Shown: positions 1 to 64,000 of the stretch, one piece after another
Layout of the letters: each line of letters opens with the position of its first letter
How positions within the stretch are numbered: the stretch's first letter is position 1
Program-made: the position numbers and the translations under genes
Origin: an uncultured Planctomycetaceae bacterium
Lineage (GTDB): Bacteria > Planctomycetota > Planctomycetia > Planctomycetales > Planctomycetaceae
Direction of reading: 5' to 3'
DNA length: 64,000 bases
Assembly: GCA_963815195.1 (NCBI GenBank)
Contig: CAWFGE010000007.1
Span: 64,001-128,000 of the forward strand
Notes under the pieces: generated by a model
The model's input: the letters and a program-made list of their open reading frames with translations, nothing else
Databases searched by the model: none
Told to the model about the DNA's origin: nothing

Positions 1-603
1 TACGTTGGCCGGGTGTGATCAAGCCCGGTACCAAGATCAACGCGATCTTCTCCCAGGAGGACTGGATGCCAACCTTCCTGGCCGCCGCTGGCGTGCCGGA
101 TGTGGTCGAGAAACTCAAGCAGGGCTATAAGGCGAATGGCAAGACGTTCAAGGTTCATGCCGACGGTTACAACTTCCTGCCCTTTTTCAAGGGAGAAGTT
201 GCGAAGGGGCCCCGTGAGGAGATTCTCTACTTCGGCCAGGGAGGCGAACTGAACGCCGTTCGGTGGAAAGACTGGAAAGTCAACTTCGCCGTGGTTGATG
301 GGAACATCGCGACCGGCACCCGCAAGATCACAGGTTGGCCGTTGATCACCCACCTTAAGGCCGACCCTTACGAAAAGATGGCGCTCGAATCGAGTATGTA
401 TATGTCGCTGGTATGGGGACAACATCTGGCTGTTCGTGCCTGTGCAAAATCAGATCAAGAACTTTCTTGTCACGATTCCGCAGTTTCCCTTCCAGGAAGG
501 GAGCAGCTTGAATGCGGCGGGGATTAACTATCAGACGCTCAAGGCTGCCGCGGCGCTCAAGCGATTGACTGACATCGAAACGCTCGGCAATCCGAGTAAT
601 TGA
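1..603 (+). CDS. Arylsulfatase, C-terminal part (5' end outside window; frameshift near 405)
   Basis: Translation ([10 protein letters not shown]...EDWMPT...DGYNFLPFFKG...PREEILYF...WKV) parallels the C-terminus of the sulfatase at 1026-2767. After a frameshift it continues RWYGDNIWLFVP...KRLTDIETLGNPSN, with a stop at 601-603. Confidence 0.85.
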
Positions 604-610
604 CACGTCC

Positions 611-651
611 TGTTGATGGCGGCCGGTCTACGAGACCGGCCGCCATCAACA
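611..651 (+). terminator. Perfect 19-bp hairpin after the sulfatase stop (terminator or RNA-stabilising stem)
   Basis: tgttgatggcggccggtct-acg-agaccggccgccatcaaca, 7 nt after the stop. No strong U-run on the + strand. Confidence 0.6.
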
Positions 652-804
652 AACAGTGGAAGCCTGGTGACTTCAAAAAGTTAAAGTAGGTTCCAAGCAA
701 CGGCGGCAGTGGTGAGATTGGGAGTGGCCTACTTGCCGTTCCATTTCGGCCGCTACCAGTGTGTTTCCCCTCGCTTTCAACGAAGACACGGCAATTGTCT
801 GTTC

Positions 805-915
805 GCGTGGCGGACGGGGCTGGGCATCCGGCAGGCTGATTGCCAAACGGAACACGCCGCACGGCAGCGGCCTCGGCAAGACCCGCTGGGTGGTCGAGCG
901 GGCCTTTGCCTGGAT
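805..915 (+). pseudogene. IS5-family transposase C-terminal fragment
   Basis: LIAKRNTPHGSGLGKTRWVVERAFAWM matches the RWxVERxFAW signature of IS5-family DDE transposases. Confidence 0.7.
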
Positions 916-1025
916 GTCGCATGTCGGCTTTCGTTGCGCCAAATCGGTGAATCCTGCTCATCATTAACGTATTTCCGTCGTATCCGTGTTTTGTCAGTCT
1001 CGTGTCTCCATTGAAAGGACTAGTC

Positions 1026-2767
1026 ATGTCGAGAATTTTGCCGTCATCCGCCTGGGTGACACTCCTACTTGGCGGAGCCCTCGGCTTTGCCGTTGCCACC
1101 CTGGATTTCCGGCCATCCGCCAACGCCGCCGTCGAGACCTCGACGACGAAAAGCGTTCCATCAGCCAGCGGCAGTGTCGACCTGTCGGTGCCGGTGGAAG
1201 CGCCTGCGGAGGTCTGCTGCTCGAAAGACCTGAGTCGGGGCGACCAACTCGCCCTGGCGGGTCACAATGAGCTGGCCATGGCCTCGCTGGCGCAAACCGG
1301 CAAGAAGCCGAACATCTTGATCATTTGGGGTGACGACATCGGGTGGAACAACCCTAGCGCCTACAACCGCGGGATGATGGGCTACAGCACACCGAACATT
1401 GATCGCGTGGCCAATGAAGGCGGATTGTTCACGGATTGGTATGGACAGCAGTCATGCACGGCGGGACGGGCGGCATTCATTACCGGCCAGAGCCCATTCC
1501 GCACCGGGTTGCTTAAAGTCGGCCTCCCCGGCGCAAAGAAGGGCTGTCCGAGAAGGATCCAACAATTCCGGAATTGTTGAAAAATCACGGGTACATGACT
1601 GCCCAGTACGGCAAGAACCACTTGGGCGACCTGGACGAGCACTTGCCTTCGAATCACGGCTTCGACGAATTCTACGGCAACCTTTATCACCTGAATGCAG
1701 AACAGGAGCCCGAGCATCCGGATTACTTCAAACTCCATCCTGAACTGAAAAAAATATTCGGCCCGCGAGGGGTCATCAAGTCGTTCGCCGACGGGAAGAT
1801 AACCGATACCGGGCCGTTGACGATCGAGCGGATGAAGACCATTGATGAGGAGATCACCAAAGGAGCAATGGACTTCGTGGACCGCGCAGTGAAAGCCGAC
1901 AAGCCGTTCTTTCTCTGGTGGAACTCGACTCGCATGCACATCTGGACCCACTTGAAAAAGGAGTCCGAAGGCAAGACGGGATTAGGCGTGTATCCGGACG
2001 GAATGGTCGAACATGACGGGCACGTCGGTCAGTTGCTTGACCAGCTCGACAAGCTGGGCATTGCAGATAACACGATCGTGATGTATTCGACCGACAATGG
2101 TGCTGAGTGCTTTTCCTGGCCGGATGGCGGCAGCACCCCCTTCCGCAACGAAAAGAACTCGAACTGGGAAGGTGGCTACCGCGTTCCCTGCATGATCCGC
2201 TGGCCGGGCGTGATCAAGCCGGGCACGATTTTCAATGGGATTTGTTCGCACGAAGACATGCTCCAGACACTGCTGGCGGCTGTGGGCGAGCCGGACATCA
2301 AAGAGAAGCTGCTCAAGGGCCACAAGGCGAATGGCAGGGATTTCAAAGTGCATCTCGATGGGTACAATCTGATGCCCTATCTCAAAGGCGAGGTGAAAGA
2401 GTCTCCGCGGCGAGAGTTCTTCTACTGGACCGATGATGGCAGTTTGGCCAATCTGCGATACGACCGGTGGAAAGTCGTTTTCATGGAACAGCGAGCGCAC
2501 GGGCTGGATGTTTGGCAGGAGCCCCTGGTCACGCTGCGCTTTCCGAAACTGTTCTGTCTTCGTACCGATCCCTTCGAGCGGGCCGATCACGAGGCAGGGG
2601 ACTACGATCGATGGCGGGTCGACCACGCGTTCGTATTGTTGCCGGCAGTTGCCTTCGTCGGCCAGCACTTGTCGACCTACACCGAGTTCCCTCCGCGTCA
2701 AGAGCCGGGCAGTTTCAATCTGGAGAAAGTCCTTCAGAAGCTCCGACAGGGCGGAGGCGGGAACTGA
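1026..2767 (+). CDS. Exported arylsulfatase (frameshift near 1540)
   Basis: RBS-like gaaagga before ATG 1026 and a hydrophobic N-terminus. Motifs: [27 protein letters not shown] (CxxxR formylglycine motif), YGKNHLG, STDNG. ORFs 1002-1580 and 1574-2767 join by a 1-nt shift. Confidence 0.9.
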
Positions 2768-2871
2768 TCGGTTCGCACGATCGCGCCGTCGTGCCAGTGT
2801 GCAAATCGCAGCGGCACGACGGGTGTTTTCTCGCAAAGGACATATGACATTCTGTCCCGATTCTGTCACCT

Positions 2872-3063
2872 CAACTAGGTGAAAGAAGTTCCTGATGACA
2901 CTGCGACAGTTCCCGTTTCAGGATGGTGGAGCCAGCTGGGATCAACCATCAGACGTTCAAGACCGCCGCGGCGCTCAAGCGTTTGAAGGAGATCGAAACG
3001 CTCGGCAATCCGAGTAATTGACACGTCCTGTTGTGGCGGCAGGTCTTCGAGACCGTCTGCCAT
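2872..3063 (+). pseudogene. Degenerate copy of the 3' end of the first sulfatase gene plus its hairpin
   Basis: gatcgaaacgctcggcaatccgagtaattgacacgtcctgttg is near-identical to ~573-615. The upstream part encodes GINHQTFKTAAALKRLKEIETLGNPSN*. Confidence 0.75.
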
Positions 3064-3224
3064 TCTTAACTCAGGTCGGCGTTGCGAACAACGCTCCTTC
3101 GACGTGTGCGTTCATCTGCATCGTCCGAAGCGCAACAGAGGTCACACATTCAGTAAAGGTGGCTCGATTGCAAAAGAATTAAATCAGACATTTCTTTGCT
3201 CGAACGGTTCGACCCTTTTTCCAA

Positions 3225-3584
3225 TTGACCGGGGCAGGGACGGCGCTGGTGGGGCTCTATGCAGTCCTGCCGTCGTGGGCCATGCCCAATGTCGCCCAGC
3301 TTCCCTACCTGCAGGACTACACGATCATCATCCAGCACTGGGGGATTATGGTCGGGCTCATGGGCATATCCATGATGGCGGCGGCCGTGGTTCCGCAGTG
3401 GCGTGTTCCCATCCTGCTCTATAGTGCGTTAGAAAAGTCCTTCATGGTCTGGCTCGTACTTTCCAACGCCCAGAACTCATTCGTGAGTGGATTCTGGATC
3501 CCCTTCGTGCTCGATTTCACCGTCGTGATTTATACGATCGGCTATTTCGCAGTTTGCGGATTTCGTCCTTCGTCAGTAGATTGA
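3225..3584 (+). CDS. Small hypothetical membrane protein (start uncertain)
   Basis: 119 aa ORF with about four hydrophobic segments. Confidence 0.6.
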   Translation: MTGAGTALVGLYAVLPSWAMPNVAQLPYLQDYTIIIQHWGIMVGLMGISMMAAAVVPQWRVPILLYSALEKSFMVWLVLSNAQNSFVSGFWIPFVLDFTVVIYTIGYFAVCGFRPSSVD

Positions 3585-3691
3585 AACGATCATCGACTCG
3601 GTCGAATTGACAAAAGCGTTCACGACCATGATCGTCCTGGGCGTGCCACCACACTCGACCCAATCACCCTTCTCGGAGACTTATCGTGCGA

Positions 3692-3865
3692 ATGACATCG
3701 CGAATCGCGGCCATTTCGGCCACCCTGCTGCTCACATTAGTCTCCTCGGGCCACGCCCAGGAAATGCCGTGACACCCGAAGAGGCCCGGGCAATTGCCAA
3801 GGAGGCCACCATCTATGCCCGGCAAGGGGTAGTTCGCCGTTCTCCAGCTCTACGGACCGACCGAT
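3692..3865 (+). pseudogene. Remnant of a DUF1254/DUF1214-type protein
   Basis: Signal-like start, then VTPEEARAIAKEATIY (typical DUF1254 N-terminus), followed almost at once by FAVLQLYGPT (DUF1214-like C-terminus). This implies an internal deletion. Confidence 0.45.
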
Positions 3866-4026
3866 TTCACGAAGGTGAAGTGACGCTTCACTGTCAGCGC
3901 AAACCCCGGCGATTCTTCCCGAATGTAGGGGAGTGGCCGGGGTTCAACGAACCGCAGGTCAGACTTGTTGACGCTTGGGAGCAAGATCAACGACGCCATT
4001 GCCCACAACAATTGGCTGCCGCAGTA

Positions 4027-5436
4027 TCATAGAGCCATGTTGACCCGCACGCCATAGACGAATGCATCATTCGCGATCACACCATTCCCCGGATGGATGT
4101 ACTGTAGGTCTGGGCTGATATCCATCCAAGGGTTGACTTGGATCTTGTAGTAAGCCTCGACGCCGGTTCCGTTTCGTGGACCAAAAATCGCTTGCGGCAG
4201 CGGACCAAACTGGTTGCTGGCACCGACAAAGTACCAGCCGACGCCGAACTGATCGCCACGTTGCTTTCCGAGTGGGCTGTAACCTCCGATGCCGGCACTG
4301 AGGAAGTATTGGACGGGGGTCGGATTTCCATCGCTGATGGAGGCCCGCCCAAAGAGTCCGTAGCCGCGCCCAGGTTTGTCCACGTATTGCACCAGGTATT
4401 GGTCGAAGCCATAGTAGATCGTGTAAGAATCGTTGAGGGTCGGAAAACCAGGGACTGTTGGTTCGGGGTAGACGCCCGGAGGAGGCTCGGCAAAACTGAG
4501 ATCGGTCAGTTGGACATGTTTCCAAACCCCGCCCACGTGCTGATCACCTTGCTTGCCGAAGAAGTTGGTTTTCACCTTCACTTCGCCCCCGACAATCACG
4601 CCCTTGGAGTACAGGCTATCCAGATTGTCAAAGAAATTTTTTGTTCGATCCTGGGGATCGAGGACGAATCCGGAAATCATGCCCCACTCTTGCGGCATGG
4701 CCACGCCAGCCATAAATGAGCTGTACGGCAGGCCGAGCAGGAATGCCGGGTTCTGACAAAACGCTTGATTCGTGAACTGTTGGGTGCCATTTCCCCCCGC
4801 AAACTCATCCACATCGGCGGAGCCCGGCACCACCTTTTTGCCAGCAAAGACCACAAAATTTTCCGACAGCGGCTGGGTGAGCACGAAATTGGTGAGGAAA
4901 AGATCGCCGGGATTGTTAGGCGCTGTTGGAAGGAAAGCACCAAACACAGCCGGAGCAAATGCGCCGGTATTGAGTGAAACGTTGCCGTATTGTCCGTACC
5001 AGTGCTCTGCAGTGACCAGCAACTTGCCCTGGGGCAACCCGCCGAACTTCTCCAAGTCAAAGATCGCGTTGTATGTGCCGCGACCGGTGTACTTGAACGT
5101 GTCTCCTTGACCAAGAAGGGGGACCGTGGGGCGGTCAATGCCACCTGCGACCCCAAAGGCGAATTGCGTTGATTGCCCGGTAAACGTAATGCCGGAATTC
5201 TGGAGGTCTGTTCGAAGGCCACCCCAGTCGCTTGTCAGGGTTGGCCGCGTCCAGAGATCACAGCCGCAGTCCGAAAACACAGAGTCGCAGCCGTTCGACT
5301 CCGACAGGCAGGCGGAAACGCTGTCTACAGCCGAATCAGCAGCCTCGCCGACTGAACTCTCCTGCGCCGCTGCCTGATGCCACCACAGAGAGAGCATCGC
5401 GGTGATGGCTATGAATCGAATATTCGCTAAGGGCAT
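4027..5436 (-). CDS. Carbohydrate-selective porin, OprB family
   Basis: Signal peptide, LTSDWGGLRTDL N-terminal motif, and a beta-barrel C-terminus (EAYYKIQVNPWMDISPDLQYIHP...GVRVNMAL). Confidence 0.85.
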   Translation of the reverse strand: MPLANIRFIAITAMLSLWWHQAAAQESSVGEAADSAVDSVSACLSESNGCDSVFSDCGCDLWTRPTLTSDWGGLRTDLQNSGITFTGQSTQFAFGVAGGIDRPTVPLLGQGDTFKYTGRGTYNAIFDLEKFGGLPQGKLLVTAEHWYGQYGNVSLNTGAFAPAVFGAFLPTAPNNPGDLFLTNFVLTQPLSENFVVFAGKKVVPGSADVDEFAGGNGTQQFTNQAFCQNPAFLLGLPYSSFMAGVAMPQEWGMISGFVLDPQDRTKNFFDNLDSLYSKGVIVGGEVKVKTNFFGKQGDQHVGGVWKHVQLTDLSFAEPPPGVYPEPTVPGFPTLNDSYTIYYGFDQYLVQYVDKPGRGYGLFGRASISDGNPTPVQYFLSAGIGGYSPLGKQRGDQFGVGWYFVGASNQFGPLPQAIFGPRNGTGVEAYYKIQVNPWMDISPDLQYIHPGNGVIANDAFVYGVRVNMAL

Positions 5437-5991
5437 GAGGACATCCTTTTGATTAGGACTTCGTGGATGACATGATTGGGGGTGCGAAAATACCCGCTTC
5501 ACAAGCCGTATTTCATCCTGCTCACGACACAGTTGTGGGAATAATCGACGCGAGCGGCACATTCGCTTCGCACGATCCGTCCGGTCCACTCGACATCGTC
5601 GAACAGGAATCTGGATTTTCCTCAAGATGATCACAGTCAATACAGATTAACATGGAACATCTTACGCAATCGGAAATGCCGTTTCCGTCTCGAAGACGGT
5701 CGTTCGGCCTCATGCCGACTGAAAAGTGGAAGAAATGCAGTCAAGGCGCGCCCAGCGTTTGGCGGCAGATGACAACCGCCGGAGTAGCTAGAACTTTGAA
5801 CGCTGCCTAAGCAGAGACGAATCCGAGGATGGCCGCCATCTCATTATCTGCAAAAAAGGGGGAAGGCCGTTGGAGCTGTTGCAGATTCGAAACCAACCTG
5901 AACGCGTCGCTCGCCGTAATTGATTAGCGTATTGACTCGCTCCATTTTTCCGCGAAAATTCACTTGGGATTGCGGTCATGGAGGTGGTGGA

Positions 5992-6555
5992 ATGAAGCGG
6001 TCTAAATGGCAATCGTTTCAGGCAGAAAATCGGCGGCTCTGTCAGGAGAACCGATCCCTGAAACAACGCGTGGCCCAACTGGAATCCCAAGTGGCCCAAT
6101 GGGTTGCTCGAGTGGCGCAACTTGAATCGCAAGTTGCCCAACAGGAAACGCACATTGCCCAGTTGACCACCCAACTCGAGGCTTCACAGCGGCAGGCCAA
6201 GCGGCAAGCGGCTCCCTTTTCCAAAGGGCCGCCCAAAGCCCACCCGAAAAAACGCCCGGGGGCCGGTATGGGGTCAAGACTCACCACCAACCGCCGCCTC
6301 CCGAAGCGATCGATGAGTTTTTATCAGACGGAAATTCCCTGCCGCGTGATCTATCGCCAATTTCACATCCACATCGGATGCTGCGAGGAGTGCGGCCAGC
6401 GGGTGCAGGGGCGGCACGACTTGCAAACCTCCGATGCGTTGGGAGCGGGCACTTCGCAACTGGGGCTGAACCTCCAGGCGGCGATCGCGTTTCTCAATAA
6501 ACGCTGCGGGCTGTTCCACGGCAAGATCGTGCAGTTCTTTCGAGAACTCGTCACC
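5992..6555 (+). pseudogene. IS66-like transposase N-terminal remnant
   Basis: Coiled coil followed by KRQAAPFSKGPPK..PK.PG and a zinc-finger-like segment (CEECGQRVQGRH). Frameshifted, with no DDE domain. Confidence 0.7.
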
Positions 6556-6678
6556 GTCAAAACGCGATCATGTTTCAGAGCCGCCGCCTCCGCAGCACGC
6601 CACCCCCTCTGTGGGCCACCACCCCGACAGGCCAATGATTCGGCAAAAGAGTCGCAATTCAATCACATCACCGCTCGC

Positions 6679-8314
6679 CTAGAAGAAGATTTGGAGCTGC
6701 GACCGCACGAGAATGCCGGTCTGGCCCGCCTGATAGTTCGTACGGTTCTGGTCGGCCGGGACATGGTCGAGCCAGGCGGCATCTAACGTGAATCGTAAGT
6801 TCTGCTTGCCCGGCAGGAAGAACCAATTGAAGCCGCCCGCGTATTCCGCTCCTGCTCCAGACGGCCCGGTGACGTACGATGTGCGGGCATATGGTTCAAA
6901 CGTTTGCGGAATTAAGAAATATCCTGCCTGGGCAAAACTTCCGTATTGGTAGATGGAGGATTGGGGGATCGGCCCGCTGGCTCTCAAGTCAAACAGTTCC
7001 TGCAAGTAGAACTCGCCGCTCAGGCTGCCCCCTTGATACTTATATGCAAAGTCGACCGTGGCCAGGCCGATTTTGAACGCGTTCAAGGTCGTGCCAGGTG
7101 CCAACGCGCCGGTTTGGGTAATGAGCGTGCCGTCGGAGAGACGAATCGGAGAGTTTTCCGGTACGTTCGAACCTCCCTGTGGTCCCCGCTCGGGAGCGTA
7201 GGTGAGACTGGTTCCGATCCGAATGGCTGGTTCAGCATGCCATTCAAAGTCGGAATACCCTCGGCCGAAATCGCCTAGTGGTTCGCACCAGACAGACCCC
7301 GAAAAGGCCATCAACGAGCTGAGTTGTTGCGGCGTCGAACCGAGCGTATTAAACCCGTTGGACATCATAACGTGATAGAAGACGCCGTCGGTTGGCTCTC
7401 CAGTGGCCCAGATCCCCTGACTCAAGCTGGGGCGAAAGAATGTGGTGGCCATCGATCGATCGACACCCTGGGTATCGACGAATGACAAAAGCCATTCACG
7501 GCCGCCGGGAACCTTGCTCTGCCCGGCATAAACGGTCATCGCCCGGTTGAACCGCCAGGCCAGCCAATACGCCCGGAAATTGATCTGACTGTTGCTGACG
7601 GTGTTGTAATCAATATTCAGGTTGTACAAGAGCCTCTTTGCGAAACGCGAATCCGGAAAAGATCAGTCGCCCGCGCGGAATCTGAAAACTACTCTGATTG
7701 CTCAACGGCGTCACGATCCCCGCACTGTCGGTCCAAGTGGGCTTGACTCGCTCAAAACCTGTATACCGGATCTGATTTTGTCCATTAATTTTCAATTCAA
7801 ACGGAGACTCATCTGCGTCTGTTGGACGGATCACAAAGCCACGATCGAAATTGGCGTAAAATCTTCCCGGTTGTGCACCACCAGAGACGGAAAGAGAACT
7901 GACCTCATGCGGAAAATCTTCGGCCGTGTCAAAAGTGAGAGATGAAAAGTTCACGGAGGAAGCTCGTCCTGGAGTGTCAAACACCGGGGCTTCGCCCACA
8001 TCGACAGGCGGCCGATCGCTCGATGGCAGCATCGAAGCGTCCCGCGTCGAATCCGACTCCTGCAACCGTTCTCGAAGCTGAAGACGTTCCATCTGCAACG
8101 TCAACCGACGGTTCTGCTCGACAAGTGCAGCTTGGCTTTGTTCGAACTGTTGCAGCCGCTGCTCTAAACCCGCCGCAATTGAGGCGGAAGACTCATCGAA
8201 TTCGGCTGAACCGGGGATCTCATCACTCAGCACCGGGACAGCCATCAGCCACACCAACCCCGCCAGGAACAGGCTCGTCCCCGTTTTCAGACGTTGCTGC
8301 GGATAGAAAATCAT
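6679..8314 (-). CDS. Outer-membrane porin (OprO/OprP-like; frameshift near 7630)
   Basis: Signal peptide and coiled coil, then FELKINGQNQIRY..RGRLIFSG. ORF 6679-7629 continues the barrel and ends in RSQLQIFF (terminal Phe). Confidence 0.7.
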
Positions 8315-8400
8315 CTGCCCAAGCTCCCCGCAGATCCTCTGAGTTTTGACTCGAATGGGGCACTCCGAGCGTATCATTTCGTCCCGAGAAATGGTGACGG

Positions 8401-8463
8401 TCTGCAAACCGGCGTCTGCAAACTGGCGTCTGCAAACTGGCGTCTGCAAACTGGCGTCTGCAA
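8401..8463. repeat. 14-bp tandem repeat (tctgcaaactggcg) x4.5
   Basis: Units start at 8401, 8415, 8429, 8443, with a partial unit at 8457. Confidence 0.95.
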
Positions 8464-8513
8464 GTTGAGATTTGAACAATCATTCTGCAACTCTTCCAGG
8501 GCCATTAGGTCGA

Positions 8514-8762
8514 GGGTGTAACCGGTCACCCGCAATCTTCAGAACCCCTAATTTTCCCCTTGATTTGGGCCTTTTAGTGCTTTTTCTTTCGCGATTAACC
8601 CGTTTGCAAAAATCAGGCAAAATCAACGCATTCACTGTAACTATATCAGCTATCTGACAATTTGGTCATTAGCATCCATAAATCCAGGAGTTTTCGGCCC
8701 CACCAGGATTACCTAGCCCATGCTAGACCGCCCATTTTAGTTGCGGGCGACCGGTTACACCC
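8514..8762. mobile_element. Non-autonomous MITE-like element (249 bp)
   Basis: 22-bp terminal inverted repeats gggtgtaaccggtc(a/g)cccgcaa with 1 mismatch, flanked by ttagGtcga and ttagCtcga (8/9 direct repeat). AT-richer interior with no transposase. Confidence 0.75.
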
Positions 8763-8950
8763 TTAGCTCGATTGACTGACCTGCTGACCAAGGCCCTAAT
8801 CCGGATCATGAGGCTCAACCTCCATCGTCCAGATGCTATGCTAAACTTGAGCGATTATTTCGGTTGTGTTCCCGTTCCTGGCTATGGTCTGTGTTTGAAA
8901 TTCAGTCTACCGCTGTCACTCGCCAAATTCTCTGACGGCGGTCAGCAGAC

Positions 8951-9130
8951 TTGGCAGCGGGGAATCCCTATTTCTCGGTGGATTCCAAGGCCAAAGAGTT
9001 TCAAGGCCAACTGTTTCGCCAAGTCCGCGTGCGCAGCACAAAAGCCTTTGAAGCCTTCGATCATGATTTTCCGAGTTGGGCCGAAGGCGTAATCATTCCG
9101 CATGGCATCTATGATCTCGTTCGCAATCGG
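8951..9130 (+). pseudogene. ISAzo13-family transposase fragment
   Basis: GNPYFSVDSKAKE...DHDFPSWAEGVIIPHGIYDL is characteristic of this family. Confidence 0.75.
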
Positions 9131-9175
9131 GTGTATGGATCAGTCCAAACGTTCTGCAACACAGCATCGGAAGAA

Positions 9176-9850
9176 TGAGGTGGACCCCATTCTTTGGACA
9201 GCGAACGGGGTTGTTTAGTGGTATGAGTCAGCGGCAGACGAGGCCCTTCATAGGCCTCGTCGTCTGCCGCCGATGACAGGGGGCCAGGTCCGAGACCTCA
9301 CCAGTTCCCCCACCGTTTTGCACGAAACTTTGTTTCATTTTTCGTCCACCGCTTTGTCCAGCCTTCAATCTTTTCCCGCGTAGATCCTCGCCGGCGTTTG
9401 ATAGCCCAACGATTGATGGATCCGTTCCTCACAATAGAACTCAAAGTAACGCGATAACTGCTCTTCGGCCTCCCAGCCATCCGCGTAGTCCTTCAAGTAG
9501 ACCTCTTCGTATTTCACGCTTCGCCACAGGCGTTCGATGAACACGTTGTCCAAGCACCGCCCTTTGCCGTCCATGCTGATCGCCACGTTCAAGCGTTCCA
9601 AACGCTTCGTGAATTGGATCGCCGTGAACTGGCTGCCTTGGTCGCTGTTGAACACTTCGGGCCGCGAGATCGACAAGGCTTCGTCCAACGCCTCCAGGCA
9701 AAAACTTCCTTCCAACGTATTCGACAATCGCCAGCTCAAGACGTACCGGCTGAACCAGTCCATCACCGCCACGAGATACAGATATCCGTGCTGAAGCGGG
9801 ATGTATGTGATGTCGGTGGACCACACCTGGTCCGGCCGGACGATCTCGTT
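9176..9850 (-). mobile_element. IS3-family element, right-hand part (integrase core 9365-9850; right end at 9176-9200)
   Basis: VWSTDITYIP..YLVAVMDWFSRYVLSW..FNSDQGSQF..DNVFIERLWRSVKYE. The minus strand ends tgtccaaagaatggggtccacctca, an IS3-like right end. Confidence 0.85.
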
Positions 9851-10208
9851 TCGGCTGAGAGCGATACGTCTCGAAAAACTGCCGCATTCGCCAGAGATTC
9901 TGCGACGAAAATCCGCGTGCGTTCGGCTGTTGCCGGCGAATGTGGTCGGCCAGGGTGCTGACCGTCCCGTTCCCCCACCCGTCCTCGGCGATTTTGACCG
10001 TGATGAACTCGCCGATGCTCCAGTAAAGCTCGATCAGGGCGGTGTTGACGGTGGCAACGGCCCGGCTTCTGGCGGCATCGATCAGCTCCAGAACCGTGTC
10101 GAAATCCGCCTGGTTGGGCGTCAAGGCTGACGGCGACGCGGATGGTTTTGATTTCGGGCGGGCTTTACCGGCGGCCGGAGTGGGGTTCGTTTTTGAACGC
10201 TTCTTCAT
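9850..10208 (-). pseudogene. DUF1016 (YhcG) N-terminal domain gene, truncated by a junction with IS3 sequence
   Basis: VNTALIELYWSIGEFI...GWG..V..LA...RGFSSQNLWRMRQFFETY. The nuclease half is absent. Confidence 0.8.
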
Positions 10209-10462
10209 GCCTGCTCCTGCACCTGAGAGAGGCTGGGACGATTGGCGTTCGGTTTGAGCAGGACGTAACGCCATCCCTCCGGCCCTTTCTCGGCGCGGAT
10301 GTCGTATCCCCTTTCCCGCAACGCCTCGACGGAACGCGATACGGTGGGAATCGAGACGCCGACTCTCTCGGCCAGGGCGGGCGTCGAATAGTTGCCCGTT
10401 CGGATCAGCCGCAAAACAGCCTCAAGCCGATCTTCGATTTCGCGCGAGCGCTGATAACGCAT
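10205..10462 (-). CDS. HTH domain protein (HTH_11/BirA-like)
   Basis: 85 aa, with YSTPALAERVGVSIPTVSRSVEALRERGYDI. Confidence 0.8.
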   Translation of the reverse strand: MRYQRSREIEDRLEAVLRLIRTGNYSTPALAERVGVSIPTVSRSVEALRERGYDIRAEKGPEGWRYVLLKPNANRPSLSQVQEQA

Positions 10463-10786
10463 TGGGTTTTTCCCTAAGTGTAAGCGATAACAAACGTCTA
10501 TCCAACAGCGATAGGCTTGTCAACCGGAGGGATGTACTTGGTTTTCGGTCTTGGATGTGGACATCCTGCCAGATTGAAATAAACGGCCAATGAATGGCCT
10601 TTGATAATTTTTGGCGCTCGGGGGGGCGGATTGAAGTCCTTCCCCTCTCCTTGGCCCATTTCTGTGCGAATTTGGGCTGGTCCGTCTTGAACATGTCCAA
10701 ACTGGTTTGCACTTCCTCCCTGAATGCCATGCTTCCGATCCCTTCTTGCTCAGCTATCGGCGACAGACCTCTGGCCGTCGATCGAC

Positions 10787-11103
10787 TTATCCACAAGGCG
10801 AGTCCGTTAAGTAAGTTAAGATCTTTGATCTTTAGATCAGTTAAACAGTTAGCTGTCCGGCAACGCTTTGATCGGGCGGACCATTTTGAGGGTTCGTGCG
10901 CCTAATCGCCCGATGATTTGCGCCTAATCGCCCGAGTCAGCGTGCGCCTAATCGCCCGATAGCTTTGCGCCTAATAGCCCGACGGTATCCACAGAGAGCA
11001 AACGGGGGGAGAACAGCGACTCAGAGGCTGGAACTTCACGAAATCTGCCGATTATCGGGATGTGAGCCGTGTCGTTTGACCCACTTTACGCCTAATCGCC
11101 CGA
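10787..11103. promoter_or_regulatory. Iteron-type plasmid replication origin
   Basis: Perfect DnaA box ttatccaca at 10787-10795 and an AT-rich GATC-repeat segment at ~10806-10850. 17-bp iterons tgcgcctaatcgcccga at 10897, 10919, 10943, 10966 and 11087. Second near-DnaA box at 10985-10993. Confidence 0.8.
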
Positions 11104-11219
11104 CTCCAAGGTTTCCAAGCTGTTGAGTTGAAACGATTCCGAAAATATGCCCGACGAGGTGCGGCGTCCCGCAAAGCGGGGCCATTCGCGGCGGGGATGG
11201 TCATCCGACAGCCGGGTGC

Positions 11220-11699
11220 GATGGACGAAGTGCCGCGTCCTTCATGTCCTTTGTCAACCGGTAATGCTTGCCGACCATGCTCAGCACGATCACCGCCTTG
11301 GGCTGCCCGTTGCGAATATCTTGAGCTTGTCGCAGCACTTCGGTGGCTTTCGCCAGCGCCGCGCACTTCCAACATACTAGCTTTGCAGGGAACAATGGCG
11401 AGGTTGGCGCGAAGCAATAATGCCCGGCTGGTTTCCGTTTGGCTGCCGGGACCGTCGGCCACGACGAAATCCGCTTCCTGGGCCAGGTTGGGCAATTCGC
11501 TAAGAATTACGTCCGGATTGTCGAGGCGAACGCTTTTGACTTGTGGGACGGCTTCGCGAATCCATTCGGAGGAGGATTGCTGACTGTCGCAATCGGCCAG
11601 GATCACTTGATGGCCCTGCTCGTGCAGCCAGCCCGCCAAATGCACGGCCACCGTGGACTTGCCGACGCCGCCCTTGGAATTTGCGATGGCGATAATCAT
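11220..11699 (-). pseudogene. parA: ParA-family partition ATPase (frameshifted near 11360, 3' truncated)
   Basis: MIIAIANSKGGVGKST deviant Walker A, then LADCDSQQS and VVADGPG. Confidence 0.85.
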
Positions 11700-11709
11700 G
11701 GGGCGAACC

Positions 11710-12030
11710 TACCAGCAGTCTGGCAGGCTGGCAAGCATTATTTCCTGCAAGCCAGCAAGACAGTTCGCCATCACGACAACATGTCATCCTGATGGCTTGA
11801 TGGAAAGCCAGTCGTCTTTCACCCTTGCAAGATGGATTGCTTGCAAGCTGTCCCATTGTCGTTCCAGATTGCTGGCAAGCTGACATGCATGCAAGCCGGT
11901 TGGATGGCTCGCAAGTTGTCTGGCAAGACAGCATGCGGACCGGCTTGAAAGATGCTTTCCCGGTGAAATCTGCCTTAGCAAAGCTAAGGGAAGATGTCTG
12001 AACACAAATCATTTGGGCCAGCAAGCCAAC
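11710..12030. repeat. Dispersed GCAAG/GCTGGC short repeats upstream of parA (centromere/operator-like)
   Basis: Repeated gctggcaagc, gcaagccagc, gcttgcaagc and tctggcaagac motifs. Confidence 0.5.
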
Positions 12031-12254
12031 TGACTCAGGGAAAGCGAGGAAATGGGCGGGCGATCTGGCAGGGAAATGATCGGTTGGAGACGGAGTAAGT
12101 TGGGTGGCTGAGACGCCGCCCGACTGGAGCCGCACCTGCGTCAGGACTTCGGGATGCGGGACGGCGTCCGGGTTGTCCGGGTGTTCGGCGTCAATTAGCT
12201 CTGCTCTTTAGCGTCAATTAGATTGACCGTGCAAGAGGGAGAAATCGACGGGCA

Positions 12255-12707
12255 TCAGCCTTTGGAGCCAGGCTTTGACTCGTCCGAATCGGCCGAGTTT
12301 TTCTTGTTTTTCTTGGCGGTTTCCAAGCGGTAGCTGGGGATGTTCAACTCGATGATGATCGAGTGATGGATCAAACGGTCGATGGCCGCCGCGGTCGTCA
12401 TGGGATCCTTGAAGATTTGCTCCCATTGAGAGAAAGGCAGATTGCTGCTGATCAGAAGGCTGCCCCGTTCGTAGCGTTCGGCCAGGAGCGTGAACAGCAC
12501 TTCCATCTCCTCGCGGCTCTGTTGAACATAGCCCAAGTCGTCGATGATCAGCGCTTCGTAGCGGCTGAGCTTTTTGATCCACTTCTCCAACCGCAGGTCG
12601 CGTTTGGCCCGCAGGAGTTCTTGGACCAGCATCTGGCAGGTTGTGAATAACACCGTGCGGCCTTGACGCGCGAGTTGGTCGCCGAGTGCGGATAACAGAT
12701 TCGTCTT
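12255..12707 (-). pseudogene. istB: IstB ATPase, C-terminal part
   Basis: KTNLLSALG...LIIDDLGY...LLAERYERGSLLISSNLPFSQWEQIFKDPMTTAAAIDRLIHH. Confidence 0.9.
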
Positions 12708-12710
12708 GAC

Positions 12711-14784
12711 TCAGCCATTGTTGTGCCCCCTTGGGATAGTGATTTGCTCGGTTTCGTGATTTTTGAGTTTTAGCATGGCGTCTTTAACCTCCTCAGTTTT
12801 GGGAAACAGATAGCACCGATAAATTGGATCGACAGAAACCACGATCTGTCTTTGCTCAATTTTATGATACATCCAGGATATGTTGCGCCGATTTCCTGAG
12901 CCATTTCCGCGGCGGTCCAGGCATGGGGCAGGTTCTTTGCACGCGGGCTTTTGATCCGGTAGCGATGTCTTAACTTGTTCACGATTTGCGAGGTGAATTG
13001 TTCGCCACGACAGGGATGATGGCCTTCGCGATTGAGATCCGCCGCGATCATTTCACTCGACCGGCCTTCGCTGGTTTCTTGCCGGATGCGTTCCACGATG
13101 TGCTCTTCCAAGTCCGTGTGTTTCATTGAAAAACGCCGTAGGAGAGCCGACGTTTCGGTCACCGAACCGCCGGCCCAGACCATGCGAATTTGCACCAGCC
13201 CATCCGATTGCCGGTGAAGATTGACTCCCGTAATCATCGTCCGCAACAACGACTTCTTCGCCTCCCAAGACAACTCGGGCCAGAGTTCGGGAAGCTGCCG
13301 CCCGACATCCGCGAAGGCGTCTCGCAAGGACTTTGGTACGCGGATCGGTTGGGGAATTTCTCGGCGGGCATCCGCCAGGTTTTCTTCGGCTTGCTTTTGC
13401 GCCAACAAAGCCGATTCCCATTTCTCTTCCAGACTGGCCGCAATCAAACGGTTCTTGGGATCGACACAGTCGTATTGTTGCTCGGCCCGATGGGCGGCGT
13501 ATTGCAACGCCCGACGTCTTGCTCCAAATGCCGAACCACGTCCGCATGCGTGCGAGCCCTTTCGGCGGAGAGTTTCTCCAACACATCGATCTCGGCAGGC
13601 CGCAGCACTTCAAAGAAAGCTTCCGTCACCGCCTCGTCGATCTTGTTGCCGCCCAAGTACTGGCAGGATCGTTGGGCGTAATGCCGATAGCCAGAATTGC
13701 ATGAGTATTGAAAGCGGTTCTCCTTGTAATTCACTCCCATCGTTCGACCGCATTTTCCGCAGCGCAATAAGCCCGTTAACAACGCGCAGCCGTTGCGGAT
13801 GGCTTGCTTGGCGGCGAGTCGTTGTTGGATGCGGAGGTTGTTTTGAGCGATTCGGCGTTGGTTGTCTTCGTACTGCTCCCAACTGATATAGGCCGGGTAG
13901 ATGCCGGGAATTAAGACCGACCATTCCGCTTGGGGCCGGCGCGTGCGACCCGTGGCAGGACGACCGGGAATTCGTAGCGTGGGATCGACTTGCCGACGCC
14001 CATGAGCAAACGCGCCTGCATAAGCCGGGTTATGCAGGATCGAGCCCAACGAAGCGGCCGTGGCTTCTCTCCAAAACACTTCGCCCGCATAAAGGCCCGA
14101 AACTTGGCGCCGGGGAATCTTCAAATTTTTCTTGGCCAGGAACGTCAAGACTTTTTGAATCGTGCCCAACTCCACGAACTTGTCGAACACCAAATGCAAT
14201 CGCTTTTGAATGCTCAGATCGGGATCGAGCATCACCGCCTTGTCCAGATTGCGGACCAAGCCCGTCGGCAAGTTTTGCACCAACTCGCCCCGCGCGGCCT
14301 TCGACAATCGACCCGCGTCCAATCGCAATCGGAGGCTATGGAGCTCTGCCGAAGACATCGTGCCCTTCAAGCCTAAGAGGAGCCTGTCGTTGAAATCCCG
14401 TGGATGATACAACCCATCCACATCACCGATGAGTGTGTCAAAGATCGCACACAATTCCAACAGTCGATGCCAATCCACATCGTTGCGGGAAAGCCGTGAA
14501 ACTTCATAGCCCAGAATGATGCCGACCTTACCCAAGCCGACGTCGGCGACCATCTGTTGAAAGGCCCCGCGTCCCGCCGTTTGCGTGGCCGATTGCCCTT
14601 GATCATCCTCCAGGATGCTGACTTGTTCCGGCTTCCACCCCAACTCCAACAACCGGGTTTTCAAGGCTCGCTGGTTGTGGGCACTCTCTTGGTTTTTCTC
14701 GACCTGCTTCGTCGTGCTCTGACGAAGATATACGATCCCGCGGCGATTCAAATGGCTGGTGCTGACTTTCATCGATCCGTTCAT
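12711..14784 (-). CDS. Large serine recombinase (frameshifts near 13510 and 12885)
   Basis: IVYLRQST catalytic Ser, EVSRLSRN, recombinase domain (ILHNPAYAG), zinc ribbon LRCGKCG..YSC..C, coiled coil VDPKNRLIAASLEEKWE, and a C-terminal HTH. The stop lies 3 nt from the element end. Confidence 0.9.
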
Positions 14785-15140
14785 GCTCCAGTTCCTCCGT
14801 TAGAATGACGACGATTTGCTGGATGATCCGCTGCTGCTCTGGAAGAGTCAGACGGTTCCACACCTGGTCCGTGGCAATGGGTGACATCGGCTTCCCTCCG
14901 AGAAAGAATATCCCGAAAGGTAGTCACCAAATCCTGGAGCGCGTCCAGGGTCAGACAGGAAGTTTTTTGGGGAGGAGCGGTGGAAAGGTTCGTGCTGCTG
15001 ACGTCGATGTAGGTCATCTCGTCAGGAAAAATCTCGACTTGATAATACTGACGATAACCTGGCAGGCGGGCTAAGCCGAACAAATCAAATGTTCGGCCAT
15101 AAAGCGGATGGGCCGGATCGGTGACGGTGATCTCACCGCG
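14781..15140 (-). CDS. Small recombinase-associated protein (DUF5372/Y4bD-like; start uncertain)
   Basis: ITVTDPAHPLYGRTF...LTLDALQDLV. Its stop overlaps the recombinase start (ATGA). Confidence 0.55.
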   Translation of the reverse strand, partial: RGEITVTDPAHPLYGRTFDLFGLARLPGYRQYYQVEIFPDEMTYIDVSSTNLSTAPPQKTSCLTLDALQDLVTTFRDILSRREADVTHCHGPGVEPSDSSRAAADHPANRRHSNGGTGA

Positions 15141-15180
15141 CGATAACTGAGTGACCAGAGGTGTCTTGTGATGGTCGGAC

Positions 15181-15580
15181 CTTCCCCGAGCCGGGCGCCG
15201 AAAATCAGCAAGTTGTCGCGACGGTCCAAGAACGTGCCGCTCTTGAGGGTCTCGAATTGCTGGGTCACATGCAGGGGCAGCCGCGACCATTGGAATTGCT
15301 CCCAGGTTTTGCCTTCCAAGAGCTTCGAGTTCCTGAGCAGCCGATCGATGCGGTTTTGGTGACGGGCCTGGCATTCCTTCTGAGTCAATTCCCAGAGGTA
15401 TTGGGGATGCGTCCAATTCTCCCGCGCCGCCTGTTCGGCCACCATCGGGTATTGTTCCCGAAACGTCGGCAGCTTGAGTTCTTTCAGTTGGTCCGCCAAC
15501 CGGGCGGGATGGATCGCCGGCGAAGGACTCGCGGTCTTCGCCGCCCTGGGGGTCTTCGAGGGAGACGTTTTCTTCTTCAT
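15181..15580 (-). pseudogene. istB: IstB ATPase, N-terminal part
   Basis: LKELKLPTF...YLWELTQKECQAR..RIDRLLRNSKL..KTWEQF...NLLIFG, ending at the Walker A motif. Confidence 0.9.
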
Positions 15581-16465
15581 TATGAGAAACCTCCTGTGAG
15601 GGGAGTAAGGAATCGAACACGGACAGATCGGGAGGCTCGACGCGAACCTCCAAGGGACTGGGCAATTGCTGCCGGCGTTTGACGAGGTCCAGGACTTTCT
15701 CCGCCTGGACCGGAATGCCTTCGGAGAGGCACCACCTGAGCACGTCATCCACCAAGTCCAAGCCTTCGTGCTTGGCGGCGTGCAGGATTTTCAGATACTG
15801 CTTGATTGCGGATTTCTCGTCATTTCGGGAGACGAGTTGATCGTAGGCCATCCGAAACCGAGTCGTCGGATACAGATGATTGACGTATTTGTAATTGAGG
15901 AAGGCCCCCGGCTTTCGGATCAAGGAATCGATCACATGCCGAAAGTCGATGTGCTCTTTGCCTTGACCAAACAGCCTCGGGAGGCGTTCCAAGCAGTCCC
16001 CGCGATACCGAAGCTCCAGATGGTCTTGATGAATCAGAATGTCGAGTTCCAAGCCGACGTACTGGCTGCTCACCGAATACAGGTTGCGTTTGATCCTCAA
16101 GATGCAATCGGATTTGACCTGCACCCGCACGCGAGTGGTCGAGGGCAGCCGCTTGAAAGGCAATGGCCGAAGCGCCGCACATTCCTTCTCAAAGGCACTG
16201 GTCCGCCCGGCATTGCGGCGCGTCACCACTTGCTTTAAGAACTCCCGGTATGCCTCGACTGTCTCGAAGTCGCGATGGCCCCGCAGCCGGAGGGTCTGAT
16301 CCAGCCAGGTCTTGAAGTGGCCGTGGGCCGACTCCACATCCCCGTTCTCGTGAGGCTTTCGCACGTTGATCCGATGCCCTTTGAGGCCATAGTGATCCAA
16401 CAGCGCTTGGTACGCTCTCGCGAATTGCTTGTCGCTGGAGAGGTTGTTCACCGCCGCTGACAGGC
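15581..16465 (-). pseudogene. istA: IstA transposase, C-terminal part
   Basis: SLSAAVNNL...LLDHYG...HENGDVESAHGHFK...NLYSVSS...IDFRHVIDSLIRKPGAFLNY. Confidence 0.9.
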
Positions 16466-17651
16466 TGCACAGCGTTTCGAAGCTCGGCACGCGGCCGCGT
16501 TCGAGGGCCTGTTTCAGTCCCGTGAGCCGCCAGTTGGTGTAGCCGTGGATGTGGCCGTTTTCGTCGCCGCATTGCTCATAGAGAGATGCCAACCCTTCGT
16601 TGAACCAGGACGGGCAAGCCGGAAAATTGGCGGCCATGAAGGGGTGCACGATTTCATGGACCAGCGTCCCGCCGCCGGTGGAGATATTCATCACCAAGGC
16701 GTTGTGGGCCGCACTGTAATAGCCGTAGGGCGTCGTGGGCCGGTCCCTCAAAAACTCCCAGGCGTGTTTTTCGTAGCTGTCCTTGTCCTGAAACAGCCAG
16801 ACATTGATGATGTCGTCCGGATCGCGCTGGAAAAAATCTTTCTTGAGTCTTTTGACCGCCCACTCGACCGTCTGCCGGCTGCGGCGTTTGACCCTCTCCG
16901 CGTCTTCGTCACCGACGACGACGAAGGGCTTTTCAATGACCATCGTGAAATCCCGGCCGGCGAGTTTCTCCTTCAGCCCCAGGATGTGCTGGGCAAAGTC
17001 GGCATCGGTCATCCGCCGGGTCCTGGAGCCTTCCTTCAAATGATCCGGAACCAGGGGCATGCGGATCAGCGTCCATTTCTTGGGATCGTACTTCAGCGGC
17101 CAGAGCTTCAAAAACAGTTCGCGGTCCATTCGCCGATAGGCCCCGTCCTTCGCCGCCGGCTCGTGGTAGATGACTTCATCGTCCCGCTGGGAATAGCCCA
17201 CGATCAGGCGGAAATGCTCCGTGGTGCGGGGCTGGTCGCTGTAATGCATGCAGACGATGGAAGGCACGCCTCGCTTCAGGTCGCGGTGGAGTTGGCGGAA
17301 TTGGGCGTCCAATTCGGCCTCCGCGCGGTCGGCTTCGATCGCATACCACGCCGGGCCGATGTCGAAGCCGATGGTTTTGAGCGAGTTTACCAAATCCCGC
17401 GTGTAGCAACCTCGGCCCAGGAGCGGATCGAGACCGGATTGATCGAACACCCAATCTTGATCGACCGTCCGCCCCAACCGCTGCATCGCCATCGCCACGC
17501 AGGCTTCGCCGCAGAAGTCGGGCTTTTGCCGAATGTGGGGCATGTTTTCGATCATCACACTGTCGAGCGGGGAATCGACCTGGGCGGTCGAACTCCACAA
17601 AACGCCCAACGAACTCGGCAACAATAGCAAAGGGACCGCAAACTTCCACAT
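16466..17651 (-). CDS. Exported C39-like peptidase plus gluzincin-like domain, 3' truncated and fused in frame to istA
   Basis: Signal peptide; HIRQKPDFCGEAC...EHFRLIVGY..YHEP; HEIVH...WFNEGLASLYE. Confidence 0.75.
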
Positions 17652-17700
17652 GGGATTCGCCTTTTTGGAAGATGAACTTGGGTTTGAAAAAAGTAGGCCC

Positions 17701-17783
17701 GCCCCGTTGGGGCTTTTGCATCTTGTTCGTTCCCGTTTCCCAGGGCTTCGCCCTGGGCTGACATAGAGCCGGACCTTCGGTCC
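17701..17783. repeat. REP-like cluster of short palindromes
   Basis: gccccgttggggc, cccagggcttcgccctggg and ggaccttcggtcc. Confidence 0.65.
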
Positions 17784-17857
17784 TTTTTCCGTAATTTGGA
17801 ACGACTGAATTGAATATCCGTACTTCAAAAAGCTCAGGAAATTGGTTTGGTTTTCAA

Positions 17858-17975
17858 GAGCCGCGCACGAAGTAAGCGGTTTTCAGGGACTCAGACAACG
17901 CAAGACCGCTTACTTCGTGCGCGGCTCAGGCCTTTTTGCAAGACCGCTTACTTCGTGCGCGGCTCAGGCCTTTTT
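17858..17975. repeat. REP/BIME-like array: one 23-bp unit plus two inverted copies in a 38-bp tandem
   Basis: gagccgcgcacgaagtaagcggt at 17858-17880. Its reverse complement lies within identical 38-mers at 17900-17937 and 17938-17975. Confidence 0.85.
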
Positions 17976-18069
17976 GGAATCGCTGAATTCACCAAAGCGA
18001 GCCTCGCCCTTTATGGTAAACGAAAACGCGGAGGGCAGTGTAACGATTCGGTAACGAACGCGGCCGCTC

Positions 18070-18108
18070 AAAAAAACAACCGGGGCAGATGGCGATCTGC
18101 CCCGGTTG
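18070..18108 (-). terminator. Intrinsic terminator
   Basis: Minus strand reads caaccggggcagat-cgcc-atctgccccggttg-ttttttt, downstream of the 18136 stop. Confidence 0.85.
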
Positions 18109-18135
18109 CGTTGATTCTCTGGTTTCGCAAGCCGT

Positions 18136-20004
18136 CTAGCGAACCAGAACCGTGCGGAGTTCCACGACCTGCGGCGAGATCTGATTCGCCAGCCGGTCGA
18201 GGTGCGGTTTCTCCGCCGTGGTGCAGCGTTGGATGTCGTCGTATAGCCGCCGCCAATCCCGCGTGAGTTGGTCGGCTTGTCGCGCGAGGTCCTGGGCGTT
18301 TGCCTGGCGGGCCAGCATTTCGTGAATCTGCTGGCAGTCCTGCCGGAACGCGCTCGCGTCCTGGATCGCATAATCGCGGAAATCCACGGCCCGCGTGCTG
18401 AGCCATTGGCCGACGTCGTTTTCCAGATGCCGGGCCAGGTTGTCCAAGGACGCGGCGATTTCCACGACGTTCTGATTGTAGCCGCCTGGGCTGGTTCCCG
18501 CTTGTACCTGAAGCGCTTGCCCCAAGGCCTGGATGTTGTTGTCGATTTCCGCCAGCACCTGCTGGGCCGCCTGGCTTTTTAGCGGTCGAAACACGCTGGA
18601 GAACGACCGCCACGAATCCTCGATGTAATGGTAGGCATCGACGATCTGCTGCACGTCTTCCCCGCGCGAGACCACGTCGGTGAAGTTCTGGCAGACGCCG
18701 TAAAACTCATCCGCCACGGTCAAAACTTGATCCGAGTTGGGCAGTTCGATCATGAGTTTCAGCGGGGCTCGCACGAAGAAGTCGTCCACATCCCGCTTGA
18801 GCACGCTGCACAGATACAGCAGCTTTTCGCGGTCCATCTGGTAAGGCAGCCACAACAGTTCGTGGATCGAGCTGTCCACGTCGTTGACCCGGCGAACGCT
18901 CCGCTCGACGTAGCGGTTGTTGAGCGGACGCAAATCCGTCGCATACGGATACCACACCCGCTGGAACTCGCGGTATTGCGCGGCGACTTGCTGATAATCG
19001 CCGGTGTCCCCGACGGTGTTGGCGACCTGGCGGGCTTGCTGTTCGATCCGCCGGCCCCTAAGCAAAAGATCGATCTGCTGCTGCGAACGCGGGACTTCGA
19101 TTTCGATGTCGTCCATCAGGTTGTGCAAATCAGCCGACAGCGCCGCCGTCTTCCGCAAGAGGTCTTGCCGGTCGAGCTGCGGCGAGATTTCAAAGGTTTT
19201 GCCGAGTTCCTTCGCGAAGGAGTTCAACTGTTGAATTTGGGTGACCGTGCGGCTGTCGAGGCCGCGCACTTGGGCCAGGCGGTACGAAAGCAGCCGCCAG
19301 TCGCGGTCGAGGTCTTTGAGGTCCGGGATGATCATTTGATGGTCGTTGTACTGCCGGCTGCGGTCAGCGAGCATCGCCACCCGCGCCCTCAGGCGGAGCA
19401 CATCGTCGAGATACGGACGCAAGCCCGGCACCCGCCGCATGTCGTCGTTGAGAAGCGTCGCCAACTGGTCGGCATCGCGGGAGACCTCCGCCAGCACGCG
19501 CTGGGCTTCCCGCATCTGCGGAGTCGGGGACGTTAAATTGGTCCGAGGGGCCGGAAGCGGGGTGCTTCCCAGCGGATCGTACAAGCGGTTTTGATCGCGG
19601 CGGTCGAATTCATTTTGCATCAACGGCTTCAATAAATCATCCACGTTTTCGCGTCCGCCGTCGTTGCGATAGCGGGGATCGTCGCGGGCGATCCGGTAGC
19701 GGGGATCGTTGCGATCGTACCGCGGATCGGTGTTGTTGTATCGAGGATCGTTGCGATCGTACCGGGGATCGGTGTTGTTGCGGGGATCGGTGTTGTTGCG
19801 GGGATCGGTGTTGTTGCGGGGATCGGTGTTGTTGTATCGGGGATCGTTGCGATCGTACCTCGGATCGCTCGGCGAGCGAAAATTGTCCTGCCCCAACAGC
19901 TTCGCCCCGATGATGGAAACGCCGAGTCCCATCAGCAACGCCCCCAACACCCACCGCGGACTGCGCAAAGCAGCCTTTAACCAGCCAAGACTCATCGCGT
20001 GCAT
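18136..20004 (-). CDS. Exported helical hypothetical protein with N-terminal DPR(Y) repeats
   Basis: 622 aa ORF with a hydrophobic N-terminus and DPRYDRN/DPRYNNT/DPRNNT repeats at ~19670-19866. Confidence 0.8.
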   Translation of the reverse strand: MHAMSLGWLKAALRSPRWVLGALLMGLGVSIIGAKLLGQDNFRSPSDPRYDRNDPRYNNTDPRNNTDPRNNTDPRNNTDPRYDRNDPRYNNTDPRYDRNDPRYRIARDDPRYRNDGGRENVDDLLKPLMQNEFDRRDQNRLYDPLGSTPLPAPRTNLTSPTPQMREAQRVLAEVSRDADQLATLLNDDMRRVPGLRPYLDDVLRLRARVAMLADRSRQYNDHQMIIPDLKDLDRDWRLLSYRLAQVRGLDSRTVTQIQQLNSFAKELGKTFEISPQLDRQDLLRKTAALSADLHNLMDDIEIEVPRSQQQIDLLLRGRRIEQQARQVANTVGDTGDYQQVAAQYREFQRVWYPYATDLRPLNNRYVERSVRRVNDVDSSIHELLWLPYQMDREKLLYLCSVLKRDVDDFFVRAPLKLMIELPNSDQVLTVADEFYGVCQNFTDVVSRGEDVQQIVDAYHYIEDSWRSFSSVFRPLKSQAAQQVLAEIDNNIQALGQALQVQAGTSPGGYNQNVVEIAASLDNLARHLENDVGQWLSTRAVDFRDYAIQDASAFRQDCQQIHEMLARQANAQDLARQADQLTRDWRRLYDDIQRCTTAEKPHLDRLANQISPQVVELRTVLVR

Positions 20005-20190
20005 CCTTTCGTTCGATCAATCTGGGTCAAAAATGTTCCTGCACAATCCCGCAGATAGGCAAAGGTCGCCTTGCCCCCCATTCGGGAATTGGCGAATTAT
20101 GCTTATCTTTACAGAATTGCCAAGATCAGTTCGTCGAACTTTTCTCGCGGGTCGAACGAGCAAAACGCGAAACGCGGGAAAACCCGGAGG

Positions 20191-20853
20191 TTATTCCGAA
20201 TCGTGGCGAGCCTTTAGAATGAACTCCCGCACCAAATCGGGATCCTTGCGGGGCGGGGACGTTTCGACGCCGCTCGCCACATCGACGCCCCAAGGATGCA
20301 CCGCGGCAATGGCCGGGCGGACGTTCCCGGGCGTCAGCCCGCCCGCGAGAATCAACGGCGGCCAGTCGGCGAAGGGATAGTCGCGGGCCAACACGTCCCA
20401 GGCCACCGTCTTCCCCGACCCGCCGTAAACCCCCTCGACCCGCGCATCCAAAAGACACGCCGACAGCTCGACCCCCAACTCCCGGCAGCGATCCAGATAG
20501 TCCGCCAGTTCCGCCAGGCCTTCGGGGCCCATCCGCCAGGCGCGGATGAGTTTCACATCCGGCAGCGAATCCTGAATGTCCGCAAGGAACTCCGGCGGTT
20601 CATCGCCGTGGAGCTGGGCAAAATCCAACCGGGCCTGATACGCCACCGCCGCAATTTCGCAAAGCGGAACGTTCACGAACACCCCGGCGACCGCAACGGA
20701 TTCGGGAAGCGCTTTCGCGATCTGCTTGGCCGTGTCGAGTTCCACGAACCGGGGCGAAGCCGGGTAAAAGTTCAGCCCGACCGCATCCGGCCCGAAGCCT
20801 GCGACCATTTGAACGGTCGGCACGTCCCCAATCCCGCAAATCTTCACCCACAT
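20191..20853 (-). CDS. trpF: Phosphoribosylanthranilate isomerase
   Basis: VKICGI, QLHGDE, GGSGK, LILAGGLTPGNV, GVDVASGVE. Confidence 0.95.
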   Translation of the reverse strand: MWVKICGIGDVPTVQMVAGFGPDAVGLNFYPASPRFVELDTAKQIAKALPESVAVAGVFVNVPLCEIAAVAYQARLDFAQLHGDEPPEFLADIQDSLPDVKLIRAWRMGPEGLAELADYLDRCRELGVELSACLLDARVEGVYGGSGKTVAWDVLARDYPFADWPPLILAGGLTPGNVRPAIAAVHPWGVDVASGVETSPPRKDPDLVREFILKARHDSE

Positions 20854-21027
20854 CGTCTTGCCAGATTTCGCCTCGGAAAAAGGTGTCCTAAAGTGTTATT
20901 GTGGAAGTTTGCCGAGCGTCTGAAAAGGGCGGGGTTGACCTTCAAACCAGGGGACCTGGCTGTTAGGATTCCGCCGGCCCTGGAAAATGCCGACGCCCGA
21001 TGTTTTGATTCAACGAGGTAAACCCGC

Positions 21028-22104
21028 ATGTTGCATGCCGTGATTATGGCCGGCGGAAGCGGAACGCGATTCTGGCCGCAAAGCCGCCATCAGCGCCCCA
21101 AGCAATTATTGCCCCTGGCGGGGCCGCGGACAATGATCCAGGACACGGTGGACCGGATCGCCCCGTTTATCGCGGCCGAAAAGACGTGGATCGTCACCAA
21201 CCGCCGGCAAGCCGTGGAAACCGCCCGTCAGCTGCCCCAAGTCCCGGCCGACCAAGTGTTGATCGAACCCTGCGGACGAAACACCGCCCCGTGCATCGGC
21301 CTCGCGGCGATTCGCTTGCTCGACCGCGATCCCGACGCCGTGATGCTCGTAATGCCCGCCGACCATGTCATCGGCACGAAGCCGGAGTTTGAAGCAGCCG
21401 TCCGCGGCGCGGCGGAAATCCTCCAAAACGATCCCGCCGCCTTGGTGTTGTTCGGCGTCACGCCCACCTATCCGGCGACGGGGTTTGGATACATCGAACG
21501 CGGCGAGCCGCTCGCCGGCCATTCGAAGGTGTACAGCGTGGCCAGTTTCCACGAAAAGCCCGACCGCGAAACCGCCGACCGCTTCCTGGCCACGGGAAAA
21601 TTCTATTGGAACTGCGGCATCTTCGTCTGGCGGGCCGATCGCATCCTCGCCGCGATCGAGGAATACGAACCGGAAATCGCGGAAAAACTCGATGCGCTGA
21701 AACCGGCGATCGACACCGACAATTGGGACGATGCACTCGAAAAAACCTTTCCGGAGATGAAGTCCATCTCCATCGACTATGCCGTGCTCGAACGCGCGCC
21801 GGGCGTTTGCGTGGTGGAGGCGCCGTTTGCGTGGGACGATGTGGGGAGTTGGGAAGCCTTGCCCCGGCTGCTCGGCGAAGATGAGAATGGCAACACCGTG
21901 GACGGAATGTTTTGCGGATTAAACTCGAAGCGGTGCATCGTTCGCTCGACGGTCGAAAATCATCTCATCGCCGTTGCGGGCATGGAGGATTGCATCATCG
22001 TGCATACGCCCGATGCGACCTTGGTGGCGAAGAAGGACAACCCCGAAGCCGTGAAACATCTCGTGGCCCTGATCGAAAAGGCCGGCTATGACCAGTTCCT
22101 CTGA
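21028..22104 (+). CDS. manC: Mannose-1-phosphate guanylyltransferase
   Basis: [57 protein letters not shown]. Confidence 0.93.
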
Positions 22105-22600
22105 GCCGCCCCCTTCGGACCAGGCGGATTTGCCCAAGGGCCCCGGCCCCTTTCCGAGCGAAGGGCGGTTGATGGGTGTGGACTTCGGCACGAAGCGCCT
22201 GGGCATCGCCGTCTCCACGCCCGATCAAACCATCGCCAGCCCGCTCGAAAACTACGACCGCAGAAGTCCGGAACTGGATGCGAAACACCTGGGGGAGTGC
22301 GTGCAGGATTACCGCATCAAGGGTTTGGTCGTGGGCTTGCCGGTGCACATGAGCGGCGAGGAAGGCGGCATCGCGGAAAATGCCCGCGCCTTCGGGGAAT
22401 GGGTCGCCGAACAGACCGGCCTGCCAGTGCGGTTTTGGGACGAGCGGTTCACCTCCGCGATGGCCGAGGAGATCCTGCAAGCGGGATCGCTGACCAAAAA
22501 ACAGCGCAAGGCCCGCAAAGACAAACTCGCCGCCCAACTCCTGTTGCAGTCTTTCCTCGACACGCCCGACCGCGACCAGAAGCCGCAAGCGTTCGATTGA
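22088..22600 (+). CDS. ruvX: YqgF/RuvX family nuclease
   Basis: [40 protein letters not shown]. Confidence 0.93.
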
Positions 22601-25204
22601 CTAGCGTTTCGGTTTGTCCACGGTCAGCTTTCGCCGGTAGATCGTTTTGCCGTGCGCGATATACAGCGTGCTGTGATCGCTGCCGGCCAGAATGCAACTC
22701 GTCAGCGGCTGGTCCTCATCGACTTTGGGCAGAACGCCGCAAGGGCGTCCGGTGGGGTCGAAGATCTGAACGCCGAGTTCGCTGGTCACATAGTACCGGC
22801 CTCGTTTGTCAATGGCCATGCCGTCGCCTCGGGACGCGGCCTTGTACGGGGGCGGTTCGTTGAAGCGGAATTCGCCTTTGGGATCGATGGCGGGCCGCAT
22901 CGGCATCGTGGGCATTTTTGCGTCGAGATTTCCGCCGGCATTGACTCGGAACGTCCACGTCTGATCTCCGCCAAAGTCGGAAACGGCCAGAGTTCCCCCG
23001 TCATTGGACAGGGCGATGCCGTTGGGCTTGGTGATGCCCGTGTCGACCGCTTTCACGTCGCCGGTCTTCGGGTCGATCCGCGTCACCTGCTTCGCAGCGG
23101 TCTCCGTGATCAGGATCAAGCCGTCCCTGGTGACGGCCAGGTCGTTGGGTTTGACGCCTTCCGCCAGCGTTTTCACCTCGCCGGTTTTGACGTTGATCGA
23201 AATGACGCGGTTCTTGGATCCCTGGCAGGCATACAGTAGCGAACCGTCCGGACTGAATTCGAGACCGCTCACCGATTCTTTCGCGATCTCGGTTTTCATG
23301 CCGTCGGCGGCGCTGATGCGGTACACCGCCGGGGCTTTCATGTCGCAGAAATACAGGTTGCCCCCGTTGTCCGCGCAAAGGGCATCGGCGAAACCGAGGT
23401 TTTCCGCGACGGGTTCCCACGATTCGCCGCGGATCAACAGGTTTAAGAGCGTCAGGTCGCCTCCCAGGTCGCCGCGGGTGTCGAACACGGGTGTGTACGA
23501 TTCCCTCCGCCACAGCCACTTCATCGCGTCCGGAAATTTAGAACTCCCGAAGTCGGCGTTGTGGGCGTAGCCCTCGGCCCAGTCGAAACGCACGTCATAG
23601 CCCATATATTTGAGTGCGGACGCCATTTGCTGATTGGCCCAAGGCCAGCTTCCAAAGGCGTTGTCGACATCGCCGCTGGTGTCAGCCATGTAAACGCGAA
23701 TCGGCTTCGGTTCCGTCTTTCGCACCAGAGACGGATAGACATTGCCGCCGCGCAGGTTGGTAAAGCTCCCCACGCTCGAATACACCTTGTGGAAGAAATC
23801 CGTCCGTTCCCAGGCGGCCGTGAAGGCACAAATCGCACCGGAACTCGAACCGCCGATGGCGTGCCACTCGGGATCGTCGGAGAGACGATAGCGTTTGCGA
23901 ACTTCTGGAATGATTTCTTCCAAGAGGAACCGCACATAGCGATCGCCCAGGCTGTCGTATTCAAAACCTCGATTGGAATAGCGGCCGTTCCGCCGCGGCC
24001 TCGATGTGTCCTGGCCCGGATTGATGAAGACCGCAATCGTGGGCGGCATGTCTCCGCGGGCAATCAGATTGTCGAACACGACCGGAACCCGCCAGCGGCC
24101 GTTGACATCCCGCATGCGCTGGCCGTCCTGAAACACCATCAAAGCGGCGGGCTGATCGGGCTTGTATTGAGCGGGCACATAGATGGACCAGTCGCGGATC
24201 GTGCCGGGGAAGATTGACGACTCCCACGGCTCCATTTTGATGACCTCGCCCTTCGGCACATCCTCGCGCGCCACCGCGTCCGGATGCGGTTCCCACTTGG
24301 GTTTGGTATTGATGATCGGGATATTGGTGGGCTCGGCGTTTTCGTCCCACAACCACTTGAGCGCCTCGGGCAGCTGTTCTCCGCCCCATTTGCCGCTGTG
24401 TCCGCCCTCCGTCATCACCAGCTTGTACGTGTAGCCCGCGAACTGCAAAGCCGCCGCCAAATCCTGATTCGACAACGGCCAGTTGCCGTGCAGGTTGTTC
24501 AAGTCTTCCCGGCCGTCCTGCAGGTACACCTTGATGGGCTTCGGTTTGTCTTTCGTCTTGCGAACGAGCCCGGGATACACCCAGCCGCCGCGAATGTTGG
24601 TGAAGCTGCCGATGTGGCTCAGCACTTTGCCGAATTGTTCCGGTTTCTCCCACGCGGCGGTGAAGGCACAGATTCCACCGGACGAGATTCCACAAACCGC
24701 ACGATCGGCGGGGTCCTTCGAGACGTTGAGCCCTTTGAGCGCGACGGGCAGGAATTCCTCGACCAGAAAACTGGCGTAGCGATCATCCGGCGAATCGTAT
24801 TCAAACGAGCGATTGCTCCGCGCACTGCCGCCGGGAACCGTCGCCGGAATCGTGCCGGGATTCACGAACACCGCAATGGTGACGGGCATCGCTTTTTGAT
24901 GAATCAGATTGTCGAACACCACGGGAACGCGAAACGCGCCTTTGGGGTTCGCATAACCGGCACCGTCCATGAACACCATCAGCGAGGCGGGCTCTTCGGG
25001 ATCGTACTGGGCCGGCACATAGACGCTGTAATCGCGAACGGTCCCCGGGAAAATTTTGCTGTCTTTGAATTGCCCTGGCGTAAGTTTCCCGTGAGGCACA
25101 CCCGCCTGCACCACGCGATCCGGATTCTCCGCCGCCAAGGTCCGAGCGGCGGGCAATGACAAAACGCAGCACAGCAAGATAAAATGTCGCATGCGAGAAT
25201 TCAT
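22601..25204 (-). CDS. Exported tandem esterase (Fes-like alpha/beta hydrolase x2) plus SMP-30/gluconolactonase
   Basis: Two homologous domains with GISSG and GSSSG nucleophile elbows, then a propeller with PNGIALS and GDGMAID. Confidence 0.85.
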   Translation of the reverse strand: MNSRMRHFILLCCVLSLPAARTLAAENPDRVVQAGVPHGKLTPGQFKDSKIFPGTVRDYSVYVPAQYDPEEPASLMVFMDGAGYANPKGAFRVPVVFDNLIHQKAMPVTIAVFVNPGTIPATVPGGSARSNRSFEYDSPDDRYASFLVEEFLPVALKGLNVSKDPADRAVCGISSGGICAFTAAWEKPEQFGKVLSHIGSFTNIRGGWVYPGLVRKTKDKPKPIKVYLQDGREDLNNLHGNWPLSNQDLAAALQFAGYTYKLVMTEGGHSGKWGGEQLPEALKWLWDENAEPTNIPIINTKPKWEPHPDAVAREDVPKGEVIKMEPWESSIFPGTIRDWSIYVPAQYKPDQPAALMVFQDGQRMRDVNGRWRVPVVFDNLIARGDMPPTIAVFINPGQDTSRPRRNGRYSNRGFEYDSLGDRYVRFLLEEIIPEVRKRYRLSDDPEWHAIGGSSSGAICAFTAAWERTDFFHKVYSSVGSFTNLRGGNVYPSLVRKTEPKPIRVYMADTSGDVDNAFGSWPWANQQMASALKYMGYDVRFDWAEGYAHNADFGSSKFPDAMKWLWRRESYTPVFDTRGDLGGDLTLLNLLIRGESWEPVAENLGFADALCADNGGNLYFCDMKAPAVYRISAADGMKTEIAKESVSGLEFSPDGSLLYACQGSKNRVISINVKTGEVKTLAEGVKPNDLAVTRDGLILITETAAKQVTRIDPKTGDVKAVDTGITKPNGIALSNDGGTLAVSDFGGDQTWTFRVNAGGNLDAKMPTMPMRPAIDPKGEFRFNEPPPYKAASRGDGMAIDKRGRYYVTSELGVQIFDPTGRPCGVLPKVDEDQPLTSCILAGSDHSTLYIAHGKTIYRRKLTVDKPKR

Positions 25205-25788
25205 GGGGCAACTCCAAGTTGATAATCTGGCCACAGCATCAGACTTCTGCGATTGTGCATCCGCAAAGTTCCGCAGAGTCGTTTTAGCATTCTAACCGAA
25301 TGGTTTCGCTTCGGCGACCATTCGAGCAGGACATCATCCCAGCAACACCCCGGTCACAATCCCGCGTCCTGGTGCAATCCGATTCATCCCACGGACTCAC
25401 GCTCGCGGCCGGTTACTTGGGCAGGAAATTAAAGACCGGCTCAAATCGCTCGAATCTCCCGTCGGGACGGCCGCCCCAGCGTTTCAAGAAACTTTGGAGA
25501 TTCCGCCACGATCCAAATTGCCCACGATCTTCTTCGCCCTGTCTGTTCCATGGGGAGAACGAGGGAAAGTCGTCAGCGGGTCAGCGGGCTAGGGCTTGTC
25601 AGCAGGGGCGGAATTTGTAGAATGCCACAGGGCTCCACCCCCGCTAAATATTTAGGTGATGTCGGATATGTCTCCCCCCACAAACGGGGAGGTTTCATTT
25701 CATCCCCATGTACAAAATAACGCGGGTATCGTGATGAAAATGAGCCGAGCCAACATACAACACAAAAACCTTTGAAGTAAATCCGTTA

Positions 25789-25861
25789 GCCGCTGTAGCT
25801 CAGTTGGTAGAGCGACGCACTCGTAATGCGTAGGTCAAGAGTTCGAGTCTCTTCAGCGGCT
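25789..25861 (+). tRNA. tRNA-Thr(CGT); attL of the island
   Basis: Cloverleaf: acceptor gccgctg/cagcggc, D arm gctc/gagc, anticodon stem acgca/tgcgt with loop ctCGTaa, T arm aagag-ttcgagt-ctctt. Confidence 0.96.
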
Positions 25862-25914
25862 CTTGTTCAATCGGCCTCAATGGCCCGCAAGAATCCTCAC
25901 AAGCCCCTGATTTT

Positions 25915-27490
25915 TCAGGGGCTTGCGTCGTTTGGTCCCCATGCGGTTTTGGAGGGGCTTGTCGGCCGATTGACGTTTGATTGAGAATCATTGATATTCG
26001 GTGGTGCGGGTACAAACATCGGTGCAAACAAATGGCGAGGATTCGGTTGCGATTCTCCCCCGGCGGCCATCCCTCCGGCGGATTCTTCCGGTTTCCCGGC
26101 GGCCAAATTCGGGAGCGATTCCACCGCGGCATTCAGATCATGCAACCGAACGTGGGTGTAAGTCTGCATCGTCAAGATTGATGTCGCTATGTCGCATCAA
26201 TTCTTGGGCGGTGCGGGGATGAACCCCACATCGGGCCAGATTCGTTCCGAAGGTGTGCCGTAGGGCGTGGAAGTCGAGAACGTGCCCCTGATCGTCAAAA
26301 TACTGAACGTGTCGGATTCTTCGCGGCGTTTTGCGTTCGGTTCCGTTTTGGCTTCGCCGATCCACGTCTCCCGCGCTGAATCCAAGATCCTGCCGAAGCA
26401 TTTTCGCGGCCTTCTCCGTCCAGGTTCCCGGCCAGAGGGGTTCCGCCGAGGGCTTGCGGATCGGGAGGACGGGCGGATTCTTCATCCGAACGCGTTCCAG
26501 CCGGTTCTTAAGCCATTCGTCGACCACGGCGGCCACATCGGACCGAAGCGGTTGCCGAGTAGTGCGTTTGTTTTTGGCGTGGGCGGCGTCCACGGTGACC
26601 GATGCGGGTTCAACGGAGAAATCAAAACTGCCGGCGGTCAGACTGGCGAGTTCCGAAACCCGAAAGCCCGTATTCACGGCCACCAAATAAAGCACCGTCC
26701 GATCTTCGCCGGGGAGCCCACGAAACGCGGGGCCATCGGCGGCCGCGGCCAGCAACCGGAAAAACTCATCATCTTCGGCAGCGCGGCGGATTCGGCGGCG
26801 GTCGGTTTGGGCGTCCAGCTTCTCCAATCCCCGAAGCGGATTTTCGGGAAGCCGGCGGCGTTTCATCAGCCAATTGCCGAACGTGCCGCATGCGGTGAAA
26901 TAGCCATTGGCGGCGGCATTTGGAAAGCGGGTTTCGGCGGTGCAGTTTTTGCTTCTTCTGCTCTTTCCCGCAACCGGCGGGGCAGGTTTCCCGTTCATCC
27001 AACCAAAAGCGTTGGCACTTCGGGCAATACCAGCGTTCGCGTTCCCGATGTTCGGCCAGATAGTTTTCAATCGCGGCGTGGTCAATGTCGGCCAGCGTTT
27101 CAAACCCGCAATCCGTGGCGATGCGCGACAGATAGCCGATGGTCTTCGTGATGTGCTTTTGACTGCAATTCTTCGATTCCAGATGCCGGCGGAAATCGTC
27201 GATGTGATCGGCCAACGGTTTGGCCTTGTGGGTTTCGTAGGGATCGACGGGGCGGACCACGCCGGCGCGTTCATCCCTCACGCGCTGGATGTGGCCGGCT
27301 AACATGCTCTCAGCGGTTTCCCGGTCGGAATCGAGGGAAACCCGTTCGAGTTGCCTTGGGCGTTCTTGAACTTCGCCCACCATGTCTTCGACTTGATCCG
27401 CTTTCGGATCGCTCCGGGGGTGTTTTTGGAAACACGCCGGCCTTCCGGGTCAACGTATTGAATGACCACGGGGCGATAAAGACTTGCCAT
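25915..27490 (-). CDS. Tyrosine recombinase/integrase (several frameshifts; 3' end approximate)
   Basis: TGFRVSE, KNK, DFHALRHTFGT, LMRHS and TYTH recover the R-K-H-R-H-Y set across ORFs 27299-27601, 26769-27383, 26138-27274 and 25915-26175. Confidence 0.9.
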
Positions 27491-27629
27491 ATTGGGGGCC
27501 TTTCTGCAACACGCCGACCACGCGGGGCGGGGTTGCAGTCCCGCACGCCGCGCGGCCAGCAAAGGTAGGGGAATTCTAACACGCCAAAAGAGCAAAACCA
27601 ATCAGGTCGAAATGTTTTGGCGGTTCGCG

Positions 27630-27897
27630 GCCTCAAAAGTCCGGCGGTCGGGACATCGGGCCGCAATCCAGGCTTGAACAGCCGCGCTGCTCCACGCGTG
27701 CATCCGCCCGATAGCCGGATGGGTTCCGGCAATTTTCCGGCCTCATCCATTCGGTGAATCGTGGCCACGGAAACGCTCAGCAACCGGGCCAGAGTTTTGG
27801 CATCGACCAAAAGCGGGAGAGGTTCCGAGGGGCAGTCTTTGGAATCGTCGATCATGGGCAATACCTTTGCTTTGGCGTGTTTTGTAAATTCTTCCAT
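27630..27897 (-). CDS. AlpA/Xis-like DNA-binding protein (frameshift near 27690; ends approximate)
   Basis: LLVDAKTLARLLSVSVATIHRMDEAGKLPEPIRLSGG..R(W)....QAWI. Confidence 0.8.
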
Positions 27898-28020
27898 TCG
27901 GTTTTTGGGTAACTATGATTTAGCGTTTCGCGGCCTCTTGCGTTTGCGTGTTTCTGGATGCCTGACGCCATTGACACTGACAGTTTTCGTTTTCCCACGG
28001 GATTCAAGCAAAACCGTCAA

Positions 28021-29938
28021 TCAGCCGGCTCGCCAGTCCTCAAAATCCAACAGCCGAAACTCGCACCGCGGGCGTCGGCTGGTTTTCACCAACCGCCATT
28101 CCCCGCCCCGCTTCTTTTTCATCCGGTTCAAGGCTTTCTCGGCTTCTTCGCTGGTCCGGTAGCGGCTTCGGCGGCCTGCAGTTCGCGGGGCGTGATGGAT
28201 CCCCCGTTGGATTTGATGACCACTTCCAAATCCCGCAATTCCATCAGTTCTTCATCGGCTCCGCCCGGAACATGGAAGGCGGAATAGATGCGCTTGGTTT
28301 CGCGGCCGAACCATTTCGCCAAACGGATGCCGGCCTGCAAACTCTCCAACCCCACGGATTCGCTCTCGGCGTTCAGCGTCACGAGTTCCACCAAATGCAC
28401 CAGAAGGGCCAGCCGCGCGGCGTAGCTTTCCAGTTTCGACCAGGCCGAAGCCAAAGCGCCGGAGAGTTCGGCCTGTTCCTCCCCGTGCCGATCCATGAAT
28501 GCAATCCATTCGGCCCGGGCGTCGGGAGTCAGCCCCACCAACTTGGGGCGGGGCATGCCCGTTTCATCCTGATCGGGTTCCAGGTCCAAGAGTCCCTGAT
28601 AAACGTCGGCCAGTTGAGCTTGAGCGGTTTCCCCCACTTCGGCATCAATCCAGCGGCGGGGCGTGCGGGGCGGCAGGGCCATCAGAAACCGCGCGGCCAG
28701 TCCGTTCTGAAAATGTTCCCGCCCCAAAACGGATTTCAGGATCTCCGGCTGAATGCCCCCGGTGATCGAAACCGCGGCTCGGCTGATGTGAGTCACGGGA
28801 ACGGAAGTCTTTCGATCCACGGTGATGGAATCCGCATCGAACAGCGAAAGCCATTTCGCCACATCCCCGCCATTCCCCGAACGGTACTGATTGAAACTCT
28901 GAAACCAGCCGCTCAATTCATCGCGCTGCACCAACAGCCCTTTCGGGTTTTCCATCAACCGCACGGGCAGGGCTTCGGTTGTCGTGTCATCGACCAACAG
29001 CCGGCGGGCAGTGGGCGGGGCCGGCGGATCGGGCGGCGGTTCCCCGCGGCGGCGGCCGGCCTGCTTCCATTCAGTCAGGTCCGCATCGAATTGGATTTTG
29101 TCTTGGGTGTGGCGCTCAGGTCTTCACCGAATTGGGCGAACCATCGGCTTTGAATCGTCCGCAGCGGCCGCAAGGCCATTTTCATGGCGGGAGATTTGCC
29201 GGTTCCCGATTCGCCGATGGTGCAAGTCCAAATCACGGGCGGGACGATCCATTCCTCTTTGATCCGAAGCGCCGGGAAATGCCCACGCAACCGCCCAAGG
29301 CGGAGAGAATCGGCAGAGCGATGAAGGCGGGATCGCAGCCGGCGGAGGGCGGCGCGGGTGGTAAACTCCCGCAACGGTTTCGGCAGACAATCCACGGGGA
29401 ACGGCTCGAAGGTTCCCAGCACGCCGGGTTTTTCGGAAGGCGGGCAGGCGTCGAACAGGGCGGCGGGATCATCTTCTCCCAACCAATGCGCTTGGATTTC
29501 TTCCCAAGATTCGGCGGGGTTCATCAATGCCGCTTGCACGGTCTTCGCTCGCGAGAGCAGCCGACGGCGTTTCGCACATTCAGCCACGATGCCCGCGTAA
29601 TACCGCACGTTGGCGGTGCTTTGGGGGGCTTCCATGATTTCCCCAAGAAACAGCGCCGAGGTCGGGGGCGCATCCTTGGGGGGCAACCGTTGCGCCAGAA
29701 TCACCGCATCCACGGGTAGCCCGTCGCGGTCGAGTTCCAGGGCCAAAGCGAATATCGTTTGATGCAGGTCGTTGTAGAAATCGCTTGGCGCAATGATTTC
29801 GCCGGCGGCTTCGATCGCTTCGGGACTGTTGAGAATGACCGAACCCAAAACGGCCCGCTCCGCATCGGGATTGTTGGGGGGCAATTCAATCGCCCGTTGC
29901 CGGCCGTTGTCGAGTTGATTGAAGAGACGATTTATCAT
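28021..29938 (-). CDS. DnaB-like N-terminal domain plus DUF3987 (YfjI-like) ATPase; putative replication protein (frameshifted)
   Basis: PPNNPDAERAVLGS..DFYNDLHQTIF (DnaB-N); FPVDCLP, GESGTGKSPA, DDTTTEAL, RDELSGW, GGIQP, NGLAARFL. Confidence 0.8.
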
Positions 29939-30074
29939 CGGACTCACTTGGTTAAAGTCTGGTGAGTCCCGGCAATCGTCGCGGAATCCGCGTTCCCAAA
30001 TGCGGTTCGGGTCCGTAAGATGGTGTTGCGCAGATTCCGGCAAACCGCCGGGGTTCCCACGGCCGGCCCGGTCA

Positions 30075-30350
30075 TCACGGGTTGGCCGTTCCCTTTGCGC
30101 CCATGCAAAAAGCCCGCGGAAGATCCGTGGGCTTCATGTGCGCGCGGCGGTTTGCGTTCCTTGGGCTTCGCGTTCTGAGAAGAATCTCCATGGCGTTTTC
30201 AACGTCGCCAGCGGTCCAATCCCAGGCCTTCGATGAATTGAGCCTGGGGGCGGGGAATTTTCCCGTTTTGAGAGAGTGACGCAATTGCCAATAGCTGATG
30301 GTCGGAAATCCGCGCGATTGGATTTCCGACAATGCTTCTTGAGTCGTCAT
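30075..30350 (-). CDS. Small putative DNA-binding protein (Xis/AlpA-like)
   Basis: RBS ggagg; SYWQLRHSLKTGKFPAPRLNSSKAWDWTAGDVE. Confidence 0.55.
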   Translation of the reverse strand: MTTQEALSEIQSRGFPTISYWQLRHSLKTGKFPAPRLNSSKAWDWTAGDVENAMEILLRTRSPRNANRRAHMKPTDLPRAFCMGAKGTANP

Positions 30351-30769
30351 AAAACCTCCACAGAAAAAGTTCTAGCTGGAGGTTCGATTCCGTTCCGCTC
30401 GGCCCCACATGACAGGTTATAGCGGGCCATGACCGCTCGCGAAATCTTCATCAAACATCCTCCAAAACGAAAAGGTTTGGAGGGTGACGCTGGCAAGACA
30501 GGACACCCTCGCGTTTACCGGGATTCCTCCGCGGTTCCGGCCAGGGTGATGCATGCAATAGTTCTAGCAACTTGAGGGTGAATGTCAATCAGCAAACACA
30601 AGATGTGCGGCCCGCATTTTTCCGCGTTGGCGAAATTTTCGGGGATTTCTGAGAAGCCCAATGACAGTATTCGTTTTCCCGCTTGTTTCGCCCAAAACTG
30701 TCAGTGTCAACGGCGTCACCGGCTGGGAAAGAGGGTTCAAAAAATCTTGGCGATTTTTTTCGGCGGTGT

Positions 30770-30826
30770 GGGTCCTTCCGAGACCCCGCCCCGTCGCGCG
30801 GGTATCCAATGGCGGGGTTTTCGCCC
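30770..30826 (+). other. Candidate lambda-like cos packaging site
   Basis: gggtcct (cosQ-like), 40 nt, then gttttcgc. This is the spacing I recall for phage lambda cos. Confidence 0.5.
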
Positions 30827-31055
30827 ATAAAACGGATTTTTGCGGGGGTTCTTCTTCTTACGCTTTGGAACGGAGCAAGTGCTTCGGCCCGAACATCCCG
30901 AAAACTATTGGGGGGCCGTGACCACAACCGACAAATCGGCCCCGAATGGCCGGTTGCGATCGGCACCCAGTGCACCCAAGATTTTTCGGGCGGTATTTCA
31001 AAACCCCGATATACTATCGCTAACCGGTCTGTGACCCTTAATTCGGAGGAATGAC

Positions 31056-31498
31056 ATGTCCGCTAAACATGAACTTAAAAGACTGATGGCGGAGATTCGC
31101 CGGGCCGTGATGAGCGAGTTTCGACGAATCGGATGCTTTACGGTCGAGGAAGCCCAGACGATTGACGATTTCATTTGTCTGTTTCGCCCGCAGGGAAGTT
31201 TAATCCGCTCCGAACATTCGTGTATTTACTCATCGTGGACGGCAACGTGATGTACGTTGGCGAGACGGGAAAAGGGACGATTCGCTTCAACGCTTACCGC
31301 TATCATGGTCCGCAGGATCGCCATGGGTGCCGCATCAGCGCCCACATCTTTAATGCTCTTCAGGACGGCAAGGTTGAAGTTTTTATCGCGGAGACTCTAG
31401 GCAACGATCACGAGCGGAAAGCGTATGAAAAAAGGTGCATTGGCCTGTTCAATACGGAACGCGGCGGTTGGAACGGTTCCAGGATTCCCGCTTGTTGA
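31056..31498 (+). CDS. GIY-YIG-like nuclease (probable frameshift near 31175)
   Basis: RBS ggagg before 31056; FVYLLIVDGNVMYVGET..R...YEK..I..FN....WN. Confidence 0.65.
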
Positions 31499-31534
31499 AG
31501 AATTTGCGAAGTTCGTCCATGAAAATGGGCACTC

Positions 31535-34500
31535 TCACCCTGCCCAATTCTCACAGAGGGCTTCCGCCTGTTCCAACACGGTTTTGACCGCTTCGGCTTG
31601 CAGGTCCGGCGGGTAGCCGTATTTTCGCAGAATGCGGCGGACCATCACGCGAATTTTGGCTCTCGCGCTTTCGCGAACGGTCCAATCAATGGTGACCGAT
31701 TCGCGAACCTTGGTGACCAGCTCCGCAGCGATCACCTTCAAATCGTCGATGCCCATTGCTTCCACCGCGCTGTTATTCATCGCGAGGGCATCGTAAAACG
31801 CCAACTCGTCATCAGTTAGCCCCAAGTCTTCGCCGCGTTTGCTGGCTTCCCGCAGGTCTTTCGCCAGCTTGATGAGTTCGTTGATGATTTCCTGCGTCGC
31901 GATGGCCCGGTTGTGGTATTTGTTCATCGTGGCTTGGAGCATTTCGGAAAAAGCCCGCGATTGCACCACGTTCGTTTTGGATCGAGTTTTGATTTCAGCC
32001 TGCAAGAGTTTTCGCAGAAGTTCCGCGGCCACGTTCTTATGGTCGATTCCCCGCACTTCATCCAGAAACTCATCGGACAGAATCGAAATGTCCGGCTTCT
32101 TCAGGCCGGCGGCCGAGAAAACGTCGATCACTTCCCCAGGGGCGGCCACGGCTTTGGAAACCAACTGGCGCACCGCATGATCCAAGTTTTCCTCCGTGTG
32201 GTTTTCCCCCGATGGTTTGACCAAAGCGGCGCGAACGGCTTGGAAAAACGAAATATCATCCCGCAATGCGATCGCATCCTCATGGGCAGCACAGAGGGCA
32301 AACGCTTTCGAGAGATCCCCCACGGCTTTCCTGAACCGCCCCTTCCCGTCTTCCTGCGATAAAACATGCTCTTGCGCGGGGGGAATCAGGTTCAAGCGTT
32401 CGCTGGGGGTTCCCGTCAACCAGAGGGACCAATCGAAACCGTGCATGATGTCAGAGCAGATTTCGTGTTTCTCTTTCAAGGCGGCCACGGCTTCGGCCGT
32501 GTCGATGGTCGTCTGCCCTTTGCCCCCGCTTTCGGTGTAAACCGCGAGGGCGTGTTTCAGTTGATCGGCCAACCCCAAATAATCGACCACCAACCCGCCC
32601 GGCTTATCCTTGAACACCCGATTCACGCGGGCGATGGCTTGCATCAGCCCGTGGCCTCGCATGGGCTTGTCCACATACATCGTGTGCAGACAGGGGGCAT
32701 CGAAGCCGGTCAGCCACATATCCCGCACGATCACGATTCTGAAGGAATCCTTCGGATCCTTGAACCGGGTCGCCAGGGCCTTGCGGCGGGCTTTGTTGCG
32801 GATGTGCTGTTGCCAGGCGGGATCATCCGAAGCCGATCCCGTCATCACGATTTTGATTTCGCCGTTGGTGTCGTCTTCATCGTGCCAATCGGGACGTAAG
32901 GCGATGATTTCGTTGTAAAGATCAACGCAAATTCGGCGGCTCATGCAAACCACCATCGCCTTGCCTTCCATCGCTTCCGTGCGCCGCTCGAAGTGTTCCA
33001 CCAAATCCTTGGCAATCAGCTTGATGCGATGCTCATTCCCCACCAGGGCCTCGAGCGCGGCCCATTTGCTTTTGAGTTTTTCCTTGCATTCCGCTTCCTG
33101 CCCTTCGGTCAATTCCTCAAACTCATCGTCCAGCTTGGGCAGTTCCTTTTCCTTCAGCGTCAGCCGGGCGATTCGGCTTTCGTAATAGATGGGAACCGTC
33201 GCCTTGTCTTCCACGGCCCGCTGGATGTCATAAATCGAAACATAATCCCCGAACACGGCCCGCGTGTTGGCATCGGTCTTTTCGATCGGCGTTCCGGTGA
33301 AGCCGATGAAAGAGGCATTCGGCAAACCGTCCCGCATGTTCCGGGCCAAACCATCGACCAAATCATATTGGGAACGGTGGGCTTCATCGGCAATCACGAT
33401 GATGTTTTCCCGATCCGAGATCATCGGGAAGCGGCCCCCGCGTTCATCGGGCAGGAATTTTTGAATCGTCGTGAAAACCACTCCCCCGCTGGCCACGTTC
33501 AAGAGTTCCCGCAAATGCTTGACGGACTCGGCTTGAATCGGCTCTTGTCTCAGTAATTCATGGCAGCGCTGAAACTGCCCGAAAAGTTGATCGTCCAAAT
33601 CGTTCCGGTCGGTCAACACCACCAGCGTGGGATTGTTCATCGCGGGATGCAGAACGATTTGCCCCGCATAAAACAGCATCGAAAAACTTTTGCCCGATCC
33701 CTGGGTATGCCAAACCACGCCGCACCGCCGATCCCCCTGCTGGGCTGGAGGCTTTCACGGTGGCCTTCACCGCCTGTTGAACGGCGTGATATTGATGATA
33801 ACCCGCAAGAATCTTGTGGATCCGGTCGCTGTCCGTATCGGCTTCAAAAGCGATGAAATGCCGGAGGATTTTCAGCAACCGATCCTTGGCGAACACGCCG
33901 CGCACCAGGGTTTCCAATTCCAAGTTCGGGCCGGCGATTTCGTCCCCTTCGATGGTTCGCCAGGGCTTGAACCATTCCTTGTTGGCCGTCAACGAACCGA
34001 TGCGGGCGTAGGTTCCATCGGAAACCACCATCAACTCGTTGAAGTGAAACAGGGACGGGATTTGCTGTTTGTAGGTTTGCAGTTGGTTCCAGGCGGTCCA
34101 AATGGTCGCATTCTCATCGGCCGCGTTTTTCAGTTCGATCACGGCCAACGGCAAACCGTTCAGGAACACCACAACATCCGCCCGGCGGTTGTGCTGCCCT
34201 TCAATCACCGTGAACTGGTTCACGGCCAGCCAATCGTTGTTGTCGGGATGGTCGAAATCCACCAACCGCACCCGATCCCCGGCAATGGAACCATCGGCCC
34301 GGCGATACTCGATTTCCACGCCATCCCGCAACTGCCGATGAAACGTGCGGTTCTGCTCCACCAGCGAGGGCGATTCCGGCCGAAGCACTTTCCGCAAGGC
34401 TTCTTCGCGGGCTTCCGGGGGAATGCGCGGATTCAAGCGGTCGATCGCATCACGCAGCCGGCCCACCAAAACCACATCGCCAAAAGATTCCCGTTCCGCG

Positions 34501-34610
34501 GCCGGTTCTTCGGGGGCAATGTCGGAACCGTGCAACGTGGCGAACCCAAGTTCCCCCAACCATTCCAGCGTGGCGGCTTCCACATGGCTTTCAAAAAGTC
34601 CCGCGCTCAT
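31535..34610 (-). CDS. hsdR: Type I restriction endonuclease subunit R (frameshift near 33725)
   Basis: [59 protein letters not shown]. Confidence 0.95.
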
Positions 34611-34677
34611 GGCCTACTCTCATTCTGTGTTCGGTGGATTCCCAGCGTGCACCGACATTGTTGCCGTTCACCATTCT

Positions 34678-34935
34678 CGTTTCGTGATCGACAAACCAGC
34701 TTGACGATCACCGATGATCCACAAAACGGCTTGTCGATCAAAAATACCGTTTCGTGATCGACAAAGCATTTTGACGATCACCGATGATCCACAAAACGGC
34801 TTGTCGATCAAAAATACCGTTTCGTGATCGACAAAGCATTTTGACGATCACCGATGATCCACAAAACGGCTTGTCGATCAAAAATACCGTTTCGTGATCG
34901 ACAAAGCATTTTGACGATCAACCGTGATCGTCAAA
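34678..34935. repeat. 70-bp tandem repeat x3.5, each unit with two imperfect palindromes
   Basis: ttcgtgatcg recurs at 34681, 34751, 34821 and 34891. Units 2 and 3 are identical. Confidence 0.97.
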
Positions 34936-36074
34936 AAGCCTCCCTGCCTTCCGCAATGTTCAACAGTTCGGGAAATGCATAAATCGCGGCCCTTCGTCCG
35001 CTGGATTCCACCAGAGGCTTCAGCATCTCTTCTTCGCAAAGCAGCCGCAGGATGCGCCTCGCCGAGGGCGCGGGCATTCGAGAGTGGGCAATCAAATCGG
35101 ATGACTTGAAAATCGGCTGGTCGAACAGGAAATCCAATGCCGCGATCGCGTGTTGCGAATGCGTCACATCCACCATCCACTCTTTCTTGGCCGAATACAA
35201 CTCTAAAATCTGCCGGGCTTTCTCTTCGTTCTTCCCGGCTTGCTCCGTCAAGGCGGCCAGAAAGAACTGCGCACCAGCCCGTCCAATCATCATCGCGGGA
35301 CACCGCGAGCAGGCCGTCGAAGTATTCCTGCCGGTTGCGCTCGAGGTAATCGCTCACGTAGAAATTCGGCGTGTGGAGCAAGCCCCGCTCAAACAGGAAC
35401 AACGGAACCAGCATCCGCCCCATGCGGCCGTTGCCATCCAGAAACGGATGCAGAGACTCAAACTCCGCATGCACGATCGCCAACTGAACCAAGGCGTCCG
35501 GCTCCTTGGAATGCAGATACTTTTCCCATTGGCTCATCGCATCGGCAAGGCGTTCCGGGGCGATCGGTTCAAACCGGGCTTCTTCAATCGGGCGATTCGG
35601 GTTGCCGATGTAATTCTGAATGGTTCGATACTTGCCCCGCGCCTTGTCGTGGCCGCGCACGCCGGAAAGCAACGTGGCGTGGGCTTGCTTGATGACCCGC
35701 CCGCAAAGCGGCAGTTTGTCCAAAGCCTGAACCGCCTCGCGAATCGCCCGGCGGTAGTTGAGCACTTCCACAATATCTTCGGCCTTCGCGGGATCGGCGG
35801 TTTCCTTGCCGGCCTCATATTCCAAGACTTCCCCCATCGTGGCGTAGGTCCCCTCGATTCGCGAAGACAACACCGCTTCCTGCGTCGTCAACGGCGAGAG
35901 CAAAATGTTCGCATTCGGAATCGCGGAGAGAAGCCCATCATACCGGGCGAGCGCAGCGGCGGCGGGACCGATCAACGGAACCAACCGGGACCAGTCGATC
36001 TTCTGGGGCGGAAATTTTCCGATGTGATAACGGACCGGCCTCGATGTCCGCTGGGTCGCATTCTTCTTCGCCAT
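34931..36074 (-). CDS. Fic-family protein with C-terminal wHTH (frameshift near 35265)
   Basis: HPFLDGNGRMGR active-site motif and an N-terminal SSRIEG inhibitory-type motif. Confidence 0.92.
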
Positions 36075-36093
36075 CACATTTGATCTTTCAATC

Positions 36094-36360
36094 TCATCGG
36101 CTCGCGGTTTTTGGAAACCCAATCGTCGAATCCAGCCGGTTGAGCATCTTGAAATCAAACGAACGATCGATACGGTCCACGGCGTCGATCTGCCGTTGCT
36201 TGGGCATCGAGAACTCGGCCACCCACCATCCCGGTTCGCCCTCCTTGGCGAAGACTCGCACGCTTTCCCGGTTGTCCGTCAATCCCATCGCGACGCAGTG
36301 CAGGTCTCTTTCGGATTCTTCCGCTTCTTCATCAAATAGCACTTCCAACCTGACGTTCAT
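36094..36360 (-). CDS. Hypothetical protein
   Basis: RBS aaggag before MNVRLEV; co-oriented in the operon. Confidence 0.6.
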   Translation of the reverse strand: MNVRLEVLFDEEAEESERDLHCVAMGLTDNRESVRVFAKEGEPGWWVAEFSMPKQRQIDAVDRIDRSFDFKMLNRLDSTIGFPKTASR

Positions 36361-36406
36361 GGCGTTCTCCTTCGCGTTACATTCTGAATAAATCCGTGAA
36401 ATCCGA

Positions 36407-36709
36407 TCACTCCGCATAAGCCTTGGCCCGCAAAGCCTTGATTCGTTCGTGCAGCGTCTGCATCGCTTCATATCCCGGTCCCCATTGGTCCGGGTACTCT
36501 CCAGCATCTCGTAAAGCCATCGCGGTCACATCTTCGAGGCAGTCCAAATCCCAGCGGTGGAAACCGATGGGCCGCGTTCCCTGGTAATTCTCAATCCGGT
36601 CGTCCAACCCGAAGGCATCGGCCATCTGCCAGGTGAACTTCTTCAATTCCTCCAACTCCCGCCCGCTGATGCGGAGGGAATACTTCTTGTCGCCCGATCC
36701 TGATTTCAT
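36407..36709 (-). CDS. Hypothetical protein
   Basis: RBS aaggag before MKSGSG; co-oriented in the operon. Confidence 0.6.
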   Translation of the reverse strand: MKSGSGDKKYSLRISGRELEELKKFTWQMADAFGLDDRIENYQGTRPIGFHRWDLDCLEDVTAMALRDAGEYPDQWGPGYEAMQTLHERIKALRAKAYAE

Positions 36710-36827
36710 TCGATCACTCCTTCCTGAGATTTGGCGAACCTGCCGGAACATCCTCGTGTCCTATTCTTTACAAACTAACATGATAACATGAACAGGTGGT
36801 CCGAAGCGAGAATCCTTGCATTTTCAA

Positions 36828-36856
36828 TTGACTTGGACCGATCCTGAACCGATAAT
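36828..36856 (+). promoter_or_regulatory. Sigma70-like promoter facing the DUF3800 gene end
   Basis: ttgact-N17-gataat. Confidence 0.65.
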
Positions 36857-36862
36857 TCCTTT

Positions 36863-36918
36863 GGAGGCTCGGCCTAGGAGCGACTTTCGGGTGGCTCCAA
36901 CGGCATTGCCTCTTTTTT
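36863..36918 (+). ncRNA. Candidate DUF3800-associated small RNA
   Basis: Nested stems GGAGGC/GCCUCU, GCC/GGC, GGAGC/GCUCC and ACU-UUCG-GGU, ending in a U run. It starts 6 nt after the -10 box. Confidence 0.6.
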
Positions 36919-36925
36919 CATGCGC

Positions 36926-37805
36926 TCACCTCGCCGAATAGGGATCGGGCACATACACAATGCCGAAGGTGTTAAATACGTTGCCTTCGTGATGAGCTTG
37001 CCCCCGGAATTGAAGTTGATTCAGCCACGGCCCGAAAGTCTCGGCAATCTCGTCCCGCTTCTCCGCATCCATGCCTTTCGCCCGCAAGCGGAACCCCCAA
37101 TTCACGCAATAAATGCACAAGTCGGCGGCTTGAACCGCATAGGTCATATCGGACGAAACAAAAAACGGCGTCGGGACAATCCAACTGGTTCGGTAACGTC
37201 CATTGTCGGTTTTTGTGAAATACCGTTCCATGCGACGAACAAACCGGCGGTCTTCGGCCTTATCCACTTCGTCCATTACCAAAATGCCGTGTTCTTGCTT
37301 TTCCTCCAGCACATAAAAAAATCGCTCGAACAGAAACACCTGATCTTTTCGCAGGTATTCCACCGCTGCGTTCGTCTCTGGCTTTTTCACGTCGCGGGGA
37401 ATCGCCGCCGCGAACAGTTTGGCCCCGTGGTCGCGGAGCAATTCAAAAATCCCCTTCGCCATTTCCAAGCAGGCTTGACCGTATGCCGTGAACTCGTCGC
37501 GGAACGGGGATTTCTTCTCCAAGCCCTTCGTCAGAAATCCCCGACAATGCTTCCGCCGGGCTTCGTCCGGCATGGGATCGGCTTGCCTGGCGAACCGGAA
37601 TCGCTTTTTGTCTAACAGCGTGCTGCCCTTGATTTCTTTCTGGTACAAACTCAACTCCGCTCCGAAGCAATCGAGTTCCAATCGCTGCACGGCTTGGATG
37701 AACGGCCAAAGCTTGGCTGGCATGAATCGCCACGCCGCCGCGAACTTCATAGGGCATCTGCCTGTGATCGTGGCCGCTCTCATCCAGGAAAAGCATCCAA
37801 CTCAT
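36926..37805 (-). CDS. DUF3800-family (RNase H-like) protein (frameshift near 37715)
   Basis: MLFLDESG N-terminus, EIKG, LVMDE, and the C-terminal motif VQAADLCIY. Confidence 0.85.
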
Positions 37806-39169
37806 CAGACCAGCCTTTCGGCAATCGTCTCGGCTTCAGAAACGCGAATTTCCCCAGAGAGAAGCTTGGGAAGCAACGTGTCACGAATTTTTTCAAGGCA
37901 GTGATTTTGGCTAATGGATTGCTCACATCTTTCGTGTACATCTCGGGCAAAGGATTCGAACCGTTCCACCAACTTTTTGGGCGGTACTACGATTTCGGGC
38001 TTCTGGAGGGCATCTTGGGGGAGCATGTTTACGGTTGTGCCGTTTCCATAACCGCTCACGATTTGATGCATTTGCGTTGAATTAAAGAGATACGAGATGT
38101 AATAGGGCATCAGGCAGGCGTTAGGTTTTGGGCGGACACGGTATAGATGGTGGCTGAAAAGTCCGAACTCGCCAAATCGTTTCGGGACCACAGCGGAATA
38201 GCCGAGGAGAAGGCAATCATGCCCTTGTTCTGTGTTGGTTACGATCACGTCTCCCGGTTTGATGATGTGCCGATCTTTGTACTCACCGAGATAGTATTTC
38301 ATCCCCTCATGCTTGTAGCCCCCTCCCTCATAAACTGAATTTAGGTTGTGAAGTGGCACGCCCGCATCCGATAGGCCGGAACCCTTGTAGCTCAATCCTT
38401 TTTTGGCATCGATTTGCTGTTTCATTGCCGACACACTCCAACCCCGTGGCGTGTGGCCGAGTTCGGTTTCTTCCATCGAATCCGGGAACAAAGCGGCGGT
38501 GGCTTCGTCCATGCCGATGGGTTGCCGGCCATCCATCTTGGCCCGCACGGGGTCGAAGTCCACAAACCAACTCTTGAAGATCGCCCGCGACATCGCTTCC
38601 AGCGTCTCATTCATCCGCCGGTTGAGTTCGATCTTGTCGTCTAATGCTCCGAGAATATGGGCGATGGCTTTTTGTTCGCGTGGTGGAAGCAGTGTGATCC
38701 TCAGGCGACGCTGATCGGTAAGGCTAAGATAGGGGGCCATATCGGTTGATGCTTTCATTCCTGAAAGCTGGCGTTCAAATTCCCTGCCTTGAGACCAATA
38801 TCGGAGGAATCCGCTCGACAGTTTCTCTTCATCCAGTGTTCGCCAAAAACTCAAATGTGGCGAGTAAACGAAAGGCGGCATCCGAGTTGTAACGAAGGAG
38901 GTGCGGCCTGTGCTGTTCCCCTTCGTTGTGACGATGGTGTCACCGGGACGTGCCATCTTGTTTTGAAGTTTCCCCTCAAGTTTCGCATGAAAACGGTCAA
39001 CCCCCTCGAAATCAATGTGGGTGTCAGAAACATGACCGGCACGAAGAAAAATTACGCCATCCCCTCCAAGTTCCCGATTCTTTGCACGGTAGCCATCACC
39101 GATTTCAAGTACCCTTCGGTCGATCAATTCTTGAAAACTTGTTGAGACAAAACCATTCTCACTCCCCAT
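37805..39169 (-). CDS. hsdS: Type I R-M specificity subunit
   Basis: [44 protein letters not shown] and [15 protein letters not shown], with two lower-GC target recognition domains. Confidence 0.95.
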
Positions 39170-40736
39170 AGCCCAAGCCCTCCAAGTTTGAGCGAATGGC
39201 GGCTTCGAGTTTCGCCGATTCCGCGAACTGCTCATTCAGTGTCGTCACCAAGCGTTGCATCTTGTCTTCAAAGGGTTCATCGTCTTCTTCGAGTTCTTCG
39301 GCTCCCACATAGCGGCCCGGCGTGAGAACGTAGCCGTGCTTGGCGATGTCTTCCTTCGTGGCCGATTTGCAGAAACCGGGGATGTCTTCGTAACCAGGGG
39401 GCTTACGCCCCCCGCTCGCCTTGTCCCCACGCCAGGCATGGTAAGTATTGGCCAGCTTGAGAATTTCCTCATCGGTCAATTCGCGATGCACGCGGTCGAT
39501 GAGTTTCCCCAACTTGCGGGCATCCAGAAATAAGGTTTCGCCCCGCCGATCCCGCCGTTTGCCATCGTTTTTGTTTCGCGTGAGGAACCACAGGCAAACC
39601 GGAATTTGCGTGGAGTAGAACAACTGGCCGGGCAGGGCGACCATGCAATCCACGAGGTCGGCTTCCACCATCGCTTTGCGGATCTCGCCTTCGCCGGATT
39701 GGTTGGAACTCATCGAACCATTCGCCAGTACAAAGCCCGCAAAGCCGGCGGGGGCCAAATGGTGGATGAAATGTTGCACCCAGGCAAAGTTTGCGTTCCC
39801 CTTGGGCGGGATGCCGAACTTCCACCGCACATCCTCTTCATTGCGGATCCAATCGCTGTCATTGAACGGAGGATTCGCCAGCACAAAATCGGCTTTCAAA
39901 TCCTTGTGCAAATCGCGGCGGAAGGTGTCGGCGTGTTCGGGGCCGATGTTTCCATCAATCCCCCGAATCGCCAGATTCATAATCGCCAGCCGGCGGGTGG
40001 TGGGGTTGGACTCTTGCCCGTAAATCGCGATGTCGCCGATCTTCCCCCCGTGGGCTTCCACGAACTTTTCCGATTGCACGAACATCCCGCCCGATCCGCA
40101 ACAGGGATCGTACACCCGGCCTTTGTAGGGGGCCAGCATTTCCACCAACACGCGAACCACGCAGCGCGGCGTGTAGAACTGCCCGCCCTTTTTGCCTTCG
40201 GCGCTCGCGAACTGAGACAGGAAGTATTCGTAAACCCGGCCCAAAACATCCTTGGAACGGTTCTCCGCATCCCCCAGGCCGATGGTTCCAATCAGGTCGA
40301 TCAATTCTCCCAAGCGGTGCTTGTCGAGGGCAGGCCGGGCGAAATCCTTGGGCAGCGTCCCTTTCAGGCTTTTGTTGTCCCGTTCGATGGCGACCATCGC
40401 ATCGTCGATCAATTTCCCGATGTCCGGCTGTTTGGCCTTCGATTGCAGAAACGGCCAGCGGGCTTCCTTGGGAACCCAAAACACATGCTCGGCCCGGTAT
40501 TCATCGGGATCTTCGGGATCGGCCCCTTCCTCCATTTCCGCCAAAAGGGCCTGATGCCTTTCCTCAAACGCATCGGAAATGTACTTCAGGAAGATCAGCC
40601 CCAAAACCACATGCTTGTATTCGGCGGCATCCATGTTGTTCCGCAGCTTGTCCGCCGCGGCCCACATTTTGGCCTCAAACCCAAGATTCGCCCCATTGCC
40701 GTTGGATTCCTTTTTCTTCGCCTTGCGCTTTGCCAT
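39159..40736 (-). CDS. hsdM: Type I R-M N6-adenine methyltransferase
   Basis: [29 protein letters not shown]. Confidence 0.96.
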
Positions 40737-40832
40737 CAGGTCCCGATCACTTCTGAGATTGTCGATCAAAGTTGAAATGCGATTCTAACCGGCAAGGAAA
40801 CCGGATTCCAACACCGTTGCGTTTCAGCCGCG

Positions 40833-41040
40833 GGACAGTCCATCAACCGCACGGGAAGGGCTGCGGTTGTCGCGTTATCGACAGGCGGAGGGACCCGCCT
40901 ACGGCGTAAATCAGCCGCTCGCCGGTCCTTAAAATCCAACAGCCGAAACTCGTTCCGTGGGCGTTGGTTGGTTTTCACCAACCGCATTTGCCCCGCCCGC
41001 TTCTTTTTCAGCCGGTTCAAGGCTTTCTCGGCTTCTTCCC
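40833..41040 (-). pseudogene. Rearranged fragments of a second DUF3987 gene
   Basis: 40920-41040 resembles 28031-28150, and ~40840-40882 resembles ~28951-28994. Confidence 0.75.
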
Positions 41041-41380
41041 CGCTCGTGATAACGGGGGGAGAACCGTATCAGTTTCCATCGGCATCAGGAACAGAAATCG
41101 GTGAAAACCCGGCCATCAAAGCGGATCGGTGGGAAAATGCGAAATGTGCGGCCGGTGGGATTGTGCGGATTGCATCGGGCAGATACTCGAAGACGGATAG
41201 CGAAAGGGGATTGTCCGCAGTTCAAAAATGGGAACGCCGCGGTACTCACGATGGTGCAGCATGTCGCCTGATGGATGAGATTCGACACAACCCGGAGTAT
41301 TGGCAAAAGCGGTTTCGATCAATGGCGCGACGAGTTTCGTCCCCAGAAGAATCGGCTACGACATAGTAATTCCTTTGACA

Positions 41381-41409
41381 CCCGTTGGTTTGACCCAGCG
41401 GGTTTTTTT
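41381..41409 (+). terminator. Intrinsic terminator-like hairpin
   Basis: cccgttgg-tttgac-ccagcggg followed by a T run. Confidence 0.55.
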
Positions 41410-41952
41410 ATGTCAAGGATTTGTGATTGGTGATCCGTCGGCGGGTGCCAAAACCAAAACTTCTTAATTCAAAACCCTTCAAAAAATCTGCGCAGCTGCC
41501 GTGCGGTATCCGGGCCAACAGCCCGAAGCGATTTTGCCCCCCCCCCCCGGTCGAACCGTGGCTAGAATGCCGGCCCGCAGAGACCACCGCGCGGCAGGAT
41601 TTCATCTCATGGACGATTTCCGCGCCGTTGAAACAAACTCTCTCTTTTATGCCGGGTCTTTACCACGCCCCGCCGATCGCACCGATGTTGGGGAAGAACC
41701 TAGGCGCATCAGGTCGGCTTCGCGGATGCTTCGATCATCGCCAGGATTCCCGCTTTGATGGCATCGGGCAGCGTCGGCCAGGCGCTCGATCAAACGGGCC
41801 AAACCGGGATCGACCGGGCCGGCTTCGGAGTCAATCGCTGGCAATGGTTCGCAGGAAGAATCAGGGGTTGCAGGTACAAACAACGGTGCAAACTTTTTCG
41901 CGCCTGTTGCGGAACCCTCTTGCCCACAACCGTTTGCGTCGTTGTCCCCGTT

Positions 41953-41996
41953 CACTCGTAATGCGTAGGTCGGGAGTTCGAGTCTCCCCGGCGGCT
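41953..41996 (+). other. attR: displaced tRNA-Thr 3' half
   Basis: cactcgtaatgcgtaggtcgggagttcgagtctccccggcggct. Confidence 0.93.
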
Positions 41997-42014
41997 CCTT
42001 CTGCAAACTCATTC

Positions 42015-42060
42015 AAACCGCCGCAAACCCCTTCAAAACTAGGCGTTTGCGGCGGTTTTT
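42015..42060 (+). terminator. Terminator-like hairpin after attR (likely the original tRNA terminator)
   Basis: aaaccgccgcaaac...gtttgcggcggttttt. Confidence 0.65.
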
Positions 42061-42619
42061 GCTTTCCGCTTCCCAGGCATCGGAATCGTCGGGCGTGCCT
42101 TCCGCCGCAAACTTCGTCAAGGCGTCGGCGAGGGTCGTCTGCGGGGTCGCTGAACATCCACCGGGCTCTTCCGCGCTCGGGGGATTGGCGGGGAGTTGCG
42201 TGGTCGTCATCGTGGGGATTGCTCGACAGAGAAAACCCCGCCCCGGTGGGGGGGTGGGCGTCGGTCGGTGGGCTACTTCAGGAGGTCCTCGACCGTTTCC
42301 CGAAGGCGGATCCTCAGGGATTCAGCCTTTTCGGCCCAGGCCACGATTTGCAGGAATTCTCGTTTCTCGGCTCCGGGGAGTTTGGCGACGGCAACACGAG
42401 GGCGGTTGTCTCTTCGCTTTGAGGCTTGGCTGTCGGAATCGCGGATGCTTTTGGGATACGGAGGCCTATGGCGGATCCGGTTTCTTATGGGCCGGTTTGC
42501 GGGTATCTTGACGGATCGTTGTTTCACGCCGAGTCGTCAGCGCGTGATCGCAAACCGGATTCCAAGCCGTTTTCGTCGGCAATGGAGTCGTCCTTATCGA
42601 TTGAACAAGGATCAACAGC

Positions 42620-43870
42620 ATGCCCCGCATCCAAGACATCGAACGCATCTGGATCGATTTGCCGATGAAGGAAGTTCCGTGGCGGAACATGGTGCGGGAG
42701 AATCCGCATTGGTCGCTGTTCGAGATCTGCAAGGTGACCCTCGACAACGGCGTCGTCGGCGTGGGCGAGACGATGCCTTATTACACCTGGGGCGCGGTGA
42801 CCGATGAAGCTGTCGATCGCACCATCGGCAAAAACCCCGCGGAGGCGATGTGGGACGACTCGCTCGGCGCGGGCCTGCAGATGGCTTTATTTGATGTCGC
42901 CGGACAATTGTTGGAGGCCCCGGTGTGGTCGCTGTTTGGTTCCAAAGTCCGCCGGTTGACGCGCCAAGGCTGGTGGGCGATCGACATGCCCGCCGAGGAT
43001 TGGATCAGCGAATGCGCGGAAGCCGTGGAGAACGGCTACACCACGTTCAAGACCAAGGCCCGGCCGTGGTACGATCTGGAATCGCAAATGGAGCAGCTGA
43101 TGGCGGCCCTTCCGGATTACTTCCGCGTCGATATGGACTTTAACGATTTCGGGCTCGACCCGGCCACGGCCCAACCGCTGTGCAAATCGCTCGAGCGGTA
43201 TCCGGGCATCGCGATTTGGGAAAGCCCGATCCAGCAGGAGGACGTGGAAGGCAACCGCCAACTCCGCCGGCATTTGAACGTGCCCATCGCCCATCACATT
43301 GACCGTCCCGCGTTTCGCACGCAGATCATGGAGGACATCTGCGATGGGTTCGTGCTCGACGGCGGCACGGCCCGCGCGATGCGGAACGGGCGGATCTGTG
43401 CGGAGTTCAACAAACCCTTCTGGCTGCAATGGGTCGGCACAAACCTCGCGGCGACGTATGGCCTGCATGTCCAGGGCGTGCTCAGCCACGCCCGCTGGCC
43501 CGCCATTCATTGCAACCACATGTACGCCGAGCAATTCGTCAAGGAGCCTTGGATCGTGCAAAACGGCATGGCGGAAGTGCCCGACCGCCCAGGCATCGGC
43601 GTGACGATCGATTGGGACATCGTCGAAAAATACCGCATCCCACCGAAGGAAAAGCCTTACCCCTTTCCCGGCCTGTTGCTCCGCATCGATTGGCCCACGG
43701 GAGCGAAATCCTATTTCAGCCACGCCCGGCAAATGTGGGACGCCTTCGGCCAAGGGGAATTGCCCGCGTTCGTTCGCGGCGTGAACCTGGTTCGCGTCTT
43801 GGACGACGGCAGCGCCCTTTGGAAGGACCTTTATGAAAAAGCCCAAACCGCACCGGTCCACGTGGCGTGA
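42620..43870 (+). CDS. Mandelate racemase/muconate-lactonising enzyme family protein
   Basis: GVVGVGET, MALFDVAGQ, FKTK, VDMDFN, WESP, VPDRPGIGVTID. Confidence 0.88.
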   Translation: MPRIQDIERIWIDLPMKEVPWRNMVRENPHWSLFEICKVTLDNGVVGVGETMPYYTWGAVTDEAVDRTIGKNPAEAMWDDSLGAGLQMALFDVAGQLLEAPVWSLFGSKVRRLTRQGWWAIDMPAEDWISECAEAVENGYTTFKTKARPWYDLESQMEQLMAALPDYFRVDMDFNDFGLDPATAQPLCKSLERYPGIAIWESPIQQEDVEGNRQLRRHLNVPIAHHIDRPAFRTQIMEDICDGFVLDGGTARAMRNGRICAEFNKPFWLQWVGTNLAATYGLHVQGVLSHARWPAIHCNHMYAEQFVKEPWIVQNGMAEVPDRPGIGVTIDWDIVEKYRIPPKEKPYPFPGLLLRIDWPTGAKSYFSHARQMWDAFGQGELPAFVRGVNLVRVLDDGSALWKDLYEKAQTAPVHVA

Positions 43871-43910
43871 ATTGCCGGCGCGCCGGTCGGAACGACGCCC
43901 CCGGAATAAC

Positions 43911-43938
43911 AAAACCCCGCTTGGAGGAGCGGGGTTTT
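43911..43938. terminator. Bidirectional terminator
   Basis: aaaaccccgct-tggagg-agcggggtttt between convergent genes. Confidence 0.8.
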
Positions 43939-43963
43939 GCGGGAACCGAGGATTACGGGTGCG

Positions 43964-46900
43964 TCAATCCAACAGCAGCGAGTCGAACAGGCTGTCGTCG
44001 GCGAAGGCTTCGTCCAGTTCTTTCGAAGTCGGCAAACGCCGGGTCCCGGTGGACAACGTGTCGTTCATCAACGCATCCGGATGCAGCTGGGAATGGATGT
44101 CGTCCAGCCCGAGTTTGTGGCCCAGTTCGTGCATGACGACGGTCAGCAGGTCCATCCGGTTCATGGCGGCGGGATTGACGGCGGTGAGCAAGCCGGCTCC
44201 GCTTGGGGCGAATTCTTCATCCTGACCGAGCGTGGGATCGATGAACCAGCCGTTGCCGGCGGCGTTCACATCCAGCACGATCCCGCGTGTGGTGGAATAT
44301 CCCACCAGGTCGCCGCTGAGATCGCCCACCGAAATGTGGACCGTGCGGAGGTAGTCGATGTCGGCTTCCGGCACGCCCGCCGCTTGGAATCGGTTGAGGG
44401 CCTCGTCCACGGCGGCATCGACTTCGTCTTGAGTGAGGTCCGGGGTCTGGCTGCCGGCGGTGCCAACCGTGGCCGCTCGCTGGGTCTGTGTCAGTTCGCC
44501 CCGGACGCCCGCAACGAACACGCCGCCGAAGAAGTTCGGCTCGTAGGGATAAAGGTCCTTGAGGACGAAGCTGGGACTGGCGAAGTTGTTGGCCGCGACC
44601 ACGGGGCCGTTGAAGACCCGCACACGGGGACCGCCGGATTGTCCGGGGCCGGTGATGATGTCGGGGAACGTGTCGCCGTTCACGTCGCCGGTCGCGACGC
44701 GGACGCCGCCGGTGAAGCCGGGATCGTAGGCGAAGAACTGGGAGATCGTCACCACGTTCGACTGGACGTTAAAGACTTTGACGTGAGGCCCGCCGCCGGC
44801 ACCCGCCCCCGTGATGATCTCGGCGGCTCCGGTGCTGTTGTCGATGTTGCCCACCGCGACATAAACGCCGCCGGTGAAGCGGGAGTCGTAGGCGAAGAAG
44901 CTGCGCACCGCCGTGGTGCTTCGGGTCCGCCCGTTGAAGACTTGGACGTGCGGTCCCCCGCCCGCCCCGGCGGCGGTCACGAGGTCGTCGGTTCCGTCGC
45001 CCGTCACGTCGCCGGCCGCCACGCGAACCCCGCCGAAGAAGCCGGGATATGCGAAGAAGCTGAACAGCAGCCGGCTCTCGATGCCGACGGGATTGAACAC
45101 GCGGTTGTTGATCGCTCCGGTGGCGGAGCTGAAGGCTTTGACCCACGAAGAGCCGCCGGCATCGGGCGCGACGATGATGTCGTCAAACGAGTCGCCCTGC
45201 GGCGCGCCCACTTCCGCAAAGTCGCCGGAGGCCACGTAGAGCCCGCCGTAGAAATTCGGATCGTAGGCAAAGAACTGCGTGAGCAGGGCTCCGTTCCGGC
45301 CGCTGAAGACTTTGACGAGCGGTCCGCCGCCCGGACCGGGGACGGTGATGATGTCGGGCGTGCCGTCGTTGTTCACGTCGCCGGTTGCCACGCGGACGCC
45401 GCCTTGGAAGCCGGGATAAGGAACGACGGAGAACCGGACGTGCCCGTCGGCGGAATCCAAAACTTTGACTTCGCCTTCCCGGTCGGGACCGGGGGCCACG
45501 ACGGTGAGGACGCGTTCGACGAATCCGGTGCTGTCCACGATCGTGCCGGTGCCCTGGGTGTCCGGGTTCAAGGGGTCGAACTCGGCCCCCACGGGATTCG
45601 ACAGGTTGACGAAGAAGTTCTCCTCGGGTTCGCCCAGGATCCCGTTCTTTGATCAACGTGATCGTGATGGTCTTCGTCCGTTCGCCGATTTGGAACGTCA
45701 ATTGGCCGCTGCGTGCGACGTAGTCCTGGCCGGCGATCGCGGTGCCGTTCGCGGTGGCGTAATCGATCGTGGTGACCACATCCGCCGGCCGCGAGAGCGA
45801 CACGGTGAAGGTGATCGTATTGGGAGCGCCCAGGCTGGTCGTTTCCGGCGCTTTCTCCGGATCGTTGATGGTGATGGTGGGAGCATCGTCGTTGACGATC
45901 ACGGCTTCTCCAGCACCGTCTTCGATGCTCGACAGCCCCAAGACGTTCGACGTGTCGGCGGGATCGACCACGCGGCCGTTCGACAGCCGCACGAAGAAGT
46001 TTTCGGTCGGCTCGTTCGTCAAGTCGCCCAGAACATCCACCGTAATGTCCTTGCTCGATTCGCCGGGGGCGAACGTCAACGTGCCGGACAGCGCGGTAAA
46101 GTCCACATCGGGAGTCGCGGTTCCATCCGGGACGAACGGTCCGCCCACCGGCGGCGGCGGGGTGACCGCGTGGCCTTGGATGGCGATGTTCAAGGTGTAG
46201 GTGGCCCCCGCCGGAACCGTCGCTCCGGTGATCCCGCCCGGATCCCCGTTGGAGTCAAACGCCCCGACGCCGAGAATATAGGTTCCCGCGGCGAATGTGC
46301 GTTGAATGAAGGAATCCAAGGTGCTCGTGCTGCCGTCGTCGAGGAAGTTGCCGTCGTCATTGCTGGCAACCAGATTCCCCGCCGTGTCGTACACGAACAG
46401 TTCGGTGTCGAAGGAGGCCCCGTCGATATCGAAGATGCCGAGTTGCCCCGTGCTTACGGTGAATTTGTAGTAATCGAACGTTCCGTCCCCGGTGCCGGAG
46501 ATGGTGATATGCGGAAACGCCGTCGAAACATCGTTGCCGAGGCTGTCGTCGATATTGTCGTTCTGCGTGAGCGTGAACCCGGCATTATCGACGAACTGGG
46601 CCGTGGCCAGCGTGTTGTTCGGTTCCACTTCGTTTACGGAGCCGGGCGTCGGCGGGAAATAGTTGTCTATGGAAATGTGCAGACGGTATTGGTCGCCGTT
46701 GTTTAAGGGCGTGCCGGTCAACCCGTCTCCGAGGTTGGGTCCCACTGCGGAAGTGGAACGCCCCACGGCGAGGATGTAGGTGCCGTCGGCGGAGAGGACC
46801 TGTTCCAGGAAGGCGTCCTCTGTGCTTTCGCTCGGCCGGCTCACGTCGGTGGGCGTGGCGGGATCGGGATCCAAGGCGTCGCCGTTGGGACCGCCGTTCT

Positions 46901-49900
46901 CGAAGCCATCGTCGTTGGACGCGACGAGGTTGCCCGCCGCATCGAACAGGAACAGCTTGGAATCGAACGAGGCCCCGTCGATGTCGAAGATCGCCCGATC
47001 CCCGGCCGACGCCGCGAACGAGAAGTAATCGAATGAACCGTCGCCCCGCCCCGCGTAAGTCACGTGGGGAATCGTGGTCGAGGTGTTGACGCCGTTTTGA
47101 TCCGTGATGTTCGGATTCATGCTCGTGGAAAAGGCCCGGCGATCGAGCATTTCCGGAGTTTGGAGGGAATTGTTCGGCTCGTTCTCGAACACAATGCCGG
47201 TCGGTGCGGCCGCATTCCCCACGCTGGTGTTGTAGTCCACCTGGACGGAATTGGTGCGGTTCGGATCGTCGTTCAAGAGCGTGACGGTGAAGACCGCCGG
47301 CGTGGTTCCCGAGTTGCCTTCGACAATGTTGCCGGCGTCGGAGATCGCAAACCGGGGATCGTCGTCCAGAATCGTGCCCACGCCCGCGTTGAGGGCGTGG
47401 CCTTTGATCGACAGGTTCAGCGTGTAGGCGTCTCCGGCTTCGGGGGCCTGGCCCGCGACGCCGCCCAGCGTGAAGAACGAATCCTTCTTGCCGACGGTGA
47501 CGTAGTACGTCCCCGCGCTCAACGTCGTGCCCAAGTCGAGGAACGATTCGCCGCCGAAGCTGTCTCCCGGATCGGCCGCTGCCTCGTCGTCGTTTTCCGC
47601 AACGAGGTTGCCGTTGATGTCGTACACGAAGAGTTCCGTGTCGAAATTCGCCTGGTCGATGTCGAGAATCACCTGCTGTTTGTCTTTGACGGTGAACGAG
47701 TAGGTGTCGAACGTGCCATCCCCCAGGCCTTTGATGGACAGGTGCGGAATGAGCGTCGCGTTTTGGATGTTGGAGTTGGTTCCCAGGCCGAACGGGGCGG
47801 CATCCACGTTCTGCACGCTGTCGATTTCGTTGATCGTCGAAACGCCCGCGGCGGTCGCGTGGTTTTCGATGGACAGTTGCAGCCGATAGTTGTCCCCCGC
47901 TTCCGGCGCCAGGCCGGTGATCCCGTTCGGGCCGCTGTTGGAATCGAATTTCCCGACGCCGATCACATAAGTTCCGTCCGCGGCGAACGTGTGCTGGAGG
48001 AAGGCGTCATCCTTCGATGCGCTGCCGCTGTCCACGGTCGCGATGTCGTCGTTCGAATCGAGCAGGTTTCCGGAGAGATCGTAGAGGAACAATTCCGAGT
48101 TGAAATTCGCCGCGTCGATGTCGAACGTGGCCAGATCGCCGGCCGCCACCGTGAAGGAGTAATAATCGAAGGACCCGTCGCCGGTTCCGTTGATCGACAA
48201 GTGGGGCACGGTTGTCGAATCGGTGATGTTGGCGTTGTTGCCCAAGCCGAACGGAGCGTTGTCCACGTTTTGAGCCGCGACGATGCTATTGTTGGCCTGG
48301 TTCGGTTCGACCTCGTTGATCGCATTCACCTCGCCTTGCGAGGGGGTGTCCAACACCAGCGCGAACTGCTCGTTGCCTTCGGGAAGATTGTCCGCCTTCA
48401 CCGTGACGGTGACGGTCTTGGACAATGGACCGGGAGCGGTCTCCGTGATCACGTTCGGGCCGGTTCCCAAAGCATGGTCTTCCAGCGAAACTTGCAGGCG
48501 GTAGGTGTCCCCGGTCGTCAACGCCTGTCCGGTGATTCCGTTCGCGCTGCCGGTGGAGTCGAACCGGCCCACGCCGATGACGTAAGTCCCCGCGTTCAAG
48601 AACACGTGGTCGATCAGCGGCTGCGTGGTGGAGGAACCGTCGCCCGTGTTGGGCGGGGAATCGTCATTGGCGTCGATGAGATTCCCATTCAGATCATACA
48701 GGAACAATTCCCCGTTAAAGTTGGCGCGGTCGATGTCGAAGATGCCGCGCGAACCGGCATCCACGGTGAAGGAATAGTAATCGAAGGTTCCATCCCCGGT
48801 GCCGTCGATGGACACGTGCGGAATGGTGGTGGAACTTTGGATCTCGGGATCGGGCAGTTGGGCGAAGCCCGCCTTATCGATGTTTTGATTGGAATCGATG
48901 GGGCGGAAGATCAAGGTGCCCGCCGTGGAAGCGTAGTCGCTGGGGCTCTGAGCCGTCAGATTCTGCGTGTGGTACGGAACCGTGACCGCCGAGGTCAACG
49001 GCAACGGCACGGCCGAGGCCGTCACGGTGAAGGCCACCGTCTTGGTGTTGGGCGTGTCGCTGGGGTCTCCTTCGAGAACAGCCACGTTGCTCACGGAGAA
49101 CTTGGGATCGTCATCGACGATCGTTCCGGTCACCTGCAACATGGTCAGGCCCGGCCCCCCGGGATTGCCGGCGTCGACAAAGGCGGCCCCGTTCGCGTTG
49201 AACAGATCCACGAAGAACTGCTCGGTCGGGGATTCCTGCATCAAATCGCCGATGACGGGCACGGAAAACGTTTGGCTCACCGACCCGGCGGGAATCGTCA
49301 CGGAACCGGCCGTTGTCACATAATCCACGTCGGCCGTGGCGGTGTCCTGGGTCGTGCTGTAATCGAAGGTGACATCAAACGCCGGAAGATTCGCCGGATC
49401 GATGGGAGTCCCGTCGGCCCCCCGCAGCGTCGCCGTGAAGATCATGTTCTTCTGGCCGCTGTCGCCTTCGACGATCTGGCCGTTCGTCACGTCGAGTTTC
49501 AGGTCGTCGTCGGTGATCGTTCCCACGCCGAGGTCGTCGCCGATGTTGGCGTTGACCGGGTTGGACAGCCGCACGAAGAACTTTTCGCTGCGTTCGGCCA
49601 CGTCGTCCCCGATGATCGTGATGTTGTCAGGATTGACCGGAATCCGTAGGGTCAACGAGCCGTCCGGATTGGTGATGATCTTGCTGTTCGGGTCCGTCGT
49701 GTCGAACACCAGCGTGCCCGTGGTGACCGTCGTCGAGAAGTCCACGCCCAAAGTGGCGGCGTCGGGGCCGGTGGCCTGTTCCACGGTATAATCCACGGAG
49801 ACCACCTGGCCGACATCCGCCGAGAGCGTGACTTCAAAGTACTGGCTGGCCGCGTCGTTCAGGACGGTGAAGTCGCCGGCGTTCCCTTCCAGGACCGTCA

Positions 49901-52900
49901 CATCGCCAATGGACAATTCCGGCGGCGGATCGAGTGTGATCGAGAACACCGTTGTCCCGTCGCTGCGGTTCGCCAACAGCGCGTTCCCCGCCAGGTCGCG
50001 AATGATCGGATTGGTCGCGGGGAACAACAGCCCGGCGTTGAAGTTTGGATCCGTGTCGTCGGTCGTCAACTGGCCGTTGACCAGCGCGATCGGCTGTCCG
50101 CTGTTCAGCACAACCACGTAATCGCCGATGGGGAAGACCCCGCTCGCGGCGTCGAACGTGAGCTGTTTGGTGTTGGTGTTGTACCGGAGCAGATACTGGT
50201 TCTGGTCCTGCAAGAGTTGGTAGGCGGTTCCGCCGTGCGGCCGGCGGAGCAGAGCCACGTTGCCGAGCTCGTCGATGCCGTTGCCGTCGAGATCCTGGTA
50301 GACGCTCAGGTCTTCGATCCCGATCCCAATATCGTTCAGGCCGATGATGAACTGACGCACGGTCTGGTTGACCAGCCGGACGCTGTCGGCCTGGAAGTCC
50401 AAGTCCCCGTTGGGGTCGACGGTCGGCGGTTTCACCGAGGCGTCCTGCGGCGAAATGATTCCCGAGGTCGGGCCGGCAAAGTCGGCGCGTTCCACGGCCC
50501 CGCGGTCGTAGAAGACCTTGTTGCCCTGTCCGGTGTTTTGGATGCGGGGGTCGTCGATCCGCTGCTGGCCGAACCGGTCCACCTCCGGAGCGATCAGGTT
50601 CGATTGCGGAATGCCGATGGAATTGGCCACCTGCACGATTTCGGGCCGGTCGATGAAGCCGTCGCGGGCGCTGTCGATCGCGCTGGGCACGCCTTGAGGA
50701 ACCGCTGCGAGATAGAAGTTGTTGGTCTTGGGATCGACGAACAGTTTCAGGTTGGGATCGAAGTTGATCGCATTGCTGCCGGGCAGATCGTTGATGCCCG
50801 CGTTCTGGTACAGGCCGTGCGAAACGATGGTGGTCGCCGCGATGGTATCGCCTGCGGGGAGATCGATCGCAAACTGCGTATTGGCGATGATGTTGTTGAT
50901 CAAGGTCGGGCTGGAATTGCTGATGCGAATTCCAGTGCCCGTCGCTTGTTGGGCTCCATAGATCGTGTTGTTGATGATCCGGTGGAACGGGACGGCGGCC
51001 AGAGGCCCGGCCCCGCTGTTGTCGTCGCCTCGGAGTTCGATGCCCGCGTCCGAGAAGCCGGCGATCACGTTGTTGGAGATCTTCACGCCCCGCGTCAGCC
51101 GCTGGTCGTTGGTCGTGGGCAGTGCCCGCGGCGCGCCCGGGACCGGGTTGTCGCCGGATTGCGTTTGAGAGCGGTCGTCGTTGATGAGAATCCCCGTCGT
51201 CAACGAGTTCGTGATCTTGTTCTGCGAGATCTGGACGGACCCTTGCAGCCGCTCCATGTTGCTGTCGCCCACGAACGGGAACTCGCTGAAGCCGTCGTTG
51301 ACTTCGCTCTTCACGAGCAAGCTCACGTTGTCCACCGTGACGTTGAAGTTCGGCGTGGAGTTCTGCATGCTGAACTGCAGCACGAGGGTCTGCCCTTCGC
51401 GGACTTGGAGCAGGCTCGTCAAATCGATGCTGTGGAGATTCGGACCGGGCTGATTTATGGGATCGCCGGGATTGGTCGAATACAGCACGGTGATGACGTT
51501 GCCCAGAACGTCCAGGAGCTCCACGCGGAATTCCTGGTTGGGGTCCATGAAGGCAAACTGGCTGGAGATGCGGTCTTCCCAACTCAATCTCGCCGCGAGC
51601 ACGTTGTCGGGCACGACAAAACTCTGCGACAAGGTCGACAGGCCGGGGGAATCGGTCACGGCGTCGAACAAACCGGAAATCGCCGGGTCCGTACCATCGG
51701 GACCGCGGGGGTTGAACGTTCCGTTGTTGATGGTCCAGTTGGAGAGGTTGCCCGTGCCGAAATCATTCGGCTCGACTTCCGGCACCGGATCGACTCCGCC
51801 GCCGGACACCTTATTGTCAATCGAGATATTCAGCGTGTAGCTGTCGCCCGCATCCGGCGGATTGCCGGTGACATAACCGCCGGCGTCGAACGAATTGAAC
51901 TCGCCCACGACGATGAAGTAGGTCCCGGACAGCGTGAAGCGGAAGTCTTGAATCAAAGCGTCCGAGAATCCCGGATCCGCGGGGAAGCCGGCGCCGAAGT
52001 CGTCATCGTTTGACGTCAGGAGGTTCCCGAAGCTGTCGTAAAGGAACAGTTCCGAGTCAAGCCCGAAACTTTGGTTGTCGATATCGAACGTGGCCCGGTC
52101 GCCGGCATTCACGGTGAACGAATAATAGTCGAAGGTGCCGTTCCCGGTGCCTTGGACGCTGATGTGCGGCCGGGTGTCCGAGTTGTAGATCGTGGGATCG
52201 AGCGTGGTGTTCCAGTTGGCGCCGTCGAGGTTCTGGGCGAAGTTCGCCAGAGGCGGCGGGCTGACGCTCCGCTGCCAGTTGGCGAAGTTGCCCGTCTCGA
52301 AGTCGCCGTTGTCGATCAACTGCGTGTCCTGCCGCGGATCGTTATAGGTGTCGGCGAAGTATTGGAAGTTCAAGTTCCCCAGGATATTGAAGTTGCTGGG
52401 GTTATTGAGCGGACCGCCGCCCGCCGCCGTCGTGTGGTTTTCCAGGGCCACGTGCAGCGTGTAGTAGTCGCCCAAGTCGGGGGCGTTGCCGGTGATGCCG
52501 CCTTGGCTGCCGACGGCTCCGGACTCGCCGACGCCGATGATATAGGTCCCTGCCTTCGTAAACGTGTACTTGATATAGGAATCGAAAGGACTCCGGCTTC
52601 CCGTATCGAACGGGATGGCGGCGACGTCGTTCTCCGCCAAGAGGTTGCCTTCCGAATCGTACAGGAACAGGGCCGGGTTGAACGTGGCGCTCGAGCCGTC
52701 CATGTCGAAGTAGCCAATATCGCCGGCGTGCACGTCGAACTTGAAGTAGTCGAACGCGGCGTCTTCCGTGCCCGTGATGCTCACATGCGGGACGGATTCG
52801 GAGATGTTGGTGTTGACATCGTCATTGATGTTGGGATTGAACGCGAGGGAGAAGTCGACTTTCTCGAGGTCGAGCGCCGTGGCGAGCGTGTTGTTGTCCA

Positions 52901-55900
52901 CGCGGTCCCCGATCTCGCCTCCCAGTCCCAAACCCACCGCCGTATCGCCGCCGACCGTGGCGGTGATCGTCCCGAACAGATTGATTTCGCTCGACATCCC
53001 GCCATTCAAGGAACCCGCGGCCGTGCCGTCGCTCAAGGCGGCGGTCATGTTCAGCCGGTTCAGCACGGCCGTGCTGTTAAACAGATCCCGCAAGTGGGAC
53101 GCGACCACGTGGGCGCTGTCGGTTGCATAGAATCCGATGGCGAAATCGGACGTCGGATCGATGCCGAAGTTCGCATCGCCCACGCGAAGGTCGAGGTTCT
53201 CAAACTCGAACGTGGCCGAATGGACGCCGTCGGAGAGTTGGAACCGCTGCCCGTCGAACAACTGAGAGCCGTCGGGAAGCTGGATGGTCACCGCCTTGGT
53301 CAGCCGGTCGTTGGTATCCAGCACTTGCTTGGGATAGAAGACATTTTGCTCGGACACCGGAACGCTGCCGAGGGTGTGCTCGGTTCCCCGGCGGACTTCC
53401 AGTTGGTAATCCCCGGTTTCAATGTCGAGGGGATTTTGCAGCGTATTCGAGGTGAACAGAGTGTTGTTGGTTCCGTCGGTGGCGATTTCCCCGCGTTCGG
53501 CGAAGCCGATGACGATGTCGTCGATATACACGCCGTCGTGATTGTTGTTCTGTGCGCGGAGGGTGCTGTTATAGGCGCCCAGCACGTCGCCCGGCAGACC
53601 GCCGTCGCTGTTGGCGTAAGGATCGTCGCGCGAAAGGTCTTCGCTGCTGAGGCCCAGCGGACCGGCGTCGATCACGTTGTGCCCGATGATCCGCACGACG
53701 TTGCGGTACGTCTTGATGTTCTCGATCGGCAACTCGATGTTCGCCAGCAAGTGCTGGGCGATGACAATCCGCATCCGGTCGGCGACTTCGCTGGCGGTCA
53801 TCGACGAGTCGATATTCACCGCCCAGTGCAGCGGATTGGAAAGACCCGCCTTTTCGACCGCCAGCCTCAAGGTTTGCCCTTGAATCGAGGGATTGATCTG
53901 GACGTTGTCGCCGTCGTAGATGCTGACGTTGCGGCCGTCCTGGAAGGCGGTGATGTCGCCGTTGGGGAACGCGTCGCGAATGGCTTTGACGAGCCGGGCC
54001 GCGATGACTTCGGACGAGTTGGTCGCCACATAGTCCACGCCAAAATGGCCGGGGGTGATCGCGGGGTTCAGTCCGTTGAGGTCGTTGAACTCGAACACGT
54101 AATCTTGCCCGCCCAGCGTGATCGTGACGGATTCCGCGTCGAAGAGTTGGTTCCCCGAGGGGATGGCCACCACGGATGCATTGCTCAGAATCATGTTGTT
54201 CGTGCCGCCCAACCGGGCGTTGCCTTCGCTGACGCTTTGCGCCCCGGGCAAGTCGGGGTTCGCCCCGTTCAGGTTGACCCGCGCCCCGTTTCGATGCGAG
54301 GTGAGCTGGAGCGTCGCGAAGTTGAGCGCGATCGCCTGGGCGAACTTGTCCGCGAGCGTGTCCGCGGTGTCGGTGCGGAGATAGTTGATGACGTAGTTCC
54401 CCGCGCCGTTTTGGCCCGGCGTCGCCGAGGTCGGATCGTTGAACTCGAACGTCACGGTTCCGAATTGGCTGGTGACGGTGAGGGTGTCGCCATCCACCAG
54501 TTGTGCCCCGGCGGGCAGGATCACGGTGTGATCCAGGTTGAACTCGAAGGTCACATCGCCCAAAGACACCGGCGCCAAATTGCGATTCGAGTTGTCGAAC
54601 GTCTCAATCGTGAAGGTCTGGCCGTCGCGGATGTCCTTGCCGGCGATCGCCCGCAGTTCGTCGCCGGTGGTGTACATGTCGCCGAGGTTCATCGACGCGG
54701 CGTTGCTGAAATCGAACCGCAGACGCAGATTGTCTTTCCCCGCCCAGGCCGCGAGGTCCACGCGGACCTGCCGCCAGCGGGCGTTGTTGGGATTTTGGGG
54801 ACTGTTGACATCAGCGGGCGTGCTGCGGTCGAAGAGTTCCTGCACCTGGAACGGCGAATCGTTCGCCACGTCGGCGGGTTTGTAGGTCTTGTCGCCGAAG
54901 ATATACGAATCGTTCGTCGCGAGCAGGTCCCAGTTGCCGCTGTCGTCGGCGATAAACACCCGCACGGCGTCGCGCATCGGCCCGGTGCCGGGCGTCGAGC
55001 TTTGCTCCTCGGTTTCGGAATAGTAGTTGAAATACAAGACGGGCTGGTCGGCGGCGGCGTATCCGTTGAGGCTGAACGTGTCGGTTTCCACGCTGCCGTG
55101 GGCACCGCCGGTGAAGTTCGCCGTGTTGCCGAAGTGGATACTCTGCCCCCCAGTGCGTCCATTGCGGTCCGCGACGGGGCTGTCCGTGGAAGCGCCCGTC
55201 CCGCCCGCATTGATGCCGTGACCGTCGTCGATCGCCGCCACCCCGCCTCGGGCTCCGGTATCGGCCCAGAGGTTGGAATCCAGGTTGGAGAACGACAACC
55301 CTTCCGCCCCGGCGATGCCGGTTTCCATGGAGATGCGCCCGTCCAAAAAGATGGGCACGAATTCGACGCTCTCGTTCGCATCGCCCGCGTTCACGAGACG
55401 GAAGGCCCACAACGTGCCCGACGAGTCGATGCCCACGAACACATTGCTGTAGATTCCGCCTTCGACGTTCGGCGGCGCGATCGTCAGGCCGGTGAAATCG
55501 ATCGGCTGATCGGTGACCGGATTTTTGATTTGCGCAATGAAGTCGGCCTGGGCCCCCCGGCTGGTCGTGCCGGGATTGGAGTTGGCCCCCCCACCCTGCC
55601 CGACAATGCGGAAGAAGCCGCCGCCGCCGCCGGGACCGGTTGCATTACTGACGGCATAAAGCTCGCCGTTGGCGCCGGGGACGGCATCCATCACGGTCAG
55701 ACCCGTGATGAGACCGCCGGGAGCGGTGCCCGTGATCATAAAGACGTCGTCGGTTCCCGGATCGTTGAACACGGCGGTGCCGTTGTTCGAAAGCCGAACC
55801 GTGTCATTGAACTGCGTCGCGGTGATGCCGGCCTGGGCGTTGATGATGGTGGCGATCCGCTGCGCCAATTCCTGGGCCGTGTCGTCCGCCCAGAATTCGA

Positions 55901-58900
55901 TGGGGATGTTCGTGCCGCCGACGTTTCCGTTGGAGGTGACCACCCGGTTCAGGACGCCCGCTTGCTGGGTGGTCACGGCGACATTGATAAAGCCGCCCCC
56001 GGGGGTGCCAAAGCCCGGCCCGTGCAACGTGAGCCGGTTGATGTCGAAGCCTTGGGGCGAAGGGGGGATCGTCGTGGCGTCTAACGGATTGACCGCCCTG
56101 GCGATCTTGTCCCCCAAGGTCGCGGTGTCGTAGAATTCTTCAACAGGAATCGCTGTTCCCGACGTCACGCCCGATAGCCCTTGCGTGGTAAGTCCGGTCG
56201 TGCCATTCGCGAGGTTGAGCGAAACGGTGCCCGCGCCGCCGTTGTCGCCGACACCCACCAGCGAAACGCGATATTGGCCTCCATTGTTCACGACCTGAGC
56301 CGTGATTCCCACGCCGTTGATCGCGGCGGCGATTTTGTTGGCGATCTGTGCGGGGTTATCTCCCGGGTTAAATGTGAGGGTGGGGGAACCAAACGTGAAC
56401 GAAAACGTCGACCCGAGGGCGTCATCGGTTACGTCGATCGAATCGCCGGGCTTCAAATTGGTGCCGTTGATGCCACTCGCCACGACGATCACCGGTCCGG
56501 TGTCGAACTCGAAGCGCGTGGTGCCGTCGAACACCAGGGAATCCTGGTCGCGGATAAACCGCTGCATGGTGATGTCCGAATTCACGATCACTTCGGGGCC
56601 GGTGTCCATCTCGAACGTGGTGAAGGTTCCGCTGTTGACTGGGTTTTCCACCCGGATCGTTTGGCCGTCCTTCACGACGGATTGCGACAGCGTGGGATCC
56701 AATAGATCGGGAATCGTGGGGTCGGGAACGGTGATCGCCTTGTTCCCGCCGACGTCGATGTCCGTGCGGAGAATGCCCCGCTCGACCGCGTCGGTATAAG
56801 GCGGCTGGGCGTTGGGGGTGGTGTAATTGGACCCGCGGGGATTCCCGAACCGGCCGCCGGTGTCGGTCAGGTAATACAGAATATTGTCGTTCAGATAGTT
56901 CCCGACCGCGAAGATTCCCAAGGGCCCGTTGGTATCGGCCGTCAAACCGGACGCCCCGTTGTTGAAGGTCATGGCTTCGTAAATCACGCCGACGCCCGCC
57001 CCGTTGTTGGGTTTGCCGCCGCCGGGAATGAAGGTGTTCACGTCGTCGTCGGCGAGCCGGGTGATGGTGCCCGTGCCCCAATCGACGCTCACGAGGTTCC
57101 CGATGTTGGCGTCGGTGGCAACGGTGGCCGGGCTGTCTTCTTCGGTGGTCAAACCGAAGATCTGCCCGTTCCCGCCCCGGCGATTGATGTCGATGTCATG
57201 GACGTCCTCGCCGAATGTGCTGCTGGAGATTCGCTCGCCGGTGAAGGGATCCACCATATACACGCGGGTGATGTTGGTGCCGGCGTCGACGGCGACGTAC
57301 AGCCCGGTGTCGCCCAGGTTCCAGGGCACGATGGAACTGTCGGGCTTCAGGAAGGTGGGATTGATGACGGTGTCGGGGTTCTGAGACAGGTCGTAGTTGC
57401 CCAAGGGGTCGGCTCCCGTGCCGGTGCCCAGGTTGACCAACTGCGTCAGGGTCGAAGGATCCTGAAGCGTATCGCCCCCCTGGTTGGTGCCCGGGACATC
57501 CCTGGCGCCGATGTGGTCTTCGGCGATCCGCGAGATGGAATCGATCGGTTCCAAGCGGATCAGGCTGTTGGCGCTGCTGATGTTCAAGAACTGGTCGAGA
57601 GCCAAGGGGACCTGGTTCGACGACGTGACGGCGACGATGTAATCGCCTTCCTCCAATTCCACCGTGCCGATAAACGGATCGAGCGCCCCCACCGTCCCGC
57701 GAGATTGATCGGACAGGCCGTTGTTCTGATCCTGGGAGGGCGCGGGGCGGTCGTCGGCGATGTTCGAGTCCGTCGAGGAGAGCACCAGTTGCCCCGTCGC
57801 GGCGTTAAACACATAGATCGCGGTATTGGCCCGGCCCAACTGGTCGGCATAGTCGATGTCGAAGGTGACCGGGAACTTCTCGGTGCGGTTGTTGAAACCG
57901 GGGATTTGTTGGATGTCGGTGTAGTTCACGGTGAAGCGATAGAAGTCGACATCGCCGGAGGAAGACAGGTTGCCCGCCACGCCGAAGCCGTTCATGTCGC
58001 TGGCGAGCACGTTGCCCAGGTAGTCCGCGTTGCCGGAGGTGTCGTTGTTGCCGGCGCCTTCCGCCGCCTCGCCGACGAGCGGGGAGCGGCCGGGCAGGTT
58101 GTTGACCTGGATGCCGGTGTCGGCATAGCGGATGTCGGAGTAGGTCACGACGGATCCGGGTTTTTCATCCACCTGCCGGAGCCGGATTTGGAGTTGGTAT
58201 TCGCCGCTGGACAGGCCGTTTTTGCTCCGCACGCGGATGAAGTAGGTGTTGTTTTGGCCGGCGAAATCGCCGGGCAGGATCACCCGCATGCCGGCATCTT
58301 TGGGATTCATCGTGTAGAAGTCGCCGCCCAGCCGCTCGTCCTTGATCATGGGCATCGCGATGCCGCCGAACAAGTCCGGGTTCTCTTGCTCGGTCTGGGA
58401 ATTGTCCGAGGACGCCACGACGGTCCCGTCGCTTTGGATCAGCTCCAAAACGGTGTCCAGGGAGCCGGCGGTGCGATCGATGTCGAACCAGACTTCCGTC
58501 CCGGCGTCGGCTTTGAAGCTGTACACGTCCTGATCTTGAGAATTGTCGGTGTTGATGAAGCCGTGAACTTCGTAGCCCGCGCGGCGGTTGTCGTCGGCCG
58601 CGGCTTGCGACGGAGCCAAGGGACCGAGAAACTCGGCATCATCGGGAATGGCGTTGGCGTCGCTGTCGGCGCGCGTGGCGCGTTCTTTTTCGTTGATGAC
58701 GGCCACGTTGCGGTCGTTGCTGGATTGGTCGAGCACGACGCCCCGCCAGTCGCCGGGCGACCCTCCGAGCGTGCCGGAGGGCGTGGCGAGTTCCAGATAT
58801 GTCGTAATCGTCGCCGAGTTCGCGTTGGGATTGACCGACCAGGCCATCGCGCTGGTTACGTCGTTCGGACCGTACACCGTGCCCAGGTTCGGATTCGAGC

Positions 58901-61900
58901 CTTGCGGCAGATCGGTCAAGTCGATGTTGCCGTTGAGGGTATAGGTCGTCCCGCCCCCGATAATGGCATTTTGCAAATCCGCCCATTTGTCGGCGGCAAA
59001 TCCGTCATAGGTCGCGTTCGCCAGACCTTGGCCGCTGAGAAATTCTCCATACTGCGAGAAGCCGACTTGCTCGGCCGAGTCGCGGGTGAACAAGCGGAAG
59101 TCCGCCGTACCCGGGGTTCCGGTCGGCTGAAGGAGGTCGTCCGAAAGCCCGAGCACGTCCTGGTCGAGGTAGTTGATGAACCGCAAGTTCCCCAGGGCGG
59201 CCGCGCTGTTGAAGTTGATGACGTTTTTGAGAAGTCCCGTGCCGTTGTCGATGCTCTGGGTCACGGTCCAACTGACCGTCCCGTTCGCGCCGGCGAAGCT
59301 GCCGGAGCTTTGCACCTGGTCGGGACCGATCAGAGCCGCCGGCTGGTTGATGGTGGTGGAGGCGAGGTTGACCGCCTGCCCGTTGGAGCCGGTGTCCACA
59401 TAGTTGATGAAGTCGAACAAGAAGTTCGAGTTCACCAGCGAGTTGACGCCTTGGACGATGGCATCGGCCTGCCCCGAATTGCCCCCGGTGCCGGCGTTAA
59501 AATCGAAGTGGCCTTCGGTCCCGGCAATCACGTCGTTGTCGATCAACGTTCCGTTGTTGACTTCGCCGCCGAGCACGACGCCGTTTTTCGCGCCGCCTCC
59601 GGTCGTGACCAGCAAGGGAACGCCGTCGGGAGTGAATCCCGCGCCCACGGTGTTGTCGGTGATCGAAGTGAGCACTACGGGCCGGCCCGGAGTGCCGACG
59701 ATCTGAAGCGTCCCGCCGATGCGGTCCTGGATGTCGATGCCCTCGACCGGCTGCCCGGTGACGGGATCGATGGCCCCGGCGGCCCGAAAGCCAGCGGTCG
59801 CGCCGCTGAGTTTGACCACCAGGCTTTCGCCCGTGCTGCTTTGGAGCCGCAGGCCGCCGTAGGTGTGCAGATCGGTTGTGATGATTTCGTCGCGGACCAC
59901 ATGCACGATGTCCACGTCGTCCCAAACGCTTTCCGTTGTCAGGATTCCGCCGCGAACTTCCATGCCGTTCGTGGTGTTGTTCTCCATGCGGTTGTTCCGC
60001 ACCAAGGGGCCCACGTTGTTGGCGTACTGGGTCGTGACGTCTTTTTCTTCGCTGCCGAAGAACGGCCGCGAGAACAGCGGCAGATAATTCGGATCGTCGG
60101 GGTTCTGGCTCTTGTCCGCGGTGGCCCGGCCGAGATCCGGGTTGACCTCGGAATTGAGCGCGTTGGCATCCACGCTGATGACGTTGCCGTTGTTGTCCTG
60201 GAAAATGTTGGTGACGATCGTCGGCTGCGCGCCGCGAATGAAGACGGTCGCTTCGTGGTTCGCTCCAAGGCCGTTGCGGTTGGGATCGGTGGTCAGGTTG
60301 CTGTTGACGCCCGATTCGTTGAATTCAAACTGGCTGTTGGAAATCCGCACGTCGGCCTGGTAGATTTCCACGGGATTGAAGGTGGCTGTGCCCCCTTCGA
60401 TCGGCGTTTCGCCGCCGGCGTACCGAACCTTCACGTAATCCAGGTTTCCGCTGGAATCGGGACCGAACACGAGGCCCCCCCAGTCTCCCGCTTCGGGCTG
60501 CTGACCGAGCACCAAAGGCGGCGGCTCGTCGCCGGCGGTTTCCGCCGTGGCGACCGCTTCCGCGGCGTTGATGAAGCCATAGCCGGAATTGTCATCCACG
60601 CCCGGCACGTCCATGTCGACGGCGGTGTCCTGCATGATGGTGTAGATCGTATCGGGCGACAATGTCCCCGGCCCGCCGGCGGCGTTCAACATCAACGCGG
60701 CGACGGCGGCGGCGTGTGGCGCGGCCGCGGAGGTCCCGAAGAAGTTGGGGAACCCGTCCCCTTCCACGTCGGTCAGAGACACGGGCTGCGGGAAGAACGT
60801 GGTGTTGGTGCCGTCCGGACCCACGATGTCCGGAGTCTGCCGCACGCTGGGCGCTGCCAAAAGCGTGCCGTCCGTGTCGAACAGAATGTCGATTCCGCCC
60901 GCGGAAGAGAAAGGCTCGAGCATCGGCGGGCTCGTACCGAACTCGGGAGTCTGGAGGTAGAAGGCGGCCCCGACCGCTTCGGCGCCTTGGGCATTCGCAT
61001 GCCCGTAGCTCGTGGGGCTGTTGGTGGTATATTCATCGGCCGTGACGAGGCCGTTGTCGAATTCGACGTACTTCATCAACCCCGGCGCCATGCCGGAAAA
61101 CAGTTCGATGCCGACGCTGATCGTCGTGGCCGTCGCGGTCAAGTTCGTGAACCCGGCGATTTCCAAGGCGTCGCCGCCGACATTGCTATTGAACGACGAG
61201 TTGAACGGGAGCAGGTTTCCCGCGCTGTCGTAGATCAGGAAATCCAGGTCGTTCGCGGAGCCGGCTCCGCCCAGCGAACCGAACGGCTGATCCCACTGCA
61301 GAACGAAAATCGCGCTGCCACCGGGCTGAATCGTGTATTGCTGCATCGTATCCACGGCGGCCGTCGGATCGAAGTCGTGCAACTCGCCCCCGCTCGGGCC
61401 CGCCGTGCCGGAATCGACGAAGGTGCTTTCATAAGATTGCCGGTCGTCGTTGCCGGCCGCGGAGAAGTACGACTTCCCGTTGGCGACCGCATCATCGACC
61501 GCTTGCGCGATCAGGCCGTCCTGGAACATCGGCTCGGCGAAATAGATCACGTCATCGACGATGACATCCGACCCCGCCGCATCCAGAGCGCGAATGTTGT
61601 TGGCAAACGCGGCTTCGCTGGGATTCGCGGTCGCAAACTGCAGGTTGGCCCCCGGTGCCACATCGTGCACCAACTGGAGCATGGCCCGGCCTTCGTCCGT
61701 GCCGTTCGGGCTGTCCTGCAGGACGTTGATCGGAGTCGTCCGTCCCTGGGTGTTGCTCGGGCCCGGGAGGTCGTTCGTGGTCTGATCCGTCAAATAGCTG
61801 CCCACGCCGCTGGTGTCGAAGCTGTCGGAGATCACGCCCACGGTCACGCCCGAACCGTCCACGCCGAACGTGTTGCGGGCGTCGTCGGAATTCATCGCGA

Positions 61901-64000
61901 TGTCGCCCTGGCTCGTGGTGGCCCCCACGTTCGTCTTGGAGACATAAACCGGGCGAATGACGGTGGCCTGTTGCACATTGACCAGTTCATCGAGCTGCGC
62001 AATCGGAGCGAGCACGGTCACGAAGGGTGCCGCCTGGGCCACGATCGTAAAGCCCAGCCGTTTGATCGCCTCGGCCAGATCAAAGACCGAGTGCGTTCCC
62101 GCGGACAAATCGACCAGCGCATTGGTTCCGGACGTTTGGATTACGCCCTGATTGGAATGGAACTCGCCCACGGACCCGCCGGCGACATAGGCCTGGTATT
62201 CCTGGTACAAGATGTTCAAGTTCCAGCCCAGTTTCGCCAGCGGGCCGTCTTTGCCGACGCCGTCGGGGCCATTGAAGGATTCGATGGCCGCGTCGATCAC
62301 ATCCTGTGGCACGTCTCCGGATTCCCCGCCCCCGTTCGTCCCAAACGCCTGGGTCGACGCGCCGCCGGGAATGCTGTTCGTCGTGCCCCCGCCGCCGATC
62401 GAGTTGGTCAGGTTCGATTGGCCCGCAGGCGGCTGGGAATCGTTGTTCGTATCGAACGTGCCGCCGGCACCGTAGGAGTCGTCCTTGAGCGACGTGAAGA
62501 TGATGGGATCGGTCGGCGTGCCTTCCGCGATGAGGTTGGAACTTCCCAACTCGGTTTCAATGCGGGAGTGGCTGAGCTTGACGATCACGCCGGGATCGAT
62601 CCGCAAACGCCCGGAAGGCCGGCTCGCGATGATGTCGTCGCCGGTCAAGTCCGGGTCGATGTTCTGATTGATCACCAATCCGCCGGCACCGCCGACGATT
62701 TCCAGGATTTCCGGGATGGCGTACACGATGTCCGTCGAGGTGAACCGCGCGGGCACGCTCAATTTTTCGATAGGCACGCCGTCCTGCAATTCGATGCGGA
62801 CCTTCACGCCGTTGATACTGTTGTCGGCGAGAAAATTGCCGTGGATGCTCGGCCCCAACCGATCGCGGTCGTGATCGTAGCGGCGCGGATCTTCAAACGT
62901 GTCGTTGAAGCTGTTGGGACTCGCCGAGATGGCGGCATTGGCGCTATGCACAATCGTGTTGAAGCTGATTGTCGGCCGGGAATCGACGAGATGGATGGCG
63001 TCGAAGTCCTGTTGGGACGAATTGACGACCACTGGGCCGCCGCTGTAAAGGATCGTCGCATGATTGACGATGTCCAGAAAGATGGGCACCGCGGAGGCGA
63101 TATTGACGCTGACCGTCAGTTTTTCCGTAAACAGCAAATTGTCCATCTGGTCGGAAGGCCGGGCCGTGATGGTGATCTTGCCGTTGCCGCTGGCGGCCAA
63201 GGCCTGCGCCAATTCTTCGCGAGACAATTTGATCGTGGCCTGGACGGGGACCGGAACGTCGCCTACGCCGAACGTATCGGAATTCGCCCCATCGGTGACA
63301 AACAGGTCGTAGTCTCCGGGCAAGCCGCTGATGTTGACGCGAATGAATTCATTCGCGGCCGCGAGATTGGCCACGGCGGTGAACGTAAACGTGGCTTCGT
63401 TGGCATCGACGGGGAACCCGGTGAATGTGAATGTCCGGGGCGCTCCGAAGTTGCCGTTTCGCGGTTGGGCGTCGAAAAAGTTGGTTTGGGTTTGCGAACT
63501 GGTGTACTCAAAGTCGTAGTCCGAGTCGGCGCGATAGACGATGCCGCCCCAATCGCCGCCGCTGGGCCCCGGATGCACGCCGTCGGTGTCGCGGCCGATG
63601 GTGTCGTCGTGCCAGCTCGTGAAGACGACGTCGTTGAAGGTCGTTCCCAAGATCTGAAGGGCCCCGCCACTGCGATCGATCCCTTGAGACGATGTGCCGA
63701 CGTCAAGGTTCACGTCCTGCAATTTCAAGACGGCACCGCCGTCGATGACGACGGTGACATCTTTGGGGACATTGAGCGTCTTGCCGTCTTCCAGCGGGAA
63801 ATTGCTGTCGTTGACGCCGATCTGGTAGGCTTGGTTGTCGCCCAAGGTTGCCAACTGGCCGTCGAGTCCGCTGTTTCCGACGATCCGCACGATGACGGGA
63901 ACATTGTCGCCCGCGACCGCGTTCGGGGATGTGCCGTCCCGGCGGGCCTTGGCTTCGGTCAACGCCTGGTCGATTTCGGTGTAGGGATTGTTGATCGAAC
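43964..64000 (-). CDS. Giant (>6,600 aa) surface/secreted multidomain protein; 5' end outside window; frameshift near 45646
   Basis: The frame is open to the window edge. S8/S53-like protease (GVISDSFD, DEGRAM, FGTSAAAPH), seven PPC-like repeats, Calx-beta domains, FG-GAP repeats (GGVRVATGDVNGD) and a C-terminal HELGHKLGLDD. ORFs 45183-63962 and 43964-45592 join by a 1-nt shift. Confidence 0.92.

Follow-up and report, generated by a model that had tools for sequence, protein, structure and literature searches.

The window analysed here is a stretch of 64,000 nucleotides from a contig (CAWFGE010000007.1) of an uncultured Planctomycetaceae bacterium. On its minus strand, the istB gene of an IS21 insertion sequence is broken by DNA that carries a serine recombinase gene of its own. 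The locus raises the question of what this insert is, and whether its position reflects accident or the habits of a mobile element. An earlier note had proposed that this is a minimal element with site-specific movement, parasitic on another transposon at the motif most conserved there, a reading that is now strongly supported by three types of interrupted istB, by empty sites and by relatives whose recombinases are 52-63% identical. The insert is one copy of a multi-copy, 2.48-kb large serine recombinase element seated at the AA within the lysine codon of Walker A. It probably moves by way of an excised circle that re-integrates at the same place.

The interrupted istB gene

The upstream part of istB reads ...ttcggcgcccggctcgggg AAG, with AAG at 15183-15181 as the last istB codon before the insert, and the gene continues from 12707 as AAG acg aat ctg tta tcc gca ctc ggc (K-T-N-L-L-S-A-L-G). 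Counting one AAG on each side, the insert between the two halves is 2,473 nt long (15180-12708). The target is recognisable as IS21 IstB, an AAA+ protein with a Walker A motif, from matches to PF01695 (2-100 and 106-236) and NF038214 (105-231). The Pfam halves place the break within the Walker A loop and, with the junction reading, bear out the claim that istB is split exactly at the lysine codon (Table 1).

The IS21 copy itself is a dead remnant, with istA truncated at its 5' end and a 2-nt deletion in istB. An uninterrupted istB paralogue elsewhere in the genome, C9, reads F-G-A-P-G-S-G-K-T-N-L (GAPGSGKT), and relative to it the upstream istB of the window has suffered the change GCGCGCCC -> GCGCCC near 15194/15195, where the earlier note had counted a 1-nt indel. 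One contig, from the public run X1, also has the two letters missing from the window istB. The istA/istB region of the window is 98.4% identical to C9 over 1,284 nt, beyond which homology ends.

Table 1. Features of the interrupted istB locus, in positions of the window
Feature	Positions	Strand	Remarks
istA 3' remnant	15581..16467	-	Homology to the other type A copy ends at 16467
istB 5' part	15184..15580	-	ATG at 15580; stops just short of the Walker A Lys codon; Pfam IstB_IS21 2-100, E 4.3e-12
Left junction core AA	15182..15183	-	Walker A Lys codon positions 1-2; predicted crossover dinucleotide; from junction arithmetic, three istB types and other genomes
Element-specific DNA, window copy	12708..15181	-	2,474 nt; 99.6-100% identity to 7 other copies in the genome, complete or almost so
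ORF1 body (HPLYG)	14781..15182	-	Open from the left end; no ATG/GTG/TTG start; stop TGA overlaps recombinase ATG
ORF2	14603..14887	-	Small ORF, MSPIATDQVWNRL...; overlaps ORF1 tail and recombinase start in another frame
Large serine recombinase gene	12711..14784	-	Two 1-nt deletions, near 13507/13508 and 12887-12890; Pfam domains from intact copy L002
Predicted ORF1 ribosome site and start	12716..12732	-	AAGGGGG 12732-12726; ATG 12718-12716; in frame with ORF1 once the circle is joined
Right junction core AA	12706..12707	-	Junction comparison
istB 3' part	12255..12707	-	Lys codon to stop; Pfam IstB_IS21 106-236, E 8.7e-36; NCBIfam IS21_help_AAA 105-231

Ends and core of the element

Both att junctions can be read directly, as had been claimed, and the circle junction proposed in the earlier note agrees with an in-silico reconstruction. 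It had been assumed that AAG was shared by the junctions; comparison across the three istB types shows that AA alone is always common to both. The G that follows is part of the element on the left side and part of the lysine codon on the right, and the target in type C istB is GGA AAA ACT. The numbers of A residues at attL, attR and the empty site agree with a 2-nt AA core, as expected of a serine recombinase. With a single core, the predicted circle would measure 2,476 nt for the window copy and 2,478 nt for intact copies.

Comparison of P with reverse-complemented P' gives 7-16 identities in 20 positions, and a perfect 10-bp repeat in one relative, L032. The element thus has imperfect inverted repeats as its ends, placed around a non-palindromic AA at which crossover would occur. 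Its orientation is that of istB in all copies, and its position is fixed as well.

A large serine recombinase

As originally described, the insert contains a small HPLYG protein and a large serine recombinase with a stop 3 nt from the boundary, which the reading frames and Pfam domains corroborate; the TGA at 12713-12711 lies 3 nt ahead of the AA at 12707-12706. In the intact copy L002 (1510-3582, minus strand), the protein has an N-terminal resolvase catalytic domain (PF00239, residues 17-167, E 6.2e-17), followed by PF07508 (Recombinase, 197-315) and PF13408 (Zn_ribbon_recom, 335-389). The serine motif reads ...VYLRQST.... By its domains it is a large serine recombinase, and attP x attB catalysis is predicted. 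No DUF4368 was matched on the intact protein at E <= 0.01 in Pfam. The best NCBIfam match is XisF (NF041201), at 70.8 bits against an equivalog cut-off of 375. There is no room in 2.48 kb for a TnpB-sized ORF, which sets the element apart from the IS607 family.

The recombinase frame is intact (691 codons) in three of eight copies compared and frameshifted in the other five. Because of its two frameshifts the window copy would be unable to act alone, while its intact ends mean that movement in trans is still possible. The letters deleted from the window copy are present in metagenome contigs, and contigs of three public runs carry the element free of these frameshifts. The indels may reflect either mutation or assembly error; homopolymer errors were considered as their source and set aside, as the indels do not lie within long runs. 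With its recombinase frameshifted and its surroundings a remnant, the window copy is a decayed one that has kept its ends.

Copies and empty sites in the same genome

Nine copies of the element, at least 99.6% identical, are found in the genome: seven full, one cut by a contig end and one truncated at 681 nt. All nine left flanks end at the ...GxGK codons of istB, and the right flanks continue K-T/S in the seven cases available. The left flanks fall into type A (one copy), type B (three) and type C (five), which are unrelated at the DNA level and 25-42% identical as protein in their C-terminal parts. Full-length istA lies upstream of types B and C, and the element has therefore struck otherwise intact IS21 copies. 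Six uninterrupted istB P-loops represent empty sites, among them C9 (type A, 96-98% identical) and C23 (type B-like, 90% identical); C10 and C14 are unoccupied as well. Type C istB is always interrupted, in five of five left halves found.

Some contigs terminate at the element and three copies have mismatched istB flanks (C/B', B/C and C/A), so that some copies may reflect rearrangement or assembly choice and not separate insertions. Contigs from X1 and X2 also show the element next to istB of type B and/or type C. Type B istB also hosts a second, different recombinase element. The search for a circle junction or a restored istB that the earlier note had called for found none among the contigs of four public runs, though rare forms are lost from contigs, and the genome assembly contains no junction of a circle or tandem either. 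The two contigs that bridge the insertion site, from X1 and X3, represent 90-95% identical relatives of type A istB and not the window copy after repair.

The constant orientation and place of element and istB might suggest that the recombinase cassette became fixed in a single IS21 lineage through one old insertion, and has since diverged along with it without being independently mobile. Near-identical elements in three istB types of only 25-42% protein identity, and the existence of closely related uninterrupted copies, already contradict this idea unless the flanks are assembly errors, and we give it almost no weight.

Relatives in other genomes

The same codon recurs far beyond this genome. 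Six of the seven closest relatives elsewhere (recombinases 52-63% identical) occupy it: L031, from a Chloroflexota MAG, L032, L033, L034, L038 and L039, with recombinases 53-63% identical to that of the element. In these six, the halves of istB abut at HMM positions 111 (K) and 1 (K). The more distant L040 (44%) and L050 (40%) likewise sit at the istB lysine codon. The prediction that the flanks of homologues would be istB split at GK/T was thus upheld in six of the seven closest and failed in L037 (52%), which lies inside a tyrosine-recombinase gene, so that specificity across the clade is not absolute. In a tree of 80 recombinases, the element belongs to a clade of seven rows (SH-aLRT 100) composed exclusively of istB-lysine rows. 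Many unrelated targets are not what is seen at this level, where one istB codon accounts for 9/9 copies and 6/7 closest relatives. That nine copies here and eight related elements elsewhere share a codon is far beyond chance.

At least eleven istB genes, across phyla, have been hit at this codon by the element or its relatives, and the element is therefore likely to be a site-specific parasite of other jumping genes. It could be argued instead that only a few insertions took place, one per istB type, that the element is now inactive, and that it was multiplied passively, whether through transposition of IS21, through segmental duplication, or through homologous recombination or gene conversion among the IS21 copies. 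The repeated appearance of type C at five of nine left flanks and of type B at three would fit, as would the three chimeric-flank copies, which show or mimic recombination between copies, the five frameshifted recombinases among eight, and the circle that was seen neither in the contigs of the four runs nor in the assembly. Yet with type C istB interrupted in five of five cases no type C IstB would have remained to mobilise the composite, identity among the copies is 99.6-100% with three of them intact, and the shared codon in at least eleven istB genes demands repeated site-specific insertion anyway. Passive multiplication is for these reasons an unlikely account, and repeated insertion by the element is preferred.

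More distant relatives are found beside other mobile-element genes or inside them, and the genes concerned are of many kinds. PF17342 (DUF5372) is matched with E values of 1e-18 to 1e-24 at the related loci L016, L036, L079, L090 and L101, and 460 plasmid records hold recombinases 37-40% identical beside IS66 or IS630 genes, annotated merely as 'recombinase family protein'.

The earlier note had also seen in the locus a possible reversible switch for IS21 transposition. Regulated excision, in the service of the host or of the IS, would restore istB and turn transposition on, in the manner of the skin or fdxN elements. Conservative serine recombination would indeed rebuild the P-loop exactly, types B and C retain an intact istA, and XisF is the best NCBIfam match of the recombinase, even if far below its cut-off. 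At the window locus the switch is unsupported because the IS21 there is a truncated remnant; its istB carries a deletion, the recombinase is frameshifted, and neither the contigs of the four runs nor the assembly showed an excision product or a circle. The second recombinase element in type B istB, the absence of a regulator or any sign of host benefit, and relatives in so many kinds of mobile-element genes further weigh against it, and parasitism fits better than regulation. A regulatory switch is accordingly very improbable.

A small gene predicted to span the joined ends

ORF1, which contains ...DPAHPLYG... (read at 15182-14784), is open from the left end of the element, whereas its predicted ribosome site and ATG lie at the opposite end; the gene would thus be whole only in the excised circle. 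When the ends are joined in silico, the ORF1 frame is open across the joint in all six two-junction elements and leads to an in-frame ATG situated 10-45 nt away from the core. In L040 and L050 the start takes the form AGGAGG-N8-ATG, with an in-frame stop immediately upstream. Against this reading, CTG replaces the proximal ATG in L032 and L034, although each has another in-frame ATG with a GGAG-type site 9 codons further upstream. Over the first 29 codons, 59 synonymous and 67 non-synonymous differences are counted in the ORF1 frame, compared with 14/117 and 10/117 in the other two. In the integrated state, an in-frame ATG upstream of the motif is absent in 26 of 35 related loci.

ORF1 passes no Pfam threshold, and the window protein has no match to DUF5372 (PF17342; gathering cut-off 25 bits) even at E <= 1. 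Profile comparison with hhalign nevertheless aligns it with DUF5372 (82.7%, E 9.5e-6, 83 columns), intermediates match that family (L084 at 25.4 bits, L117 and L102), and the best atlas clusters are DUF5372, with a very high score. ORF1 is a putative distant DUF5372 relative. Its predicted structure is an SH3-like barrel with a helix, and fold searches return only barrels of generic SH3, KOW and Tudor-like kinds (best Z 5.8) that give no functional lead.

The frame of ORF2 is conserved in L031, L032, L039, L040 and L050, and ORF2 found no match in Pfam or NCBIfam. Fusion of IstB with ORF1 by frameshifting was also considered and rejected; ORF1 is in the +1 frame relative to istB, and a shift at the G-GGA-AAG-like heptamer would be -1.

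Proposed mechanism and its implications

By analogy with established large serine recombinases, recombinase dimers bound at both junctions would cut at AA, rotate and rejoin. Excision would restore GGN-AAR-ACN/AGC in istB and release the circle, and on re-integration the asymmetric AA would set the orientation. ORF1, DUF5372-like and of SH3 type, would be translated only from a circle or tandem, since its body occupies the left end of the element and its predicted start the right. Its stop overlaps the recombinase ATG, and the recombinase stop would overlap the ORF1 start region, and thus the circle would hold a closed, translationally coupled loop, predicted to raise recombinase and ORF1 when integration is needed. 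IstB is required for IS21 transposition, and insertion would knock it out. This would cost the host nothing, because the target is itself selfish DNA, and the target would be hard to mutate away, because its sequence encodes the P-loop.

On a broader reading, which we favour by a small degree, the element would be a single branch within a large and undescribed radiation of serine-recombinase elements, all IS-sized and confined to mobile-element genes, where each subclade has its own conserved codon as target. Their targets would include istB Walker A, IS66, IS4/IS5 and IS630 transposases, group II intron reverse transcriptases and other recombinases, and their DUF5372 gene, split across the att site and whole only in the circle, would sense the free as opposed to the integrated state. 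If true, this would define a new insertion-sequence family and a natural library of serine integrases with attB and attP legible straight from genomes.

The element is IS-sized and multi-copy, with widespread relatives. Mobile DNA that parasitises mobile DNA at a motif its victim cannot change bears on the control of transposon loads, and many 'broken' istB annotations would be explained. The split gene offers a testable means by which an element could sense whether it is free or integrated. For engineering, attB, attP, attL and attR are readable for each member, and three istB types served by one enzyme provide natural target variation.

Comparison with known systems

Literature searches found no description of large serine recombinase elements in istB/IS21 or at Walker A target sites, nothing relevant on serine recombinases nested in group II introns or transposases or on y4bA, y4bD, y4pH and NGRIS-4, and no paper naming DUF5372. 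We know of no insertion-sequence family moved by a large serine recombinase. The closest parallels are Tn4451/Tn4453 (TnpX) and Tn5397 (TndX), which like the element have a large serine recombinase as sole mobility enzyme, a circle and a 2-nt core at the ends. These transposons are several kb long, with cargo, GA cores and many insertion sites; the element, in contrast, has an AA core, neither cargo nor DUF4368, and one codon of one gene family as its target. The joined ends of Tn4451 reportedly create a promoter for tnpX, whereas the joint of the element would complete a coding sequence, the same logic with another signal. The TnpX/TndX-type clade is linked to DUF4368 (63% of the clade) and to multi-targeting by Durrant et al. 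2022; IstB is absent from its main text, and IstB, PF01695, DDE_Tnp and RVT_1 are absent from the supplement files searched.

Phage-type and developmental serine integrases (phiC31, Bxb1, SPbeta SprA, skin SpoIVCA and fdxN XisF) share with the element the domain order Resolvase-Recombinase-zinc ribbon and insertion inside a gene that excision would restore exactly. Unlike them, the element is just 2.5 kb long, without a phage, and its target is a multi-copy mobile-element gene; no directionality factor is recognisable in it. The IS607 family is similarly IS-sized and moved by a serine recombinase. The IS607 enzyme is a small serine recombinase whose DNA-binding domain (HTH) is N-terminal; it is usually accompanied by TnpB and has low target specificity, as opposed to the 691-aa enzyme with Recombinase and zinc-ribbon domains found here. 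DUF5372 (PF17342) genes stand beside serine recombinases, for example on rhizobial plasmids, and have an HP[LF]xG core in common with ORF1, although ORF1 itself falls below the Pfam threshold.

The proposed sensing has counterparts elsewhere. Some mycobacteriophages show integration-dependent immunity, with attP inside the repressor gene, and IS911, IS30 and IS21 circles or tandems form junction promoters. In both cases a gene or signal that spans the att site reports the free or integrated state, as is proposed for the element. Inteins and homing introns occupy P-loop motifs, and selfish elements choose invariant catalytic motifs. To our knowledge, these systems include no serine-recombinase element that inserts into a gene of another transposon; they use tyrosine integrases, DDE transposases or homing endonucleases, whereas the element described here uses a serine recombinase.

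The interrupted istB

On the minus strand of the window, the AAG that ends the first part of an IS21-type istB is separated by 2,473 bases from the point at which the gene resumes. The two pieces match positions 2-100 and 106-236 of the Pfam profile IstB_IS21, and the second matches positions 105-231 of the NCBIfam model of the IS21 helper ATPase; the insertion therefore falls in the Walker A loop. The claim of the earlier note that a serine-recombinase element lies in the Walker A codon of istB is confirmed, with three corrections. What had been taken for a 1-nt indel upstream in istB is a 2-nt deletion by comparison with the uninterrupted paralogue on contig C9, which reads TTC GGC GCG CCC GGC TCC GGG AAG ACG (F-G-A-P-G-S-G-K-T): where GCGCGCCC stands in C9, the window reads GCGCCC. 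Both absent letters are present in one contig of the public sequencing run X1. Similarity of the window IS21 to the other copy with the same istB (type A) covers only 12182-12704 and 15184-16467, so that the window istA is without its 5' part. This IS21 is a remnant, for which reason the proposed reversible switch for IS21 transposition is not supported.

A 1,015-codon ORF at 14781-17828 (minus strand) was rejected as one gene. It is a chance run-on through an upstream gene, the remnant of istA, istB in an alternative frame, and ORF1, the HPLYG protein gene of the element.

Features of the element, its istB junctions and the second element
Feature	Position	Strand	Remarks
istB 5' part, IS21-type	start 15580	minus	up to ...ttc ggc gcc cgg ctc ggg g AAG
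Left-junction AAG	15183-15181	minus	last istB codon before insert
ORF1	15182-14784	minus	open from first base of insert; contains DPAHPLYG
ORF2	14887-14603	minus	small; overlaps ORF1 tail and recombinase start
Recombinase gene	start 14784, stop 12713-12711	minus	reading of window
Predicted ORF1 ATG	12718-12716	minus	preceded by AAGGGGG
istB 3' part	from 12707	minus	AAG acg aat ctg tta tcc gca ctc ggc = K-T-N-L-L-S-A-L-G
Type A istB			left ...GGCTCGGGG; right AAG ACGAAT
Type B istB			left ...GGAACTGGG; right AAG AGCCAT
Type C istB			left ...GGGACGGGA; right AAA ACTCAT
Second element	G000:C21:190-2780		~2.59 kb; also ends of C19 and C14, and C18 beside element copy L002

Elsewhere in the window, a cluster of CTTGCNAG words at 11728-11927, just upstream of a parA-like ORF (11052-11699), accounts for eight of the 12 matches in the window, two being palindromic, and may be a partition site. 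On translation, the parA-like ORF looks frameshifted after about 110 codons. An IS3-type transposase remnant at 9176-9840 recurs, with approximately 88% identity, at 12 or more further genomic locations.

Genes and copies of the element

The stop codon of the recombinase gene lies 3 nt before the AA at 12707-12706, bearing out its reported closeness to the element boundary. In an intact copy of the large serine recombinase, Pfam finds Resolvase, Recombinase and Zn_ribbon_recom domains, with no family match in the ~300 residues that follow; the window copy itself is broken by two single-base deletions. The letter missing near 13507/13508 is present in contigs of X1 and X2, and that missing at 12887-12890 in contigs of X1, X2 and X3, all public runs. 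An open 691-codon gene is found in three of eight compared copies (L002, L005 and L007). ORF2 matches no known family; its motif VW..L...EQ...IL.EE is kept in a second frame in six elements.

A search of the genome (8.87 Mb, 25 contigs) with the insert gave 10 matches: seven full copies, one cut by a contig end, one truncated after 681 nt, and ~90 nt of a right end, 81% identical. The copies are 99.6-100% identical to each other. All nine available left flanks end in istB P-loop codons and all seven right flanks continue K-T or K-S; the flanks represent three unrelated istB types, the C-terminal parts of which share 25-42% protein identity. Full-length istA is retained upstream in types B and C. 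A census combining the copy flanks with a search of the six-frame translation, using HMMs of both istB halves, counted nine occupied and six unoccupied sites (C9, C10, C14 twice, C15 and C23), along with three further 3' parts whose first codon, that of the lysine, coincides exactly with a contig end. Several contigs terminate at the element, and three copies have mismatched istB flanks (L004 on C16, C/B'; L005 on C12, B/C; L007 on C15, C/A), reflecting either rearrangement or recombination between copies or a choice made in assembly. The window copy has decayed; the family to which it belongs is otherwise recent and probably active.

Attachment sites

At type C sites there are three A on the left and four on the right, two contributed by the element ends and five by the target; therefore only AA, positions 1-2 of the lysine codon, is common to both junctions. 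Serine recombinases leave a core of this length, 2 nt. Joining the ends gives an imperfect inverted repeat centred on AA, with 7-16 of 20 positions matching; in the Planctomycetales locus L032 there is a perfect 10-bp repeat. The target arms are nothing more than the coding sequence for h-h-G-x-x-G-x-G-K-[TS]-H/N. The element always lies the same way round with respect to istB (9/9 copies in this genome, 8/8 elsewhere), which, judged from sequence, fits a non-palindromic core.

Relatives at the same codon

A scan of a one-genome-per-species collection yielded seven loci, five of them with 52-63% identity. Both istB halves abut the element at the lysine codon in L031 (a Chloroflexota MAG) and L032; L033 (Gemmataceae) and L034 (Phycisphaerales) display only the right junction. 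A metagenome scan added 80 loci with 35-56% identity, among which L039, L040 and L050 lie between IstB halves broken at that codon and oriented as before, and L038 shows this arrangement at its right junction only. The same codon is thereby occupied in eleven different istB genes, three in this genome and eight elsewhere, as the earlier note had anticipated for homologues. The exception among the five loci with 52-63% identity, L037 (Pirellulales, 52% identical, 4100-4300), lies in a tyrosine-recombinase gene, at ...K|EVTPHTLRHSFATH..., and adjoins an IS91-type zinc-binding domain; it is possibly a target switch within the istB-targeting group.

Of the 87 loci L031-L117, ten were left out because they had a frame break, a stop or under 450 aligned residues; the other 77, together with L018, the element and the second element described below, whose stop was read as X, made up a tree of 80 recombinases. 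Seven rows of this tree, all of them istB-lysine cases, form a clade (SH-aLRT 100) that includes the element.

Two recombinase elements of 34-40% identity, L018 (G001:C20:1-3598) and L106 (3641), adjoin the istB P-loop the other way round. In L018 the istB is of type C and the junction precedes its lysine codon by ~13 nt (GGCCAA|CCGGGG), and the recombinase stop of L106 touches ...G-P-P-G-A-G on the other strand.

ORF1 and the joined ends

As long as the element is integrated, ORF1 lacks any ATG, GTG or TTG from the left end up to the HPLYG motif, and no in-frame ATG precedes the corresponding motif in 26 of 35 related loci. When the ends are joined in silico, the frame stays open in all six elements having both junctions, and each gains an in-frame ATG 10-45 nt from the core. 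The metagenome loci L040 and L050 have AGGAGG, eight bases and ATG with an in-frame stop directly before it, so that the start can lie nowhere else; L032 and L034 have CTG in place of the proximal ATG and an in-frame ATG with a GGAG-type site nine codons upstream. Over the first 29 codons after the junction, codon changes among four elements number 59 synonymous against 67 non-synonymous when read in the ORF1 frame, and 14/117 and 10/117 in the other two; the stretch is therefore coding, and not only a binding site.

The ORF1 sequence itself scores nothing above threshold in Pfam or NCBIfam. Among related loci, five match DUF5372 (PF17342) at E 1e-18 to 1e-24, L084 does so at 25.4 bits, and six more do so weakly (E 9.1e-05 to 0.26). 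Profile-profile comparison of nine ORF1 sequences with five clear DUF5372 members gave a match of 82.7% (E 9.5e-6), and DUF5372 clusters rank first for ORF1 in a protein atlas (0.94). The fold model (mean pLDDT 72; 85-95 over residues 11-60) predicts a four-stranded barrel followed by a long helix, its best structural matches being generic SH3, KOW and Tudor barrels (Z 5.8). Candidate roles for the protein are control of direction, choice of target and regulation.

A second element and the wider family

Type B istB also carries a different recombinase element, ~60 codons downstream of the first. Its recombinase, the gene for which contains an in-frame TAG, is 36% identical to that of the first; the core, CC, falls at K-Q-L-P|K-R-S (junction CAATTGC-CC-AAGCGAAGC), and its own HAFYG ORF has an in-frame ribosome site and ATG at the far end.

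For more distant relatives (L043-L114, 35-44% identical), 134 of 144 listed flank fragments, from 62 loci, were compared with Pfam. Mobile-element gene families were matched at 31 loci, only other families at two and nothing at 29. The matches were to group II intron reverse transcriptase (8 loci), DDE_Tnp_1 or DDE_Tnp_1_6 of IS4/IS5 type (7), IS66 parts (4), IS630-type HTH or DDE_3 (4), rve (3), other serine recombinases (3), the IS91 zinc domain (1) and a reversed IstB abutting the recombinase stop (1, L106). A mobile-element gene in the flank does not by itself prove that the element is inserted in it; a gene split on both sides was seen only in some loci (e.g. L103). IS66 and istB-lysine labels cluster on the recombinase tree, the reverse-transcriptase label more loosely. 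Recombinases 37-40% identical occur in 460 plasmid records, mostly rhizobial (e.g. NZ_CP088153.1, L118), where they are annotated only 'recombinase family protein' and often adjoin IS66 tnpB or IS630 transposase genes.

Comparison with known systems

The catalogue of Durrant et al. 2022 (PMC10083194) lists large serine recombinases by the thousand, along with the genes they target. The main text makes no mention of IstB, and eight of its supplement files contain no IstB, PF01695, DDE_Tnp or RVT_1; further supplements could list such targets. Literature searches turned up no account of serine-recombinase elements within istB, and none of DUF5372.

The presence of the element at one codon of many istB genes is site-specific and orientation-specific. 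This constancy of codon and orientation, together with the empty sites, lends good support to its proposed character as a site-specific parasite of IS21; intact recombinase genes, the AA core and ORF1 coding across the ends are likewise observed. By the known chemistry of large serine recombinases, attL x attR excision would release a circle and repair istB exactly, and attP x attB would integrate it. Neither circle junction nor repaired site appears in the genome assembly or the contigs of four public runs. The ORF1 stop overlaps the recombinase ATG (ATGA) and the recombinase stop lies two codons after the predicted ORF1 ATG; the circle would thus carry both genes as a closed, coupled loop, and is predicted to be the main source of both proteins. 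A parallel is Tn4451, in which, as Lyras and Rood are said to have described in 2000, the joined ends create a promoter for tnpX.
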